In this document: in pieces, positions 1-64,000 of the stretch
Position numbering within the stretch: the first letter of the stretch is position 1
Layout of the letters: each line of letters starts with the position of its first letter
Source of the DNA: Sulfurovum sp.
GTDB taxonomy: Bacteria; Campylobacterota; Campylobacteria; Campylobacterales; Sulfurovaceae
Length of the DNA: 64,000 bases
Strand: one strand, 5' to 3'
Assembly (NCBI RefSeq): GCF_024762315.1
Contig: NZ_JANTHR010000002.1
Made by a program: the position numbers and the translations under genes
Notes under the pieces: generated by a model
What the model was told of the DNA's origin: nothing
Seen by the model: only the letters and a program-made list of their open reading frames with translations
The model's database searches: none

Positions 1-38
1 TTCTATAAGCGTAAATGCCGGACGCTTAAGCATTTTTG

Positions 39-1550
39 TCAGCCATCCATGAGTCCGACACGGATCGCTTCTTCATAGCTTGTTTCTCCTGCAAGAAGCA
101 TCTCTTTAAGCTTGTCTGCAATAGTCTTCATACCGTTTCTTTTCATTGCATCGCGGATCTGATGATCATTGAGCCCGTCTTTCATCATCTCTTTTACCTG
201 ATCATCAACAATAAATAGTTCACCTATAGCCTGTCGGCCTTTGTATCCTGTAAAGTCGCACTCTTTACATCCGACTGCTTTGAAGTAGAGCTTCTCTTTG
301 GGTACCCCTATCTCCTCTGCTGTTGCCGGAGAGAGCAGAGATTCCTCTTTGCAGTGCGCACAAAGCCTTCTTGTAAGCCTCTGTGCGAGTACTCCCAAAA
401 GCGTAGCAGAGACAAGAAAATTCTCTATGCCCATATCCATCAGACGGCTAAGTGAAGAGGTAGCATCATTGGTATGCAGGGTAGAGAGCAGCAAGTGCCC
501 CGTCAAAGCGGAACGCAATGCAATATCCGCTGTTTCAGCATCACGTATTTCTCCTACCATGATGATATCCGGGTCCTGTCTCAAAATAGAACGCAATCCT
601 GAAGCAAAGGTAAGCCCGACCTTGGCATTAACCTGTATCTGGGAGATATTTTCTGCATTGTACTCAACAGGGTCTTCTACTGTGATAATATTTTTGTCCG
701 GTGTTGAAATATGCTGTAAGCATGCATGCAGTGTAGTGGATTTACCTGAACCCGTAGGTCCGGTCACCAGTATCATCCCGTGTGCATGGTTCAGCAGTCT
801 ATAGAGGTTTTTCGTAATGTCGTCCTGAAATCCTAACGATTCAAGTGTCGGTATATGTTCACTCTGTGCCAAGATCCTCATGACCACCCTCTCACCATGA
901 TAGGTAGGAAGCACGGAAACCCTTACATCCAAAGTTTTTCCGGAAATAGTGATCTGTGTACGTCCATCTTGCGGCAATCTCTTTTCAGAGATATCCAGAC
1001 TTGAGATGACTTTAATCCGGTTGATCACCAAGCCGGTAATGGTTCTCTCCAGATCAAGATGCTTTTTAAGTGCCCCGTCTATACGAAGCCTGACCTCGCC
1101 TTTTCTTTCCTGGCTCTCGATGTGGATATCACTTGCACCTTTTTTGATGGCTTGGAAAAAGAGAGAGTTAACAAGCTTAATAATGGGCGCAGAGTCCTCG
1201 CTGGAGAGAAGGTCCTGTGAGTTTCGAATGAACTCAAGCAGGTCACCCTCCACCTCTATGAGTTCTTCTGAGGTGGTTGACATATCTTCAAAATCTGAAC
1301 CTGTCTGTATCTCTAAAAATTTATTCTTTAGTCTTTCAAAACTCTCTTCATCAAGAAGTGTGATAGGGTAATCAAGAGAAAGTTTGGCATAATAGTTTAA
1401 GGCATCCCCTAAAGTATTTTGTTCAACGATCGCTGTCTTTGCACCGTCAATGGTGCTAAAGAGCAGAGAATGTTTCAGGGCAAGCTTATGGTTGATCTCT
1501 TCTTCCCAGAGAGGTTCAAGATTGACATCCTTTAGGCGAGGGAACTGCAT
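39..1550 (-). CDS. gspE: Type II secretion ATPase GspE (PulE/GspE family)
   Basis: 503 aa. Walker A GPTGSGKSTTL, Asp box IMVGEIRD, His box LSTLHTND. C-terminal tetracysteine CAHC...CKEC typical of GspE. Long N-terminal domain. Adjacent to the secretin gene. Confidence 0.9.
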   Translation of the reverse strand: MQFPRLKDVNLEPLWEEEINHKLALKHSLLFSTIDGAKTAIVEQNTLGDALNYYAKLSLDYPITLLDEESFERLKNKFLEIQTGSDFEDMSTTSEELIEVEGDLLEFIRNSQDLLSSEDSAPIIKLVNSLFFQAIKKGASDIHIESQERKGEVRLRIDGALKKHLDLERTITGLVINRIKVISSLDISEKRLPQDGRTQITISGKTLDVRVSVLPTYHGERVVMRILAQSEHIPTLESLGFQDDITKNLYRLLNHAHGMILVTGPTGSGKSTTLHACLQHISTPDKNIITVEDPVEYNAENISQIQVNAKVGLTFASGLRSILRQDPDIIMVGEIRDAETADIALRSALTGHLLLSTLHTNDATSSLSRLMDMGIENFLVSATLLGVLAQRLTRRLCAHCKEESLLSPATAEEIGVPKEKLYFKAVGCKECDFTGYKGRQAIGELFIVDDQVKEMMKDGLNDHQIRDAMKRNGMKTIADKLKEMLLAGETSYEEAIRVGLMDG

Positions 1551-1552
1551 CC

Positions 1553-3541
1553 TTACTCCTCTGTATCCAAGATACTAAGATTGCTTTTGTGTGTTCTACG
1601 TATTCTACGGTGGGCAGGTGCGATCTTAATAGTTGCATCTTCTTCTATGCCTGTCTCCTTATTGAGCCCTTTGCGGACAAAGGCATTATATTTGGTCTGA
1701 ATCTCTTCGAGTTCACTGAGTACCTGTCTTAACTGCTGCAGGTCACCACTTTTTCTAACAATATACGGAGTCAGGTAGATTACAACATTGATCTTGTTGG
1801 ACATGTCTCCTCTGGAGGTAAAGAGTTCACCCAAAATAGGAATATCTCCTAAAAGCGGCACTTTAGTAACACTTTTCCCTCCCGACTGCTTCATAAGTCC
1901 ACCTAAAATGATCGTCTCGCCGTTATTGACAATGGCATTGGTTGTAACTTTTCTCTTTGTTGTAGTAGGTCTGTCTGCAGACGCACTTGAACCCGGCAGA
2001 ATGTCTTCTATCTGTGCTTCAACTTCAAGGGTTACCTTATTGTTGCTGGAGAGTCTTGGTTTGACTTTTAGCGTAATACCGATGTCTTCTCTGGAGTAGT
2101 TGTTAATGATATTCCCCTGTCCCTGTGTCGACTGCTGCGCCTGCGTCAAGATGGACTGTGTACGCCCTACCTCAATGGAAGCTTCTTTGTTGTTTGTACA
2201 CAAAACAGACGGCTCACTCAAAATATGTGCTGCACCGTTTTGTTTAAGCAGATCCAACTTTGCACCTAATGCAAAAACTTCACTAATACCGTCGTCGAAT
2301 TTAAAAGGTCTGCTCTCGCTTGTAATTGCATTTCCGTTATTATCCAGTTGTGTAGTCTGGGTATTCAAAAAGCCCAATAAGGTAGGGGAAATCATCAATG
2401 AAGAAGCTCCCAGATTTGCTGCTGCAGAAAAAAGCCCTTGTGAAGTGATTTTTCCTCCTTCAAATCCGTAACGTATTCCTATCTGCTCAGCCAGATCCGT
2501 ATTGATCTCCACAATACGTGCTTTCACATAGACCTGTACCTTGGGAATATCTATCTTCTTCACCGTCTCACGGATATTCCTGATCTGCTCTCCTGTTGCA
2601 AGGACGATCAGGGCATTTCTCTCTACATCAGAGACGACCATGGCTTTACTGGGTGGTTTTGCACCTTTTCCAGGCTTTTTAATGGCAACATTATTCATCT
2701 GCGCAACAAGCTTTGAGAGTATCTTCTCCATCTCTTCTACATTGGAGTTCTTTAGACGGATCACATACATTTTTTGCGTCTGGTCTTCACCCTTCATGTC
2801 AAGCTGTTTGATATAGCGGATCATGCGGCTGTTGTTCTCCGGTTTTCCTACCAAGATAATGGAATTGGTCGCTTCATCTTTAAATACATCTACTTTTTGG
2901 CTCTCTATGGTTTGCGGGAAAAGCTTCTTGGACATACTCTGGGCATTTTTGAAAACATCTTTCACCGAGGAGTTCTGTAGTCTGACGATCGTTGAGCGCT
3001 TCTCACCTCTCTCTTCTACTGCCTTAATGATCTTGGCAATGGAACGCAGGGTTCTTGGGTTGGCTGTAATAGCCAGTACATTATTCTCTTTAAAGGAGAT
3101 TACTTTGGCGTTCTTATGAAGCAATGGTTTGATCTTTGCACGGATGACCGCTGCGTTGGAGCTTTTAAGCGGGAACATCACAGTTTTCATCGTATCTCCC
3201 TCAATACTGCTGCTTACAGGGAGCCCTTCTCCTGCAGCATTGGCACTCTTGACCACCTTGTAATACTCACCCTGATCTACCAGTGTCAAGCCTTTACTTT
3301 GCAAAATGGAATTTGCCAATGGAAGCAGGGAACTCTTTTTAATCGGTGTTGTTGATACAAAGTTGATCTTGCCTTTCAGGTCCTCCTCTATCAAAATATT
3401 TTTATGGGTGATCTTGGAGACCATTTCTACAAAATCTTTAACACTTAGGTTTCGGAAATTCACATCTACTTTTTCATCTTCGGCATGCAGCCCCATGGAC
3501 AACACAAGCAACAGTCCCAATACTATTTTAGTTAATTTCAT
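1553..3541 (-). CDS. gspD: Type II secretion secretin GspD
   Basis: 662 aa. Signal peptide, N0-like start (VDVNFRNLSVKDFVEMVSKIT), repeated N-domains, C-terminal secretin core (VPLLGDIPILGELF). 14-nt overlap with the upstream gspC-like gene. Confidence 0.9.
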   Translation of the reverse strand: MKLTKIVLGLLLVLSMGLHAEDEKVDVNFRNLSVKDFVEMVSKITHKNILIEEDLKGKINFVSTTPIKKSSLLPLANSILQSKGLTLVDQGEYYKVVKSANAAGEGLPVSSSIEGDTMKTVMFPLKSSNAAVIRAKIKPLLHKNAKVISFKENNVLAITANPRTLRSIAKIIKAVEERGEKRSTIVRLQNSSVKDVFKNAQSMSKKLFPQTIESQKVDVFKDEATNSIILVGKPENNSRMIRYIKQLDMKGEDQTQKMYVIRLKNSNVEEMEKILSKLVAQMNNVAIKKPGKGAKPPSKAMVVSDVERNALIVLATGEQIRNIRETVKKIDIPKVQVYVKARIVEINTDLAEQIGIRYGFEGGKITSQGLFSAAANLGASSLMISPTLLGFLNTQTTQLDNNGNAITSESRPFKFDDGISEVFALGAKLDLLKQNGAAHILSEPSVLCTNNKEASIEVGRTQSILTQAQQSTQGQGNIINNYSREDIGITLKVKPRLSSNNKVTLEVEAQIEDILPGSSASADRPTTTKRKVTTNAIVNNGETIILGGLMKQSGGKSVTKVPLLGDIPILGELFTSRGDMSNKINVVIYLTPYIVRKSGDLQQLRQVLSELEEIQTKYNAFVRKGLNKETGIEEDATIKIAPAHRRIRRTHKSNLSILDTEE

Positions 3542-4373
3542 ATTCTAACTCCATTTCTTCTTTTCCTCTTTGAATGACCAAAGTGGCATTCTCTATATTT
3601 TGGATATTTTTATACATTTTAAATGCTGCATTATAGCTATTTATCTCTTGTCCATTGATAGTTTTGATCACATCACCCCTTTTCACTCCCAGTTTGGCAA
3701 AGGGACTGCCTTTTCTCACAAAGGTGATCTTGAATCCTTTAAGGTCTCCACCCTTTTTAACCTCAGTAATACCGATATTTTTATAGATATCATCCATGTT
3801 CTTTGCGTAATGCTCAAGCAGTGCCCGGTCTATGATCTTACGGTCACCGACATCTGTGATCTCTCCTTCAGCTTTGGCAGAAGAGAAAGAAGCTGAAGGT
3901 GCAGCACTCTTTTGAATGGTGCTCACACTTTTACCGTTGTGCTTTCCTTTCAAAAGATCTACTTTATAGGTTTTTGAATTTTTGCTGAACGTTGCAAAGT
4001 TGCTGCCTGCGCCTTCCAGCACAAAACCGTTAATATCATCCCCTTTGGAGAGGACCTTTGTTTTATGCTTATACTCCACTACTATGACAGTTGCATCTGA
4101 AGCATTGTAGATGGCCAAAAGCGTAATGTCCTTAATGCTTCCTGCGGGCTTTCTTGTCTTAGCCGGTGCTTTTTTTACCGGAGCAGGGGCTTCATTGGGT
4201 GTGAGCTTGACCCTGTAGTAGAGAGACTTTCCGCCTGTCTCTTCCACATGCTCTACCCCTGAAGCAGGAAGCCATTTCATCTCCACAGCGAACCAGGCAA
4301 GCTTGATGAGTACCAAAAGTACTAAAATCGTGATGATCCACCTAAAGGCTGCGGGCTTAAAAAGATGTTTCAT
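3528..4373 (-). CDS. gspC: GspC-like T2SS inner-membrane protein (TM + HR-like region + C-terminal PDZ)
   Basis: 281 aa. N-terminal TM (WIITILVLLVLIKLAWFAV), central beta-rich region, PDZ-like C-terminus (GFKITFVRKGSPFAKLGVKRGDVIKTINGQEI). Lies directly upstream of gspD. Confidence 0.6.
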   Translation of the reverse strand: MKHLFKPAAFRWIITILVLLVLIKLAWFAVEMKWLPASGVEHVEETGGKSLYYRVKLTPNEAPAPVKKAPAKTRKPAGSIKDITLLAIYNASDATVIVVEYKHKTKVLSKGDDINGFVLEGAGSNFATFSKNSKTYKVDLLKGKHNGKSVSTIQKSAAPSASFSSAKAEGEITDVGDRKIIDRALLEHYAKNMDDIYKNIGITEVKKGGDLKGFKITFVRKGSPFAKLGVKRGDVIKTINGQEINSYNAAFKMYKNIQNIENATLVIQRGKEEMELEYEIN

Positions 4374-4872
4374 AGTACCATCCTTTCTCGTCTTTTTTCA
4401 ACTGTGACTTAATGGAGTCTATCTCTTTAGGTTCAATAAAATCCAAACGAAGTGTTCGTTCTTTCAGGTCGGCATCTCCATCAACCAGACCGAAACTTCC
4501 TTCTGCGTGGATGGATACATTCAATACAGAGAACAGAGTATGGGTCAGTACAGCTTTGTCTGTATGTTGCGGTGCCATGGATTTAAGCGAGTCATCCAAC
4601 ACCAGATTATCGATCTGGGCTTTTGTATAAAAGAGCAGTGTGAAAAAGCTTACCTTTTCAACTGTTGCGACCTTGATCCCCTTCACATAGACCGAAGCAT
4701 TATGAAGTGTCAACGAGAAAACACCTTCATCTATGCTCTCTTCATTGACCTCTACACCCTGTTTCGCAAGCTCTTTTTCAAGTTTGTAGTAGAGCTCCTG
4801 CTTAGGCATGAAGAACAGAAGTGCAAACCAAGCAACAAAAAGCAGTATGAAAATTTTTTTTACCATTTGCAT
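4357..4872 (-). CDS. Bitopic membrane protein, possibly GspN-like (positional call only)
   Basis: 171 aa. A single N-terminal TM (IFILLFVAWFALLFFM) then a periplasmic domain. Overlaps both neighbours inside the T2SS operon. I recognise no diagnostic motif. Confidence 0.3.
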   Translation of the reverse strand: MQMVKKIFILLFVAWFALLFFMPKQELYYKLEKELAKQGVEVNEESIDEGVFSLTLHNASVYVKGIKVATVEKVSFFTLLFYTKAQIDNLVLDDSLKSMAPQHTDKAVLTHTLFSVLNVSIHAEGSFGLVDGDADLKERTLRLDFIEPKEIDSIKSQLKKDEKGWYYETSF

Positions 4873-5261
4873 TTAAACTCCACATTGTAGGATGAGCCGA
4901 CCTTTTGTATGTCAAGAAGCTGTATCTGTACAGCAAGATTCATGATCTTTGTCGTAAGCTTGTTCAGCTCGCTTGCGCTTAATCCTGTATAGGTTGCTGT
5001 AAGCTTTTTGCCTTTTTTGCTCCATTTTACTTTGGATGCAGGCATAAGCTCTTTTAACTTATCCAGCTTTTTGGAGATCTTTTTGTCTGCCCAGACCCTT
5101 TTGAGAGCTACGATCTCTTTGAACGCATTAACCGATTGTTTCAATTCTCCTGCCTGTTTCGCTCCTGAAGAGACCTGGGCATTCTTGTAAAAAAATGCTG
5201 TAAGCATCAAAAGCAGTGCCAAAAGTGCGATGAGTTCATTCTGATGTTTTTTCAGATTCAT
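4860..5261 (-). CDS. Bitopic membrane protein, GspM-like (topology and position)
   Basis: 133 aa. N-terminal TM (LIALLALLLMLTAFF) plus a ~100-aa periplasmic domain. 4-nt overlap with the upstream GspL-like gene. Confidence 0.35.
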   Translation of the reverse strand: MNLKKHQNELIALLALLLMLTAFFYKNAQVSSGAKQAGELKQSVNAFKEIVALKRVWADKKISKKLDKLKELMPASKVKWSKKGKKLTATYTGLSASELNKLTTKIMNLAVQIQLLDIQKVGSSYNVEFKCKW

Positions 5262-6193
5262 AATACCCCCTCGATCTCAACACTGTTTCTTCCCGTATTT
5301 TTCACTTTTGGGAATTTTTCTTTTTTTGCCAACTGACTCAGACGCCCGGCTACTTTTTCATCACTGCAGGAGAACTGTGCTTTAAAGCCTTTGTCATTGA
5401 CCAGAAGGGAAGTCAGGGTAGCCCCTTTGAAGATAAGTCCTGAGAGCGATTTAATGATCTCTCTTTTTCTTCTCTCTTTACTGTCTATGCTTCTATATTT
5501 GTCTGCGATGCTCTCTCTTTGTATCCTACTCTGTAAAGAGGGGTATGCTTCCTGAAGTTCCTGCATCTCTGCCTGCAGCGCATTTGAACCTTTGGAATAA
5601 CGCAGGCCCTCTGCCGTAAATATCGCCGCAAAGACAATAAAGATCACTGCTAATGCTATTGCCTGTTTCATCGTCAACAATGAGCCGCCATGCATCCCTT
5701 TAAGCGTAATGCCTGTTCTTGGAGTAAAACTATTGGTGAACGGTATGGGTTTTACCTCTTCATCCAATGCTGCCTGAGGAACTACCACAACGGTATTGTC
5801 CAAAGCGACCAGTGCCTCACCCTCACCCAAAAGTACCGGTGCCGTAAAATGCTCAAGCGCCTGTTGAGCAAAAAAGATCTTACCTACCTCTTCGGGCTTG
5901 ATACCTTTAGAAAGAAGCAATGATCTTATCTGCCCCGGATTATAGGCGATGAATACCCATTTGCCCTCTTCTTTGTACACCAGGTACTCATAGGTACCCA
6001 CTTCTTCAAGCAGTCCCTCAAAAAGAGAAGGTGCTATCTTTTTGGCCTGGTAGAGATACTTCACCGGAAGTTCTTCTTTTTTAAGCGTGTAGTACTGCGG
6101 CGTGAGCATCACATCTACACTGTGTGAGAGAAACACACGTTTCATCCCGGCATGGACCAGCAGCAGTTCTTTATTGCTTCCCATAAAATTCAA
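5258..6193 (-). CDS. GspL-like assembly-platform protein (topology and position)
   Basis: 311 aa. ~175-aa cytoplasmic domain, one central TM (AIALAVIFIVFAAIFTA), ~110-aa periplasmic domain, which is GspL architecture. Embedded in the operon. Confidence 0.4.
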   Translation of the reverse strand: MNFMGSNKELLLVHAGMKRVFLSHSVDVMLTPQYYTLKKEELPVKYLYQAKKIAPSLFEGLLEEVGTYEYLVYKEEGKWVFIAYNPGQIRSLLLSKGIKPEEVGKIFFAQQALEHFTAPVLLGEGEALVALDNTVVVVPQAALDEEVKPIPFTNSFTPRTGITLKGMHGGSLLTMKQAIALAVIFIVFAAIFTAEGLRYSKGSNALQAEMQELQEAYPSLQSRIQRESIADKYRSIDSKERRKREIIKSLSGLIFKGATLTSLLVNDKGFKAQFSCSDEKVAGRLSQLAKKEKFPKVKNTGRNSVEIEGVL

Positions 6194-7130
6194 AATTTTT
6201 CACCTCTCCTTGAATATCTACAAACCTAAACATAAATCTCTCACCACCGTACCCATACACTATCTCACACCAAGACATAGGCAGAAACTCTTTTGTAAAA
6301 AGTTTTGGACTGTACTTATCGCCTTCACCCATATTTTGTACAAATGTTTTAAGTTTCATCTCACTCTCTATCCACTCTTCTTTTACGGTCGCCAGATCGA
6401 TATCGAAAAGCAAAGAGATCAGTTCAGGTGATATATAGTCTCCGTCTATCCTGTCTCCTGTGACTACTTTTCCTTTTTTGTCTTTTTTGATCTCGTTGAA
6501 TACAAAAAACTTTTTCCAGGGTACCCTGCTTACCTTCGGATCATCCGCTTCAAACTGATAACGCTGCAAAATAGCCTCAAATTGTCTGAATGATATAATA
6601 CCATTTTTTTGTCGAAGTCTGCTTTGCTCTCTCTGCACAGATGTCTCATCCGGCTTTCCAATCTCCTCAAGTATCATATCCTGCAGTCTTGTCGCATCTT
6701 CCAAGCCGTAGCTTTGGACAATAGACTCAAACACTTTCTGTGCGGAAGTATACTGCTCTTGCATTTGCTGATCATTACCTAGCCCCATCCAGTTGATATT
6801 CACACCGTTCGCCAGGGGACGGCAGTGAACCATTACTGAGAACCTTCCATCTTCTGAAGCAAGCGGGATAGCTGTCTGATAGAGTTGTGTATAGAGTCCT
6901 TTTCTGTTTTTCTTAAATTTTTTATCAAGCATTTGCTTAAGGTCTGAATAATAGAGATCTCCCTGTATGAGCGCCTTGGTATAGGTCGCATCCCGTCTGA
7001 CATTGTCAAGGTACCCTATAAGTACCCCTGTCAAGGCAATAATGACTGCCAGTACAGAGAGGGTGAGGATAAGGGCAAACCCTTTTCTGTGGGAAACTCT
7101 TTGGGGTATGGTATATGTGGGTTTATCCAT
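6171..7130 (-). CDS. gspK: GspK-like minor pseudopilin
   Basis: 319 aa. Prepilin-like N-terminus HRKG|FALILTLSVLAVIIAL lacking Glu at +5, as in GspK, and a large globular domain. First gene of the minus-strand operon, divergent from gspG. Confidence 0.5.
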   Translation of the reverse strand: MDKPTYTIPQRVSHRKGFALILTLSVLAVIIALTGVLIGYLDNVRRDATYTKALIQGDLYYSDLKQMLDKKFKKNRKGLYTQLYQTAIPLASEDGRFSVMVHCRPLANGVNINWMGLGNDQQMQEQYTSAQKVFESIVQSYGLEDATRLQDMILEEIGKPDETSVQREQSRLRQKNGIISFRQFEAILQRYQFEADDPKVSRVPWKKFFVFNEIKKDKKGKVVTGDRIDGDYISPELISLLFDIDLATVKEEWIESEMKLKTFVQNMGEGDKYSPKLFTKEFLPMSWCEIVYGYGGERFMFRFVDIQGEVKNFEFYGKQ

Positions 7131-7187
7131 TTAAAAGCTCTATTAAAGTAAAATCATATTCGAAAGATTATTATACCAAGGATTGAT

Positions 7188-7634
7188 GTGAAAGAACTAA
7201 AGAACTTAGAAACTAAAAAATTAAGAGCAGGGTTTTCCCTGATAGAATTACTCATTGTCATCGTTATCTTGGGCGGGCTGGTTGCAGTTGTGGCACCAGG
7301 GCTTATGGACTCTGCAGAGCAGGCAAAAAGAGATACGGTATGCCTTAAAATGAATGACCTTAAAAAGAGACTTGATATGTTCAAACTGGACAATGGTGTC
7401 TACCCGGATACCGAAGAGGGCTTTGAAGCACTTTTAAGCAACCCTGATGCGGACAAGTATCCAAACTACCGTGCAAAACCCTACTTGAAAAAACTGCCTA
7501 AAGATTCATGGAAGACGCCTTTCGTCTACATTAAAAAAGGAGATGATGTAGAGATCATCTCTTTTGCGGCTGACAGGAAAGAAGGAGGGGAAGAGAACGG
7601 CAAAGATATACTCTTTTCTGACTGCAACAAATAA
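7188..7634 (+). CDS. gspG: Major pseudopilin GspG
   Basis: 148 aa. GTG start with AAGGA 6 nt upstream. Class III signal ...KKLRAG|FSLIELLIVIVILGGL with Glu+5. Typical GspG body (DNGVYPDTEEGFEALL..., PFVY). Confidence 0.9.
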   Translation: MKELKNLETKKLRAGFSLIELLIVIVILGGLVAVVAPGLMDSAEQAKRDTVCLKMNDLKKRLDMFKLDNGVYPDTEEGFEALLSNPDADKYPNYRAKPYLKKLPKDSWKTPFVYIKKGDDVEIISFAADRKEGGEENGKDILFSDCNK

Positions 7635-7670
7635 TAGACTTCATGCTGATACTCAAAAAGAGGCGGACAG

Positions 7671-8195
7671 ATGCATAAGGGATTCTCACTCTTGGAACTT
7701 CTTATTGTTATTTTGATCGTCTCGGTCATCTATTTCCTTGGCTTCAGCGGTATTGAAAGACCTGAAAGCAAACCTAAAGCCCTTACCCCTTTAAATTTAA
7801 AATCCGTCATCATGAAATCCAAAGGCTTTCATGGAGAAGCTACGCTGATGTGTGTAGATAAATGCCGATCCTGCTATTTGCGCAGCGGTGTACAGAATGC
7901 TTTTGCGCCCTATGAAAACGGTATTGACCTTAAAGATATAGAGGCATACACATTGGATGAAAGAGAATCTCTTTTGCGTTTAGAGTATGGCAGATACAGG
8001 GACAAAAAGATCTGCCTGGTATTGGATTTTTACCAGAATGGAAGCAGTACACAGATCATTTTGAAAGATGATGAAGGCGTCTATTTCCTTCCTTCATTTT
8101 TTGGTGAAGCACAAAAGGCAGACTCGCTTGAAGATGCCAAAGAACTTTGGCTTAAAAACAGTGACCTTGTCTCTAACAGTGGAGATTTCTATTGA
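7671..8195 (+). CDS. Minor pseudopilin (GspH-sized)
   Basis: 174 aa. Leader MHKG|FSLLELLIVILIVSVIY with Glu+5. Confidence 0.7.
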   Translation: MHKGFSLLELLIVILIVSVIYFLGFSGIERPESKPKALTPLNLKSVIMKSKGFHGEATLMCVDKCRSCYLRSGVQNAFAPYENGIDLKDIEAYTLDERESLLRLEYGRYRDKKICLVLDFYQNGSSTQIILKDDEGVYFLPSFFGEAQKADSLEDAKELWLKNSDLVSNSGDFY

Positions 8196-8599
8196 AACCG
8201 TTACGCCCTGCTTTTACCATTATTGAAGTGCTCATCTCTGTACTTATCCTCTCTACCTCCATTGTCTATGTCCTGCAGGTACATTCGCAAAACCGTGAAC
8301 GGATCATTTATATTTCAGAGAGAAACAAGTTATCATTGCAGGACTCTCTTTTTTTAACACCTGATGTAGTCAAGTACCATAAAGACAAAAAAGAAGCCTA
8401 TGAGCTACTGCAACGCCATTTTAAAATAAAAGAGATGAAAAGCAGAGAGATCTTAAAAAAGATCTCCAGGGAATTCTTCATCCCCGAGCAGATCACGATC
8501 ATACCGCCGGAAGAGACTGGAGGCTACGGTGCACTGGTTGATGAGATCAAAATTAAAGACAAATACTCTTCATCGTATTTTCATTTCAAACTGCAGTAG
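8192..8599 (+). CDS. Minor pseudopilin (GspI-sized), atypical leader
   Basis: 135 aa. MKPLRPA|FTIIEVLISVLILS with Glu+5 present but Ala rather than Gly at -1. TTG start overlaps the preceding stop (TTGA). Confidence 0.6.
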   Translation: MKPLRPAFTIIEVLISVLILSTSIVYVLQVHSQNRERIIYISERNKLSLQDSLFLTPDVVKYHKDKKEAYELLQRHFKIKEMKSREILKKISREFFIPEQITIIPPEETGGYGALVDEIKIKDKYSSSYFHFKLQ

Positions 8600-9075
8600 T
8601 GACGTTTCTTGCTGTTTTTAATGAAGGCGATGAAAAGTCCCAATCCCGTAAGCATCAACAGCGCATTCCCCACAAGATCATGCGACCAGTAGAACTCCTC
8701 CTGCCCGTTACCGGTCTGTGTAGCATAGGACACAAACAGAAGACGCATTATGTTGACTACGGAAAAAACAATATACCCTATGAGCAGCCAAAGCAGTTTA
8801 TGTAACACAGAAGAAGGGTAGGCAAGAATGGAAGCAAAGAGAAAAAGTATAGGGATCATCCCGTTACAGGCTTGATTGATAATGATCTTATAGTGTGGGT
8901 TTACCCAGATATCTATGCCTTTTAGTTGACCCGGTTCCAGAAATAGCCCGAGGAGGAAAAGTGTAAGCTTTGTCTGCCCTTCATTTAAAAGTGTAGAGAG
9001 CGCTGAGGTAGGTGCATAGAAAAATACGAACAACAAAGCCAAATAAAGAAAATAGAGTGCTGCAAATCGTTTCAT
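8581..9075 (-). CDS. Small polytopic membrane protein of the exosortase/archaeosortase (EpsH-like) family
   Basis: 164 aa, ~5 TM segments. Ordered motifs NQACNGM (Cys), VNIMRLL (Asn-x-x-Arg), WSHDLVGN (His-x-x-x-Gly) match the catalytic Cys/Arg/His layout of exosortases as I know them. No HMM was run. Confidence 0.55.
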   Translation of the reverse strand: MKRFAALYFLYLALLFVFFYAPTSALSTLLNEGQTKLTLFLLGLFLEPGQLKGIDIWVNPHYKIIINQACNGMIPILFLFASILAYPSSVLHKLLWLLIGYIVFSVVNIMRLLFVSYATQTGNGQEEFYWSHDLVGNALLMLTGLGLFIAFIKNSKKRHYCSLK

Positions 9076-9146
9076 GTGAAACTATAGCTAGATACAGCTA
9101 AAAAAGTTATAATACTACAATTCATGATACAAGGATCATCAGGTTA

Positions 9147-10361
9147 ATGCTTTTTAAGTACAAAGGGTTTGACAAAACAGGCAAAAAGGTCAAAGGGACA
9201 GTGACTGCAGCTTCTACAGAAGAGGCCGGACAGAAGCTTCGCTCCCGAAACATCTATTATGAATCACTCAACCCTACCAAAGAGTTCTCTCTTGAAGCCT
9301 TTTCCAAGCGCCAAATGCCGGGTGAACTCCTTGCCACCTTTTCCAAAGAGCTCTCTTCTTACCTCAACTCGGGGATGACCATTCTTACAGCCATACGACT
9401 ACTGGAGAATCAACACGAGGGAGAGAAGAAGTATGTCTCTTTTCTAAACTCTGTCAAAACCATGATCGATGAGGGAAAATCACTCTATCATGCCTTAAAA
9501 GCGCAAAAAGTCTATGCCCTTCCGGACTTCTATCTGCAAAGCTTGAAAGTGGCAGGCGAAGGAGGAAAAATGGTCGAGGTGCTGACCAATATGGCCCATT
9601 TCTTTTCCGCACAGAACAAAGTAAAATCCCAGGTCAAAGGCGCCATGATCTACCCCGCTGCCATTTTCATCATTGCCATTGTGATCATCGGCTTTTTGCT
9701 TGTCAGCGTGGTTCCAAAGATCACCCAGATCTTTGAAGATACCGATCAGGCTCTGCCGAAGATCACACAGATTGTTGTGGGGGTCAGTGACTTTTTGATC
9801 GCACACTATATTGGCATTCTTGCGGGCATTATACTTTTTATTATAGCTGTCAAACTGCTTTACGCAAAAGTCTACCCTTTTCATAAAATGGTGGACAGCC
9901 TCATGTTAAAACTCCCACTTATCGGTGACCTGATCCAAAATCATGAACTTGGAAGGTTCTCTTACATCCTCTCGCTGATGCTCGGAAGCGGTGTTGCCTA
10001 CGCACAGGCGGTACAGCTCTCAAAAGACACTTTTTCCAACTATGCGCTCAAAGAACTTTTTGACATGGCTGCTGCAAAAGTGGTTGAGGGGAACAAACTC
10101 TCAAACTCTCTACAGCTCATAAAGGGCACAAAGCTCAAACGTAACTTCATGCAGTCTTTGGCACTGGGGGAAGAGTCAAGTGAAGTAGCAAGTGTTTTAG
10201 ACAATCTTTCACATCTCTATGCAGAGGAGAATGATGACAAGATCAAGATCCTGCTTAGTCTTCTCAACCCTTTCATGATGCTCTTCATCGGCGGATTCGT
10301 CGGGATCATCATTGCAGCGATGATGCTGCCTATCTTTACGATGTCACAGGGGCTGAAATAA
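9147..10361 (+). CDS. gspF: T2SS inner-membrane platform protein GspF
   Basis: 404 aa. Duplicated GspF/PilC domain with three TM segments, typical length and N-terminus (FKYKGFDKTGKKVKGTV). Confidence 0.9.
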   Translation: MLFKYKGFDKTGKKVKGTVTAASTEEAGQKLRSRNIYYESLNPTKEFSLEAFSKRQMPGELLATFSKELSSYLNSGMTILTAIRLLENQHEGEKKYVSFLNSVKTMIDEGKSLYHALKAQKVYALPDFYLQSLKVAGEGGKMVEVLTNMAHFFSAQNKVKSQVKGAMIYPAAIFIIAIVIIGFLLVSVVPKITQIFEDTDQALPKITQIVVGVSDFLIAHYIGILAGIILFIIAVKLLYAKVYPFHKMVDSLMLKLPLIGDLIQNHELGRFSYILSLMLGSGVAYAQAVQLSKDTFSNYALKELFDMAAAKVVEGNKLSNSLQLIKGTKLKRNFMQSLALGEESSEVASVLDNLSHLYAEENDDKIKILLSLLNPFMMLFIGGFVGIIIAAMMLPIFTMSQGLK

Positions 10362-10843
10362 TGGCAAAGCAACGTTTTCGTGATGTAAAACAGGGAAAGA
10401 CCACAAAGCCAGAAAGCAAGCAGAACCCTGATCAAAAAAGAGCCTATGCTTCCAGTGGCAGCAAACTCAAAGCTTTTCTTACGGATGCATTTATGCTTGT
10501 CATGCCCATTATGTACATTGTCTTCTATCTGGTCATGGGTGGGCGTGAAGGCTTTGCAGAGCACAAGCTGCTTGGATGGTTATACATTTTAGTACCGCTG
10601 GTTATTGTTCAAACTGTTTTCATGTTCAAAACAGGGCAAACTCCGGGCTATCGTGCCTATTCACTAACGGTGATAGATGAGAATACGGGAGAAAAGCCCT
10701 CGCTTTTTATCATCCTCTTCAGGAATCTCTGTGCCTTGCTCTCCTTTTTCACTTTTTTTGGCTGGATATTGATGTTTTTCAGAAAAGACCATAAAACATT
10801 GCATGACCTTTTAAGCCGTACCGCTGTTGTGGTCAAAAAGTGA
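10361..10843 (+). CDS. RDD-family membrane protein
   Basis: 160 aa. Basic N-terminus, 3 TM segments, family-typical C-terminus (RKDHKTLHDLLSRTAVVVKK). ATG overlaps the gspF stop (TAATG). Confidence 0.6.
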   Translation: MAKQRFRDVKQGKTTKPESKQNPDQKRAYASSGSKLKAFLTDAFMLVMPIMYIVFYLVMGGREGFAEHKLLGWLYILVPLVIVQTVFMFKTGQTPGYRAYSLTVIDENTGEKPSLFIILFRNLCALLSFFTFFGWILMFFRKDHKTLHDLLSRTAVVVKK

Positions 10844-10853
10844 TACTCCTTAA

Positions 10854-11978
10854 ATGAAACAAGAACGAACACTGCTCTCTCCTCTTTTGGGGGCATACTA
10901 TTTTTTCTATTTTGCACTGGTTGGTGTCTATATCATTTTCATGCCAAAAGTCCTGCTTGAACTGGGCTATTCCACTGTTGAAGTGGGCATCATCTATGCA
11001 GCTGCCCCGTTTATGCGTTTTCTGCTTCCTTTTCTCTTTCGCCACTACGTGGCATTGACACCCAAAGTCTATCTGTTTTCTCTAGGGCTGACTTTTGTAG
11101 CGACACTCATTTTTTTAGGTACGGTCCACAGTTTTTGGTTCTATCTGTTCATCAATCTTCTTTTTGGAGCGGCAGTAGGGGTCTCTCTGCCTTATGTAGA
11201 AACCATTGCACTTGCAGCACTGTCTAAAAGCCTTTATGGCAGGGTACGACTCTGGGGTTCTTTGGGGTTTATGGGCATTGCACTCTTACTGGGAAAGATA
11301 CTTTCAGTTCCCTATGAGGCACTCTATTATTTGAGTGTGATGGCTCTTTTAACCTCAGTGTTTGGCGCAATGCTTATTAAGTATGATACGATTTCACACC
11401 AGACAGCGCAGGAAGACAGCAGTTTTTCTCTTTCAAAGTACTGGGCATTTTGGCTCTCGGTTTTTCTTATGCAGGTAGGGTTTGGCGGCTTTTATAACTT
11501 CTTTACCATTTATGAGACTTCTCACGGTATATCGCTTGAAATGACCAGCTGGATGTGGAGCTTTGGGGTGATCTGCGAAATAGTCATGCTCTATTTCCAG
11601 GGCCCGTTATTGCAAAGAAACCTGCTTCGCATTGCACAATTTTCCATAGCGGTTACGGCAGTAAGATGGCTTATGCTCTATTGGTTTGCAGATTCGGTGA
11701 TGCTTACCTTTGCCTCACAATCCCTGCATGCGGTCAGTTTTGCACTCTATCACACGGCTTCTATTACCTATGTTTTTTCACTCTATACCCAGAAAAAACT
11801 TGCCCAGCAGTTTTTCCTGGGCATAGCTTTTGGACTGGGCGGTTCGGTAGGGGCTATACTCTCAGGCAGGATCTACGGGGAGCATATGTTTCTCATTGAA
11901 GCAGGCATTACCTTTATGGCATTTATGGTACTCTTGTTGCATCAACGACGCAAAAAAGAGGTTTGCCATGAAGTATGA
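10854..11978 (+). CDS. MFS transporter (MFS_1_like type)
   Basis: 374 aa, ~12 TM segments. N-terminus LGAYYFFYFALVGVYIIFMPKVL is typical of this MFS subgroup. Substrate unknown. Confidence 0.7.
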   Translation: MKQERTLLSPLLGAYYFFYFALVGVYIIFMPKVLLELGYSTVEVGIIYAAAPFMRFLLPFLFRHYVALTPKVYLFSLGLTFVATLIFLGTVHSFWFYLFINLLFGAAVGVSLPYVETIALAALSKSLYGRVRLWGSLGFMGIALLLGKILSVPYEALYYLSVMALLTSVFGAMLIKYDTISHQTAQEDSSFSLSKYWAFWLSVFLMQVGFGGFYNFFTIYETSHGISLEMTSWMWSFGVICEIVMLYFQGPLLQRNLLRIAQFSIAVTAVRWLMLYWFADSVMLTFASQSLHAVSFALYHTASITYVFSLYTQKKLAQQFFLGIAFGLGGSVGAILSGRIYGEHMFLIEAGITFMAFMVLLLHQRRKKEVCHEV

Positions 11979-12540
11979 TATCCCTGCTGTACTCTTTGCC
12001 GGAGGGAAAAGCTCACGTATGGGAAAAGACAAGGCTCTGCTTCCCTTTGGCAAATACGCTACACTGAGTGAATTCCAATACCGCAGACTTGCTGAACTGT
12101 TTGAAGAAGTCTATCTATCTTCGAAAGAGCATAAATTTAATTTTCCCGCTGCTGTCATAACAGATAACTACAAAGAGAGTTCTCCTTTGGTAGGTATCAT
12201 TTCACTTTTTGAGACATTGAAGAGCGATGCATTTTTCATACTCAGTGCAGATGCACCTTTTGTAGATGAAAAAGTCATAGAAAAACTATTAAGCCATGAA
12301 GAAGCGTTTGATGCGATTATTGCCAAAAGCCCTCATGGGGTTGAGCCGCTTTGCGGTATATATAGGCGTTCCATCCTGCCTTTAGCAAAAAAACATTTTG
12401 CCCGTAATAATCACAGACTAAATGATTTACTGAAAGAAGCACATACCCAATTTGTTATGTTTGAAGATAACGCACCTTTTACAAATTTAAACCATCCTCA
12501 TGAGTATGAAGATGCGATGAAAAGTCTTATTTCGTCTTGA
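11968..12540 (+). CDS. mobA: Molybdenum cofactor guanylyltransferase MobA
   Basis: Motif AVLFAGGKSSRMGKDKALLPF. I place the start at ATG 11968 (MKYDIPAV...). The 11896 ORF start would add a non-homologous extension that overlaps the MFS gene. Confidence 0.8.
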   Translation: MKYDIPAVLFAGGKSSRMGKDKALLPFGKYATLSEFQYRRLAELFEEVYLSSKEHKFNFPAAVITDNYKESSPLVGIISLFETLKSDAFFILSADAPFVDEKVIEKLLSHEEAFDAIIAKSPHGVEPLCGIYRRSILPLAKKHFARNNHRLNDLLKEAHTQFVMFEDNAPFTNLNHPHEYEDAMKSLISS

Positions 12541-13444
12541 AGCTCATTTTGCTTTCATTATCAAGCATTTGCATCATTAACTTTTTTGAGAAAAAGAGGA
12601 ATTTTTCAAAGAGTGTACTATGATATTTATCTTTATGGTAGATCATTAAAAAATCTCTTTTACATTCAAAATTTTTCACATCTACTTGGTGCAGCTTCCC
12701 ATCCTTTATCTCGTTTTCTACAGAGATCTTTGAGATACAGGTCAAACATTCGCGGTTCATCAATATACTTTTTATAGATTCCGTATGCCCCAATTCAAAG
12801 AATATATTCAGATCATCCACTTTACCTTTAATATAATCCAAAAATACTTCTCTTGTTCCAGAACCCTCTTCTCTGAGCACCCATCTCTTCTCAGCCAACT
12901 CATCAATATAACAGGATTCACATAAATTTTTATCTGAAGTGACAACAAGAAGCTCATCTACACCTATTTTCTCTTTTATGATGTTTGACCCCGAAACAAA
13001 CCCTTCCACAAAACCAACATCAATACTTCCGTCCTGGATCATCTGTGTGATCTCTTTGGTGTTTCCTTCTTTCAGTGTGATCTTGACATCAGGATAAGAG
13101 CTCATATAGCTGCAAATGATAGAGGGCATCAAATAATCCACGATCGTCGTACTCGCACCTACACGGATCATCCCTTTGTTCTCTGAGTTTTTAAACTCAT
13201 ACTCAATATCCGAAAGCTTTTTAAAAATAGGATCTATCTCTTTGTGGAAAGCACGACCTACTTCGTTGAGCACAAGTTTTTTATTGATCCTGTCAAATAC
13301 GGGTCTGCCCAAAATATTTTCCAACTCTTTAATGGACATTGAAATCGCCGACTGACTTAACTTCATATCTTTTGCTACATTTGTCAGGTGCCCGGAATTC
13401 ACAACATTAAGAAAAATTTGCATTTGCCTAAGCGTTAATTTCAT
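12527..13444 (-). CDS. LysR-family transcriptional regulator
   Basis: 305 aa. N-terminal wHTH (LRQMQIFLNVVNSGHLTNVAKDMKLSQSAISMSIKELE) and a LysR substrate-binding domain. Divergent from the yeiH-like gene. Confidence 0.85.
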   Translation of the reverse strand: MKLTLRQMQIFLNVVNSGHLTNVAKDMKLSQSAISMSIKELENILGRPVFDRINKKLVLNEVGRAFHKEIDPIFKKLSDIEYEFKNSENKGMIRVGASTTIVDYLMPSIICSYMSSYPDVKITLKEGNTKEITQMIQDGSIDVGFVEGFVSGSNIIKEKIGVDELLVVTSDKNLCESCYIDELAEKRWVLREEGSGTREVFLDYIKGKVDDLNIFFELGHTESIKSILMNRECLTCISKISVENEIKDGKLHQVDVKNFECKRDFLMIYHKDKYHSTLFEKFLFFSKKLMMQMLDNESKMSFKTK

Positions 13445-13566
13445 ACTTCCTCTTTAGTTCTATAAAATTTATTATCATTTTTGATTTGATTTATTTCGCA
13501 TTATATCAAAATTATAGTAGAATTTCAAAAATGTTATCAATAATTTTGAACATATAAAGGAACTTT

Positions 13567-14634
13567 ATGGCTTTTTCACCAGAAAATCGTGCAGGTACTC
13601 TTAGTGGTATTCTCTTTGTTGCTATCTTTGCAGCAGCAGCAACCTTCATTGCAGGGCTTGGTCCTGTAAAAGCACTCGGGCTTTCGCCCCTTGTCATCGG
13701 TATTGTCATGGGTATTTTTTATGCCAATACATTACATAACCAAACCCCCATAGAGTGGCACGGCGGTATTACATTCTCAGCAAAGAAGATCCTCCGTTTT
13801 GCTATTGTGCTTTACGGTTTCCGGCTTACTTTCCAGGAGATCATTGCTGTCGGTCTGGACGGATTCCTTGTCTCTCTTGTAATGCTCTCTTCCACTCTGA
13901 TACTCGGTTCATGGCTTGGGACAAAGATCTTCGGTATGGAAAAAGATACTTCCATTCTTACCGCCGCAGGTGCATCCGTATGTGGTGCCGCTGCGGTTTT
14001 GGCAACGGAACCCGTTTTAAAAGCAGAAGAGTACAAAACTGCTGTGGCTGTTTCCATGGTTGTCCTCTTTGGTACTATCTCCATGTTCCTTTATCCTGTG
14101 CTCTACACTACGATGATCGAACATGCCACAGGCTTCCTTCATATGACTGCAAGAGAGTTCGGTATCTATGTCGGCGGTACCATCCATGAAGTAGCCCAGG
14201 TTGTTGCCGTCCCTGCATCGGTCCCAGGTTCTCCAAAAGAGATGGCTGATGCCGCAGTGATCGTCAAAATGACCAGAGTCATCATGATCGCACCAATGCT
14301 GATCGTTCTTGGATTCTACCTTGCCTGGGAGGCGAAAAGAGCCGGTGGCCAACACGGGGGCAAGACCAAACTTGTTATCCCGTGGTTCGCAGTGTATTTT
14401 ATCATGGTTGCCGGTTTCAATTCTCTGCATCTACTGCCTCAGAATCTTGTAGATATCATCAACCAGATAGATACTTTCCTTCTTACCATGGCTATGACCG
14501 CTCTTGGTATGGGGACAATCTTCTCAAAATTCAAAGGCCTGGGGCTTGCCCCGGTCTATACGGCATTAAGCATGTTTGTCTGGCTTGTGGTCGGGGGCTT
14601 CGTTATTACAAAAATCATCGTAGAATTCCTCTAA
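13567..14634 (+). CDS. yeiH: YeiH/UPF0324-family membrane protein (putative sulfate exporter family)
   Basis: 355 aa, ~10-11 TM segments with family-typical composition. The divergent LysR partner resembles the yeiE-yeiH pairing. Confidence 0.75.
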   Translation: MAFSPENRAGTLSGILFVAIFAAAATFIAGLGPVKALGLSPLVIGIVMGIFYANTLHNQTPIEWHGGITFSAKKILRFAIVLYGFRLTFQEIIAVGLDGFLVSLVMLSSTLILGSWLGTKIFGMEKDTSILTAAGASVCGAAAVLATEPVLKAEEYKTAVAVSMVVLFGTISMFLYPVLYTTMIEHATGFLHMTAREFGIYVGGTIHEVAQVVAVPASVPGSPKEMADAAVIVKMTRVIMIAPMLIVLGFYLAWEAKRAGGQHGGKTKLVIPWFAVYFIMVAGFNSLHLLPQNLVDIINQIDTFLLTMAMTALGMGTIFSKFKGLGLAPVYTALSMFVWLVVGGFVITKIIVEFL

Positions 14635-14654
14635 AGGCAACTTCATACCATGTG

Positions 14655-14688
14655 AAACCTGACATACTTTCTAGCTTATGTTAGGTTT
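14655..14688. terminator. Bidirectional hairpin between convergent yeiH and comM
   Basis: AAACCTGACAT (14655-14665) pairs with ATGTTAGGTTT (14678-14688), 11 bp with one G-T pair. T-rich on the plus side (TATTT). Confidence 0.5.
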
Positions 14689-14728
14689 ATTTAGGACTTT
14701 GCGGTACTTAATCCATAGCATCCAAACA

Positions 14729-16318
14729 CTATTTTCTTCTCCTGTAACTCAAAGCTTCAAGTAGATCTTTTTTCTCTATCTTCTCATGTTCATTCAAATC
14801 AGCGATGGTCCTTCCTACTTTTTTAACCGAAGCAATGCTTCTATGCGAAAGTCCAAACCTTGCAACAGCACCTTCAAGTACTTTAACTGCATCATCACTC
14901 AGAAGACAATAATGCTCAATTTCATCTTCAGCCAGCTTTCCGTTTAGCCTCTGCTGTCCTCTTTGCTTCTGTATTTTAAATGCTTTAAGCACTTCCTCAT
15001 GCATCTGCCCGGAAGTAATATCACCCTTGTCCGTGCTCTGCACTTCTTGCATCACCACAAAAATATCTATGCGATCCAAAAAAGGATCGGAGAGTCTGTT
15101 CTGATATCTTTTTATTTCAACTTCACTGCACCTGCAGACTTTTGTTTTAGAAAGAAGGTTGCCGCAAGGACATGGATTTTGGGCTGCGACGAACATAATA
15201 TCTGCTTCATATTCTATTTTGGCATTGACCCTGGCTATATGTACTTTTTTATCTTGCAAAGGTTCCCTCAGTGCCTCCAATATGTTTTTGGAGAAATGGG
15301 GAATCTCATCAAAAAACAGAATTCCCTTGGATGCCAGTGCAACTTCACCTATGCGTGCCTGGCCGGAGCCTCCGCCAAACACCGAAGCAGAGGTTGCGGT
15401 GTGATGGGGTGAACGCATCGGTCTGATCGCTTTGAAGTTCGGAGTTTGCCCATTGAGAAACTGATGTTTGGCAATAGAAAGCATCTCCTCCTCATAAAGG
15501 GGAGGCAAGATATCTTTAATGCGCTTGGCGATCATACTCTTTCCACAGCCGGGATTTCCCTCCATAAGAAAATTATGCATACCTGCTGCTGATATAAGTG
15601 AAGCCCTCTTTGCTACTGCCTGCCCTTTAACATCCAAAAAATCACTTTCATATTTTCGTTCAAAATAATAAGGTATAGTATTTAAAACAAAACTTTCTGC
15701 TTCATAGGAAAATGCCTGCACATTTGCTTTAAAGTTTTTACTTTTAAGTATCTCTATGGCCTCATTCAATGTATCCACTGCAATAAAATCTACCCCGGAT
15801 ATATGACTAAGATAGGCAATGGCCTCTTTAGGTACAATAGCGCGTTTAATAAGCCCTTGCTCTTTTAGGGATAAGACCAAAGGAAAAAGCATAGAGCTTG
15901 TCTTGACCTTTCCATCCAATCCAAGCTCACCAAAGACAAAAAGCCCCTCTTCGTCTATACTCCTTTTATTGAGTGCGATCAAAAGAGCCAAAGAGAGGTC
16001 AAAATGTGTTCCGCTCTTCTTGATATCGCTTGGCGAAAGATTGATGGTAATCTTCAGCGGAGGGAAAATGAAGTCATTGGTCAGCAATGCAGACTTTGTA
16101 CGCTCCTTTGCTTCTTGTATATCACTACTTGCCAATCCGACAACCGTAAATCCGGGCAACCCTTTAGTAAAGGTTGCTTCCACTTCTATTACCTTTGCAT
16201 TTACTCCTTCAAGTGTCGCGCAGGTCAGTCTGTTGACGATCGTCTCTTTCTTAGGTTTTTGTCTGATCTTTGGTGGTGTACCACTATTTGTTTTTGCATT
16301 CATAATGCTATGATGCAC
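14729..16318 (-). CDS. comM: YifB/ComM family Mg-chelatase-like AAA+ ATPase
   Basis: 529 aa. Lon-like N-domain, Walker A GNPGCGKSM, Walker B ILFFDEIPHF, C-terminal ChlI-like region. The true start may be the internal Met (MNAK...). Confidence 0.85.
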   Translation of the reverse strand: MHHSIMNAKTNSGTPPKIRQKPKKETIVNRLTCATLEGVNAKVIEVEATFTKGLPGFTVVGLASSDIQEAKERTKSALLTNDFIFPPLKITINLSPSDIKKSGTHFDLSLALLIALNKRSIDEEGLFVFGELGLDGKVKTSSMLFPLVLSLKEQGLIKRAIVPKEAIAYLSHISGVDFIAVDTLNEAIEILKSKNFKANVQAFSYEAESFVLNTIPYYFERKYESDFLDVKGQAVAKRASLISAAGMHNFLMEGNPGCGKSMIAKRIKDILPPLYEEEMLSIAKHQFLNGQTPNFKAIRPMRSPHHTATSASVFGGGSGQARIGEVALASKGILFFDEIPHFSKNILEALREPLQDKKVHIARVNAKIEYEADIMFVAAQNPCPCGNLLSKTKVCRCSEVEIKRYQNRLSDPFLDRIDIFVVMQEVQSTDKGDITSGQMHEEVLKAFKIQKQRGQQRLNGKLAEDEIEHYCLLSDDAVKVLEGAVARFGLSHRSIASVKKVGRTIADLNEHEKIEKKDLLEALSYRRRK

Positions 16319-16436
16319 TAAATTTTAAAAAGTGTGCAAAAATATGTCATATTGTCATATTTTTTACTCTTTAATTAATCTATGGTTTAAAAATTACACT
16401 ATAATGAGCGTTATATGCATATACAAGAGGTAAAAA

Positions 16437-17789
16437 ATGGATTATATAGAACAAGCCATGAAATTGGCAATATCCACCAACTGTCAGGATGACAGAAATT
16501 TTTTTCAGGCACTCAAAGAGGTGTTGATCTCCATCAAACCGCTTATGGAGCAACATCCCAAATACCTGAATCACCGGATCATTCAACGCATCATCTATCC
16601 CAACAGAGAGATACGTTTTAAAATAGAATGGCTGAATGACAACAATCAAACCCAGGTCAACAACGGATACAGGATACAATTCAACAATGCCCTTGGCCCG
16701 TACAAAGGCGGTGTACGTTTCCATCCTTCCGTCAATCCTGATATCCTAAAGTTTCTTGCTTTTGAACAAATATTCAAAAATGCCATTACCGGATTACATA
16801 TAGGGGGTGCAAAAGGCGGTTCTGATTTTGACCCTAAAGGCAAGAGCGAGAAAGAGATCATGAAGTTCTGTCAAGCGTTTATGACAGCTTTCTATAATTC
16901 TGTAGGTTCCGATATTGACATACTCGGTGGTGACATCGGTGTAGGAGAACGTGAAGTAGGTTATCTTTTTGGGCAATACAAGATACTGACAAACACTTAT
17001 GACAGCATTATAACCTCTAAACCAATCTCTCTTGGGGGAAGCCAGGGACGTGCCTCTGCTACGGGCTACGGACTTATCTATTTCACACAAACCCTTCTTG
17101 AAAATCAGGATGAAACACTCAAAGGGAAGATCTGTACCATCAGCGGCAGCGGGAATGTGGCTATTCATGCCATAGAAAAACTCTATGAAATGGGTGCCGT
17201 ACCCGTCACCTGTTCCGATTCCAGAGGGGCGATCCATGACAGTAACGGGATAGACCTTGAGCTCCTTAAAAAAATTAAATTTGAAAGAAGGGCTTCCCTT
17301 GAGTACTATGCTGTGGAGAGAAAAAATGCAAGCTATGTTAAAAAGGAACAGTATAACAATAATTCGAATTATGTTTGGGAGATCCCTTGTTTTGCAGCCT
17401 TCCCCTGTGCTACGCAAAATGAGTTAAATGCAGTAGCAGCACAAGCGCTCATAAACAATGATGTCCAGATCCTCGCAGAAGGTGCCAATATGCCTACAAC
17501 ACCTGAAGCCATCGACCTTTTTGTACAAAACAATATTATCTTTGCACCGGCAAAAGCAGCCAATGCAGGCGGCGTTGCAGTCAGCGTACTGGAGATGAGC
17601 CAAAACAATTCACTCAACTATTTCTCAGCTGAAGAGGTAGATCAAAAACTGCGGAATATCATGTCAAATATCTACAAAGATATCAAAACAACCTGTGATG
17701 AGTATGATCTGGGGATGGATCTGATCTCCGGGGCTAATATTTTAGGTTTCAAGCGTGTTGCAGATGCGATGATCGCACAGGGAGTTTAG
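16437..17789 (+). CDS. gdhA: NADP-specific glutamate dehydrogenase
   Basis: 450 aa. Catalytic-Lys region GGAKGGSDFDPKGKS and dinucleotide fold GSGNVA. Confidence 0.9.
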   Translation: MDYIEQAMKLAISTNCQDDRNFFQALKEVLISIKPLMEQHPKYLNHRIIQRIIYPNREIRFKIEWLNDNNQTQVNNGYRIQFNNALGPYKGGVRFHPSVNPDILKFLAFEQIFKNAITGLHIGGAKGGSDFDPKGKSEKEIMKFCQAFMTAFYNSVGSDIDILGGDIGVGEREVGYLFGQYKILTNTYDSIITSKPISLGGSQGRASATGYGLIYFTQTLLENQDETLKGKICTISGSGNVAIHAIEKLYEMGAVPVTCSDSRGAIHDSNGIDLELLKKIKFERRASLEYYAVERKNASYVKKEQYNNNSNYVWEIPCFAAFPCATQNELNAVAAQALINNDVQILAEGANMPTTPEAIDLFVQNNIIFAPAKAANAGGVAVSVLEMSQNNSLNYFSAEEVDQKLRNIMSNIYKDIKTTCDEYDLGMDLISGANILGFKRVADAMIAQGV

Positions 17790-17894
17790 TTATTTATAAA
17801 AGGAGAAAGTGTTAGAAGCTGTGAAGTTGTGCTATAGATTTTACAAGTGTACAAAAGTAAGTACTCTGAAAAATTTATAGTGTAAAATCACCTA

Positions 17895-18419
17895 TTATAA
17901 CTCTTTTAACCGTTTTTTCCACTCTTTCTCAAACTTCTTTCGCTTGATATAGGAGAGTTTTTCTATAAAGACTTTGCCTTCCAAATGGTCTATCTCATGC
18001 TGCATGGCAATGGCAAGAAAATCATCATCTTCTATGACATGTTTGGTACCGTGCCTGTCAAAATACTCGACCTTTACATGTTTGGCACGTTCTACATCTT
18101 CATACACACCCGGGACGGAGAGACAGCCTTCCTGAAATTTTTCGGTACCGTCTTTTTCAAGAATGACCGGATTGATCATCTCCAAGGTATTCTCTTTGGG
18201 TTGATCATGTTCTCCATCCGCCTCTTCAAGAGGGATATTGATAATGAGTGCTCTTAGGTCAACCCCTACCTGAATGGCGGCAAGTCCAACACCGTTCTTT
18301 GCCCGCATAGTATCGTACATATCATCCAACAGATCGTGCAAAGCTCCATCAAAGGATTCCACCTCTTTTGAGATAAGCTTCAGCCTTTTATCCGGATATA
18401 CTACTATTTCTCTAATCAT
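17895..18419 (-). CDS. def: Peptide deformylase
   Basis: Motifs GVGLAAIQVG, EGCLSVPG, HEIDHLEG. Confidence 0.95.
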   Translation of the reverse strand: MIREIVVYPDKRLKLISKEVESFDGALHDLLDDMYDTMRAKNGVGLAAIQVGVDLRALIINIPLEEADGEHDQPKENTLEMINPVILEKDGTEKFQEGCLSVPGVYEDVERAKHVKVEYFDRHGTKHVIEDDDFLAIAMQHEIDHLEGKVFIEKLSYIKRKKFEKEWKKRLKEL

Positions 18420-18434
18420 CTATTATTTGCCTGA

Positions 18435-19022
18435 TTATGAAAAACTTTTTGTCAATACTTTATCAATAAGCCCGTATTCTACAGCCTCTTTTGCGGACAT
18501 AAAGTTGTCTCTCTCTGTATCTTTTTCTATCTGCTTAGGTTTTTTACCTGTTTTCTCTGCCAAGATAGTGTTCAGTGTGTCTTTGAGTCTTTGTATCTCT
18601 TGTGCCTGTATCTGAATATCGGTTGATTGGCCCTGGGCACCACCTGAGGGCTGGTGGATCATGATACGTGCATGAGGAAGGGCGTAACGCTTTCCTTCTG
18701 TTCCCGAAGCCAGTAAAAATGCGCCCATAGAGGCTGCCTGCCCTATACAGATCGTAACAATATCGGGTTTGATGTAATTCATCGTATCGAACATAGAAAG
18801 TCCTGAAGTGATCACACCTCCTGGTGAATTAATATAAAAATAGATATCTTTATCGGGATCCTGTGCTTCGAGGAACAGTAGTTGTGCTACAATGGATGAT
18901 GCGACCTGGTCATTTACCTCCCCGCTTAGCATAATGATACGATCTTTCAAAAGACGTGAATAGATATCGTAAGATCTTTCACCTCTGCCTGTTTGTTCTA
19001 CAACATATGGGATATAACTCAT
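18435..19022 (-). CDS. clpP: ATP-dependent Clp protease proteolytic subunit
   Basis: 195 aa. [11 protein letters not shown] (active-site Ser) and MIHQPSGG (His). Confidence 0.95.
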
Positions 19023-19089
19023 AATTTGCCTTTATATAATATATTGTTAAATAGATTTTTTAATCAACTCAAATATACACTAAAATGGT

Positions 19090-19119
19090 TAACAAAAGGT
19101 GCGTCAAAAAACGCACCTT
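19090..19119 (-). terminator. Intrinsic terminator after tig
   Basis: Minus strand: AAGGTGCGT-TTTTTG-ACGCACCTT (perfect 9-bp stem, 19096-19119) followed by TTGTT. Confidence 0.7.
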
Positions 19120-19128
19120 GCCTAAAAA

Positions 19129-20418
19129 CTATTTATCTAAACCTAAAAGTTTGCCAAATAGCTTGTCTTCGATCATACCCATCTTCACTGCCGGAAGAAG
19201 GTTGTTGTCCTGATAATATTTGATCACTGCCTGAGGATCTTGACCACTCATCATCGCTTCATAGTAGATCGCTTGGGATACTTCCTGATCATCCACATTC
19301 ACTTCCTCTTTCTTGGCCAATGCATCTACGATGAAGGTCGCTTTTACAGAATTTTGAGCTTCTTCTCTTACCTCATCACGAAGTGCTTCCACTTTTTCAG
19401 GATTCTCCTGATACGCTTTAAGTTCTTCTTCTTTCATCTCTCTTGCTTTCGCATTGATCTTTGCATCGATCTCCTGCTCAACAATGTTATTTGGAAGTGC
19501 AAAATCAAAATGTGCAACAAGTGCTTCAATGAGTTCCGGCTTTAGCTTTTCATTATACTCTTTAGAGACTTTTTCATTTACGATCTGCTCTTTGAGTTTT
19601 TCTTTGAGTGTATCGAGTGTCGCTTTTTCGTCTTGAAGAAGTTTTTGTGCCAACGCATCATTAAGCTCAGCCTCTGCCTGCTCCTGGATCTCATGAAGTT
19701 TTACTTTGAATGTAGCCTCTTTCCCTGCAAGATCTGCTGACTGATACTCTTTAGGGAATGTTACGACCACATCTTTCTCTTCTTCATACTTCATACCGAT
19801 GATCTGCTCTTCAAATCCGGGAATGAACTGGCCAGAACCGATCTTAAGGTTGAACTTCTCCGCTTTGCCGCCCTCAAATGCAGTACCGTCCACGAAACCT
19901 TCAAAATCGATCAGTGTCATATCACCGTCTCTTACCATTCTTTTTCTTTTGATCTTTTCAAATGGTGCATTTTGAGAAGCGATCTCTTTAAACTTTTCAT
20001 CTACTTCTTTTGCCGTAGCTGTCGGTTTTTTGAACGATGGAACCGCTTTTTCATACCCTTCAACCTTGACATCAGGTCTTAAAGAAAGCTCAAGCTCTAC
20101 TTCGATCTTGTCATCTTGCTTATCATATTTTTTAAAGATAGGCTCTCCAATGATATCTGATGCATTGATCCCGGCTTCAGCAATACCCAGGTCCATAAGT
20201 GACTTCAAAGCTTCTGACTCTGCATCTTGTCTGAGTTTGTCACCATGAAGTTTTTTTACTACATGCGGAGGTACTTTACCTTGTCTGAACCCGTCCACTT
20301 TCATCTGCTTGCCGGCCTCTCTTGCCAGTCTGTCAATATTTGTCTCAATTACACTGTTCTCAACAGCACCGCTTACCAATATATTGGCATCATCCAATTT
20401 CTTTACTGTAACTTTCAC
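19129..20418 (-). CDS. tig: Trigger factor
   Basis: 429 aa. Ribosome-binding motif GFRQGKVP, central FKBP-type PPIase (DFEGFVDGTAFEGG), acidic C-terminal arm. Confidence 0.9.
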   Translation of the reverse strand: MKVTVKKLDDANILVSGAVENSVIETNIDRLAREAGKQMKVDGFRQGKVPPHVVKKLHGDKLRQDAESEALKSLMDLGIAEAGINASDIIGEPIFKKYDKQDDKIEVELELSLRPDVKVEGYEKAVPSFKKPTATAKEVDEKFKEIASQNAPFEKIKRKRMVRDGDMTLIDFEGFVDGTAFEGGKAEKFNLKIGSGQFIPGFEEQIIGMKYEEEKDVVVTFPKEYQSADLAGKEATFKVKLHEIQEQAEAELNDALAQKLLQDEKATLDTLKEKLKEQIVNEKVSKEYNEKLKPELIEALVAHFDFALPNNIVEQEIDAKINAKAREMKEEELKAYQENPEKVEALRDEVREEAQNSVKATFIVDALAKKEEVNVDDQEVSQAIYYEAMMSGQDPQAVIKYYQDNNLLPAVKMGMIEDKLFGKLLGLDK

Positions 20419-20515
20419 TACAATCCTTTAATATATAATTCCGTGATTTTATCTAAAATTTGATAAGAAACGAATATAAACGAAAAACTGACAAAAAACT
20501 GGCTATAATCCTTCT

Positions 20516-21469
20516 ATGAAAAAAACCCATAAGAGCATCCAGAACTGGTACAAAGCCCACGGGAGACAGGAGCTTCCCTGGCGTACCACCAATGATCCTT
20601 ATCATATTTATCTTTCAGAGGTCATGCTTCAGCAGACACAGGTCAAAACCGTCCTTGAACGTTATTATTTTCCTTTTCTCAAAAAGTTTCCGACACTCAA
20701 AGCTTTAGGCAAAGCACCGCTTGATGAAGTACTCAAAATGTGGGAGGGGCTAGGCTATTATAATCGGGCTAGAAATTTACATAAGACTGCCGGCATGGTC
20801 GACAAGCTTCCATCAGACATAGATGAACTTCTAAAACTCCCCGGCATAGGAAAAAATACGGCACATGCAGTGGCTACTTTTGCATTTAACAAGCCTGTAC
20901 CTGTCATGGAAGCCAATGTCAAGCGTATCCTCTGTCGTCTGCATCAACTTAAAACACCCACGGACAAAGAGCTATGGAAGACTGCTTACAGGCTTGTAGA
21001 CAAAGAGGATCCTTTTAACTATAATCAAGCCATGATGGACATAGGCGCAACACTCTGTACCCCTAAAAATCCACTTTGTGAACTATGTCCTCTCTGTGAT
21101 ATCTGTCAAGGAAAAGATGAATCCACACTTTACCCCACCAAGAAAAAACGTATTATACCTACACGTGAACAGAATATCACGATATATATTTATAACGACA
21201 AACTTTCCCTTGCACAAAGAGAAGGCAGATTTTTACATGGTTTATGGGGCTTTGCGTCTTCAGAGGTGCCTTTGTGTGCATCAGAGTACATAGGAGAAGT
21301 AACACATGCCTATACACATTTCAAACTTATATGCAAAATTTATGTCTCTTATGAGACAGAACCTATGCAGGAGTCATATTTTAGCCTTGATGAGATCAAA
21401 AAACTTGCTATTTCGAAAGTAGATGAAAAAATTCTGAAACTCTACTCGAGTAGAGTTTCAAATATATAG
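20516..21469 (+). CDS. mutY: A/G-specific adenine DNA glycosylase MutY
   Basis: 317 aa. HhH-GPD (LPGIGKNTAHAV), 4Fe-4S cluster loop C-x6-C-x2-C-x5-C (CTPKNPLCELCPLCDIC). Extra C-terminal domain distinguishes it from Nth. Confidence 0.85.
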   Translation: MKKTHKSIQNWYKAHGRQELPWRTTNDPYHIYLSEVMLQQTQVKTVLERYYFPFLKKFPTLKALGKAPLDEVLKMWEGLGYYNRARNLHKTAGMVDKLPSDIDELLKLPGIGKNTAHAVATFAFNKPVPVMEANVKRILCRLHQLKTPTDKELWKTAYRLVDKEDPFNYNQAMMDIGATLCTPKNPLCELCPLCDICQGKDESTLYPTKKKRIIPTREQNITIYIYNDKLSLAQREGRFLHGLWGFASSEVPLCASEYIGEVTHAYTHFKLICKIYVSYETEPMQESYFSLDEIKKLAISKVDEKILKLYSSRVSNI

Positions 21470-21499
21470 TTAAGAGTGAACAGTGCATAGTTTTGGTAT

Positions 21500-21528
21500 G
21501 CTTTTCTTATCGAAAAGCTTTTATTTTT
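21500..21528 (+). terminator. Intrinsic terminator after mutY
   Basis: GCTTTTC-TTATC-GAAAAGC (21500-21518) followed by TTTTATTTTT. Confidence 0.75.
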
Positions 21529-21539
21529 AAGGATAGAAC

Positions 21540-22118
21540 ATGAACAAAGAAGAGGAATTTGAACAGGCGGTCACAAAAGTACTGGAACTTTTGGGTGAAG
21601 ACCCGAAGCGCGAAGGACTGCTTAAAACACCAGGTCGCGTAGCCAAAGCACTGAAATTTCTTACAGAAGGTTATGATCAGGATCCAAAAGAGATACTCAA
21701 CCAGGCACTTTTTTCTACCTCTAACGACGAAATGGTCCTGGTGCGTGATATTGAGTTCTACTCTATGTGTGAGCATCATATGCTGCCCATCATCGGACGT
21801 GCGCATGTAGCGTACATACCCGATGGTAAAGTAGTGGGACTCTCCAAGATCCCCCGTATCGTCAATGTCTATGCAAGACGTCTGCAGATACAGGAACAGA
21901 TGACCGAGCAGATCGCAGATGCCATTTCAGCGACCATCAAACCCAAGGGTGTTGCCGTAGTTGTACATGCGCGCCATATGTGTATGGAGATGAGAGGCGT
22001 ACAAAAGATCAATTCAACCACAGTAAGTTCAGCACTTAGAGGGCTTTTCAAGAGTGATGAGCGTACGAGGAACGAATTCTACAACCTCATCAATACCCCG
22101 ACACCTTCAAATTTCTAA
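21540..22118 (+). CDS. folE: GTP cyclohydrolase I
   Basis: 192 aa. Motif SMCEHHMLP and QIQEQMT. Confidence 0.95.
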
Positions 22119-22510
22119 TCCTGTTTTTTCAATAACCAAGAGAGGGCTTTTTCTCTCTCTTTAAAAAATTTAGATTTCCCTTTCATCAGGTGACTCATCA
22201 TCGCCGTAGATCTCTCTTCCCACTTTTTGTTACCGACAATTGCCATTTTATCAAAGGCATTGCGATGTTTTATGCCAAATTTAAAATCATCCCATGCAGC
22301 CATGAATTCCCAGCCTTTAAACGCTCTCATATCTACCAGAAGATCAACTTCCAAACCTTTTGCCTCTTTTAAAGCCTTGTTTATCATCGGTACAAAGGTC
22401 TTATAGTCTTCATCTGTCAGCTTACCCAACATAGATAGTTCTATAAAAAGTCTCTTTTTGCTTCTTTTGATTGCAATGCCTATACCGTGCTCTTTTATAG
22501 TTTTTTTCAT
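22115..22510 (-). CDS. STAS/SpoIIAA-like protein (DUF3478-type)
   Basis: 131 aa. Family-typical [34 protein letters not shown]. Confidence 0.55.
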
Positions 22511-22695
22511 GAGTTAGCCTTTCATTCATAATCTGTCTGTAAATCATTATACCATAGTAAAGGCTTGATAAAAATCAAGTGAACCTAACATTAATAGGAG
22601 TATAATTCTCCTCTTTATAAAAGTACTTTATGTTAGTTTAAGAAAAACTGCGTAATATGCAGAAAACTAATTAGGACTAAATATGTCTTAATTAA

Positions 22696-23925
<1,230 letters not shown>

Positions 23926-23985
23926 TTCCCTTCGACAAGCTCAGGGAACGGATTATAAATAAAGAATTAATATAAAGGAAATAGT

Positions 23986-24957
23986 ATGGGAATGGATAGT
24001 TTAATCGGCGGTACCATCTGGGATGAGTACAGTCAAAAAGTAACTGATTTAATGAATAACCCGCAAAATATGGGTGAGATCACAGAAGAGCAGGCTAACG
24101 AGATGGGCGCCAAGCTCATCGTAGCTGACTTTGGTGCCGAGAGTTGTGGAGATGCCGTCAGACTTTACTGGGCAGTTGACCCAAAAACAGATGTTATTTT
24201 GGAGTCTAAATTCAAAAGTTTTGGTTGTGGTACGGCCATTGCTTCTTCAGATACTATGGCAGAGCTTTGTAAGGGAAAAACGGTAGATGAAGCAGTGAAG
24301 ATCACTAATATCGACGTAGAAAAAGCAATGCGCGATACACCGGATACACCTGCGGTACCGCCGCAGAAAATGCACTGTTCGGTCATGGCATATGATGTCA
24401 TCAAAAAAGCTGCTGCTCAATATAAAGGTGTGGACATGGAGAGCTTTGAAGAAGAGATCATAGTGTGTGAATGTGCACGTGTTACCCTCTCTACCCTAAG
24501 AGAAGTGATCCGCCTGAATGACCTTACTACAGTTGAAGAGATCACGGATTACACCAAAGCAGGAGCTTTCTGTAAATCATGTATCCGCCCCGGTGGGCAT
24601 GAAGAAAAAGATATCTATTTGGTTGATCTTCTTGAAGAGTATGAAAAAGAGAAAATGGCAACGGCGGCTGACGCTTCCGCTTCAGGAGCCAATCTAGACT
24701 TTGCTCAAATGACAGTCGTACAAAAACTCAAAGCCGTAGATAAAGTAGTCGATGACAATATCCGTCAAATGCTTATCATGGATGGTGGGGATATGGAGAT
24801 TTTGGATATCAAAGAAAATGGTGTGAATTTTGACATCTATATCAGATATTTGGGTGCCTGTAACGGATGTGCCAGTTCGAGTACCGGTACACTTTTTGCT
24901 ATCGAGAACATTCTTAGAGAAAAACTTGACGAAAATATCAGGGTTTTACCTATCTAA
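23986..24957 (+). CDS. nifU: NifU-type Fe-S cluster scaffold (three-domain)
   Basis: 323 aa. IscU-like N-domain (GAESCGDA, FGCGTAIASS, KMHCS), central Cys-rich 2Fe-2S domain (CECA...CKSC), C-terminal Nfu domain (CNGC). Confidence 0.85.
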   Translation: MGMDSLIGGTIWDEYSQKVTDLMNNPQNMGEITEEQANEMGAKLIVADFGAESCGDAVRLYWAVDPKTDVILESKFKSFGCGTAIASSDTMAELCKGKTVDEAVKITNIDVEKAMRDTPDTPAVPPQKMHCSVMAYDVIKKAAAQYKGVDMESFEEEIIVCECARVTLSTLREVIRLNDLTTVEEITDYTKAGAFCKSCIRPGGHEEKDIYLVDLLEEYEKEKMATAADASASGANLDFAQMTVVQKLKAVDKVVDDNIRQMLIMDGGDMEILDIKENGVNFDIYIRYLGACNGCASSSTGTLFAIENILREKLDENIRVLPI

Positions 24958-24966
24958 TTCTATTTA

Positions 24967-24992
24967 AGCGTATAAGTGATCTCTTATACGCT
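24967..24992 (+). terminator. Hairpin after nifU
   Basis: AGCGTATAAG-TGATCT-CTTATACGCT, perfect 10-bp stem. No clear T-tract follows. Confidence 0.45.
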
Positions 24993-25055
24993 CAGAGTAT
25001 CTCTAAAAATGATGGGTACCTTATCTAAAATCATACTAAACTAAAGGCTGTTATT

Positions 25056-26144
25056 ATGTTAAAGAAAGAACATATTCAAGACAAACTCACGCAAGTCATC
25101 TATCCCGGATTTACAAAAAATATTATGGATTTTGGTTTTGTCAAAGAGGTCACAGTAAAAGAGAACACTGTTTCGATCCGTTTGGATATTCCTTCAGCTG
25201 CACCGGAAATAGAAGCACAACTTCGTGAAGAGATTATGAAGAGAGTTTCTTTTTTGGGAGATTTTCAAATAGATATCTCTATCACTAAACCTAAAATGCC
25301 AAGAGAAACAAGTTCCCATGGCAAAAATGTACTTCCAAAAATTCAAAATTTTATTATGGTCAGTTCCGGAAAAGGCGGTGTTGGGAAATCAACCACCACA
25401 GTAAACCTTGCCATTGCGCTTGCACAACAAGGCAAACGTGTAGGACTCTTAGATGCAGATATTTATGGGCCAAACATCCCCAGAATGATGGGTATTGAAG
25501 GCAAACAGCCTATTTTTCTTGGAAAAACGATCAAACCGATTTTGACACATAACGTTAAAGTAATGTCTATCGGTTCCTTGGTGGAGCGAGGTGCTTCACT
25601 CATCTGGAAAGGGGCGATGGTCACTCAAGCCATAGAACAGATGCTTGAAGATATCGAATGGGGAAATCTGGATGTACTTCTTTTTGATATGCCTCCGGGC
25701 ACAGGAGATGCACAGTTGGCCCTTGCCCAAAGCCTACCTGTCACTTCAGGTGTATGTGTTACCACTCCTCAGAAAGTAGCACTGGACGATACCATCCGGA
25801 GTATGGATATGTTTACCCAGCTTCATATTCCCATTGCCGGTCTTGTGGAAAACATGAGCGGATTTATCTGCCCCGATAGTGGCAAAGAGTATGATATCTT
25901 CGGAAAGGGTACAACCCAGCCTCTTGCTGAAGCCTACCATACAGAAGTTTTGGGAGAGATACCTATCGAGCCTGCCATCAGGGAAGGGGGTGACAGCGGC
26001 CTGCCTATCACTGTTTTGGCACCAGACTGCGAAACTTCAAAACGCTATCAGACTATAGCAGATAAACTTTGGGGGAAATTACTTAAAGTCAATCAAGAGG
26101 GCGGGGTTGACAACACAGAGATACAGCCTACAATCTTTTCATAA
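25056..26144 (+). CDS. mrp: Mrp/ApbC/NBP35-family Fe-S cluster carrier ATPase
   Basis: 362 aa. N-terminal DUF59/MIP18-like domain and deviant Walker A SGKGGVGKST. The CXXC region reads CPDS (see findings). Confidence 0.85.
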   Translation: MLKKEHIQDKLTQVIYPGFTKNIMDFGFVKEVTVKENTVSIRLDIPSAAPEIEAQLREEIMKRVSFLGDFQIDISITKPKMPRETSSHGKNVLPKIQNFIMVSSGKGGVGKSTTTVNLAIALAQQGKRVGLLDADIYGPNIPRMMGIEGKQPIFLGKTIKPILTHNVKVMSIGSLVERGASLIWKGAMVTQAIEQMLEDIEWGNLDVLLFDMPPGTGDAQLALAQSLPVTSGVCVTTPQKVALDDTIRSMDMFTQLHIPIAGLVENMSGFICPDSGKEYDIFGKGTTQPLAEAYHTEVLGEIPIEPAIREGGDSGLPITVLAPDCETSKRYQTIADKLWGKLLKVNQEGGVDNTEIQPTIFS

Positions 26145-26153
26145 GAGAGGCTG

Positions 26154-28535
26154 TTACACCTTTCTTATCTCCACATTTGTTTCATGCATTACTGCTGCAC
26201 CGTAAACAGGTTCATGGATATCTTCTAGTAGGGTGGCATCATTTGCACCATTCCCATACGCCATCGTCATATCCTGGCTCAGTCCGCCAAAACCATGTAT
26301 CATAAATACCTGGTTGGGAGCTATTTTTTCAGTAGGATACGCTTTAATGGTTACTTTGCCTACCTTGCTTTTAACTTCGAGCATATCACCAAATTTGATA
26401 CCTTTCTTATCAGCTATTCTTCTATTGATCCAGAGGTAGTTGGTATGGATCAGATCCCTTAGCATCATATTGTTGGTTGTTGCACTCTGTGTAAATTGTG
26501 CATGTCGCCCTGTAATAAGCCTGAATTTACCTTCCGGAACAGAAAAAAGGTATTCATCCTTCCATGTTGGCATGGAATCGACACCTATATCGGCCAAATG
26601 TCTAAAATTAAAGACAAGTTTTATATTGTCTGTTTCCACGCTGTATTTCTTTTTGTTTTCCGGATAGTATTGGTACTCGTTGGCATTGACCTGTTTATGG
26701 TATTTTTCTATATTTGAATAGTAAACGCCCTTTTCTTCCAGAATTTTCCAGGCATCTTCTCCAAATGCTTTTACAACTCTTTCTCTGTTTCTCTCTGCAA
26801 CATCTTTCTCCCAGGCATCGGAAAGTATATAACCATCTTCTTTATATACATTTTTTTCTCCACGCTTCTTTACCTCTTCCTGTAACTCATTATCATATTT
26901 CTTGCTGATCTCAAAAAGAGGTTTGGATAATACTTCAGCTAATTCTTTATATATTTGCTCCGGTGTTTTTGTCTCATAAAGTGGCTCGATAGCAGCTTTT
27001 CTCTGAACAATAGCCGGCTCCAGTAATCCGTAACTGGCAACAGGGGAAGTTCTTTCCAGATAGGATGCCTCAGGCAGAACAACATCTGCATACATCATAC
27101 TGTCGCTTGGTAGGATATCGATCATAACATTCAGATCCATCTGTTTCAAAAACTGAATTGTTTTGGCACTGTTTGGAACACCGGCAATAGGGTTATGCTT
27201 TCTCATGAACATCGCCCGCACAGGATAAGGCGATTTTTTTTCAACAACCATATTTCTAAAGACCATCCATGAACCTGCCCGCTGTGACAAGATGGCTATA
27301 TTGTGTTTATCAAACCTTCCCTGTGCCTGATTATAGATCGGGCTATTAATCTCCTCTTCAGGCAATTCCAAAGGTTCACCATAAATAATTCCGCCTTTTT
27401 TATTTAAATTACCACTTAAACCCTGAAATATCGCCATAGCCCGGCGAAGCTGAAAATCATTTTTACTGAATACACTTCTTCTGCCCTGATAATAGATAGG
27501 ACTTTGGGCACTCATAAATTCTCTGGCTGTTTTAATGATCTCTTTTGCAGGAATATTGGTGATATTTTCAGCCCATTCCGGCGTATACTTATGGGAAATA
27601 ATATGATTTTTATACGCTTCAAACCCCACGCCATATTTTTTTATAAATGCTTTATCGTAAAGCTCTTCTGAAAGTGCTACATAAGTTAAAGCCAAAACAA
27701 ATGCCAGATCAGTTCCCGGATTTACGGCATACCACCTGTCTGCTTTTGCTGCAGTGTTGGTAAATCTGGGATCCAGTACGATCGTTTTGAGACCTCTGCC
27801 TTTACTTCTTTTGAACAGATCCATCGTGTCAGGGGTAATGATGGCTTCCGCTCTGTTCGCTCCCGCAATAATAAGATAATCGGCATTGCTCAGATCTGCT
27901 TCACCATACGTTCCAATCGTGGCAAAATAACCTCCAAGCGTTGTCTCCAGACAGATACTTACTTCATCAACATAATTTACTGTACCGATCTTCTCGCCCA
28001 TTAAGACTTCAAATCCCTCTTTGGAGAGCCCCTCACCATTACAGTAAGCTATGGTGGAACGATTGTCTTTTTCCTCCTCAAGTATTTGGAGCAAGCCTTT
28101 AAACTTATCGGTTCCATGGAGTATGGCATTGTATGCTTCTTCCCATGATACTCTTTTATATTTTCCGTCACCTCTTTCACCAATTCTTACAAGAGGGTAT
28201 TTTAGTCTGTCAGGATCATACGTAGTCTGAATACCCGCATTTCCTCTGGCACATAACATATTTCTTGATTTCGGGAAATAGGGATTGGGGTTTAGTTTTG
28301 TAACAACACCGTCTTCCACTCTTGCAAAGCCGGCACATTTATTGACACATATTCCACATAGAAAAGGAATTTCTTCGGCTTTTTTTGTTGATGTTTTGGT
28401 TGTGATACTTTCAGGTATGCTACTTTTTTCTTTTTTAAAGTAGATAAAATTTGTTTTGCCCATGGCGGAACTACCAATGACTGTTAAAGCGACACTTCCC
28501 TGAAGAAATCTTCTTCGTGATATCTCTTTTGGCAT
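26154..28535 (-). CDS. Molybdopterin oxidoreductase catalytic subunit, Psr/Phs-type, second paralog
   Basis: 793 aa. Tat signal SRRRFLQGS and FS0 motif C-x2-C-x3-C...C (CGICVNKC...LCARGNAG). Collinear with the 30416-32875 protein. Confidence 0.8.
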   Translation of the reverse strand: MPKEISRRRFLQGSVALTVIGSSAMGKTNFIYFKKEKSSIPESITTKTSTKKAEEIPFLCGICVNKCAGFARVEDGVVTKLNPNPYFPKSRNMLCARGNAGIQTTYDPDRLKYPLVRIGERGDGKYKRVSWEEAYNAILHGTDKFKGLLQILEEEKDNRSTIAYCNGEGLSKEGFEVLMGEKIGTVNYVDEVSICLETTLGGYFATIGTYGEADLSNADYLIIAGANRAEAIITPDTMDLFKRSKGRGLKTIVLDPRFTNTAAKADRWYAVNPGTDLAFVLALTYVALSEELYDKAFIKKYGVGFEAYKNHIISHKYTPEWAENITNIPAKEIIKTAREFMSAQSPIYYQGRRSVFSKNDFQLRRAMAIFQGLSGNLNKKGGIIYGEPLELPEEEINSPIYNQAQGRFDKHNIAILSQRAGSWMVFRNMVVEKKSPYPVRAMFMRKHNPIAGVPNSAKTIQFLKQMDLNVMIDILPSDSMMYADVVLPEASYLERTSPVASYGLLEPAIVQRKAAIEPLYETKTPEQIYKELAEVLSKPLFEISKKYDNELQEEVKKRGEKNVYKEDGYILSDAWEKDVAERNRERVVKAFGEDAWKILEEKGVYYSNIEKYHKQVNANEYQYYPENKKKYSVETDNIKLVFNFRHLADIGVDSMPTWKDEYLFSVPEGKFRLITGRHAQFTQSATTNNMMLRDLIHTNYLWINRRIADKKGIKFGDMLEVKSKVGKVTIKAYPTEKIAPNQVFMIHGFGGLSQDMTMAYGNGANDATLLEDIHEPVYGAAVMHETNVEIRKV

Positions 28536-28630
28536 AATATTTTTCCTAATGTATGCTATTTACTTAAAAACACTATCTGTTTCTAAGAAAAGAGCATTCA
28601 TGTATACTCCTATGCCACATAGAAGTATAC

Positions 28631-28659
28631 AGAATGAAAAAGGGCTTCTTAATGCCCTT
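28631..28659 (-). terminator. Weak intrinsic terminator overlapping the psrC stop codon
   Basis: Minus strand: AAGGGC-ATTAAGAA-GCCCTT followed by TTTCATTCT. The stop TAA lies in the loop. Confidence 0.4.
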
Positions 28660-29839
28660 CTTCTTCATCAAGATTAAATGCTCTTGTTCCTACATAGTAG
28701 AGCAGAATACAAAGCCCCAATCCGCCTAAAGAGATCATGATTTCTGATGCAGAAGGGAAATAGTGGATCCACTCTGGTGAAAGCTGATATTCTCTGATCT
28801 TCATCATTTGAAGTGGTTTAACCTGTGTATCATGCACAAGATTGTATCTCATAAAGAAGATACCAACCATACCACTGAGCGATGCCCAGAACATCAATAC
28901 AGGACTTTTACCAAAATCTTTCAAAATGACAAGTAAAGGGATGATCATCACTAAAATCACCTCTGCCCAGAATGGTGCAGTGTGGATAATATGATGAGCA
29001 ACATCCGAACGCGTTGGTACACCACCGTACATATCTGTTAAAAGCTTCCATGTCATAAAGAAGATCAAGATGGAAATAAGTAAACCTTGAATCTTAGCAA
29101 GCCCCTCTAACAATTTCTTTGTTTTTTCATTAAAATTCAATTTATATCTGAATCCCATAATAATAAAAGACAAAAAGATACCTGTAATAAATGCTGTCAA
29201 AATAAAGTATGTCGGATAGTATACACCCTGAGAAATAGTTCGTGCATTCAAAAATCCAAATACAGACCCAAGGTTAGAGTGCGCTGCAAGCCCCACAAGC
29301 AAACCAGTCAGACCAAAAATTTTAGCTTTTTTCATATCATTATTAAGAAGGAAATAAAACTCGATGATCATAAATGTCAAATAAAGACCATACAGTGTAC
29401 CCATCCACCAGATAGCCGATGTCAAACCAGGGGTTAATACATTGTATATCATCATCGTTACAGGGTGGCCGATTTCAAATGCAATAACCGTAAATCCTGC
29501 CAAAATCGTAACGATCGATCCAAAGATAGCTCTTTTTGAGATCATTGTAAAGTCTTTAAATCCAAACACATCTCCCAATGAGCCAACAATACAGAATCCC
29601 GTTGAACTTACAACAAAGAAAATATACACAGCGATCAAAAGTCCCCATGGATGTTGTCTTGTAACATTATAAGCGTGGTGACTATGTATCAAATAGTTAC
29701 CTATACCCACTACCAACATTACCAACATTGCAATAACGGATAATGCTAGCAACATATTGACAGGAGTTTTCTCAAAACCTAAAATCGATTTTAGTGAAAA
29801 ATCTTCTTTTAGAGGAATACTTAATGGACCTATTTTCAT
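28649..29839 (-). CDS. psrC: NrfD/PsrC-type integral membrane quinol-interacting subunit
   Basis: 396 aa, ~10 TM segments. Lies downstream of the FeS subunit in a three-gene molybdoenzyme operon. Confidence 0.75.
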   Translation of the reverse strand: MKIGPLSIPLKEDFSLKSILGFEKTPVNMLLALSVIAMLVMLVVGIGNYLIHSHHAYNVTRQHPWGLLIAVYIFFVVSSTGFCIVGSLGDVFGFKDFTMISKRAIFGSIVTILAGFTVIAFEIGHPVTMMIYNVLTPGLTSAIWWMGTLYGLYLTFMIIEFYFLLNNDMKKAKIFGLTGLLVGLAAHSNLGSVFGFLNARTISQGVYYPTYFILTAFITGIFLSFIIMGFRYKLNFNEKTKKLLEGLAKIQGLLISILIFFMTWKLLTDMYGGVPTRSDVAHHIIHTAPFWAEVILVMIIPLLVILKDFGKSPVLMFWASLSGMVGIFFMRYNLVHDTQVKPLQMMKIREYQLSPEWIHYFPSASEIMISLGGLGLCILLYYVGTRAFNLDEEEGH

Positions 29840-29849
29840 TCTCTACTCC

Positions 29850-30413
29850 TTATGTTAGATAAAATAATTTTGGATTAGTACCAAGGTGAGCTTTTAAACT
29901 AAAATGTTCTCTGGTTCTAAGCAATTCACTAATCTCACTGTTTGGATCATCAAGATCACCGAATGTTCTTACTTTTGTCGGACAGGTTGCCTGGCAGGCA
30001 GTTGTTGTTTCACCGCGAGCTAGTCTCGTATCAGAACAGAAAGTACATTTATCTACTGTCATTGTTCTGTCATCCACATATCTTGCATCGTAAGGACAGG
30101 CGTTCATACAGTATGAACATAAAATACATTTATCACTGTCGACTCTTACCACATGATTTTCATCATAATAGGTTGCATTTGTCGGACATACTTCCTGACA
30201 GGGAGCATCTTCACAGTGTTGGCACTGACTCGGCAAAAATGCTGCCGAAGCAATATCCAAAAGTGGCCATTCTCCTTTTACATCATTTGCCCCTACCCAG
30301 ATACGATGCTTTTCTGCACCCAATTCAACACCATTTTCCTCTTTACATGCAACTTCACACGCTTTACAGTTAATACAATTCTTATAATCTAAAGCCATTC
30401 CATATCTTGCCAT
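29850..30413 (-). CDS. psrB: 4Fe-4S ferredoxin-type electron-transfer subunit (PsrB-like)
   Basis: 187 aa. Multiple CxxCxxCxxxCP clusters (CINCKACEVAC, CQHCEDAPCQEVCP, CILCSYCMNACP, CTFC...CQATCP). Confidence 0.85.
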   Translation of the reverse strand: MARYGMALDYKNCINCKACEVACKEENGVELGAEKHRIWVGANDVKGEWPLLDIASAAFLPSQCQHCEDAPCQEVCPTNATYYDENHVVRVDSDKCILCSYCMNACPYDARYVDDRTMTVDKCTFCSDTRLARGETTTACQATCPTKVRTFGDLDDPNSEISELLRTREHFSLKAHLGTNPKLFYLT

Positions 30414-30415
30414 GA

Positions 30416-32875
30416 TTACACTCTCCTTATTTCTACATTGGTTTCATGCATTGATGCGGCACCATAGACTGGTTCTGTCACATCTTCAATGACCGCATTA
30501 TCGTTTCCACCGTTTTTATAAGCCCAGGTCAGGGCTTCACTCTCTTCACCGAATCCATGTACAAAGAAGATCGTTTGAGGTCCTACTTTTTCTGTGGGGT
30601 ATGCTTTTATTATTGTTTTACCTGTACGACTTGATATTTCAAGTGTATCACCAAACTTAATACCTTTTTCTTCTGCTACACGTCGATTGATCCATGCATA
30701 ATTTTCATAGATCAGATCTCTAAGCATTGCATTATTGGAGGTACCGCTTTGTGTAAACTGTGCATGACGTCCTGTAAGCATTCTGAATTTTCCTTCCGGG
30801 ACAGAGAAATTGTATTCATCTTTCCAGATCGGCATAGGATCAACACCTTTTTTTGCCAGGTTGGGAAGATTACATTCAACTTTTTGACTATGTGTTTTCG
30901 GTTTTCCGCCATTCACACTATAGGCTTTCTCTTTTTCCGGATAATATTGATGTTCATTCACAGAAATTTGCTTAAAGAATTTATCCATATTCGGATAGAA
31001 AACACCATGCTCTTTTAGTGCTTTGACCGCTTCTTCCCCATACACACTTTTTACCATATGTTCATTCACTTCTTCTTGAGAGTGTTCAAACGGTTTTGTC
31101 AGATCAAACTCTGCATAAACTTCTTCTTCTTTCTGTGCCGGGGTCTTTTTATCTTCACCATCACCAAGGTTAGCCAACTCTTCCTGAACATCTTCATCAT
31201 ATTTTTTAGTGATCTCAAAAATAGGTTTAGAAATTTTTTCAGTCAATCCTCTCATGATATCCATTACCGGTTTGGTCTCGAACATCGGATCTACAACTTT
31301 ATTTCTTTGTGCAATAGATGGTTCAATCCCTCCAAATGTTTTAACGGGATCTGTTCTTTCAAGATAGGTACACTCAGGAAGTACGACATCTGCATACATT
31401 ACGGTATCACTTGGCATCGTGTCTATAGTCACTACCAATTCCATTTTTTTCAGCATTTGGGCTGTTTTTTCTGTATTTGGCATATTCATCATTGGATTAT
31501 GTTTATAACAGAACATACCTCTTACTTTATATGGCATTCTGCCTTCCAAAAATCTGTTTCTCCATGCAATCCATGAACCACCGCCACTGACAACAGCACA
31601 ATCAGAATAACCTGCATGCCCTTTTTTAGGGATTTTTGTTTTATCTACCGCTCTTGCTTCTGCTCTGGCATAGATTGGTTCCAATCCTTCATGTTTGCCA
31701 AGTTTCAATTTTTTACCAAAGACCAATCCGCCTTTGGTATCGATTCCTCCGCTCAGTCCCTGGAAGATCGCCATTGCACGACGAAGTTGGAAGTCATTGT
31801 TTGCAAATGTACTTCTTCTTCCGGGATAGTAGACTGCCTTAGGAGCATGTGCCATAAAGTCTCTGGCTATTTGATAAATATCTTTTGCTCTGATACCCGT
31901 AATTTTTTCAGCCCATTCCGGTGTATATTTATTATCAAGTACAGACTTTTTATACTCATCAAAACCGTTGAAGTTTTCAGCGACATATTTTTTATTGTAA
32001 AGTTCTTCAGTAAGGACCACATACGTCAGTGCCAAGACAAATGCCAAGTCGGTACCGGGGTTGATCGCCAACCATTTATCTGCTTTTGCTGCAGTATTGG
32101 TAAACCTCGGATCGATACAGATGAGTTTTGCTCCTCTGCCCTTGGTTCTTTTGAAACCATCCATGGTATCCGGAGTCACGATCGCTTCAGCTCTGTTGGC
32201 ACCTGCCATGATAATATATTCTGCATTCTCCAAGTCAGCTGCAGTATAACCACCTAAAGTAACTCCATAGCCGGATACTACCGTTTGAAGACAAAGTGAT
32301 GCATGGTTCAACCAGTTTGATGAACCAAATGCAGAAAAGAATGTTTTAAAGGTATGTTCAGCCATACCCTCACCCGCACAAAATAAAAATGATGAACGGT
32401 TATCTTTCTCTTCTTCAAGAATTTTTCCCATACCGGGGAATTTATCTGTACCGTTTAAAATAGCATCATAAGCCTCTTCCCATGAAACTCTCTTAAATTT
32501 ACCTTCACCTTTCTCGCCTACTCTTATCATCGGGAATTTAAGTCTATCCGGATCATACAGTGCCTGGATTCCTGCATTACCCCTTGGACAAAGCATGTTC
32601 TTTGATTTTGGAAATAATGGATTTGGATTAAGTTTTGTAACCACTCCATTTTCTACTCTTGCTACAGCAGCACATTTATTAACACACATTTCACATAATG
32701 TTGCTATTTCTTTTGCTTCACCTGTTCCTGTTTTCGTAGTAACCGTAAGTTCACCTTTGGCTTCATGTTCACCATGGCCTGCCAAAAGGTTTGTCACACC
32801 TACACTCGAGCCGCCAATAATACTTAAAGCTACACTACCCTGAAGAAATTTTCTTCTAGACACTTCAACCTGCAT
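30416..32875 (-). CDS. psrA: Molybdopterin oxidoreductase catalytic subunit, polysulfide/thiosulfate reductase (PsrA/PhsA)-type
   Basis: 819 aa. Tat signal SRRKFLQGS, FS0 motif CEMCVNKC...LCPRGNAG, strong SD AAGGAGG 6 nt upstream. Substrate is not determinable from sequence. Confidence 0.8.
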   Translation of the reverse strand: MQVEVSRRKFLQGSVALSIIGGSSVGVTNLLAGHGEHEAKGELTVTTKTGTGEAKEIATLCEMCVNKCAAVARVENGVVTKLNPNPLFPKSKNMLCPRGNAGIQALYDPDRLKFPMIRVGEKGEGKFKRVSWEEAYDAILNGTDKFPGMGKILEEEKDNRSSFLFCAGEGMAEHTFKTFFSAFGSSNWLNHASLCLQTVVSGYGVTLGGYTAADLENAEYIIMAGANRAEAIVTPDTMDGFKRTKGRGAKLICIDPRFTNTAAKADKWLAINPGTDLAFVLALTYVVLTEELYNKKYVAENFNGFDEYKKSVLDNKYTPEWAEKITGIRAKDIYQIARDFMAHAPKAVYYPGRRSTFANNDFQLRRAMAIFQGLSGGIDTKGGLVFGKKLKLGKHEGLEPIYARAEARAVDKTKIPKKGHAGYSDCAVVSGGGSWIAWRNRFLEGRMPYKVRGMFCYKHNPMMNMPNTEKTAQMLKKMELVVTIDTMPSDTVMYADVVLPECTYLERTDPVKTFGGIEPSIAQRNKVVDPMFETKPVMDIMRGLTEKISKPIFEITKKYDEDVQEELANLGDGEDKKTPAQKEEEVYAEFDLTKPFEHSQEEVNEHMVKSVYGEEAVKALKEHGVFYPNMDKFFKQISVNEHQYYPEKEKAYSVNGGKPKTHSQKVECNLPNLAKKGVDPMPIWKDEYNFSVPEGKFRMLTGRHAQFTQSGTSNNAMLRDLIYENYAWINRRVAEEKGIKFGDTLEISSRTGKTIIKAYPTEKVGPQTIFFVHGFGEESEALTWAYKNGGNDNAVIEDVTEPVYGAASMHETNVEIRRV

Positions 32876-33092
32876 TAGGTACCCTCCTTCTATAAAAATT
32901 ATTGCTTAATAAATAGGAGCAAATTACTCCTGTTTATAAGAGTACATTATATTTTATAGTAGTTAGGCTTATATAAATATGATTTAAATCAAGAATTAAC
33001 GTTTTTTATATAAAATTAAAACATTTTTACGTCAAATTTACTTTAGTATAAATTAAACTAATATTAATTATAAAATAAGATAATAATAAATA

Positions 33093-34673
33093 TTATTGAA
33101 CGATTTTTTCTACCATCAACTGCAAAGTTACATTTCCTCTGAAATGATTCTCATTCACCGTATAGATCACATCTACTCTGGATCCTAACTCATAAACTTC
33201 CCGGGTTTTAAACTGTACACCAGCCATCACAATACCTTCTTGGGCAAAAGAAAAACGTAGATGTTCACTCTCCTTTCCCATGGTATCAGCTTGTAGAATT
33301 TCTACATTTTTAGAGATAAATTTAGGGGTAGGATTTCCTTCTCCATAAGGTTCATACTGTTTTATGAGCCTTGTAAGATCAAAAGAGATCTCTCTAAAAT
33401 CAAGTTCCCCTACAATATCCGGATCTATTTCTTCTTTGCTGAAATTACTTTGTACAAAGTTGATTTGAAGCTCTTCTTTAAAAACTTCCAAATTTTCAGT
33501 TTTCAAAGAGAGACCAATGGCCGCCTGATGTCCTCCGAATTTTTCCAAATTTTTTCTGCAACTCTCTGTCATACCGAACAGATCACAACTTCCAAAGCTT
33601 CGCCCGCTTCCTTTGAGTAATCCCCTGCCATTATTGCTGAGTACAATACAGGGTTTTTCATGATGACGTGCTACTCTGGCTGCAACAATACCCACAACAC
33701 CCTCATGCCACTCCTCACCCTCTACTACGATAACTTCATCGTCAAGATCAACCTGTGCCAAAGCTTTGACGGTGATCTCCTGTTCAGCGGCTTTGCGTGC
33801 AATATTAAAGTCTATTAAATGCCCCAGTCTCACTCTGGCATCATAGATATTGGTAGAGATTAAAAATTCTACAGCATATTTTGCATCATCCATGCGTCCT
33901 GCACTGTTCAGCAGCGGTGCTAAAAAAAAGCCTATATCTTCCGCATTGAGTGTTTCTTTTTGAGCATGTTCCAAAAATGCTCTTATGGCTGGTCTTGTAC
34001 TTTTATTGAGTGCTTTTATCCCTGCTGTTACCATGGCTCTGTTAATGTGTTGCAAAGGCATCATATCAGCGATAACCGCTATGGATACAAGCTCCATATA
34101 TTCCATCATATTGATCTTTATCCCAAGAGCATTTTTCACTGAAGCAATAAGATACCAGGCAATTTGAGCACCACATACATCACTGTAGGGAAAACTGCAC
34201 TCTTGCTGTTTTTGATCAATAATAGCATAAGCTTCAGGTACTTGCTGAGCTAAAAGATGATGGTCGGTAATGATAAGTTCTATACCTTCTTCTTTACAAA
34301 GCTTGGCTGCATACACTGCTGAGATGCCGTTATCTACCGTAATAGCCAGATCTGTACCGAGTATACGGGGAATAATATTTTCAGAGAGTCCGTATCCGTC
34401 TCTGAAACGGTTTGGAATGATCCACTCGACAGGATACCCGATCTCATCAAAAAAAAGTTTCATCAACGTGGTAGAAGTTACACCGTCTACATCATAATCA
34501 CCGATAATGGTTATTTTTTCTTTAAGTTGTATGGCTTGTACAATACGCTTGGTAGCTTTGTCCATATCTTTAAAAGCAGAAGGTTGGGGAAGGTCTTTCA
34601 AAGAGAGAAAACCCTCTTTAAAACGTGCATTTAAAAGTCTCTCCAACGCATTGAGCGTTATGGCTGGGTACAT
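33093..34673 (-). CDS. recJ: Single-stranded-DNA-specific exonuclease RecJ
   Basis: 526 aa. DHH motifs (GDYDVDGVTS, ITDHH) and DHHA1 motif (GGHQAA). Confidence 0.9.
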   Translation of the reverse strand: MYPAITLNALERLLNARFKEGFLSLKDLPQPSAFKDMDKATKRIVQAIQLKEKITIIGDYDVDGVTSTTLMKLFFDEIGYPVEWIIPNRFRDGYGLSENIIPRILGTDLAITVDNGISAVYAAKLCKEEGIELIITDHHLLAQQVPEAYAIIDQKQQECSFPYSDVCGAQIAWYLIASVKNALGIKINMMEYMELVSIAVIADMMPLQHINRAMVTAGIKALNKSTRPAIRAFLEHAQKETLNAEDIGFFLAPLLNSAGRMDDAKYAVEFLISTNIYDARVRLGHLIDFNIARKAAEQEITVKALAQVDLDDEVIVVEGEEWHEGVVGIVAARVARHHEKPCIVLSNNGRGLLKGSGRSFGSCDLFGMTESCRKNLEKFGGHQAAIGLSLKTENLEVFKEELQINFVQSNFSKEEIDPDIVGELDFREISFDLTRLIKQYEPYGEGNPTPKFISKNVEILQADTMGKESEHLRFSFAQEGIVMAGVQFKTREVYELGSRVDVIYTVNENHFRGNVTLQLMVEKIVQ

Positions 34674-36305
34674 CTATTTTTTTTGTTCCATAGATGCTTT
34701 TACAAAAGCTAAAATAGCAGGGTTTGCATTTTGCAGTCTCGAAGTAAATTCAGGATGGAATTGTACGCCGAGGAACCATGGATGATCCACCACTTCAACT
34801 GCTTCGATCAATCCGTGTGATTCTCCGGTAATATCCATACCCTTTGCTTCCAAGGCTTCTCTGTATTTGGGATTGGCCTCATAACGGTGTCTGTGTCTCT
34901 CATAGATCACACTGGCATCATAAGCCGCTCTAAGATTTGAACCCTCTTTTGTCTCACATTCATATTCACCGAGTCTAAGTGTTCCACCCATAGGAGAAGT
35001 CGTTGTTCTTATCTGTTTTGCTCCACCCGCATCAATGAATTCATCAATAAGGTAAATAATGGGGTTTGAAGTATTCTCATCAAATTCAACGGAATTAGCA
35101 TCTTTAAGTCCAAGGACGTTTCTGGCAAATTCTACCATGGAAAGCTGCATACCTAAGCAGATACCCAAAAAAGGTATTTTCTCTTCTCTGGCATATTGTA
35201 TCGCCTGGATCTTTCCTTCAACACCACGCTCACCAAAGCCGCCTGCAACCAAAATACCCTCACAATCATTCAAGAATTTTGCTGCACCCTCTTCTTCAAT
35301 TTTTTCACTGTCCACCCATTTGATGTTTACTCTGCTGTCAAGATGTGCTCCCGCATGAATCAGTGCTTCTGTCAATGATTTGTATGACTCTTTGAGATCC
35401 AGATATTTTCCCACAAATGCTATTTTAACTTCATCACTAGGCATAATGATCTTATGTACAAGGTCAGTCCATTCATCCATCTTTGGCTGACAGTTTTCAA
35501 GTTCCAGTTGTTTGCAAATAGGTGTAAGAATATCCTGTCGTAAAAAATTAAGCGGTACCTGATAGATGGTTGAAGCATCTTCAGCGACAATGACTGATTC
35601 TTCATCCACATCACAACTATAGGCAATTTTCTTCTTAATATCCGCAGATACAGGTACTTCTGCTCTGAGTACCAGCATATGAGGTGCTATACCGATACGT
35701 CTGAGTTCCTGTACTGAGTGCTGTGTCGGTTTTGTCTTAAGTTCACCTGCCGCTTTGATATAAGGCAAAAGTGTAACATGAACGTTCATCACTTGAGATT
35801 TTCCAAGTTCATGTTTCATTTGCCTGATAGTCTCAAGAAAAGGAAGACCTTCAATATCACCCGTTGTTCCCCCGAGTTCTACAATAAGAATATCCTTGCC
35901 CTCTCCAGCACGAACAATACGTTCTTTGATCTCATTGACTATATGTGGAACTACCTGGATCGTTTTTCCGAGATATTTACCTTTACGCTCATTTTCAATA
36001 ACTGTTTTATAGACCAGTCCTGTTGTAAAATTATTGTTTTGAGTCAATGAGGTATCTAAAAATCTTTCATAGTGTCCCAGATCCAGATCGGTCTCAGCAC
36101 CGTCTTTGGTAACAAAAACTTCACCATGTTCCAATGGAGACATCGTTCCGGGATCCACATTGATATAAGGGTCTAATTTTAAGACACCTACTCTTTGTCC
36201 TGTATGTTTAAGTAAAGTACCTATACTCGCTGCCGTAATTCCTTTTCCCAAAGAGCTCAGAACACCACCGGTAACAAAAATATATTTTGTTTGAATTTCA
36301 CTCAT
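34674..36305 (-). CDS. pyrG: CTP synthase
   Basis: 543 aa. N-terminus [16 protein letters not shown] and glutaminase motif GICLGMQ. Confidence 0.95.
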
Positions 36306-36324
36306 CTAACTTTGTTCCTTTAAC

Positions 36325-37392
36325 TTATGCAACAATCGGCATAATGATCGTAATAAAATTATCGTCTTTCACGATAAATGGTAAAGAAGGTTCATTAAAT
36401 TCAATAGTAAATTCATTTTTGTCTATTTGAGAAATAAAATCTAAAATATACTTACTGTTGAAACTTAATTCAAATTTTTCATTTAAACCGGTATTGAGTT
36501 CCAATTCTGTTTTAGCTTCTACGTTGTCTGAACTTAATGAGTTAAAGATAATAACATCCGAAAGCAATGTCATTTTAATTTCCTGAGAAATCGTTGTGAT
36601 CATCTTAATCGCATCTATCATCTCTTTTTTTGGTAAAACTATTTGATGTTTTGTTGAAGTTGGGACGATTCTCTGATAATCTGGAAATCTACCGTTGATC
36701 AGTCTCGTATAAAAGAAATAATTCTCATTGGTAATAATAAGATTGGTTTCATCAAAAAAGATATCGATTTGATCTAAGAAGAGTTTTTGTATTTCCAAAA
36801 TTGCTTTTTTAGGTACAATTAAAGAGAGTTCTTCACTGTTTGAACTCGGAATAGTTGCAATCGCCAATCTTCTCGTATCTGTACCGACAAGATCTGTAGA
36901 ATCTTTTTTAATATTTATAAGAGCTCCGTTGAGTTCAAATTTTGGATTATTTGTATCTATAGCAGGAGAGATCTTTTTAAGGTTTTGAATAAGACTTAAA
37001 GAATCCAGTGTTATTTGAGGTTTATCTTCTATGGTTGGAAAATCAGGATAAGAAGTAGGATCAAATGTAGGTAATTTGAATTTGGAATGTTTTTGTTTAA
37101 CGATAAGTGTATTGTCCAAAAGTTCCAAAATGATTTCATCATCTTTTAAAATACGGATGATATCAAGCAGTTTTTTACCGTTGGCAGTAAAAGAACCTTC
37201 TGATTCAATTGCAATATGATCTGTAACAATTTTTAAACCGATCTCTCCGTCTGTTGCTTTAACAATACATTTACTATTTTGAGTATTAAACAATATATGT
37301 GATGTGATCTGACTTGCATCTTTTTTTTCTAAAAAAGGTTGTAGATTGATGAGTATTGATTCTATAATTTGTTTTTCTGCTCTTATCTTCAT
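36325..37392 (-). CDS. dnaN: DNA polymerase III beta sliding clamp
   Basis: 355 aa with three-domain clamp pattern. Immediately downstream of dnaA. Confidence 0.85.
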   Translation of the reverse strand: MKIRAEKQIIESILINLQPFLEKKDASQITSHILFNTQNSKCIVKATDGEIGLKIVTDHIAIESEGSFTANGKKLLDIIRILKDDEIILELLDNTLIVKQKHSKFKLPTFDPTSYPDFPTIEDKPQITLDSLSLIQNLKKISPAIDTNNPKFELNGALINIKKDSTDLVGTDTRRLAIATIPSSNSEELSLIVPKKAILEIQKLFLDQIDIFFDETNLIITNENYFFYTRLINGRFPDYQRIVPTSTKHQIVLPKKEMIDAIKMITTISQEIKMTLLSDVIIFNSLSSDNVEAKTELELNTGLNEKFELSFNSKYILDFISQIDKNEFTIEFNEPSLPFIVKDDNFITIIMPIVA

Positions 37393-37564
37393 AGACTCCC
37401 CTTATTTTTAATAATTTAGTAGATAATAGTAGTTTGACATGAATATGTGAAAAACCACTCTACTGCCTCTCTTACCGTTGTTAGACGAAATGTTTAAAGA
37501 AGATTAAACATTCACATATTTTCACTTTTAAAATTATATCTTTTTTTTATTCAAGTTTTATAAG
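37393..37564. other. Candidate oriC sub-region 2 (dnaA-dnaN spacer): DnaA-box-like 9-mers plus an AT-rich tract
   Basis: TGTGAAAAA (37446-37454, reverse), ACATTCACA (37508-37516), ATTTTCACT (37518-37526), then an AT-rich run 37527-37564. Confidence 0.45.
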
Positions 37565-38899
37565 TCAATTCTCAAGATTTTGTGTATCGGTATGAATTTT
37601 ATTTGAGAGCTCATCCAATAATACTTTGAAATTCTCGTCATTGTCTATGATCTCATTGATCTTTTTCATGGCATGAGAGATGGCGGTATGGTCTTTCATA
37701 CCGAAATACAAGGCAATTTGGGGCATGGAATTGGGTGTAAGATTCCGGGCCAAATAAATAGCTGTCCTTCTTGCATTTACAACGTTTTTAGTACGTTTTT
37801 TGGATTTGATGTCAGAAGGCTTGATATTAAGTTCTTTAGAGACGATCTTGACGATATCATCTATGGTGACATTCTCTTTTTTCTCTTTAAGCTGGTCTTT
37901 GATGGCATTTTGGGCAAAATCAAGCGTGATATCCTGGCCCAGCATTGAAGAAAGAGCATTGAGTTTAATGAGCGTTCCTTCGATCTCACGGATATTCTCT
38001 CCCATATGTGTAGCAATGAAATGAATCACTTCCTGTGAGAGCTTAATGCCGTCAAGCTCACATTTCTTCTGGATAATAGCGATCTTTGTTTCAAGCCCGG
38101 GAGGTTGAATATCAGCCATAAGTCCCCATTCAAATCTTGTTTTAAGCCTATCTACCAGTCCGGCGATCTTGTTGGGTGCCCTGTCCGCAGTGATAACGAT
38201 TTGTTTATTCGCATTATAAAGTTCATTGAAAGTATGAAAAAATTCTTCCTGTGTCTGTTCTTTACGGCTTAGAAACTGTATATCATCTATAAGAAGCAGA
38301 TCACATGCCCTGAATTTATCTCTAAACCTGTCCATGGTCTGAGAACGTAAATGCGAAGTAAATGAATTCATGAATTGTTCAAGTGTGGTATAGATAACGG
38401 TTTTCCCCAAATCTATATGATAATTACCTATAGCTTGAAGTAAGTGTGTTTTCCCTAATCCAACACCCCCGTAAATGAAAAGAGGATTGTACTGAAGACC
38501 CGGTTTTTCTGCTACGGATTTTGCAGTGGTATAGGCAAATTGGTTGGAATCACCTACTATGAAACTCTCAAAGGTAAGAGAAGGATTCAAATAGGTACTT
38601 TTAGAAGAACTTTTTTCACTACTTTGTTTTATTGCAGTGGTGGGTGCTTGTTTTGCCTGTTTGCCCACAGTAATTTCAATTTCTGGCTTTACCTCATTCT
38701 GCAGTTCAAAAAGATGCATCAGCTTATCGGTATATTTTGTCTTTACCCATTTTGCAATAATCATATTGGGTGCCTTGAAATAGGCAATATTGCTTCGTGA
38801 ATGTTTGGTATCGTAGATCAGTTTTTTGATATAGCGCTCATATTCCGTTTGGCTGATCTCTTTTTTGAGTTCAAAAAGTACTTTTTGTCCAATATTCAT
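37565..38899 (-). CDS. dnaA: Chromosomal replication initiator DnaA
   Basis: 444 aa. Walker A GGVGLGKTHLL, LLIDDIQF, C-terminal box-binding domain (KDHTAISHAMKKI). Confidence 0.95.
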   Translation of the reverse strand: MNIGQKVLFELKKEISQTEYERYIKKLIYDTKHSRSNIAYFKAPNMIIAKWVKTKYTDKLMHLFELQNEVKPEIEITVGKQAKQAPTTAIKQSSEKSSSKSTYLNPSLTFESFIVGDSNQFAYTTAKSVAEKPGLQYNPLFIYGGVGLGKTHLLQAIGNYHIDLGKTVIYTTLEQFMNSFTSHLRSQTMDRFRDKFRACDLLLIDDIQFLSRKEQTQEEFFHTFNELYNANKQIVITADRAPNKIAGLVDRLKTRFEWGLMADIQPPGLETKIAIIQKKCELDGIKLSQEVIHFIATHMGENIREIEGTLIKLNALSSMLGQDITLDFAQNAIKDQLKEKKENVTIDDIVKIVSKELNIKPSDIKSKKRTKNVVNARRTAIYLARNLTPNSMPQIALYFGMKDHTAISHAMKKINEIIDNDENFKVLLDELSNKIHTDTQNLEN

Positions 38900-38936
38900 T
38901 TCATTTTAGCCTTGATATTTTTTCTGTGCGAACATA

Positions 38937-39069
38937 TTTTTCACATATTTAAAAGAGTTGAAAACCTTAATGTGAATAACTTATACTATTTTAGCTTATA
39001 TTAGCTAAAATAAGGCAATTAAACTCAGTTGAATAGTTTTATTCACTATGTGAACAAAGGTGTGAATGA
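38937..39069. other. Candidate oriC sub-region 1 (ruvC-dnaA spacer): cluster of five DnaA-box-like 9-mers
   Basis: TTTTTCACA 38937-38945; TGTGAATAA 38971-38979 (=TTATTCACA); TTATTCACT 39039-39047; TGTGAACAA 39049-39057; TGTGAATGA 39061-39069 (=TCATTCACA, overlaps the ruvC ATG). Confidence 0.6.
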
Positions 39070-39542
39070 ATATTTTAGGAATTGATCCAGGAAGCCGTAA
39101 TTTAGGGTATTGCATACTACATTGGGATGGAAAAAAGTTTTCACTTGTCGAGGCAGGTTTGCTTAAAATAAAGACCAAAGAGCTTCAAGAGCAGATCGTG
39201 GAGCTTGTTGAGGGTATAGACATTATTTTAAAGGCACATAAGGTGGATGAAGTAGCTATTGAAGATATCTTTTTTGCCTATAATCCAAAGTCCGTTCTGA
39301 AGCTTGCACAATTCAGAGGTGCGCTTTCTCTGAAAATACTTCAGGAAGTAGGATACTTTTATGAGTATACCCCTTTACAGGTGAAAAAATCAGTCACCGG
39401 GAACGGGAAAGCAGCTAAAGAACAAGTGGCATTTATGGTAAGAAGATTATTGGGTATCAAAAAAGAGATCAAGCCTCTGGATATCACTGATGCAATGGCC
39501 ATCGCTTTAACGCATCTTCAGCGTGTGAAAATGCGTAAATAA
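39066..39542 (+). CDS. ruvC: Holliday junction resolvase RuvC
   Basis: 158 aa. N-terminus [13 protein letters not shown] and catalytic acidic residues ([17 protein letters not shown]). Confidence 0.9.
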
Positions 39543-39557
39543 CTTTAGCAGTTGCTT

Positions 39558-41279
39558 TTACTGCTTTTTCACAGGAGGTAACTGTTTTTCCCTCTGTTTT
39601 TTAACAGTGATCATACGTTTTTTAGGGATGGAGAATGTCGCTTTTTTATGTCCCTCAACCGATTCTTCTATGATCATATCGTACAGATAAATGTCATGTT
39701 TGAAGTATGCCAGACCATCTTCTTCATAAACTGTAAAATAGAGTATATGTACCGGAACAGGTTTACGCAATTTAATGGTAGTAGGTTTATTTGTGGCAAT
39801 AATATCCTCTATATCGCTGTGAGAATAACTTCCTTTGGCATGTTCAAGGAGTATATCCATCAATTCAAAAGGTTTTTCTACTCTCATACACCCTGAACTG
39901 TATATTTTATAACGTCTTGTAAGCAGTGTTTTATTGTCCGTATCATGAAGATAGACGGCATATTTGTTAGGGAACATGAATTTGATTCGGCCCAGTGCAT
40001 TATTGTCCCCGGGAAACTGTACAAAACGGTATGGAACTTTTGCTTCACTGTTTTCATAGGGGTCTAACATCTCCTGGGTGATCTGTATCTCTTTGTTACC
40101 TTTAAATACATGAATATTATTCTCTTCAAGATACATAGGATTCTCTCTAAGCACATGGATAAGGTCTCTTTTAATGAGATTATCCGGGATGGTCCAGGTC
40201 GGATTGATGACCATATATTCGATCTTGTCATGGAAAATAGGAGTAGGTCTGTCTATACGTCCTACAACGATACCCATTTTCATGATCTTCACACCGTCTC
40301 GATAGTAACGCAGATTGAAATCAGGGACATTGACTTCCACATATTCATCTTCAAAACGTTTTGGATAGAGTTTTGTTTTATCCAGATTGGTGATGATTGC
40401 CTGTATATTTTTTTTAGCCGGCTGGTTCAAATACCAGGTCATGGTTTTATCTACCATACCGTTTATTTCAAGAAGATAGCGTTTCTGATAAGTGATCACT
40501 GCCTGCCGAAGGGTTTCATCAAATTTTTTATCTAAGGGAGCAGTTTTCGGGTAATCGCCGGAAATTTGAAGACGTTTTTTGATTTGCAGAATGCGATCAG
40601 ACCTGTCACCGAGTTTCAGAGCTTTATTGCTGTATTTTATTTTAGGGAATTTCTGCATGACACGGTAGTTTTTTAGAAGTTTTACCAGCTTTCTGTATCG
40701 TTTTTCCATAGGGATCAAAGAAGTGAGATATTCATGGATATTCCCTTCCATAATTGCTATGATAAGTTGATCCTGGTCAGGAAATGACTTAGGAGACATT
40801 TCCCATTTTACTTTTATATCATCACTCTCTTTAAGGGCTTTGAATTTTTTTTGTACCAGAGCCCAATCCACATCACCTTGAACGATGAAGCGTACCAAAC
40901 GTACCATGGAGTTTGTAAGCATAAGATCAAGCCTTGCATAAACGGCAGCTTTTTTATCTTGGTTTATCTCTCCATTGTCAAGAAGGAAAAAAAGGCGCTT
41001 GATCGCCTTTTGGTCAAAAGATTTATTTTTATAATTAAAAAGAGGATCTTTCAAGGCTTGGATGAGTTGACTCATTTTATCTTCATTTTGCATGCCTACC
41101 CACAAAGGTCTGTAATTTGCTTTGGCATAAATATTTTGTACAATCGATTGATTTTGACCTTTAAGGTGTGTCGGGAGTGAATTCTGTATATTTGCACTGA
41201 TATTCTCCATGCTAAGTGTTTGTGCATATGCAAAATAGTACATAGTCATACATAGTAAAAGTAGTTTTAACTGTTTCAA
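39558..41279 (-). CDS. L,D-transpeptidase (YcbB/LdtD-like) with peptidoglycan-binding domain
   Basis: 573 aa. Signal peptide, PG_binding_1-like segment (FDETLRQAVITYQKRYLLEINGMVD), YkuD catalytic motif HDT...SSGCMRV. Confidence 0.8.
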   Translation of the reverse strand: MKQLKLLLLCMTMYYFAYAQTLSMENISANIQNSLPTHLKGQNQSIVQNIYAKANYRPLWVGMQNEDKMSQLIQALKDPLFNYKNKSFDQKAIKRLFFLLDNGEINQDKKAAVYARLDLMLTNSMVRLVRFIVQGDVDWALVQKKFKALKESDDIKVKWEMSPKSFPDQDQLIIAIMEGNIHEYLTSLIPMEKRYRKLVKLLKNYRVMQKFPKIKYSNKALKLGDRSDRILQIKKRLQISGDYPKTAPLDKKFDETLRQAVITYQKRYLLEINGMVDKTMTWYLNQPAKKNIQAIITNLDKTKLYPKRFEDEYVEVNVPDFNLRYYRDGVKIMKMGIVVGRIDRPTPIFHDKIEYMVINPTWTIPDNLIKRDLIHVLRENPMYLEENNIHVFKGNKEIQITQEMLDPYENSEAKVPYRFVQFPGDNNALGRIKFMFPNKYAVYLHDTDNKTLLTRRYKIYSSGCMRVEKPFELMDILLEHAKGSYSHSDIEDIIATNKPTTIKLRKPVPVHILYFTVYEEDGLAYFKHDIYLYDMIIEESVEGHKKATFSIPKKRMITVKKQREKQLPPVKKQ

Positions 41280-41291
41280 AAAAGATTTTCC

Positions 41292-42146
41292 TTAAATATT
41301 TTTATATTTTTTGTCTATGAGTTTGAGGTATTTTTTCGGTGTAGCCTCTTTCATTGCCTGGGCGAGCCATCGTATCTGGAACCATGCAGCGCCACTGTCT
41401 CTGAGGTCAAAATAATTTTTTAGACTGCGGATATTAAATGTAACTACCATATCGACCTTCCAGTTATCTGAAACGATATGTTTAAATCCGTCCCCGACAT
41501 TTCTTTTTTTCTTGCCTATTTCAAAGGCTTTGTAAAGTGTTTCACTGTCGCCTTTGCATTCTTCTATGAACGGAAGAGATGATTTGGCAATAGCATTGGT
41601 AATGAAGTCAGGATCTTTTTTATACTGGAACATCAGTTTGTCATATATTGCTCTGATCTCAATGGCCAAGTACTCCTTGTCCGTAATAACAAAAAGATGA
41701 AGGGCAAGCACCTTTTCTAAAAAAAAGCTAAACCCGTCCTCACTTTCAAGAGAAGCAACAAAAGCATTGATGACAGAGGACATGGTATAGCGGGTGCTTC
41801 GTACAGAAATGGCCTGAAGTCTGTGGCGTGCATGTTCCTGAAGTACTCCTCTTGAAATTCCTTGAACCAAAAAGCTAAGCGATGCATGTTCTATGATGGA
41901 GTGATGGTGATGCACCCAGGCAAGGTTTGCAAGCAAGTCAGAATCATCAATGCTGTTGATCGCCTCTTTGTTGAGATGATGCATGGCCTCTTTAATGCAT
42001 GCGTTCTCAGAGTTTTCAAAACTGTCATAGCACGTTCTTGCAGCAATTTCCGCAACCCCGAGTCCACTCTCTTGCAGTAGCGTGACTTTAGGCTTTTCAT
42101 ATTCAATTTGGTACATTTTCACTTTTCCCATCACATGTATCCTCAT
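41292..42146 (-). CDS. thyX: FAD-dependent thymidylate synthase ThyX
   Basis: ThyX signature RHRLQAISVRSTRY (RHR...S...S.RY). The start is ambiguous among three N-terminal Met codons. Confidence 0.75.
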   Translation of the reverse strand: MRIHVMGKVKMYQIEYEKPKVTLLQESGLGVAEIAARTCYDSFENSENACIKEAMHHLNKEAINSIDDSDLLANLAWVHHHHSIIEHASLSFLVQGISRGVLQEHARHRLQAISVRSTRYTMSSVINAFVASLESEDGFSFFLEKVLALHLFVITDKEYLAIEIRAIYDKLMFQYKKDPDFITNAIAKSSLPFIEECKGDSETLYKAFEIGKKKRNVGDGFKHIVSDNWKVDMVVTFNIRSLKNYFDLRDSGAAWFQIRWLAQAMKEATPKKYLKLIDKKYKNI

Positions 42147-42191
42147 TTAATTTTGATACAATTATAGCAAATTTTATGAGGACATCAGGTA

Positions 42192-43295
42192 ATGGAAGCT
42201 AATGAAAGATTTTTTAACTTTGAAGAGGATTTTAGAGACCCTTATGCAAGAGACAGGGACAGGGTGCTGCACTGTAGTTCATTCAGAAGACTGGAGTATA
42301 AAACCCAGGTTTTCTTAAATCATGAAGGTGATTATTTTCGTACACGCTTAACCCACTCTTTGGAAGTAAGTCAAATCGCAAGAACACTTTGCAGGATGCT
42401 TGAACTCAATGAAACGTTAGCTGAAGTTATAGCGCTTTCGCATGACCTCGGACATACCCCTTTTGGCCATGTGGGAGGGGATGAACTGGATAAACTGCTT
42501 AAAGCTGACGGTCATCCCTTGGGATTTGAACACAATTTCCAGTCATTCAGGGTTTTGACCAAACTGGAAAAACGCTATAAGGATTTCGATGGACTCAATC
42601 TTACTTTTGCAACACTGGAGGGTGTACTGAAACACTCTTACCCTTATAAAAAATCGTTCTTGGAGGGTCTGGATGCACGTTTTGATCTGGAGAAACATCC
42701 TTCCCTTGAGGCAATGGTAGTAGACCATGCTGATGAGATAGCCTACACTTCCCATGACATCGATGACGGTATTAAATACGGGATCATTACATTTGATGAC
42801 CTGCTGGAAGATGCACTTTGTCTCAGAGTTGATGAGATCGTACAAAACGAGGGTGTTCAAAGAGGAGAAAAACTCTATAGGCATCGCTTTGTAGCAGGAC
42901 TCATAAAGCTGCTTGTGGAAGATTTTATGGAAAATGCCAAAGAAGGTGCAAAAAAATACCGTAAAGAGTTGCCTATTGTTGCAACACTGGATGCATCTTC
43001 TTCCCTGCCTGTCGGTTTTTCAAAACAGACAGGAACAGAGCTTAAAAAACTTAAAAAATTGTTGTTTAAAAAACTTTACAGACATGAAAAAATAGCACGT
43101 AAGATGCATGCGGGAAAACAATGTATTCAAGGGCTTTATCGGGCATTTACAGAAGATATTGATTTGTTGCCGTCATATCAGAAAGAGCTTTTTGAGGTAC
43201 GCAATACCAAGCGTGTGATCGTAGACTATATTGCAGATATGACAGACCGATATGCGATGAAAACCTATCATGAGCTTTACGGGTTTTCATTATAG
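42192..43295 (+). CDS. dgt: dGTPase-family deoxyribonucleoside triphosphate triphosphohydrolase (HD domain)
   Basis: 367 aa. DRDRVLHCSSFRRLEYKTQVF, RLTHSLEVSQIAR, SHDLGHTPFGH. Confidence 0.85.
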   Translation: MEANERFFNFEEDFRDPYARDRDRVLHCSSFRRLEYKTQVFLNHEGDYFRTRLTHSLEVSQIARTLCRMLELNETLAEVIALSHDLGHTPFGHVGGDELDKLLKADGHPLGFEHNFQSFRVLTKLEKRYKDFDGLNLTFATLEGVLKHSYPYKKSFLEGLDARFDLEKHPSLEAMVVDHADEIAYTSHDIDDGIKYGIITFDDLLEDALCLRVDEIVQNEGVQRGEKLYRHRFVAGLIKLLVEDFMENAKEGAKKYRKELPIVATLDASSSLPVGFSKQTGTELKKLKKLLFKKLYRHEKIARKMHAGKQCIQGLYRAFTEDIDLLPSYQKELFEVRNTKRVIVDYIADMTDRYAMKTYHELYGFSL

Positions 43296-43404
43296 AAGAA
43301 AATTTGGGTATAATTCGCGGAAATTTATATAGAGTCTGACCTCTGATGGTTTGTTGCAATGCAATGAATCGCCTGTGGTCTGATTCTCTCCAATAGGACA
43401 TTTT

Positions 43405-45222
43405 ATGCAAAAAATTAAGAATATTGCCGTTATCGCACACGTTGACCACGGCAAAACTACACTTGTAGATGAGCTTTTACAGCAGTCAGGTACTTTTGAG
43501 GCACACCAGCAGGTAGAAGAGAGAGCGATGGATTCGGATGCCATCGAAAAAGAGAGAGGGATCACGATCCTTTCTAAAAACACAGCCATTACCTATGGTG
43601 ACCACAAGATCAACATTATTGACACTCCGGGTCATGCCGACTTCGGTGGGGAAGTAGAGCGTGTACTTAAGATGGTAGATGGTGTACTGATGCTTGTGGA
43701 TGCACAAGAGGGTGCTATGCCTCAAACAAAGTTTGTTCTTAAAAAAGCGGTTGAACTTGGGCTCATTCCGGTTGTGGTTATCAACAAAATCGACAAAGAT
43801 GGTGCAGACCCGGAGAGAGTACTTGATGAGATGTTTGACCTTCTGGTCGCACTTGATGCCAATGAAGATCAACTTGAATTCCCGGTACTTTACGCAGCAG
43901 CCAGAGATGGGTATGCAAAGTGGGAAATGGAAGATGAAAATAAAGATATGACACCTCTTTTTGAAGCTATCCTGGAGAAAGTACCTTATCCACAAGGATC
44001 TCCAGATGCCGATACTCAAGCACAGGTATTTACACTTGATTCAGATAACTTTGTGGGTCGTATCGGTATTACACGTATTTTTAACGGTAAAGTGAAAAAA
44101 GGTGATGAGTATCTTCTGGTAAAAGCTGACGGCTCTAAGTCAAAATCGCGTGTCTCTAAACTCATTGGGTTTAAAGGTCTGGAACGTATTGATATTGAAG
44201 AAGCAGAAGCAGGTGATATTGTCGCTATTGCCGGGTTTGCTGACATAGATGTGGGTGACTCTATTTGTGATCCTGTAAATCCGATAGCGCTTGACCCTAT
44301 GCATGTGGAAGAGCCTACGCTTTCAGTTATTATGTCTGTTAATGATGGACCACTTGCTGGAACAGAGGGTAAACATGTGACATCAAACAAGATCAGAGAA
44401 AGACTTGAAAAAGAGATGGAGACAAATATTGCGATGAGAATGGAACCTACAGGTGAGGCCTCATTTAAAGTATCTGGCCGTGGTGAGCTGCAGATCGGTA
44501 TTTTGGCAGAGAATATGAGACGTGAAGGATTTGAGTTCTTGCTGGCACGTCCTGAAGTGGTTGTAAAAGAAGAAAACGGTGTAAAGATGGAACCATTCGA
44601 GCATCTGGTAGTGGATGTTCCAGAAGAGTTCCAGGGGGTTGCCATTGAAAAACTCGGTAAGAGAAAAGCCGAGATGACCTCACTCACACCAATGCCAGAC
44701 GGTACAGTAAGAATTGAATTTGAAATTCCTGCACGTGGACTTATTGGGTTTAGAAATGAGTTCTTGACCGATACTAAAGGGGAAGGTATTATGAATCACT
44801 CTTACCTGGAGTATAGACCTTATACTGGTACAGTTGAAAGTCGTACACCAGGAGCACTTGTCTCTATGGATAACGGTGAAGCCGTAGCCTTCTCTATTTT
44901 CAATCTTCAGGCACGCGGAACACTCTTCATCAAGCCACAGGACAAAGTCTATAGCGGTATGGTCATCGGTGAATCAGCAAGACCGGGTGATCTGGATGTG
45001 AATCCGCTTAAAGGAAAACAGTTGACCAACATGAGAACAAGTGGGGCTGATGATGCCATTAAACTTGTTCCGCCAAGAGAGATCACGCTTGAGTCTGCCA
45101 TGGAGTGGATAGAAGATGATGAACTCATCGAGATTACGCCTGAGAGTATTCGTATTCGTAAGAAGTCGTTGGACCCGGTGGTGAGAAAACGTTTGGCAAG
45201 AGACAAAAAGAACGCGAAATAG
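43405..45222 (+). CDS. typA: Translational GTPase TypA/BipA
   Basis: 605 aa. G1 [10 protein letters not shown]3 [12 protein letters not shown]4 NKID. Confidence 0.95.
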
Positions 45223-45244
45223 TTCTTTTATTTCACTATATCTT

Positions 45245-45319
45245 TGATCGGATGAGGCATGCTTCGTTCGGTCACTTACTACATGTAAGCTCCCTCTCTA
45301 CGCATACCCCATCAGACCA
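45245..45319. repeat. GC-rich structured intergenic element A (downstream of typA)
   Basis: Outer imperfect inverted repeat GATGAGGCATGC (45251-45262) with GCATACCCCATC (45302-45313). Inner hairpin CTTAC-TACAT-GTAAG. Core GCTTCGTTCGGTCACTTAC resembles element B at 49289-49312. Confidence 0.5.
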
Positions 45320-45451
45320 AATCTACAATAAACTAAAAGACTATTTTCCTAATATTTAAGTATAGACAGTTACCTTAAAGTTTTATTAAAGTAGTATTTC
45401 TTACTAAATTATAATATTTAGAAAATTATATATATAAAAAAGGGGAGATCT

Positions 45452-46003
45452 ATGAAAAAAATATTTCATGGAATTTTAGCGTTAGTTGCCATAATGGCTT
45501 TAAGTGGATGTGCAAACAAGGTACATGATTATTCCGTATCAACAAATAATCTATTGGCTTTGAAAACAATATCTGGTACAGCGAACAAGGTAAATCTTGG
45601 AGAATTTACAGATTCAGGAAGAGGAGAGAGATCTACAATGTGTAGGCTAGCCACACCGATTGGAACACCAAAAGGTGAAACATTTGCTTCATATATTCAA
45701 AATGCTTTGAAAAAAGAATTAATCATTTCAGATATGTTTGATGAAAATGCAAAAAGAACTATTACTGCTAATTTAGATAAAATATATGGTAGTACGGTAA
45801 TCGGTAATGCATTTTGGGAATTTGCAATAACTTTAAAATCTTCCAATGGATTAAGTTATAAAGTTAATTCAAGATATGACTATGAGTCAAGTTTTTCAGC
45901 AATGTCAGCATGTAGTGAAATGCAAAGATCTTTTCCCCTTGCAGTACAGAAGTTGATCGGAGAAATCGTTAAAAATCCTAAATTTGTTGCACTAAGCAAA
46001 TAA
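45452..46003 (+). CDS. Lipoprotein of unknown function
   Basis: 183 aa. Signal peptide with lipobox LSGC. Confidence 0.6.
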   Translation: MKKIFHGILALVAIMALSGCANKVHDYSVSTNNLLALKTISGTANKVNLGEFTDSGRGERSTMCRLATPIGTPKGETFASYIQNALKKELIISDMFDENAKRTITANLDKIYGSTVIGNAFWEFAITLKSSNGLSYKVNSRYDYESSFSAMSACSEMQRSFPLAVQKLIGEIVKNPKFVALSK

Positions 46004-46025
46004 TTCTTTTCGTGTATAATAGTTT

Positions 46026-46057
46026 TGATTGAATGGTGTATATAGGCCATTCAATCA
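46026..46057. terminator. Bidirectional hairpin between convergent genes
   Basis: TGATTGAATGG (46026-46036) pairs with CCATTCAATCA (46047-46057), perfect 11-bp stem and 10-nt loop. T-run on the plus side, A-run before it. Confidence 0.65.
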
Positions 46058-46061
46058 TTTA

Positions 46062-47261
46062 CTATACGTAACCTACCCTCAACCCCGTAACCCAAGCCCA
46101 ATGAAAATTAAACCCTCCCCTATCTCCATCCACATCGAGTATTTCTCCTGCGAAGAAAAGATCAGGTACAAGTTTTGACTCCATCGTTTGAGGGTTGACT
46201 TCGGTAGTGTCTATGCCCCCTGTGGCTACCTCTGCCCCTTTGAAGCCTTTGGTATCGTTGATGCTGAGTTTGAGGTTTTTGATGCTGTGTACGAGTTTGT
46301 TTATCTCTTTTCTGTTAAGTTCTTTTTCTGCTTGTGCCCTACTCTTTGACTGTTTTAGTATGATGGCTATGAGCTTTTTGTTGATGATGCCTTGTAGCCA
46401 TAAGCCTATGGGTTTTTCGCTCTCTGTATGTACTCTGGCTAGAAGCAAGTTTGTAAGTCTCTCTTTGCTGAGTTCCGGCATGAGGTCCAGGCTGAGTTCG
46501 CAGTAGTCAAAATTGGCCAGTCTTATGCTTACCTCACGGCTTAAATCAAGTATGGCCAGTCCGCTTATGCCGTAGTTAGTAAAGAGCAGGTCGCCTTTTT
46601 TTTCGGTAATGTACTCACCGTTGGCATAAAGTTTTGCAAGCCCGGCTACTTTCACTCCTGCACACCCTTTCACCCAAGACTCTTCAGAACAGAGTTGTAC
46701 GAGTGAGGGATGGCGAGGAATGAGGCTGTGTCCCATTTTGGTAGCAAAGGCATATCCGGAATCGTTGCCTCCCAGCTGCGGTGCGGCAGGTGAGCCGGAG
46801 GCTATGAGAAGCTTATGACAACTTTTTGTACCCTGCGTTGTCTCCAGTGTAAAAATATCACCCTCTTTTGCTATGCCTGTCACCGTACAGTCACAAACTA
46901 TCTGTACCCCTGCCCTCTTGGCTTCATACTTAAGCAGCTCTACGACCGAAGATGCCTGCAAAGACATAGGAAACATCTTCCCCTCTTTGCCTTCCATCAG
47001 CTCTAGTCCAATGGATGTGAAAAACTTCTCTACTACAGAGAAGTCATAGCCTTTTAATACTTTTTCAACAAAGTCAGGATCTCGTGAATGAAAACGGTTG
47101 GCTTGGATGTAACGGTTATCTATGTTACATTTGCCATTACCAGAAACAAGTATCTTTTTACCTACTTTACTGTTTTGCTCCAGCAAAACAACTCTCTGCC
47201 CTGCCCTGGCACATGCAATGGCAGCACAAAGTCCGGCAGCCCCTGCCCCGATAATGATCAT
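46062..47261 (-). CDS. HI0933/BaiN-family FAD-dependent oxidoreductase
   Basis: 399 aa. GAGAAGL dinucleotide fold and family motif SGNGKCNIDN. Confidence 0.75.
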   Translation of the reverse strand: MIIIGAGAAGLCAAIACARAGQRVVLLEQNSKVGKKILVSGNGKCNIDNRYIQANRFHSRDPDFVEKVLKGYDFSVVEKFFTSIGLELMEGKEGKMFPMSLQASSVVELLKYEAKRAGVQIVCDCTVTGIAKEGDIFTLETTQGTKSCHKLLIASGSPAAPQLGGNDSGYAFATKMGHSLIPRHPSLVQLCSEESWVKGCAGVKVAGLAKLYANGEYITEKKGDLLFTNYGISGLAILDLSREVSIRLANFDYCELSLDLMPELSKERLTNLLLARVHTESEKPIGLWLQGIINKKLIAIILKQSKSRAQAEKELNRKEINKLVHSIKNLKLSINDTKGFKGAEVATGGIDTTEVNPQTMESKLVPDLFFAGEILDVDGDRGGFNFHWAWVTGLRVGYV

Positions 47262-47325
47262 CTGCTGATCCTTCTATAAAATTGATCCGGAGTATCATAC
47301 CGGTGTATGCAGAAAAAAAGATCCA

Positions 47326-47568
47326 TTAAAATGTTTTTTCGAATTTTAGTTCCTTATTCCCGATGCCCATCACTGTATCAGAAGTACCGGGTAGGGGCAT
47401 AGCGAATGTCAAGTGCGAAGGTGCAGAATTTGTCTCTCTGGGAATATCGCTTTCTTCCTCTCTGACCGGTTTTAAATACGATTCCAGATCGGTACTGCAC
47501 CCTTCCATAAAAATGACAGAAATAAAAAGCATATACTTCACTATCATTTGCTTCATTTGTTCCCTCAT
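47326..47568 (-). CDS. Possible small secreted protein or lipoprotein
   Basis: 80 aa. Hydrophobic N-terminus then Cys (FMEGC, a poor lipobox). No homology recognised. Confidence 0.3.
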   Translation of the reverse strand: MREQMKQMIVKYMLFISVIFMEGCSTDLESYLKPVREEESDIPRETNSAPSHLTFAMPLPGTSDTVMGIGNKELKFEKTF

Positions 47569-47692
47569 TTTTACAAAAATTATATCATATTCTTATTGGG
47601 AGAACAACTGTTCCCGTTTCTTTTTTGAAGAAAAAGGTTTTGTTTTATTCTCTATTAGGGTATGATATCCGAAAACAAAAAAAGGAGCTTAG

Positions 47693-48007
47693 ATGAGTGC
47701 TTTAGTAGAATTCAGTATGTTCCCCACCGAACAGACACAAAGTAAAAGTGCATTTGTTGCCAGAGTATTAGATATAGTCGATAAAAGTGGTTTGGAATAT
47801 CAGCTCACTCCTATGGGAACCATCATAGAGGGTGAGACCGTTGAAGAAGTACTGGCTGTCATTAACAAAGCCTACGAAGCGTTACAAAAAGATTGCCAAC
47901 GGGTCTACAGCTCCATTAAAATAGACTGGAGAGAGGGACCCGTTGGCAGACTCAACAAAAAAGTGGGCTCCGTAGAGGCAAAACTGGGACGTAAACTTAG
48001 AAGTTAG
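47693..48007 (+). CDS. MTH1187/YkoF-family (DUF77) small protein
   Basis: 104 aa. Family-like start LVEFSMFP and size. SD AAGGAG upstream. Confidence 0.55.
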   Translation: MSALVEFSMFPTEQTQSKSAFVARVLDIVDKSGLEYQLTPMGTIIEGETVEEVLAVINKAYEALQKDCQRVYSSIKIDWREGPVGRLNKKVGSVEAKLGRKLRS

Positions 48008-48050
48008 TTTTAGATATAATTACATCAAAATTTTCACAAGGATATAGAGG

Positions 48051-48263
48051 ATGTGTGCTGAAAGAATACAAAGTATAATACAGGCAATAATCTTGGGGTT
48101 TATCATGGGATTAGCCGGGGCACAAATGTTCAAGGCGGCATTTTTGGTGATGCTTGCAATGATGATCCTGCTTCTTATAGATGGGTTTACCGGGTTTTGT
48201 CCGGGGCTTACCATTTTAAAAAAGATTTTTCCTCCTTGTGAATGTGAAGAAAACAAAGGTTAG
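48051..48263 (+). CDS. DUF2892 (YgaP C-terminal-like) small membrane protein
   Basis: 70 aa with two TM segments and GFCPG motif. Confidence 0.5.
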   Translation: MCAERIQSIIQAIILGFIMGLAGAQMFKAAFLVMLAMMILLLIDGFTGFCPGLTILKKIFPPCECEENKG

Positions 48264-48265
48264 TA

Positions 48266-49261
48266 ATGTCAAATATTTCATATAAAGATGCCGGTGTAGA
48301 TATTGATGCCGGGAATGAATTCGTAGAAGCGATCAAGGCAGATGTTAAATCAACATTCGACAGCAATGTCATTGGCGGGATCGGCTCATTTGCAGGTGCG
48401 TATGCCCTTCCGACAGGCTATAAGGAACCGGTGATCCTCTCTGCAACGGATGGTGTCGGTACAAAGCTCAGGCTCGCTATTGAAAGTGGGAGACTCAACA
48501 CAGTGGGTATAGACCTGGTAGCTATGTGTGTGAATGACCTCATCTGTAATAACGGTACACCGATGTTCTTTCTTGACTACTATGCAACAGGGAAGCTTCT
48601 TCCTGAAAATGCCAAAGATGTGGTTGCAGGGATCGCGGAGGGCTGCAGACGAAGTGAATGTGCATTGGTCGGTGGAGAAACTGCCGAAATGCCGGGGATG
48701 TACTCAGATGATGACTTTGATTTGGCAGGATTTGCTGTAGGGATCGCAGAGCGTTCCCAGATGGATACGGTTGCCAATGTAAAAGAGGGGCAGGTACTCA
48801 TCGCCATGCCAAGTTCGGGGGTGCACTCGAACGGCTATTCACTGGTAAGAAAACTTTTTTTCGATAAATTGGGTATGAGTCTTGAGACAGAGTTTGAAGG
48901 AAAACCGCTTATCGATACATTGCTGGAGCCGACACGTATCTACGTGAAAGAGTATAAAGCCAATAAACAGTACGTGAAAGCCTTAGCCCACATTACAGGC
49001 GGCGGGATCGTAGAAAACCTCCCTAGAGTCCTTCCAGAGGGCATGAGAGCCATTGTAAACAAAGATTCTATCAGAGTATTGCCTATTTTTGAATTCATGG
49101 CGCAGTATGTGGATGAAGAAGAGATGTACAGAGCCTTTAACATGGGTGTAGGCATGGTCTGGGTCGTTGAACCTGAAGATGTAGAAAAAGTTCTTGAAAA
49201 TACAGATGGGTATGTGATCGGTGCCTTAGCCAAAGGCGAAAAAGGCGTAGATCTAGTCTAA
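48266..49261 (+). CDS. purM: Phosphoribosylformylglycinamidine cyclo-ligase (AIR synthetase)
   Basis: 331 aa. YKDAGVDIDAGN, GGIGSFAG, DGVGTK. Confidence 0.95.
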   Translation: MSNISYKDAGVDIDAGNEFVEAIKADVKSTFDSNVIGGIGSFAGAYALPTGYKEPVILSATDGVGTKLRLAIESGRLNTVGIDLVAMCVNDLICNNGTPMFFLDYYATGKLLPENAKDVVAGIAEGCRRSECALVGGETAEMPGMYSDDDFDLAGFAVGIAERSQMDTVANVKEGQVLIAMPSSGVHSNGYSLVRKLFFDKLGMSLETEFEGKPLIDTLLEPTRIYVKEYKANKQYVKALAHITGGGIVENLPRVLPEGMRAIVNKDSIRVLPIFEFMAQYVDEEEMYRAFNMGVGMVWVVEPEDVEKVLENTDGYVIGALAKGEKGVDLV

Positions 49262-49282
49262 TTTCTTTACCGCATCTTCGAC

Positions 49283-49348
49283 TGAACGGCTTCGTTTCGT
49301 TTGGTCACATACGGGGAGTCTGCTCTCGCACTCCACTCACGCCGTTCA
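49283..49348. repeat. GC-rich structured intergenic element B (downstream of purM)
   Basis: Perfect 8-bp outer inverted repeat TGAACGGC (49283-49290) with GCCGTTCA (49341-49348). Inner GGAGT...ACTCC hairpin. Core GCTTCGTTTCGTTTGGTCACATAC is similar to element A. Confidence 0.5.
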
Positions 49349-49436
49349 ACCAAAGCTACAGCAAATCAATTAGACTATATTTTTTCAAAAAACTTGACAC
49401 ACTTTTCAAAGTATGCAAAACCTGCTCACTGGAAGC

Positions 49437-50900
49437 TTACTTCCTGATCGCTTCCCTGTCCAGTTCCCCATTTTTCCATTTTGCCAGGTATGCATTGAGG
49501 TTGTCTTTTACATCACCCTGCAGAATATAGAGCCCTATGAGGTTTGGCAGGGCCATGGTCAAAATAAGCAGATCTGAGAACTCCAGCATGGCAGAGGCAC
49601 TGGTAACTGATGCCATCACGGTAAATGAGATGAAGATGAGTTTATAGACGAGTGTATATTTTTCTCCAAACAGATACGTCCAAGAACGCTCTCCGTAATA
49701 GGACCATGAGATCATTGTAGAGAATGCAAAAAGTATGATGGAGAAGGAGAGGATAACAGGGAACCAGGAGATCACTGTTCCGTAGGCAGCTGCCGTAAGT
49801 GCCGCACCCTGCTTTGCGGCTACCAGATCAGCAAAAGTACCTGAGGGGTCATACACACCGGTAGTGACAATGACAAGTGCCGTCATCGTACAGATCACGA
49901 TCGTATCGATGAACGGCTCATAAAGAGCGACCATTCCCTGTCTTACAGGGTATTTCACTGAAGCAGTAGAGTGCACAATGGCTGCAGAACCTATCCCCGC
50001 TTCACTTGAGAATGCCGCACGCTTAAAGCCCTGCACAAGCACCCCTATCATCCCGCCGACAGCTGCAGTAGGAGCAAAGGCTTCATGGAATATCGTTGTA
50101 ATGGCATGAGGTACGGCAGAGGCATTTACTACAAGTATCCAAAGAGAGGCTGCCAAGTAGATCAGTACCATAAGAGGAACGATCTTTTCAGCAGTACTGG
50201 CGATACGTTTGATCCCGCCGATGATCACAAAGCCTACGATCATAGCCATGATCAGGCCAAAGGCAATAGGGTAGTGTTGAAAGAAAGGAACACGATCGGT
50301 CAGTACTCCCATGGCTTGAGAAGTTTGAAAGGCATTTCCTGCCCCAAGACTTCCGCCTATAGCCAGTACGGCGAACAGCACAGCAAGGACTTTTCCTAGT
50401 TGCTTATGCCCTTTGGACGCAAGACCTTTGGAGAGGTACTGCATGGCACCACCCATAATACGACCGTCAGGTCTTTTCTCTCTATATATTTGTGCAAGGG
50501 TCACTTCTGTGAATTTCAGGGTCATACCAAAGAAACCGGCCAATATCATCCAAAAAGTAGCTCCCGGACCTCCTACAGCAATGGCGATGGCAACACCGGC
50601 GATATTTCCAAGCCCGACAGTAGCAGAGAGTGCTGTGGTCAAAGACTGGAACGGAGTGATTTCCCCTACATCATCGGCTGTTCTGTATTTTCCTGTGATG
50701 ATCTTGTAAGCGTGCGAGAACATTCGGATATTAATGAAACCAAAACGGAAAGTAAGGAAAATACCTCCTGCAACAAGCCAGGCAACGATGAAAGGCATGC
50801 TGCTTCCCTCTACCGTGCCAAAAAAAATATCAAAAAAGAAAACAGAAGCCAAAAGGCTGTTGATCTGTTCGAATATGCTATCCATAAATTCTCCCTGCAA
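49437..50900 (-). CDS. Alanine/glycine:cation symporter (AGCS family)
   Basis: 487 aa, ~11 TM segments. Family-typical segments (FQSLTTALSATVGLGNIAGVA, FSSEAGIGSAAI). Confidence 0.85.
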   Translation of the reverse strand: MQGEFMDSIFEQINSLLASVFFFDIFFGTVEGSSMPFIVAWLVAGGIFLTFRFGFINIRMFSHAYKIITGKYRTADDVGEITPFQSLTTALSATVGLGNIAGVAIAIAVGGPGATFWMILAGFFGMTLKFTEVTLAQIYREKRPDGRIMGGAMQYLSKGLASKGHKQLGKVLAVLFAVLAIGGSLGAGNAFQTSQAMGVLTDRVPFFQHYPIAFGLIMAMIVGFVIIGGIKRIASTAEKIVPLMVLIYLAASLWILVVNASAVPHAITTIFHEAFAPTAAVGGMIGVLVQGFKRAAFSSEAGIGSAAIVHSTASVKYPVRQGMVALYEPFIDTIVICTMTALVIVTTGVYDPSGTFADLVAAKQGAALTAAAYGTVISWFPVILSFSIILFAFSTMISWSYYGERSWTYLFGEKYTLVYKLIFISFTVMASVTSASAMLEFSDLLILTMALPNLIGLYILQGDVKDNLNAYLAKWKNGELDREAIRK

Positions 50901-50977
50901 ATTAGTTCAAATATTATACACATTAAGCCATAAAATAGGAGATAATTAATGATTTTTTCTTTTTTTTTAAAAATCTA

Positions 50978-51006
50978 TTGACAAATTGAAACCTTTTGAC
51001 TATAAT
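50978..51006 (+). promoter_or_regulatory. Consensus sigma-70-type promoter of the tRNA operon
   Basis: TTGACA (50978-50983), 17-nt spacer, TATAAT (51001-51006). Lies ~40 nt upstream of tRNA-Pro. Confidence 0.7.
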
Positions 51007-51046
51007 TGCAGTCCTTTTTAAATCTGATGTTTCAGGTTTGGGGCAA

Positions 51047-51123
51047 CGGAGTGTAGCGCAGTCTGGTAGCGCACCTGGTTTGGGACCAGGGGGTCGAAGG
51101 TTCGAGTCCTTTCACTCCGACCA
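51047..51123 (+). tRNA. tRNA-Pro (anticodon TGG)
   Basis: 77 nt. Acceptor CGGAGTG/CACTCCG, anticodon arm CCTGG-TTTGGGA-CCAGG, T-loop TTCGAGT, encoded CCA. Confidence 0.9.
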
Positions 51124-51163
51124 TATAGTTATTTAAAATGAATAGTATAATAAAACAATTGAT

Positions 51164-51240
51164 GGTGGACGTAGTTCAGTTGGTAGAGCACCTGTTTGTG
51201 GCACAGGTTGTCGCGGGTTCGAGCCCCGTCGTCCACCCCA
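51164..51240 (+). tRNA. tRNA-His (anticodon GTG)
   Basis: 77 nt including G-1 opposite C73. Acceptor GTGGACG/CGTCCAC, anticodon loop TTGTGGC, encoded CCA. Confidence 0.9.
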
Positions 51241-51275
51241 TTGGTAAGTTGATTGGGAACCTCCCAAATGAAGAA

Positions 51276-51352
51276 GCGCTAGTGGCTCAACTGGATAGAG
51301 CATCAGACTTCGGATCTGAGGGTTAGGGGTTCGAGTCCTCTCTGGCGTACCA
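51276..51352 (+). tRNA. tRNA-Arg (anticodon TCG)
   Basis: 77 nt. Acceptor GCGCTAG/CTGGCGT (two G-U pairs), anticodon arm TCAGA-CTTCGGA-TCTGA, encoded CCA. Confidence 0.85.
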
Positions 51353-51358
51353 TTAATC

Positions 51359-51392
51359 ACTTCAACAGTCGGCTCATGTGACTCGTCACATT
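51359..51392. repeat. 34-nt GC-rich core shared with the hisF leader insertion
   Basis: ACTTCAACAGTCGGCTCATGTGACTCGTCACATT versus ACTTCAGCAGTCGGCTCATGCGACTGGCCGCATT at 61586-61619: 29/34 identical, four of the five differences are transitions. Confidence 0.55.
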
Positions 51393-51434
51393 TTGAACTT
51401 ATTGTTGAGAGTTTTTAAATATTGAACTATTAAA

Positions 51435-51511
51435 GCACTCGTAGCTCAGCTGGATAGAGCACCCGCCTTCTAAGCGGGCGGTCTCAGGTTCGAATCCTGA
51501 CGGGTGTACCA
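51435..51511 (+). tRNA. tRNA-Arg (anticodon TCT)
   Basis: 77 nt. Acceptor GCACTCG/CGGGTGT, anticodon arm CCCGC-CTTCTAA-GCGGG, T-loop TTCGAAT, encoded CCA. Confidence 0.9.
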
Positions 51512-51544
51512 CCTACTTTTTATTGTTTAGTTAAACAATCACAT

Positions 51545-51629
51545 GCGGATGTGGTGAAATTGGTATACACGCCAGACTTAGGATCTGGTGCTTTACGGCG
51601 TGGAGGTTCGAGTCCTCTCATCCGCACCA
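51545..51629 (+). tRNA. tRNA-Leu (anticodon TAG)
   Basis: 85 nt. Acceptor GCGGATG/CATCCGC, anticodon arm CCAGA-CTTAGGA-TCTGG, long variable arm, encoded CCA. Confidence 0.9.
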
Positions 51630-51719
51630 CTACTTAAACAAACTTTAAACTTTTAATCAACATATTATTTTAAAACTTATAGTATAATTCACCCATAAAA
51701 AAATAAATTGGATTTTGCG

Positions 51720-52133
51720 ATGGACAAGAGTTTATTAATATTTATACTTGTAGGTCTGGGATTTCTCTATTTGATCACTAATTTTTTAGGCGATATTCAG
51801 AAAGAAGATGAAAAATTTCAAAACAAGGGGTATCAGCAAGAGCATAGGTACGATCAATATCATAGCGTGGACAGTATAGGTCAGGAGATCCTCAATCTTG
51901 TAGATGCTGATGCTAAAACGCAGATCGAGGCGTGGCAGGCGAGTGCACTTAAGCAGGAATTCCTTGAGCTTTTTCCTGATTTTGCCGATATGAAACGTTT
52001 TGTAAAAGAGAGAATTAGAGGAGATGCACTTCAGACTACGCTTCTAAAGCATATAGATACCGTTGAAGGCAAGTTCTTCTCCGGTGCAATGACTGCAGAA
52101 CAAGCCAAGCGTTCACTTGACTTGCTAAAATAG
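51720..52133 (+). CDS. Membrane-anchored hypothetical protein
   Basis: ATG at 51720 (MDKSLLIFILVGLGFLYLI...) preferred over the TTG at 51708. One N-terminal TM then a helical soluble domain. No family recognised. Confidence 0.5.
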   Translation: MDKSLLIFILVGLGFLYLITNFLGDIQKEDEKFQNKGYQQEHRYDQYHSVDSIGQEILNLVDADAKTQIEAWQASALKQEFLELFPDFADMKRFVKERIRGDALQTTLLKHIDTVEGKFFSGAMTAEQAKRSLDLLK

Positions 52134-52142
52134 TCTGTTGGC

Positions 52143-52853
52143 CTAACGGCAAGGGTCAGACATCATATTTCTATCAGCATAGAGATAGACTTCTACACGT
52201 CTGTTGAGTGCCCTGTTCCTGGCAGTATCATTTGGTGCGATGGGCTTAGAGTATGAGCATCCTTTTGTAAGCGGTCTGCCGTTCACTGCAAGTATATTCG
52301 CTACAGTATTCGCTCTTCTTTGAGAAAGACCTTGGTTGTATTCATAGCTCCCCTGATTATCTGTAAATCCTGCAACACCTACAATAGTTTGAGGGTAACG
52401 CTCCAAGAGACGAGCTACTTTATTGACTTTGTATCTTGCACTAGATTGAAGTCTTGATGAATCAGTTGCAAACATCATGCGATCCCTGAACATGATCTTC
52501 ACATAATTCGGGTGTTTTGAGACAATAATATTTCGGTTTGGATCAAGTGCAGCAAGAGGATCATTGTTTACACCTGTCCCCAGTGCACGGGCAACTTCGT
52601 TGGCTTGTTGATCCAGGCTATAACCAATTGCACCACCTGCAGCAGCGCCTAATAGACCACCTATCAGGGCTCTTCGGCCTTTGTGGTGACCTTTAGTGTT
52701 GTAGCCTATGAGGGCACCTGCTACGGCACCCGTTGCAACACCGGTTTTTGTACGGTTATAACTGGTATCCTGCACCAATCCAGGTTGATTATAACATCCT
52801 CCCAGCATAAAAGCGGCTATCGTTGAAGCAAGTATCGGCTTAAGTAATTTCAT
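52143..52853 (-). CDS. OmpA-family lipoprotein with N-terminal glycine-zipper (YiaD-like)
   Basis: 236 aa. Lipobox LGGC, glycine zipper GAVAGALIG...GGLLGAAAGGAIG, C-terminal OmpA domain (GFTDNQGSYEYNQGLSQRRANTV, NRRVEV). Confidence 0.85.
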   Translation of the reverse strand: MKLLKPILASTIAAFMLGGCYNQPGLVQDTSYNRTKTGVATGAVAGALIGYNTKGHHKGRRALIGGLLGAAAGGAIGYSLDQQANEVARALGTGVNNDPLAALDPNRNIIVSKHPNYVKIMFRDRMMFATDSSRLQSSARYKVNKVARLLERYPQTIVGVAGFTDNQGSYEYNQGLSQRRANTVANILAVNGRPLTKGCSYSKPIAPNDTARNRALNRRVEVYLYADRNMMSDPCR

Positions 52854-52880
52854 TCTATCTCCTTTAGATTTAAGTTGAGG

Positions 52881-53156
52881 CTATTGCCATCCGCCTGTTT
52901 CCTGTGGTTCGGGATTTTGGTTATCTATCGCACTTCCCACTCCTGCACCTACTGCTGTACCAAGAAGGCCGCCGATCACAGCATTTCTGCCTCTATGATG
53001 GCCGGAAGCATTGTATCCTATGACTGTCCCGGCAACAGCACCTGTTGCAGCACCTGTCTGTGTTGCATTATTTGGCATCAGAGGTTCTCCGCAGCCACTT
53101 AGTAAAGCGATACCTGCACTCCCTGCCAGCAGCATCTTAAATATATTTTTTTTCAT
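52881..53156 (-). CDS. Glycine-zipper lipoprotein (stand-alone paralog of the neighbour's N-terminal module)
   Basis: 91 aa. Lipobox LSGC. TGAATGAVAGTVIGYNASGHHRGRNAVIGGLLGTAVGAGVG is near-collinear with residues of the 236-aa neighbour. Confidence 0.75.
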   Translation of the reverse strand: MKKNIFKMLLAGSAGIALLSGCGEPLMPNNATQTGAATGAVAGTVIGYNASGHHRGRNAVIGGLLGTAVGAGVGSAIDNQNPEPQETGGWQ

Positions 53157-53188
53157 CTTGATTCCTTTATTGTTTCATTTTCTTATTT

Positions 53189-53197
53189 ATTATAGCA
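53189..53197 (-). promoter_or_regulatory. Extended -10 promoter (TGcTATAAT) for the glycine-zipper lipoprotein gene
   Basis: Minus strand reads TGCTATAAT. Lies ~33 nt upstream of the ATG at 53156. Confidence 0.4.
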
Positions 53198-53241
53198 CAG
53201 AAATGTGTGAAAAATGTGTGGAATTTATGAGGCAAATATTT

Positions 53242-54429
53242 TTATTTCTCTTTAGAAATTATTTTTTCGTGCCATTGCCAGAGGGTTTTTTCAAATCCTA
53301 TTTTTTGAGTTTGGTAAAAACGTAAAGGTGTTGCCAGATAGGCTTGTTCTACCCATCCGCCGAAATCATGAGGGTATTTGTACGTTTTGGCATGGGTTTT
53401 GATATGGGAAGGAATAGGGTATATCTCTCCCTCTCTGATAGCTTTTAATGCATTGTTAATAGCCATATAGCTGCTATTTGATTTAGGCGAAGAGGCAAGA
53501 TAGATCACTAACTGAGAAAGGGAAATTCTGGCTTCAGGGTAGCCGATATGTTTCACGATATTGAGTGTTGAACTGGCCAAGTTTAGAGCAGGGGGATTGG
53601 CATTGCCTATATCTTCACTCGCAAGTATTGCCAAGCGTCTGGCAATGAATTCGGCAGGTTCTCCTCCCTCTATCAGACGTGCAAGATAATAGAGTGCCGC
53701 ATCGATGTCGGAACCTCTAATGCTCTTGATCATGGCAGAAGTAAGCTCGTAGTGACTCTCACTCTCGGAACTTCCTGCCTGCATGGCATGTGGGCGTATC
53801 TGCCTGAGTGTCTCGAGGGTGACAGGGGACTGGATGGCGGACGCACTTTCCAAAAGGTTTAGCATCGCTCTGATATCGCCCCCGCTGGAGAATACAAGAT
53901 ACTCTTTAGCTTGCTCTTCTACAGAGAGTTTTTCCAGTGCTATGATATGTTCCAGGTACTGGAACATATCTTTCTGCTGAATGGATTTAAGCTCAAAGAG
54001 GTGAGAACGTGAACGCATCGCCGCAGTAAGTGAGTAATAGGGGTTTTCGGTTGATGCACCGATGATAAGTGCGGCATTGTTCTCCATAAAAGGCAAAAGT
54101 ACCTCCTGCTGATTCTTGCTGAGCCTATGTACCTCATCGATAAAAATAAGAGGTTTCTGAAGTGCGTTGGTATATTCTTTGAATATTCTGCGAAGATCTT
54201 CTATTTTAAGTGTGGTGGCATTCATCTCATAAAAAGGTCTGTCCAACCGTGAGGCGATCACTCTTGCAAGTGTGGTTTTACCGCAGCCTGGCGGTCCATA
54301 GAAAAAGATATGGGGCAGGGCATCCGTCTCAATGAGTTTCTGAAGTACCGCACCGGTACCTAGGAGGTGGGATTGTCCTATGATCTCCTCAAGGCTTTTA
54401 GGACGATATTTAAGGGCAAGGTTCATCAC
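53242..54429 (-). CDS. rarA: Replication-associated recombination protein RarA/MgsA (AAA+)
   Basis: 395 aa. Walker A GPPGCGKTTLA, Walker B IFIDEVHR, MgsA C-terminal domain. Confidence 0.9.
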   Translation of the reverse strand: MMNLALKYRPKSLEEIIGQSHLLGTGAVLQKLIETDALPHIFFYGPPGCGKTTLARVIASRLDRPFYEMNATTLKIEDLRRIFKEYTNALQKPLIFIDEVHRLSKNQQEVLLPFMENNAALIIGASTENPYYSLTAAMRSRSHLFELKSIQQKDMFQYLEHIIALEKLSVEEQAKEYLVFSSGGDIRAMLNLLESASAIQSPVTLETLRQIRPHAMQAGSSESESHYELTSAMIKSIRGSDIDAALYYLARLIEGGEPAEFIARRLAILASEDIGNANPPALNLASSTLNIVKHIGYPEARISLSQLVIYLASSPKSNSSYMAINNALKAIREGEIYPIPSHIKTHAKTYKYPHDFGGWVEQAYLATPLRFYQTQKIGFEKTLWQWHEKIISKEK

Positions 54430-54432
54430 GAT

Positions 54433-55299
54433 TCAGTCTTTTTTATGGAACTTTTTTAGTACATGCTTTTTGTTTTTTTGCTTCTCTTCTTCTTGTTTTT
54501 TGGTATTTGCTCTATTTTCTATCTCAGCTTTATCATTTGCTTTTTTGCGTTTCATGAATTGATGAATGTCATCATACTCTTTGCGTGAGAAAAAACGGGT
54601 TTTATTGGTAGGAAGGTTATTGAGCTCTATACCGCCGAATGCTACACGTTTCAGATCGAGTATTTTGGCATCAAAGTGACCGAAAAAACGTCTTAATTCT
54701 CTATTTTTACCCTCCGTTATAGTGACACGGAGTTTAGAAAAGCTTTTGCCCTCTGCCCGGATCTCAAAGTGTGCAAAAGGAGCAAATTCCATACGGGTGA
54801 TCTTACTCTTTTCGTGCGCTCCGGCACGTGCATCATCAAGAGCCAGCCCCTCTTTCATAGCATTCATCATCTCTTCGGTGACAGGTTTATCTATTTTGAG
54901 GTTATAGGTACGATCCAAACCACTCTCCATAAGCGCAGTTGCCACCTCTGTAGAGTCCGTTAAGAGCAAAAGTCCTTCTGATGCATAGTCGAGCCTGCCT
55001 ACAGGTGTAAAGTGCCTGAATTTCCCCGGTAGCTTATGGTATATCGTTGCACGTCCTCTATCATCTTTTTTGGTGACGAGTACTCCTTTTGGCTTATTGT
55101 AGGCAATGACGGTGAGTTCACCGCTTTTTTTAGCTGTTACCGGTTTGTTTTTTACGAATATGCGATCACCTTCTTGTACTTCATAGCCAAAATCGTGAAG
55201 GACCTTTTTGTTTAGCGTGACCTCCCCTGCTTCTATCAGTTTATCCGCTTCTCGTCGGGAGTATTTTGTATTGTGTGAAATATATTTATTGAGTCTCAT
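54433..55299 (-). CDS. rluB: Pseudouridine synthase, RsuA/RluB family, with basic C-terminal tail
   Basis: 288 aa. S4 domain (RLNKYISHNTKYSRREADKLI), catalytic motif GRLDYASEGLLLLT, Lys-rich ~45-aa tail. Confidence 0.8.
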   Translation of the reverse strand: MRLNKYISHNTKYSRREADKLIEAGEVTLNKKVLHDFGYEVQEGDRIFVKNKPVTAKKSGELTVIAYNKPKGVLVTKKDDRGRATIYHKLPGKFRHFTPVGRLDYASEGLLLLTDSTEVATALMESGLDRTYNLKIDKPVTEEMMNAMKEGLALDDARAGAHEKSKITRMEFAPFAHFEIRAEGKSFSKLRVTITEGKNRELRRFFGHFDAKILDLKRVAFGGIELNNLPTNKTRFFSRKEYDDIHQFMKRKKANDKAEIENRANTKKQEEEKQKNKKHVLKKFHKKD

Positions 55300-55308
55300 G
55301 ATTTTCCA

Positions 55309-56280
55309 TTATTTACTTTTGATCCCCGCATTGATAAGATCATGGATATGCAATACACCGATGATCTTTCCCCCTTGGGTCGTGATAGGCAAAAGCTGTA
55401 TGCGATCATTCTCTATGATCTCCAGCGCTTCACTCGCAAGGAGTTCCGTATTGTGATAACTTTTTGGATCTTTGGTGGCATATTCTATAGCCAGGTGGTC
55501 CAGATCGAAGTCTTTATCCATCAGTGCACGCCTTAAGTCTCCATCGCTGAGCAGGGCAATGAGCTTTCCTGATCTGTCTACGATAAGTACAGTACCAAGC
55601 TTTCCTTCACTCATAGTGACAACAGCTTTTTTGAGCGTTGTCTGATCATCGATGATGGGCAGGGATTCTGTGCGCATCAAGTCTTTTATCTTGATAAAAA
55701 GCTTTTTGCCCAAAGAGCCACCGGGATGAAAAGAGGCAAAATCCTCTTTCTTAAATCCTTTTTTCTTCATCAGTGCAACGGCCAGAGCATCGCCCAGTGC
55801 CATCGTTAACGTAGTGGAGGTCGTAGGGGCAGTGTTGAGAGGACAAGCCTCTTTTTCAACGGAGATGTCCAGAAATACATCGGCATATCTGCCCAATGAC
55901 GAGCTTTTGTTGCCGGTAAGCCCGATAAGGGGGATATTGAAACGTTTGATATGCGGAAGTATCTTTGTAAGTTCTTCGCTCTCCCCGCTGCTGCTAATAG
56001 CCAGAAGGGTATCCCCTTTTCCTATCATGCCCAGGTCCCCGTGCAGGGCTTCAGTTGGGTGTAAAAAGAAACTTGATGTTCCTGTGCTTGCGAAGGTTGC
56101 GGCCATTTTTGCACCGACAAGACCTGATTTGCCTACACCGGTGATGATCAGCTTTCCTTTTGTATGCAGTATGAGTTCAATCGCATCTAAAAAATTCTGA
56201 TCAAGGCGTTCTGCTGCTTTAGTGAGAGCCTCTGCCTCGATACGAAATGTTTCCTGTGCAATTTTAATGAGGTCCATCAT
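55309..56280 (-). CDS. kpsF: Arabinose-5-phosphate isomerase KpsF/GutQ (SIS + 2 CBS)
   Basis: SIS motif GVGKSG and two CBS domains. Start placed at the ATGATG at 56280 (MMDLIKIAQ...). The 370-aa ORF start adds ~47 non-homologous residues. Confidence 0.85.
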   Translation of the reverse strand: MMDLIKIAQETFRIEAEALTKAAERLDQNFLDAIELILHTKGKLIITGVGKSGLVGAKMAATFASTGTSSFFLHPTEALHGDLGMIGKGDTLLAISSSGESEELTKILPHIKRFNIPLIGLTGNKSSSLGRYADVFLDISVEKEACPLNTAPTTSTTLTMALGDALAVALMKKKGFKKEDFASFHPGGSLGKKLFIKIKDLMRTESLPIIDDQTTLKKAVVTMSEGKLGTVLIVDRSGKLIALLSDGDLRRALMDKDFDLDHLAIEYATKDPKSYHNTELLASEALEIIENDRIQLLPITTQGGKIIGVLHIHDLINAGIKSK

Positions 56281-56432
56281 ACCGCCTTTTTTCTTATGCT
56301 TATACTTGGTGCAGGTACCCTTTATCTTACGTAAATGGCCAATCTCAGCATTAAATATAAACAAGATTATAGCATAGTGAAGGTTAGGGGAGGTAAGAAT
56401 GGCTGAGGAGTGCGTAGACACTCCTTGTGGAT

Positions 56433-56927
56433 CTAGGATTGCTTGCTGCTGGAAACTTCACCGGCATCCACACGTTTGGAGAACTCCGTCTCTTCTCCGG
56501 CAGCCAGTGCTTTGGCCTGTGAGACCCATTGCTCTCTCTCTACACGGCCGGGGAAAGCGACATTGGCATCTATCCATGCAATATCTTCTTTACTCCAATT
56601 GGCGATCTGGTCAAAATGATAAACACCTATCTTGTTAAGAGTCTCTTCGATCTTGACACCGATCCCTTTAATGCGTGTAAGGTTGTCCTTTAGACCGCCT
56701 CTTGGTTCTGTCAAAAGAACTGGCTTTGTTTCAGGGACAGCTTCTGTCTCTTTGGTCTTTTCTGCAGCAGTATGGGCATCATCTGAGCCGTGTAAATCTG
56801 CATGTGTGTTCTCGCACTTGTCGTTTGCACAGGTACTTTTTCCAAAAAAATATCCTATAATGAACCCTATAAGGGCAGCCAACAGTAAACATAATACGAT
56901 TTGTGAAGCGATTTCTAACATGGTCAT
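56433..56927 (-). CDS. Membrane-anchored protein with C-terminal helix-hairpin-helix-like domain
   Basis: 164 aa. N-terminal TM. C-terminus LTRIKGIGVKIEETLNKIGVYHFDQIANWSKEDIAWID...GRVEREQWVSQAK resembles the HhH tail seen on some NuoE proteins. Confidence 0.5.
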   Translation of the reverse strand: MTMLEIASQIVLCLLLAALIGFIIGYFFGKSTCANDKCENTHADLHGSDDAHTAAEKTKETEAVPETKPVLLTEPRGGLKDNLTRIKGIGVKIEETLNKIGVYHFDQIANWSKEDIAWIDANVAFPGRVEREQWVSQAKALAAGEETEFSKRVDAGEVSSSKQS

Positions 56928-58372
56928 TCTCCTATAATATTGATTTCAACACGACGATTTTTTTGTTTATTCTCGTCTGTGGTATTGGGTACAAGCGGTT
57001 TGCTCTCTCCATATCCTTTTGCCCTGAGGCGTTGAGGTGAAACCCCTTGGGACACAAGTTCTTTCTTCACGGTATCGACTCTGGCTTGTGAAAGTTTCTG
57101 GTTAAAGGCTTCATCGCCGTCTGAATCAGTATGCCCTGCGATCTCTATATGGACTTCAGGATATTTTTTCAAGATGGAAGCAAGTTTGTCCACCGTAGCT
57201 CGTCCCCTGCTTGTTAAGGTACTTTTAGCCGTGTTGAACTCAATATTCTCTACTTGAAGAAGTTGAAGGATATTGGCTTTGGCTTCTTGCTCCTGGGCAG
57301 CTTTTTGTGCAGCCTCTTCTCTTGCAAGCTGTGCTTGCTCTTCCTGTACACGTCTTTCTTTTTCTGCTTCAACCCTTTTTTTCTCTTCTTCCAGTCTTGC
57401 TTGCTCGGCGGACTTTCGTTCAAGCGTCTCTTTTTCCTCTGTCAGCCTTCTGTTCTCCTGTGCAAGTTTTGCTTCCTCCCTGGCCTTTTGCGCATCAGCA
57501 ATTCTTTGAAGGTACTCTTTATCTATGCTCGTAAAGTTCTTTGTAGGGATATTTGCACTGCCAAGCAGTTTTTCCATCTCCCTCATTGCAGCTTCATTCT
57601 TTGCTTTCCCTTTTACTGTAAGTACTTTGTCCCGGTAGCTTATTTCCCCTTCTGTATAGTTCTGGGCAAAATGGGGAAGGATCTTCTCTGTCAACCCAAT
57701 GCCGCCAAAGTCAAGAAGTTTTGCATCTTCAGAGAGTGCAGAGGCAGTTACGGGAGCATTGGTACGCTTAAATGCAGCCTGAAGTGCATTTTCCTGTGTT
57801 TTATCAGTAAAATGCCCGGAGAGAATATTTCTTTGTTCCGTATGGCTGATAACAAAATCAATTGGCTTTTTTTCCAATACGACTTTGGTATTGTTCTTTG
57901 ATGCAATAGGTGAAGCAGCAAGAAGCTTTTGCATTTGGTGTTTGGCTTCATAGCTGTTTACCTCACCTTCAACGATAAGCACTTCATTGCTATAGCGGAT
58001 CTTACCATTTTTATACTCTTTTACAAAATGGGGAATGATCTTTTTGGTAAGGGAGATACTGCCTTTTTCCAAAAGTGCTTCATTGGTCGATGTATTGCCA
58101 ATGTTCAACTTGGTATTTTGGGCATCAAATAACGCACTTAGTTCATTTTGCTGTATCGTATTTCTAAAATTCCCACTCAGCCTATACCCTTTAGGAGTTT
58201 GCTGAATGACATATTCAATGATATGTGCTTCAAGAGGTATGGTAACTACGGTAGCAGTCTTTGTTGCGGCCGGTGCAGTAAGGGTCAGTTTATCCATTTT
58301 TTGCAAAGTACAGAAGAATATCAGTATAAGCAAAAGCAGGAGTAAAAGCCAGATTTTTTTCATGGTGATCAC
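56924..58372 (-). CDS. OmpA-family protein with internal ~100-aa repeats and a coiled coil
   Basis: 482 aa. Signal/anchor, two clearly related modules (LSGNFRN...IVEGEVNSYEAKHQMQKLL and LSGHFTD...TVKGKAKNEAAMREMEKLL), E/K/Q/A-rich coiled coil, C-terminal OmpA domain (GHTDSDGDEAFNQKLSQARVDTV, NRRVEI). Confidence 0.8.
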   Translation of the reverse strand: MITMKKIWLLLLLLLILIFFCTLQKMDKLTLTAPAATKTATVVTIPLEAHIIEYVIQQTPKGYRLSGNFRNTIQQNELSALFDAQNTKLNIGNTSTNEALLEKGSISLTKKIIPHFVKEYKNGKIRYSNEVLIVEGEVNSYEAKHQMQKLLAASPIASKNNTKVVLEKKPIDFVISHTEQRNILSGHFTDKTQENALQAAFKRTNAPVTASALSEDAKLLDFGGIGLTEKILPHFAQNYTEGEISYRDKVLTVKGKAKNEAAMREMEKLLGSANIPTKNFTSIDKEYLQRIADAQKAREEAKLAQENRRLTEEKETLERKSAEQARLEEEKKRVEAEKERRVQEEQAQLAREEAAQKAAQEQEAKANILQLLQVENIEFNTAKSTLTSRGRATVDKLASILKKYPEVHIEIAGHTDSDGDEAFNQKLSQARVDTVKKELVSQGVSPQRLRAKGYGESKPLVPNTTDENKQKNRRVEINIIGE

Positions 58373-58511
58373 TCTCCTTTTAATGGTATTACAGAAAATT
58401 ATAGTCTTTTTTTATTAAAAGTTAAGAATTATGATAGGGGGAGGGATATGGAGAGGGGCTGAGTCAATCAGCAAGCCTCCCGCCACTGTAAAGTACAGGG
58501 GCTACTTTTGG

Positions 58512-60632
58512 TTATACAATAAAGATGGTCGGGATGATAAGCGGATATCTTTTTTTCGTACGAACCACATGTTTTCTGATAGCATTGCGGATTTCATTTT
58601 CAATAAAAGAATGTTCTTTAAGCGCCTCCGGTTTCATGTTGAGAAGCAGGGTCTCAAGCAATACTTCGATCTCTTTTGCGAATTTTTTGTCATCTTTGTC
58701 TGCCACAAGTCCATGTGTGTATACAATAGGCTTGCCGACAACTTTTTGGTTGTTCTGTGCGATTTGTGCTACCACTGTGACAATACCGTCTTCAGCCAGC
58801 TTCTGTCTGTCAAGTACTACATCATTTTCGATCGTCATATTGTTCTGATTGTCAATATAGGTCTTCCCGGATTTAACGGTTTTCACTTTTTTGAGGTACT
58901 TGGGGGTGATCTCTACCTGGTCACCGTCGCTCATTAGAAGGATGTTTCTTTCATCCACTCCGCAGCTTACCGCTGTTTTGGCATGCTGGGCAATGTGGTT
59001 GTACTCGCCGTGTACCGGCAGAAAGAACTTAGGCTGAATGAGTCTTAAGATGAGTTTTTGTTCTTCCTGTGCCGCGTGTCCCGATACGTGTATATCGGCA
59101 AATTCTTTATAGCGTACGGTCACACCGGCCTTAATAAGAAGGTTCATCAGCTTGGAGACTGATGCCTCATTCCCGGGGATAGCAGAAGCAGAGATGATGA
59201 CCGTATCAGACGGCTTGAGTTTGATATGTCTATGCTCGTCCGTTGCCATACGGTTGAGCGCTGCCATGGTCTCGCCCTGAGAACCGGTTGTAACGATGAG
59301 GACTTCATGATCGGCATATTTTGGTACCTCATGCACTTCAATGAAATGTTTGTCATCTATATCCACAAAACCCAGCGCCCTGTTGGTCTCTACATTCCTT
59401 TCCATTGAGCGTCCGATGACACAGATCTTTCTGCCATGCTTTACGCCTCTTTCCATGGCCTGGAAGATACGGTGGACATTGGAAGAGAAGGTTGACATGA
59501 TCACTCTTCCTTTCGCAAGTTCAAAGAGTGTATCGAATGTTTTTCCTACAACTGTTTCACTTTTGGTAAAACCCGGATTATGTGAATTGGTAGAGTCAGA
59601 GAAGAGGCAAAGTACCCCTTTTGCTCCATAATAGGCATACCGCTGCAGATCCATAGTGTAGCCGTCAACAGGAGTGTGGTCTATTTTGAAATCCGCCGTA
59701 TGGACAAGTGTTCCTGCCGGTGTCTCTATGGCGAGGGAACATGCATCAATGATAGAGTGGGTATTATGTATCCATTCTATTTGCATATCGCCGATGGTAT
59801 ACTGCTTTCTTTTTGTGATAAAGTTGAAATATTTTGCATCCGCTTTAAGTCCATGTTCATTGAACTTGTTCTCTATCATCGCAAGCGCAAGAGGTGTTCC
59901 GTAGATAGGGAATTTTAACTCTTTAAAGAGGTAGGGCACTGCACCGATGTGATCTTCATGGCCATGTGTGATGACAATACCTTTTATCTTGTTTTTGATC
60001 GTATGAAGGTAAGAGAAATCAGGTACCAAAATATCGACTCCATGCATGGTCTCATCAGGGAAGCTCATTCCAACATCGATGACAATAGCACTGCTTTCTG
60101 TCTCAAGTACCGCCATGTTGCCCCCGATCTCGCCGAGACCGCCCAGCGGTGTAAATCTTACTTTGCCTTTACTTGCCATGTTGATCTGTTTCCAGGGAGC
60201 CATCCTTGCTTCCTGAACACGTCTGTTCTCTTCAATGGAAGCCCTCATTGCTTCATTTACGGTAGTGACATTCTTCCTTTTCCCTCTGCCTTTATTGCCC
60301 TTATTCGGATTATTGGGCCTGTTATTAGGGTTTGGTTTTCTGTTTTGATTATGTTTTTGATTAGGGTTTTGTTTTCTATTGGGATTTTGATTGTTTTTTG
60401 CACCTTCACTGTTTTGTGCATTGGTATTTTGATTTGGGTTTGGCTTTCTGTTTGGATGGGGTTTTCTGTTCGGCTTAGTGTTCGACCTGTCAGTACTTTG
60501 CCTGTTTTCACTTTGTGTGTTGGTGTTCTGTTGTCTATGCGGGTTTGGTCTTCTCTCTCTTTGTCTGTTATCGTTTGGAGTTTTTTGCCCTTGATTTTGA
60601 GAGTTTTCGTTGTTTGGTTTGCTGTTTTCCAT
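58512..60632 (-). CDS. rnj: Ribonuclease J with ~130-aa low-complexity N-terminal extension
   Basis: 706 aa. Metallo-beta-lactamase motif THGHEDHIG, beta-CASP and C-terminal domains. The N-terminus is N/P/K/Q/R-rich. Confidence 0.9.
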   Translation of the reverse strand: MENSKPNNENSQNQGQKTPNDNRQRERRPNPHRQQNTNTQSENRQSTDRSNTKPNRKPHPNRKPNPNQNTNAQNSEGAKNNQNPNRKQNPNQKHNQNRKPNPNNRPNNPNKGNKGRGKRKNVTTVNEAMRASIEENRRVQEARMAPWKQINMASKGKVRFTPLGGLGEIGGNMAVLETESSAIVIDVGMSFPDETMHGVDILVPDFSYLHTIKNKIKGIVITHGHEDHIGAVPYLFKELKFPIYGTPLALAMIENKFNEHGLKADAKYFNFITKRKQYTIGDMQIEWIHNTHSIIDACSLAIETPAGTLVHTADFKIDHTPVDGYTMDLQRYAYYGAKGVLCLFSDSTNSHNPGFTKSETVVGKTFDTLFELAKGRVIMSTFSSNVHRIFQAMERGVKHGRKICVIGRSMERNVETNRALGFVDIDDKHFIEVHEVPKYADHEVLIVTTGSQGETMAALNRMATDEHRHIKLKPSDTVIISASAIPGNEASVSKLMNLLIKAGVTVRYKEFADIHVSGHAAQEEQKLILRLIQPKFFLPVHGEYNHIAQHAKTAVSCGVDERNILLMSDGDQVEITPKYLKKVKTVKSGKTYIDNQNNMTIENDVVLDRQKLAEDGIVTVVAQIAQNNQKVVGKPIVYTHGLVADKDDKKFAKEIEVLLETLLLNMKPEALKEHSFIENEIRNAIRKHVVRTKKRYPLIIPTIFIV

Positions 60633-61425
60633 CTAAATTATCCTTTAATTCATTATATAAGTGATGATAAAGAGATGTCTCAGCTTCATGAGGTCGCAAG
60701 TTAGGATCCAGGTCCAGGTTTGCAAAAGTTTGATCCACAATATCTTTTGAAAAAGCAGACATGAGATTCTTAGAGAGTTTTTTGCGAGGCTGCGAGAATG
60801 CAACCTTTAAAAATGTTTCAAACTTCTCATCGTCTCTTGACCGGTCTTTTTCTATTAAAAGCACAGCAGAAGTTACGTTTGGAGGAGGCACAAATGCTTC
60901 GCGTTCAACCTCGAAACACAATGTAGCCTTTCCTACGCTTCCGGCAAGTACAGAAAGAGCAGAAAACTCTTTCTGTTTCGCAGCGGCTGCAAATTTTACG
61001 GCAACTTCTTTTTGAACCATGACGAGTATGGATCGACATCGTTCATCTCTAAATGCTTTTAAGATGATATTGGTCGCGATATAATAGGGCAGATTGGCTA
61101 CCAGATGATAAGGTTCATCCAGCAGGTTACCTGACTCCCAACGCTCAAGCACATCCCCGCAACGAAGTTCGAAGTTCCCTTGACGAATGGGTTCCTCAAA
61201 CTCTGCTGTAAGATGCTCGCATAATCTTTTATCAACCTCAAATGCTGTGACATTTCTTGTTTTCACAAGTTCTTTGGTTAAATCACCTAAGCCAGGCCCA
61301 ATTTCTGCAACTTTTAAGTTGTCGTTGGGCATCGCTTGGACGATTTTTTGAAGATAATAGTCATTTTTTAAAAAATTCTGTCCAAATTTCTTAGATGCAA
61401 ATTCGGCTAAATCTTCAACAATCAT
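60568..61425 (-). CDS. rsmA: 16S rRNA (adenine1518/1519-N6)-dimethyltransferase RsmA/KsgA
   Basis: 285 aa. FGQNFL motif and SAM site EIGPGLGDLT. The basic C-terminal tail overlaps the rnj start by 65 nt. Confidence 0.9.
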   Translation of the reverse strand: MIVEDLAEFASKKFGQNFLKNDYYLQKIVQAMPNDNLKVAEIGPGLGDLTKELVKTRNVTAFEVDKRLCEHLTAEFEEPIRQGNFELRCGDVLERWESGNLLDEPYHLVANLPYYIATNIILKAFRDERCRSILVMVQKEVAVKFAAAAKQKEFSALSVLAGSVGKATLCFEVEREAFVPPPNVTSAVLLIEKDRSRDDEKFETFLKVAFSQPRKKLSKNLMSAFSKDIVDQTFANLDLDPNLRPHEAETSLYHHLYNELKDNLDGKQQTKQRKLSKSRAKNSKR

Positions 61426-61505
61426 ACTATAATATACCTTCTAATCACCTATTTGGGATAATTTTTGTATAATCTTACCATAATTTTAGAGGATATGGAC
61501 TATAA

Positions 61506-61631
61506 ATGGATTATTTTGCAAAACGTATCATCATCAAAGGATATCAAATGAGAAAAACCCATTTGACTACATTGCCGCTGAGGCGACTTCAGCAGTCGGC
61601 TCATGCGACTGGCCGCATTGGAAAGATATAG
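61506..61631 (+). other. 41-codon upstream ORF beginning with a duplicate of hisF codons 1-9
   Basis: ATGGATTATTTTGCAAAACGTATCAT (61506-61531) versus ATGGATTATTTCGCAAAACGTATTAT (61633-61658): 24/26 identical, both differences synonymous. TAG stop at 61629-61631, 1 nt before the hisF ATG. TATAAT at 61468-61473 upstream. Confidence 0.5.
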
Positions 61632-61632
61632 C

Positions 61633-62397
61633 ATGGATTATTTCGCAAAACGTATTATACCCTGCCTGGATGTGAGTGAGGGACGCGTAGTCAAAGGTGT
61701 GAATTTTGTAGGCCTGCGTGATGCAGGTGACCCTGTGGAAGTGGCTAGACGCTACAATGAAGAGGGTGCCGACGAGATCACTTTTTTGGATATTGGCGCA
61801 AGTCATGAAGGACGCGACACCATTGTGGATGTGGTAAAAAAAGTGGCAGAGGAAGTATTCATCCCTCTGACGGTAGGGGGAGGTATTCGTGAACTTACAG
61901 ATATTTACAGCCTTCTCAATGTCGGTTGTGACAAAGTAAGCATCAATTCGGCTGCTATCAAACGACCGGCTTTCATAGAAGAGGGAGCAAAACGTTTCGG
62001 TTCCCAGTGTATTGTCGTAGCAATAGACGCCAAAAGGGTTGCAGATGGCAAATGGCATGTCTTTACCCATGGTGGACGCAATGACACAGGCATCGATGCG
62101 CTGGAGTGGGCAAAAGAAGCACATAGCAGAGGAGCAGGTGAATTGCTTGTGACCTCTATGGATGCAGACGGGACCAAAGCTGGATTCGATAATGAGCTTA
62201 ACCGAAAGATCAGTGACCTTGTGAATATCCCGTTGATCGCAAGCGGCGGGGCAGGGACGATGAAACACATAGAAGAGGCATTCACCATTGGCCATGCAGA
62301 TGCGGCGCTTGCAGCATCCATCTTTCACTTTAGGGAGATAGACATTATGGAGCTTAAGGCGTACCTCCATGAGAAAAACATCCCTGTGAGAATGTAA
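61633..62397 (+). CDS. hisF: Imidazole glycerol phosphate synthase cyclase subunit HisF
   Basis: Starts [14 protein letters not shown], the canonical HisF N-terminus, with GGAAAG 7 nt upstream. The in-frame ATG at 61603 would add 10 non-homologous residues. Confidence 0.95.
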
Positions 62398-62976
62398 ATG
62401 TTTATTTGTGCAGGAGAGAGCGAGCAGTTTGATTTTGCAATGCCTGTAGGCATAGGGCTTATGGATACCGCAATCAATCTTACCAAAATGGTTCTCTCTG
62501 AGAAACCAAAGGAACTGATTTTTGTTGGAACGGCAGGGAGTTATGGTGATAAGAAGGTGTTTGATATTATTACTTCATATGAAGCAGTCAATATTGAAAA
62601 CAGCTATTTTAATGCGGGAGCATATACCCCTATTGTTTCACGTGAAACAAGTTTTCCCAGAGAAGGTTCTTGCAGCAGCAAAATAGTTGTGAACTCTTCA
62701 AACTATATAACAACGGATGCCAGACTGGGTAAGTACTATATTGAAAAAGGTATTGCAGTTGAGAATATGGAATTCTATGCTGTAATGAAAGTGGCGAAGG
62801 CATTCGACATTCCTGCTGAAGGAATATTGATCGTAACCAACTATTGTAATGAAAATGCACATAGAGATTTTCTCAAAAACCATAAAGAAGCCATGGAAAA
62901 ACTAGATATATATGTAAAAAAGATGATCAAAGAGCAGATGGCAAAAAATAATGCTGCCAACCATTTTGGGCGATAA
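62398..62976 (+). CDS. Nucleoside phosphorylase-superfamily (PNP_UDP_1) protein, possibly futalosine hydrolase-like
   Basis: 192 aa. FVGTAGSYG and ENMEFYAVMKVA...ILIVTNY resemble the phosphorylase/nucleosidase fold. Specific function is uncertain. Confidence 0.45.
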   Translation: MFICAGESEQFDFAMPVGIGLMDTAINLTKMVLSEKPKELIFVGTAGSYGDKKVFDIITSYEAVNIENSYFNAGAYTPIVSRETSFPREGSCSSKIVVNSSNYITTDARLGKYYIEKGIAVENMEFYAVMKVAKAFDIPAEGILIVTNYCNENAHRDFLKNHKEAMEKLDIYVKKMIKEQMAKNNAANHFGR

Positions 62977-63063
62977 CAAAAGATTGCCCCTACAAAGATT
63001 GGGATAATGCAGGGGATACCCCTTGCGGATACCGGATCTTAGAAAATTAAAAAGACAATAACC

Positions 63064-64000
63064 ATGAAAAAAATAATACAAGACCTAACAAAAGAAGAGC
63101 TAAGCGAAAAGATCAAACCCGCATTCAGGGCAAAACAGATCTACAACTGGATCTACCATAAATATGCGACTTCATTCGATGAGATGAAGAATCTTCCTAA
63201 AGAGATGAGAGAGAAGCTTGATGAGGAATATACCCTTACCCCGCTCAAAACGCTGACAGTACAAGACAGTAAAGACGGCAGTCGCAAATATCTTTTTGAA
63301 CTGCATGACGGGCATACCGTAGAAGCCGTATTGCTTTTAATGAAAGAGAAGGAGTATCATGAAGATGGCTCTGTAAAGCATCAGGAGCGCTATACAGTCT
63401 GTATCTCCTCTCAGGTAGGGTGTAAGGTAGGGTGTGCCTTTTGTTTGACCGCAAAGGGCGGTTTTATGCGTAATTTGACTGCCGGTGAGATCGTTGAACA
63501 GGTACGCATGATCAAAAAAGACAATGCCATTGCTGCCAACCGTCGTGTCAACTTGGTTTATATGGGAATGGGTGAACCACTTGACAACCTGGATGAGGTA
63601 GTGAAATCTGTAAAGATATTTGCTGATCCGGAGGGGATGTCTATTGCAACGCATCGTCAAACCATCTCCACCTCCGGACTCAGCTCCAAGATAGAAAAAC
63701 TTGGAAAAATGGAGCTGGGGATCAATCTTGCTATTTCGCTTCATGCCGTAGACGATGAACTCAGGCAGCAACTCATGCCTATTAACAAAGCCTACAATAT
63801 TGAGTCGATCATCACGGCAGTAAAAAACTTTCCTGTCAACGATAGAAAACGGGTGATGTTCGAGTACCTTGTCATCAAAGATGTCAATGACGATATCAGT
63901 GCAGCAAAGAAACTTTTGAGCCTGTTGGATGGGATCAAAGCAAAAGTCAATTTGATCTATTTCAACCCTTACGGCGGAACAGAATTTAAGCGGCCCTCCG
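63064..64000 (+). CDS. rlmN: 23S rRNA/tRNA adenine-C2 methyltransferase RlmN (radical SAM), 3'-truncated by the window end
   Basis: Open frame from ATG 63064 to the window end; absent from the ORF track because it has no stop. [10 protein letters not shown], radical-SAM [22 protein letters not shown]. Confidence 0.9.

Follow-up and report, generated by a model that had tools for sequence, protein, structure and literature searches.

The T2SS locus around xrt

The window, by which we mean the whole 64-kb stretch of Sulfurovum DNA that was analysed, contains a genuine type II secretion system (T2SS) cluster, and the exosortase-like gene considered here (xrt) lies within it. Two of the encoded proteins, GspD and GspG, score above equivalog cut-offs, and GspE, GspF and GspC are clear family matches below theirs. 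The minus strand carries genes for the ATPase GspE (39..1550; PF00437 at 448 bits and TIGR02533 at 560.8, below the cut-off of 630), the secretin GspD (1553..3541; TIGR02517 at 384.1, above 351.35, with Secretin, Secretin_N and N0 domains) and a GspC with PDZ domains (3528..4373; 112 bits on the GspC_delta model NF041515, below 150). This GspC also gives a weak match to the Synergistota GspC model. Further along the same strand are a GspN-like protein (4357..4872), which has a weak match to TIGR04411 (20.6 bits, cut-off 50), and proteins in the GspM (4860..5261) and GspL (5258..6193) positions, for which no family match was obtained; the position of each of these three is conserved. A protein in the GspK position (6171..7130, minus strand) has no Pfam or NCBIfam match and a pseudopilin-like N-terminus, and its placement is kept in all loci of the two types (A and B) described below.

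On the plus strand follow the major pseudopilin GspG (7188..7634; TIGR01710 at 128.7 bits, above 88.85, and PF08334) and two minor pseudopilins. These are ppl2 (7671..8195; TIGR02532 at 25.7, above 16.3, and PF07963 at 22.2, above 21.2) and ppl3 (8192..8599), which has a weak N_methyl motif and is convergent with xrt. Beyond xrt, and also on the plus strand, lie the inner-membrane platform protein GspF (9147..10361; full-length match to TIGR02120 at 266 bits, below 424, with PF00482 found in orthologs) and a small membrane protein of the RDD family (10361..10843; PF06271 on orthologs), the start of which overlaps the gspF stop.

The xrt gene occupies 8581..9075 on the minus strand. It overlaps ppl3 by 19 nt (8581-8599) and is separated from the divergent gspF by 71 bp (9076..9146), a region that is presumably the site of both promoters. 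A scan for promoter and terminator consensus sequences in the surroundings of xrt yielded no more than shuffled sequence would; its sigma-70 part returned no site in 9076-9146, a result that is uninformative for Campylobacterota. The preliminary description had placed xrt physically inside the T2SS locus, with this overlap and this spacing; both distances are borne out, and T2SS genes were identified by HMM on either side. Xrt lies on its own strand, convergent to T2SS genes on one side and divergent on the other, so co-transcription is not implied in the window.

Identity of Xrt

The xrt gene encodes a mini exosortase/archaeosortase-family protein of 164 aa that is XrtH-like. The exosortase-like frame previously described from the letters, with the motifs NQACNGM, NIMR and WSHDLVG, is present with its ATG start, and all three motifs were located in separate hydrophobic stretches: IINQACNGM with Cys70 (codon 8866-8868), VVNIMRLLF with Arg111 (8743-8745) and YWSHDLVGN with His132 (8680-8682), all on the minus strand. 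Both PF09721 (37.5 bits, gathering threshold 25.7) and the TIGR04178 family signature (50.8 bits, cut-off 23) match above their cut-offs, in agreement with the suspected family, and the frame is therefore not a chance ORF. The part of PF09721 that aligns (model positions 101-250 of 254) is the C-terminal catalytic core; thus, Xrt is a true "mini" exosortase.

Within the family, Xrt misses every curated cut-off for a named exosortase subfamily in NCBIfam, and its clade lies outside all curated subfamily models. The gene itself is already annotated generically: the nearest database match, 97% identical and from a Sulfurovum MAG, carries the NCBI name "exosortase/archaeosortase family protein". 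Searches of Pfam and NCBIfam gave exosortase-family matches only, with no homology to rhomboid or CPBP proteases and no Peptidase_A24 domain at E<=10, so Xrt does not group with the prepilin peptidases.

A protein database search returned 544 homologs at E<=1e-3, and an exhaustive search of representatives 134 clusters at the same threshold. In an alignment of 33 representatives, with identities down to 22%, the sole invariant columns are C70, N108, R111 and H132. Among unique sequences derived from the loci (28-96% identity), I66, C70, G72, Y101, N108, R111, F128, H132 and G136 are each found in 98 of 98. The Cys, Arg and His that had been singled out as catalytic are thus invariant in both sets. 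The invariant active site, together with full-length conservation and a confidently predicted fold, indicates purifying selection on the active site.

Predicted structure

The AlphaFold model of Xrt (pLDDT 95.4, pTM 0.88) has five helices, at residues 2-20, 25-45, 73-85, 90-121 and 125-161, and a beta-hairpin at 55-65 that precedes the Cys. We placed the triad relative to the membrane using the positive-inside rule rather than the model coordinates. With the basic C-terminus inside, C70, R111 and H132 would lie within ~10 residues of the periplasmic face, the expected location of a sorting motif that adjoins a TM helix. No solved structure resembling Xrt was found, either by a PDB sequence search (best E 0.57) or with Foldseek (best ~1).

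Conservation of the T2SS linkage

In relatives, too, xrt keeps its place among T2SS genes, a comparison that the preliminary description had proposed, and the linkage takes two architectures. Type A is the layout of the window, gspF(-), xrt(+), ppl3-ppl2-gspG(-) and gspK-L-M-N-C-D-E-ppl(+). It was found in 25 loci, plus one (L027) in which the gspF and xrt pair is kept and a gene for a secreted protein stands in place of the pseudopilins. This layout is kept in 13 Sulfurovaceae genomes and further metagenome contigs. It is unchanged among enzymes that have diverged as far as 36-51% identity, and the convergent overlap of xrt with ppl3 measures 4-20 nt in 18 of 23 type A loci. Type A alone is weak evidence for a link, since synteny extends to the wider neighbourhood.

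Type B was revealed by a metagenome scan with a query alignment of 7 sequences. Here the genes run co-directionally as gspK-L-M-N-C-D-E-pseudopilin-xrt, with xrt last; in one such locus (L112), 3 nt separate gspE from the pseudopilin and another 3 nt the pseudopilin from xrt. Downstream of xrt are unrelated housekeeping genes (dapF, ppiC, lspA, glmM, thrS). After the last minor pseudopilin, the place of xrt in type A, comes an OmpA-like gene, and the neighbourhood contains no gspF. We count 53 loci of type B and 7 probable ones; shared ancestry contributes to these counts as to those of type A, because all T2SS-linked loci come from Sulfurovaceae and relatives. The type B enzymes are 28-48% identical to those of type A and form a separate sister clade.

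The type B arrangement shows that, when a rearrangement parted gspF from xrt, xrt remained in the T2SS cluster. In L001 a TolC/HlyD/ABC module, and in L003 and L007 smaller insertions, have entered beside xrt without dislodging it. The occurrence of two architectures suggests that the T2SS link is more than inherited synteny. The linkage is not obligatory, because the enzymes of the close relatives L009, L088 and L108 are encoded outside a T2SS cluster.

Sorting tails beside related enzymes

Two systematic scans found no protein with a motif, a TM helix and a basic tail in the 64-kb window, in keeping with what had been noticed at first sight, and none was found in the type A and type B loci examined. 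Relatives of xrt that lie outside T2SS clusters almost always adjoin a gene for a secreted protein with exactly this organization. We identified such neighbours in at least 8 independent contexts (L009, L088, L019/20, L021, L022, L029/30, L078/80 and L092). The tails read SSPALNDIS-IALMMLMTLMIGLFF-IRREELNRNKR in L009, GSPAMNKTVGTL-MILMTVLIGLFFV-RREEKYNTNER in L088, GAPSLSLWG-AIAMFIFSIGVGLYY-IRKEEEE in L029/30, SADALNLWT-LMGMMVLLLLGGV-RMGREEQ in L021, STPAYSGWS-ILLIMVLTVLFAY-RNRYRL in L019/20 and SLSAVDNTS-MLVTVLAFLGLGG-LMIRRKLIKSKE in L022. In L078/80 and L092 they belong to small convergent ORFs with ends of the form SLGSLNSVG-IGILVVLTSILGSFFL-RDQ... The tails of L078, L080 and L092 come from targeted ORF inspection, and that of L088 is the only acceptance from a relaxed tail scan, in which AT-rich loci gave mostly spurious ORFs.

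Aligned on the pair formed by a small residue and Leu, the tails give the consensus x-(P/S/D/G)-(A/S/T)-(L/M/Y/V)-x-x-(W/I/T/V)-(G/S/T), and the Sulfurovaceae form is S-P-A-L/M-N-x-I-S. The motif looks like a diverged version of IPTLxxWG-CTERM (TIGR04174), which we take to be the sorting signal partnered with XrtH. NCBIfam CTERM models, including IPTL-CTERM, gave no match on four cargo tails, the only hit being an insignificant one to "midcut-by-XrtH" (E 0.12); the proposed relationship to IPTL is therefore drawn from comparing the motifs and from homologous passengers. The passenger of the L009 cargo consists of DUF11 repeats, and proteins of the same family carry canonical tails of the EIPTLGEWG type in many other phyla. 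In Campylobacterota, DUF11 passengers have the tail form S(P/A)A(L/M)(N/G)xIS. The homolog search with the L009 DUF11 protein was swamped by repeats from many phyla, and canonical IPTL tails were still visible in it.

A small conserved outer membrane protein (OMP) beta-barrel is encoded between the cargo and the enzyme in L009, L021, L029/30, L088 and L108. The cargo carries a CxC motif and the partner barrel a DCxC motif, which might together make a disulfide tether. L111 has the cargo and OMP pair but lacks xrt in the surrounding 10 kb, so cargo genes need not be linked to that of the enzyme. The L009 and L088 enzymes are 63-67% identical to the window protein. In the enzyme tree, the cassette enzymes of L009, L088 and L108 are nested in the type A clade (39-75% identical to type A enzymes), and cargo genes adjoin those of the deepest branches and of the type B sister group. 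Through the nesting of the cassette enzymes, the T2SS-linked enzymes are closely related to enzymes that have ordinary cargo.

The C-terminus of the secreted protein that replaces the pseudopilins in L027 was sought through its homologs, and the close matches all end at contig ends. One of its homologs, from Sulfurovum (L114), lies at a contig end beside pnp, and distant homologs from Bacteroidota carry type IX secretion system (T9SS) domains instead.

Proposed function and alternatives

We predict that Xrt is an XrtH-like sorting enzyme whose cargo is encoded elsewhere in the genome and is handed to the T2SS, and we assign this reading as a whole a probability of roughly 0.55. Xrt would be an active minimal five-helix cysteine protease or transpeptidase, from a subfamily that is specific to Campylobacterota and has XrtH as its nearest relative. 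As substrates it would have Sec-exported surface proteins in which the motif lies directly against a TM helix that is followed by a basic cytoplasmic cluster. The enzyme would cut at the motif, on the periplasmic side of the inner membrane, and probably exchange the helix for another anchor, as proposed for the exosortase family. The released or re-anchored protein may then cross the outer membrane by the T2SS encoded around xrt. The cargo genes of the source genome would lie outside the 64-kb window. A dedicated sorting step for T2SS cargo had been suggested in the preliminary description; the two architectures and the cargo beside relatives lend it real comparative support and leave it a hypothesis.

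The most serious competitor is that Xrt is a functional exosortase with conventional cargo, that its gene came to lie in the T2SS cluster by an accident of history, without functional coupling, and that export proceeds by another route, for example via the small OMP barrel. The derivation of all T2SS-linked loci from related Campylobacterota, with a wider neighbourhood that is syntenic too, is what such an accident would leave behind. The deepest branches and several subclades adjoin cargo and the OMP with no T2SS nearby, and the dedicated barrel accompanies cargo even where xrt is lacking (L111). Against this, xrt holds two positions in the cluster, in clades that are only 28-48% identical to each other; the type B gene is operonic, with 3-nt gaps, in a neighbourhood that gspF has left; and the insertions in L001, L003 and L007 left xrt in place. 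On balance, we consider a positional accident the less likely reading, though a plausible one.

It is very improbable that Xrt acts on a component of the T2SS itself (a pseudopilin or a protein in the GspK, L, M or N position) or replaces the prepilin peptidase. The gene is directly beside a minor pseudopilin gene in both architectures, several proteins of the locus are without family assignment, and the NCBIfam family "midcut-by-XrtH" means that non-C-terminal substrates of mini-exosortases have already been proposed. No prepilin peptidase was noticed beside the locus. However, none of the T2SS proteins encoded in the window shows the motif with a TM helix after it, at any position, and the topology of pseudopilins is opposite: an aspartic protease cuts their cytoplasmic leader on the inner side of the membrane. 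Xrt gives no Peptidase_A24 signal, and nested relatives that are 39-75% identical to type A enzymes adjoin classical C-terminal cargo. Both variants were rejected on topology and the missing motif, and the earlier suggestion that a machine component is processed finds no support, the relatives adjoining classical tail-bearing cargo instead. The poorest candidate is a relic or non-catalytic membrane protein, such as a scaffold, without sorting activity: Xrt misses all curated subfamily cut-offs and has no cargo nearby in the window, but the invariance of Cys, Arg, His and six other positions in 98 unique sequences of 28-96% identity, the full-length conservation and the confident fold (pLDDT 95.4) leave this scarcely any credence.

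Significance

If Xrt does sort cargo for the T2SS, a wider claim comes into view, namely that an exosortase serves as a dedicated T2SS accessory. This would be a sortase-coupled T2SS in Campylobacterota, and the first evidence of exosortase-processed proteins crossing the outer membrane by the T2SS. We put this forward tentatively, at slightly worse than even odds. Exosortases were reportedly predicted in 2006, and no route across the outer membrane is, to our knowledge, established for their substrates. That xrt is built into the operons of a T2SS, in two arrangements independent of each other, is a concrete genomic argument for a T2SS route in exosortases; coming from comparative genomics within a single bacterial group, it suggests such a route. 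Should it be correct, rhombosortase, myxosortase and exosortase, all three of the polytopic C-terminal sorting protease families, would come under one export route, and the arrival of PEP-CTERM and IPTL-CTERM proteins at the surface might be explained in general.

Sulfurovum abounds at hydrothermal vents, where its ecology centres on attaching to surfaces of sulfur and minerals. Elemental sulfur induces T2SS genes and adhesion genes in S. indicum (PMC10045233). With a single enzyme of 164 aa, a tail motif that is defined and a single T2SS, the system is compact and testable, and the Xrt clade and its tail signal could each receive a curated model.

Comparison with known systems

The nearest named relatives of Xrt are XrtH and XrtX, and the cut-offs of both are missed. 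Like XrtH, the window protein has ~160 aa and the same Cys/Arg/His triad, and it aligns end to end (residues 3-156 against positions 2-156 of the 158 in TIGR04177); XrtH is the best or second-best named match across the Xrt clade. The two differ in score: Xrt reaches 53.3 bits on TIGR04177, for which the cut-off is 86, and the clade ranges from 32 to 56. The true XrtH proteins P0191 (102.6 bits) and P0193 (146 bits) are 22-27% identical and thus distant homologs. Compared with XrtX (NF046081) by score and size alone, Xrt shares the mini size (the model has 168 positions), and XrtX is sometimes the top match within the clade (26-56 bits), but the window protein reaches only 40 bits, far below the cut-off of 170. 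The tails beside the relatives resemble the P-(T/A/S)-L-x-x-W-G pattern of IPTL-CTERM, with APSLSLWG in L029 and TPAYSGWS, ADALNLWT and SPALNDIS in others, and are found at the equivalent place on homologous passengers. In Methylomirabilis, the S-layer protein is one with an IPTL-CTERM tail (PMC8671808).

With XrtA/EpsH, Xrt shares the superfamily and the catalytic triad. XrtA, at 260-500 aa, spans the membrane with at least eight helices, whereas Xrt has five predicted helices and scores 23.5 bits on TIGR02602, against 105.55. In contrast to the XrtA/PEP-CTERM system, T2SS rather than EPS genes are nearby, and there is no PEP motif in the tails of the relatives. The expectation that exosortases accompany EPS loci, voiced in the preliminary description, applies to XrtA/PEP-CTERM and does not extend to mini-exosortases such as XrtH. 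Our literature search found no report of a link between an exosortase and the T2SS, of an exosortase in Sulfurovum or of XrtH function, an earlier mention being possible, and no biochemical data for any mini-exosortase.

Among C-terminal sorting systems, T2SS dependence of the cargo has been shown experimentally for GlyGly-CTERM (rhombosortase) and MYXO-CTERM (myxosortase). Synerg-CTERM (MrtS) co-occurs with a divergent T2SS in which GspC, L, M and N can hardly be recognised, and these four proteins are also highly divergent in the window locus. Rhombosortase/GlyGly-CTERM had been named as the only established link between a sorting enzyme and the T2SS; that list was incomplete, given MYXO-CTERM with myxosortase and Synerg-CTERM. 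The logic proposed here is that of rhombosortase and myxosortase, with a polytopic inner-membrane protease, a tripartite tail and delivery to the T2SS, although here we infer the T2SS dependence by analogy. Those enzymes are rhomboid serine proteases or glutamic proteases of the CPBP/Rce1 type, whereas Xrt is an exosortase with Cys, Arg and His, and lacking rhomboid or CPBP homology it resembles them in working mode, not in membership. Unlike in those systems, the gene for the enzyme is here found inside the T2SS operon.

Genomic context of gspF and xrt

In the window, gspF is followed by a gene for a small RDD-family membrane protein (10361-10843) whose start overlaps the gspF stop. An RDD-family gene is kept after gspF in all type-A loci (those with the gspF / xrt / pseudopilins layout), and in some loci an extra 248-aa gene without annotation lies between the two (e.g., 6867-7613 of L014, from a relative). 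Two overlapping terminator-like hairpins were identified on the minus strand ~100 nt downstream of the stop of the mini-exosortase gene, xrt (window 8446-8487), where they fall inside the convergent pseudopilin ORF. Terminator-like sites in the region are not clearly in excess (5 vs. a shuffled expectation of 2.4 +/- 1.4).

One Sulfurovum MAG has a type I secretion-like module of TolC-like, HlyD-like and ABC-membrane genes inserted between gspF and xrt (L001:4527-8111). In the L079 locus (79-1187) the mini-exosortase gene occurs twice in tandem and is followed by dapF, a type-B context. A 118-aa C-terminal fragment of PNPase is encoded directly upstream of xrt in L108 (145-501), in L009 the xrt-OMP-cargo island has the full pnp gene at its far end (5576-7360), and pnp-atpE is followed by cargo-type genes in a Sulfurovum MAG (L114:7093-9225). 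From comparison of these three loci, the island looks like an insertion beside pnp that involved duplication of the pnp 3' end.

Elsewhere in the window, two Tat-signal paralogues of ~800 aa each (26154-28535 and 30416-32875) resemble catalytic subunits of molybdopterin oxidoreductases, and flank ORFs resembling 4Fe-4S and membrane-anchor genes (putative assignments from the crude ORF list). Together, these genes look like a putative polysulfide/thiosulfate-reductase-like module. A similar putative oxidoreductase gene adjoins xrt in the L092 locus (1433-3919).

Cargo and passenger proteins

In cargo proteins the sorting motif is preceded, at a distance of ~10-20 residues, by a CxC motif (DCFCDD, TCACM, YCTCID), and the small OMP beta-barrel encoded beside CxC-bearing cargo has a DCxC motif (DCFC, DCAC, DCIC) near its first strands (loci listed for this observation: L009:724-2931, L021:2-1569, L029:2-977 and L111:10001-12490). 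Based on these motifs, a disulfide tether may join the cargo to the OMP barrel.

In L027, an RCC1/WD40-like secreted passenger is encoded after gspF / xrt (8785-10209). Its Bacteroidota homologs (P0265-P0272) end in T9SS C-terminal sorting domains. Thus, the surface-sorting system with which the RCC1/WD40-like passenger is paired differs between phyla.
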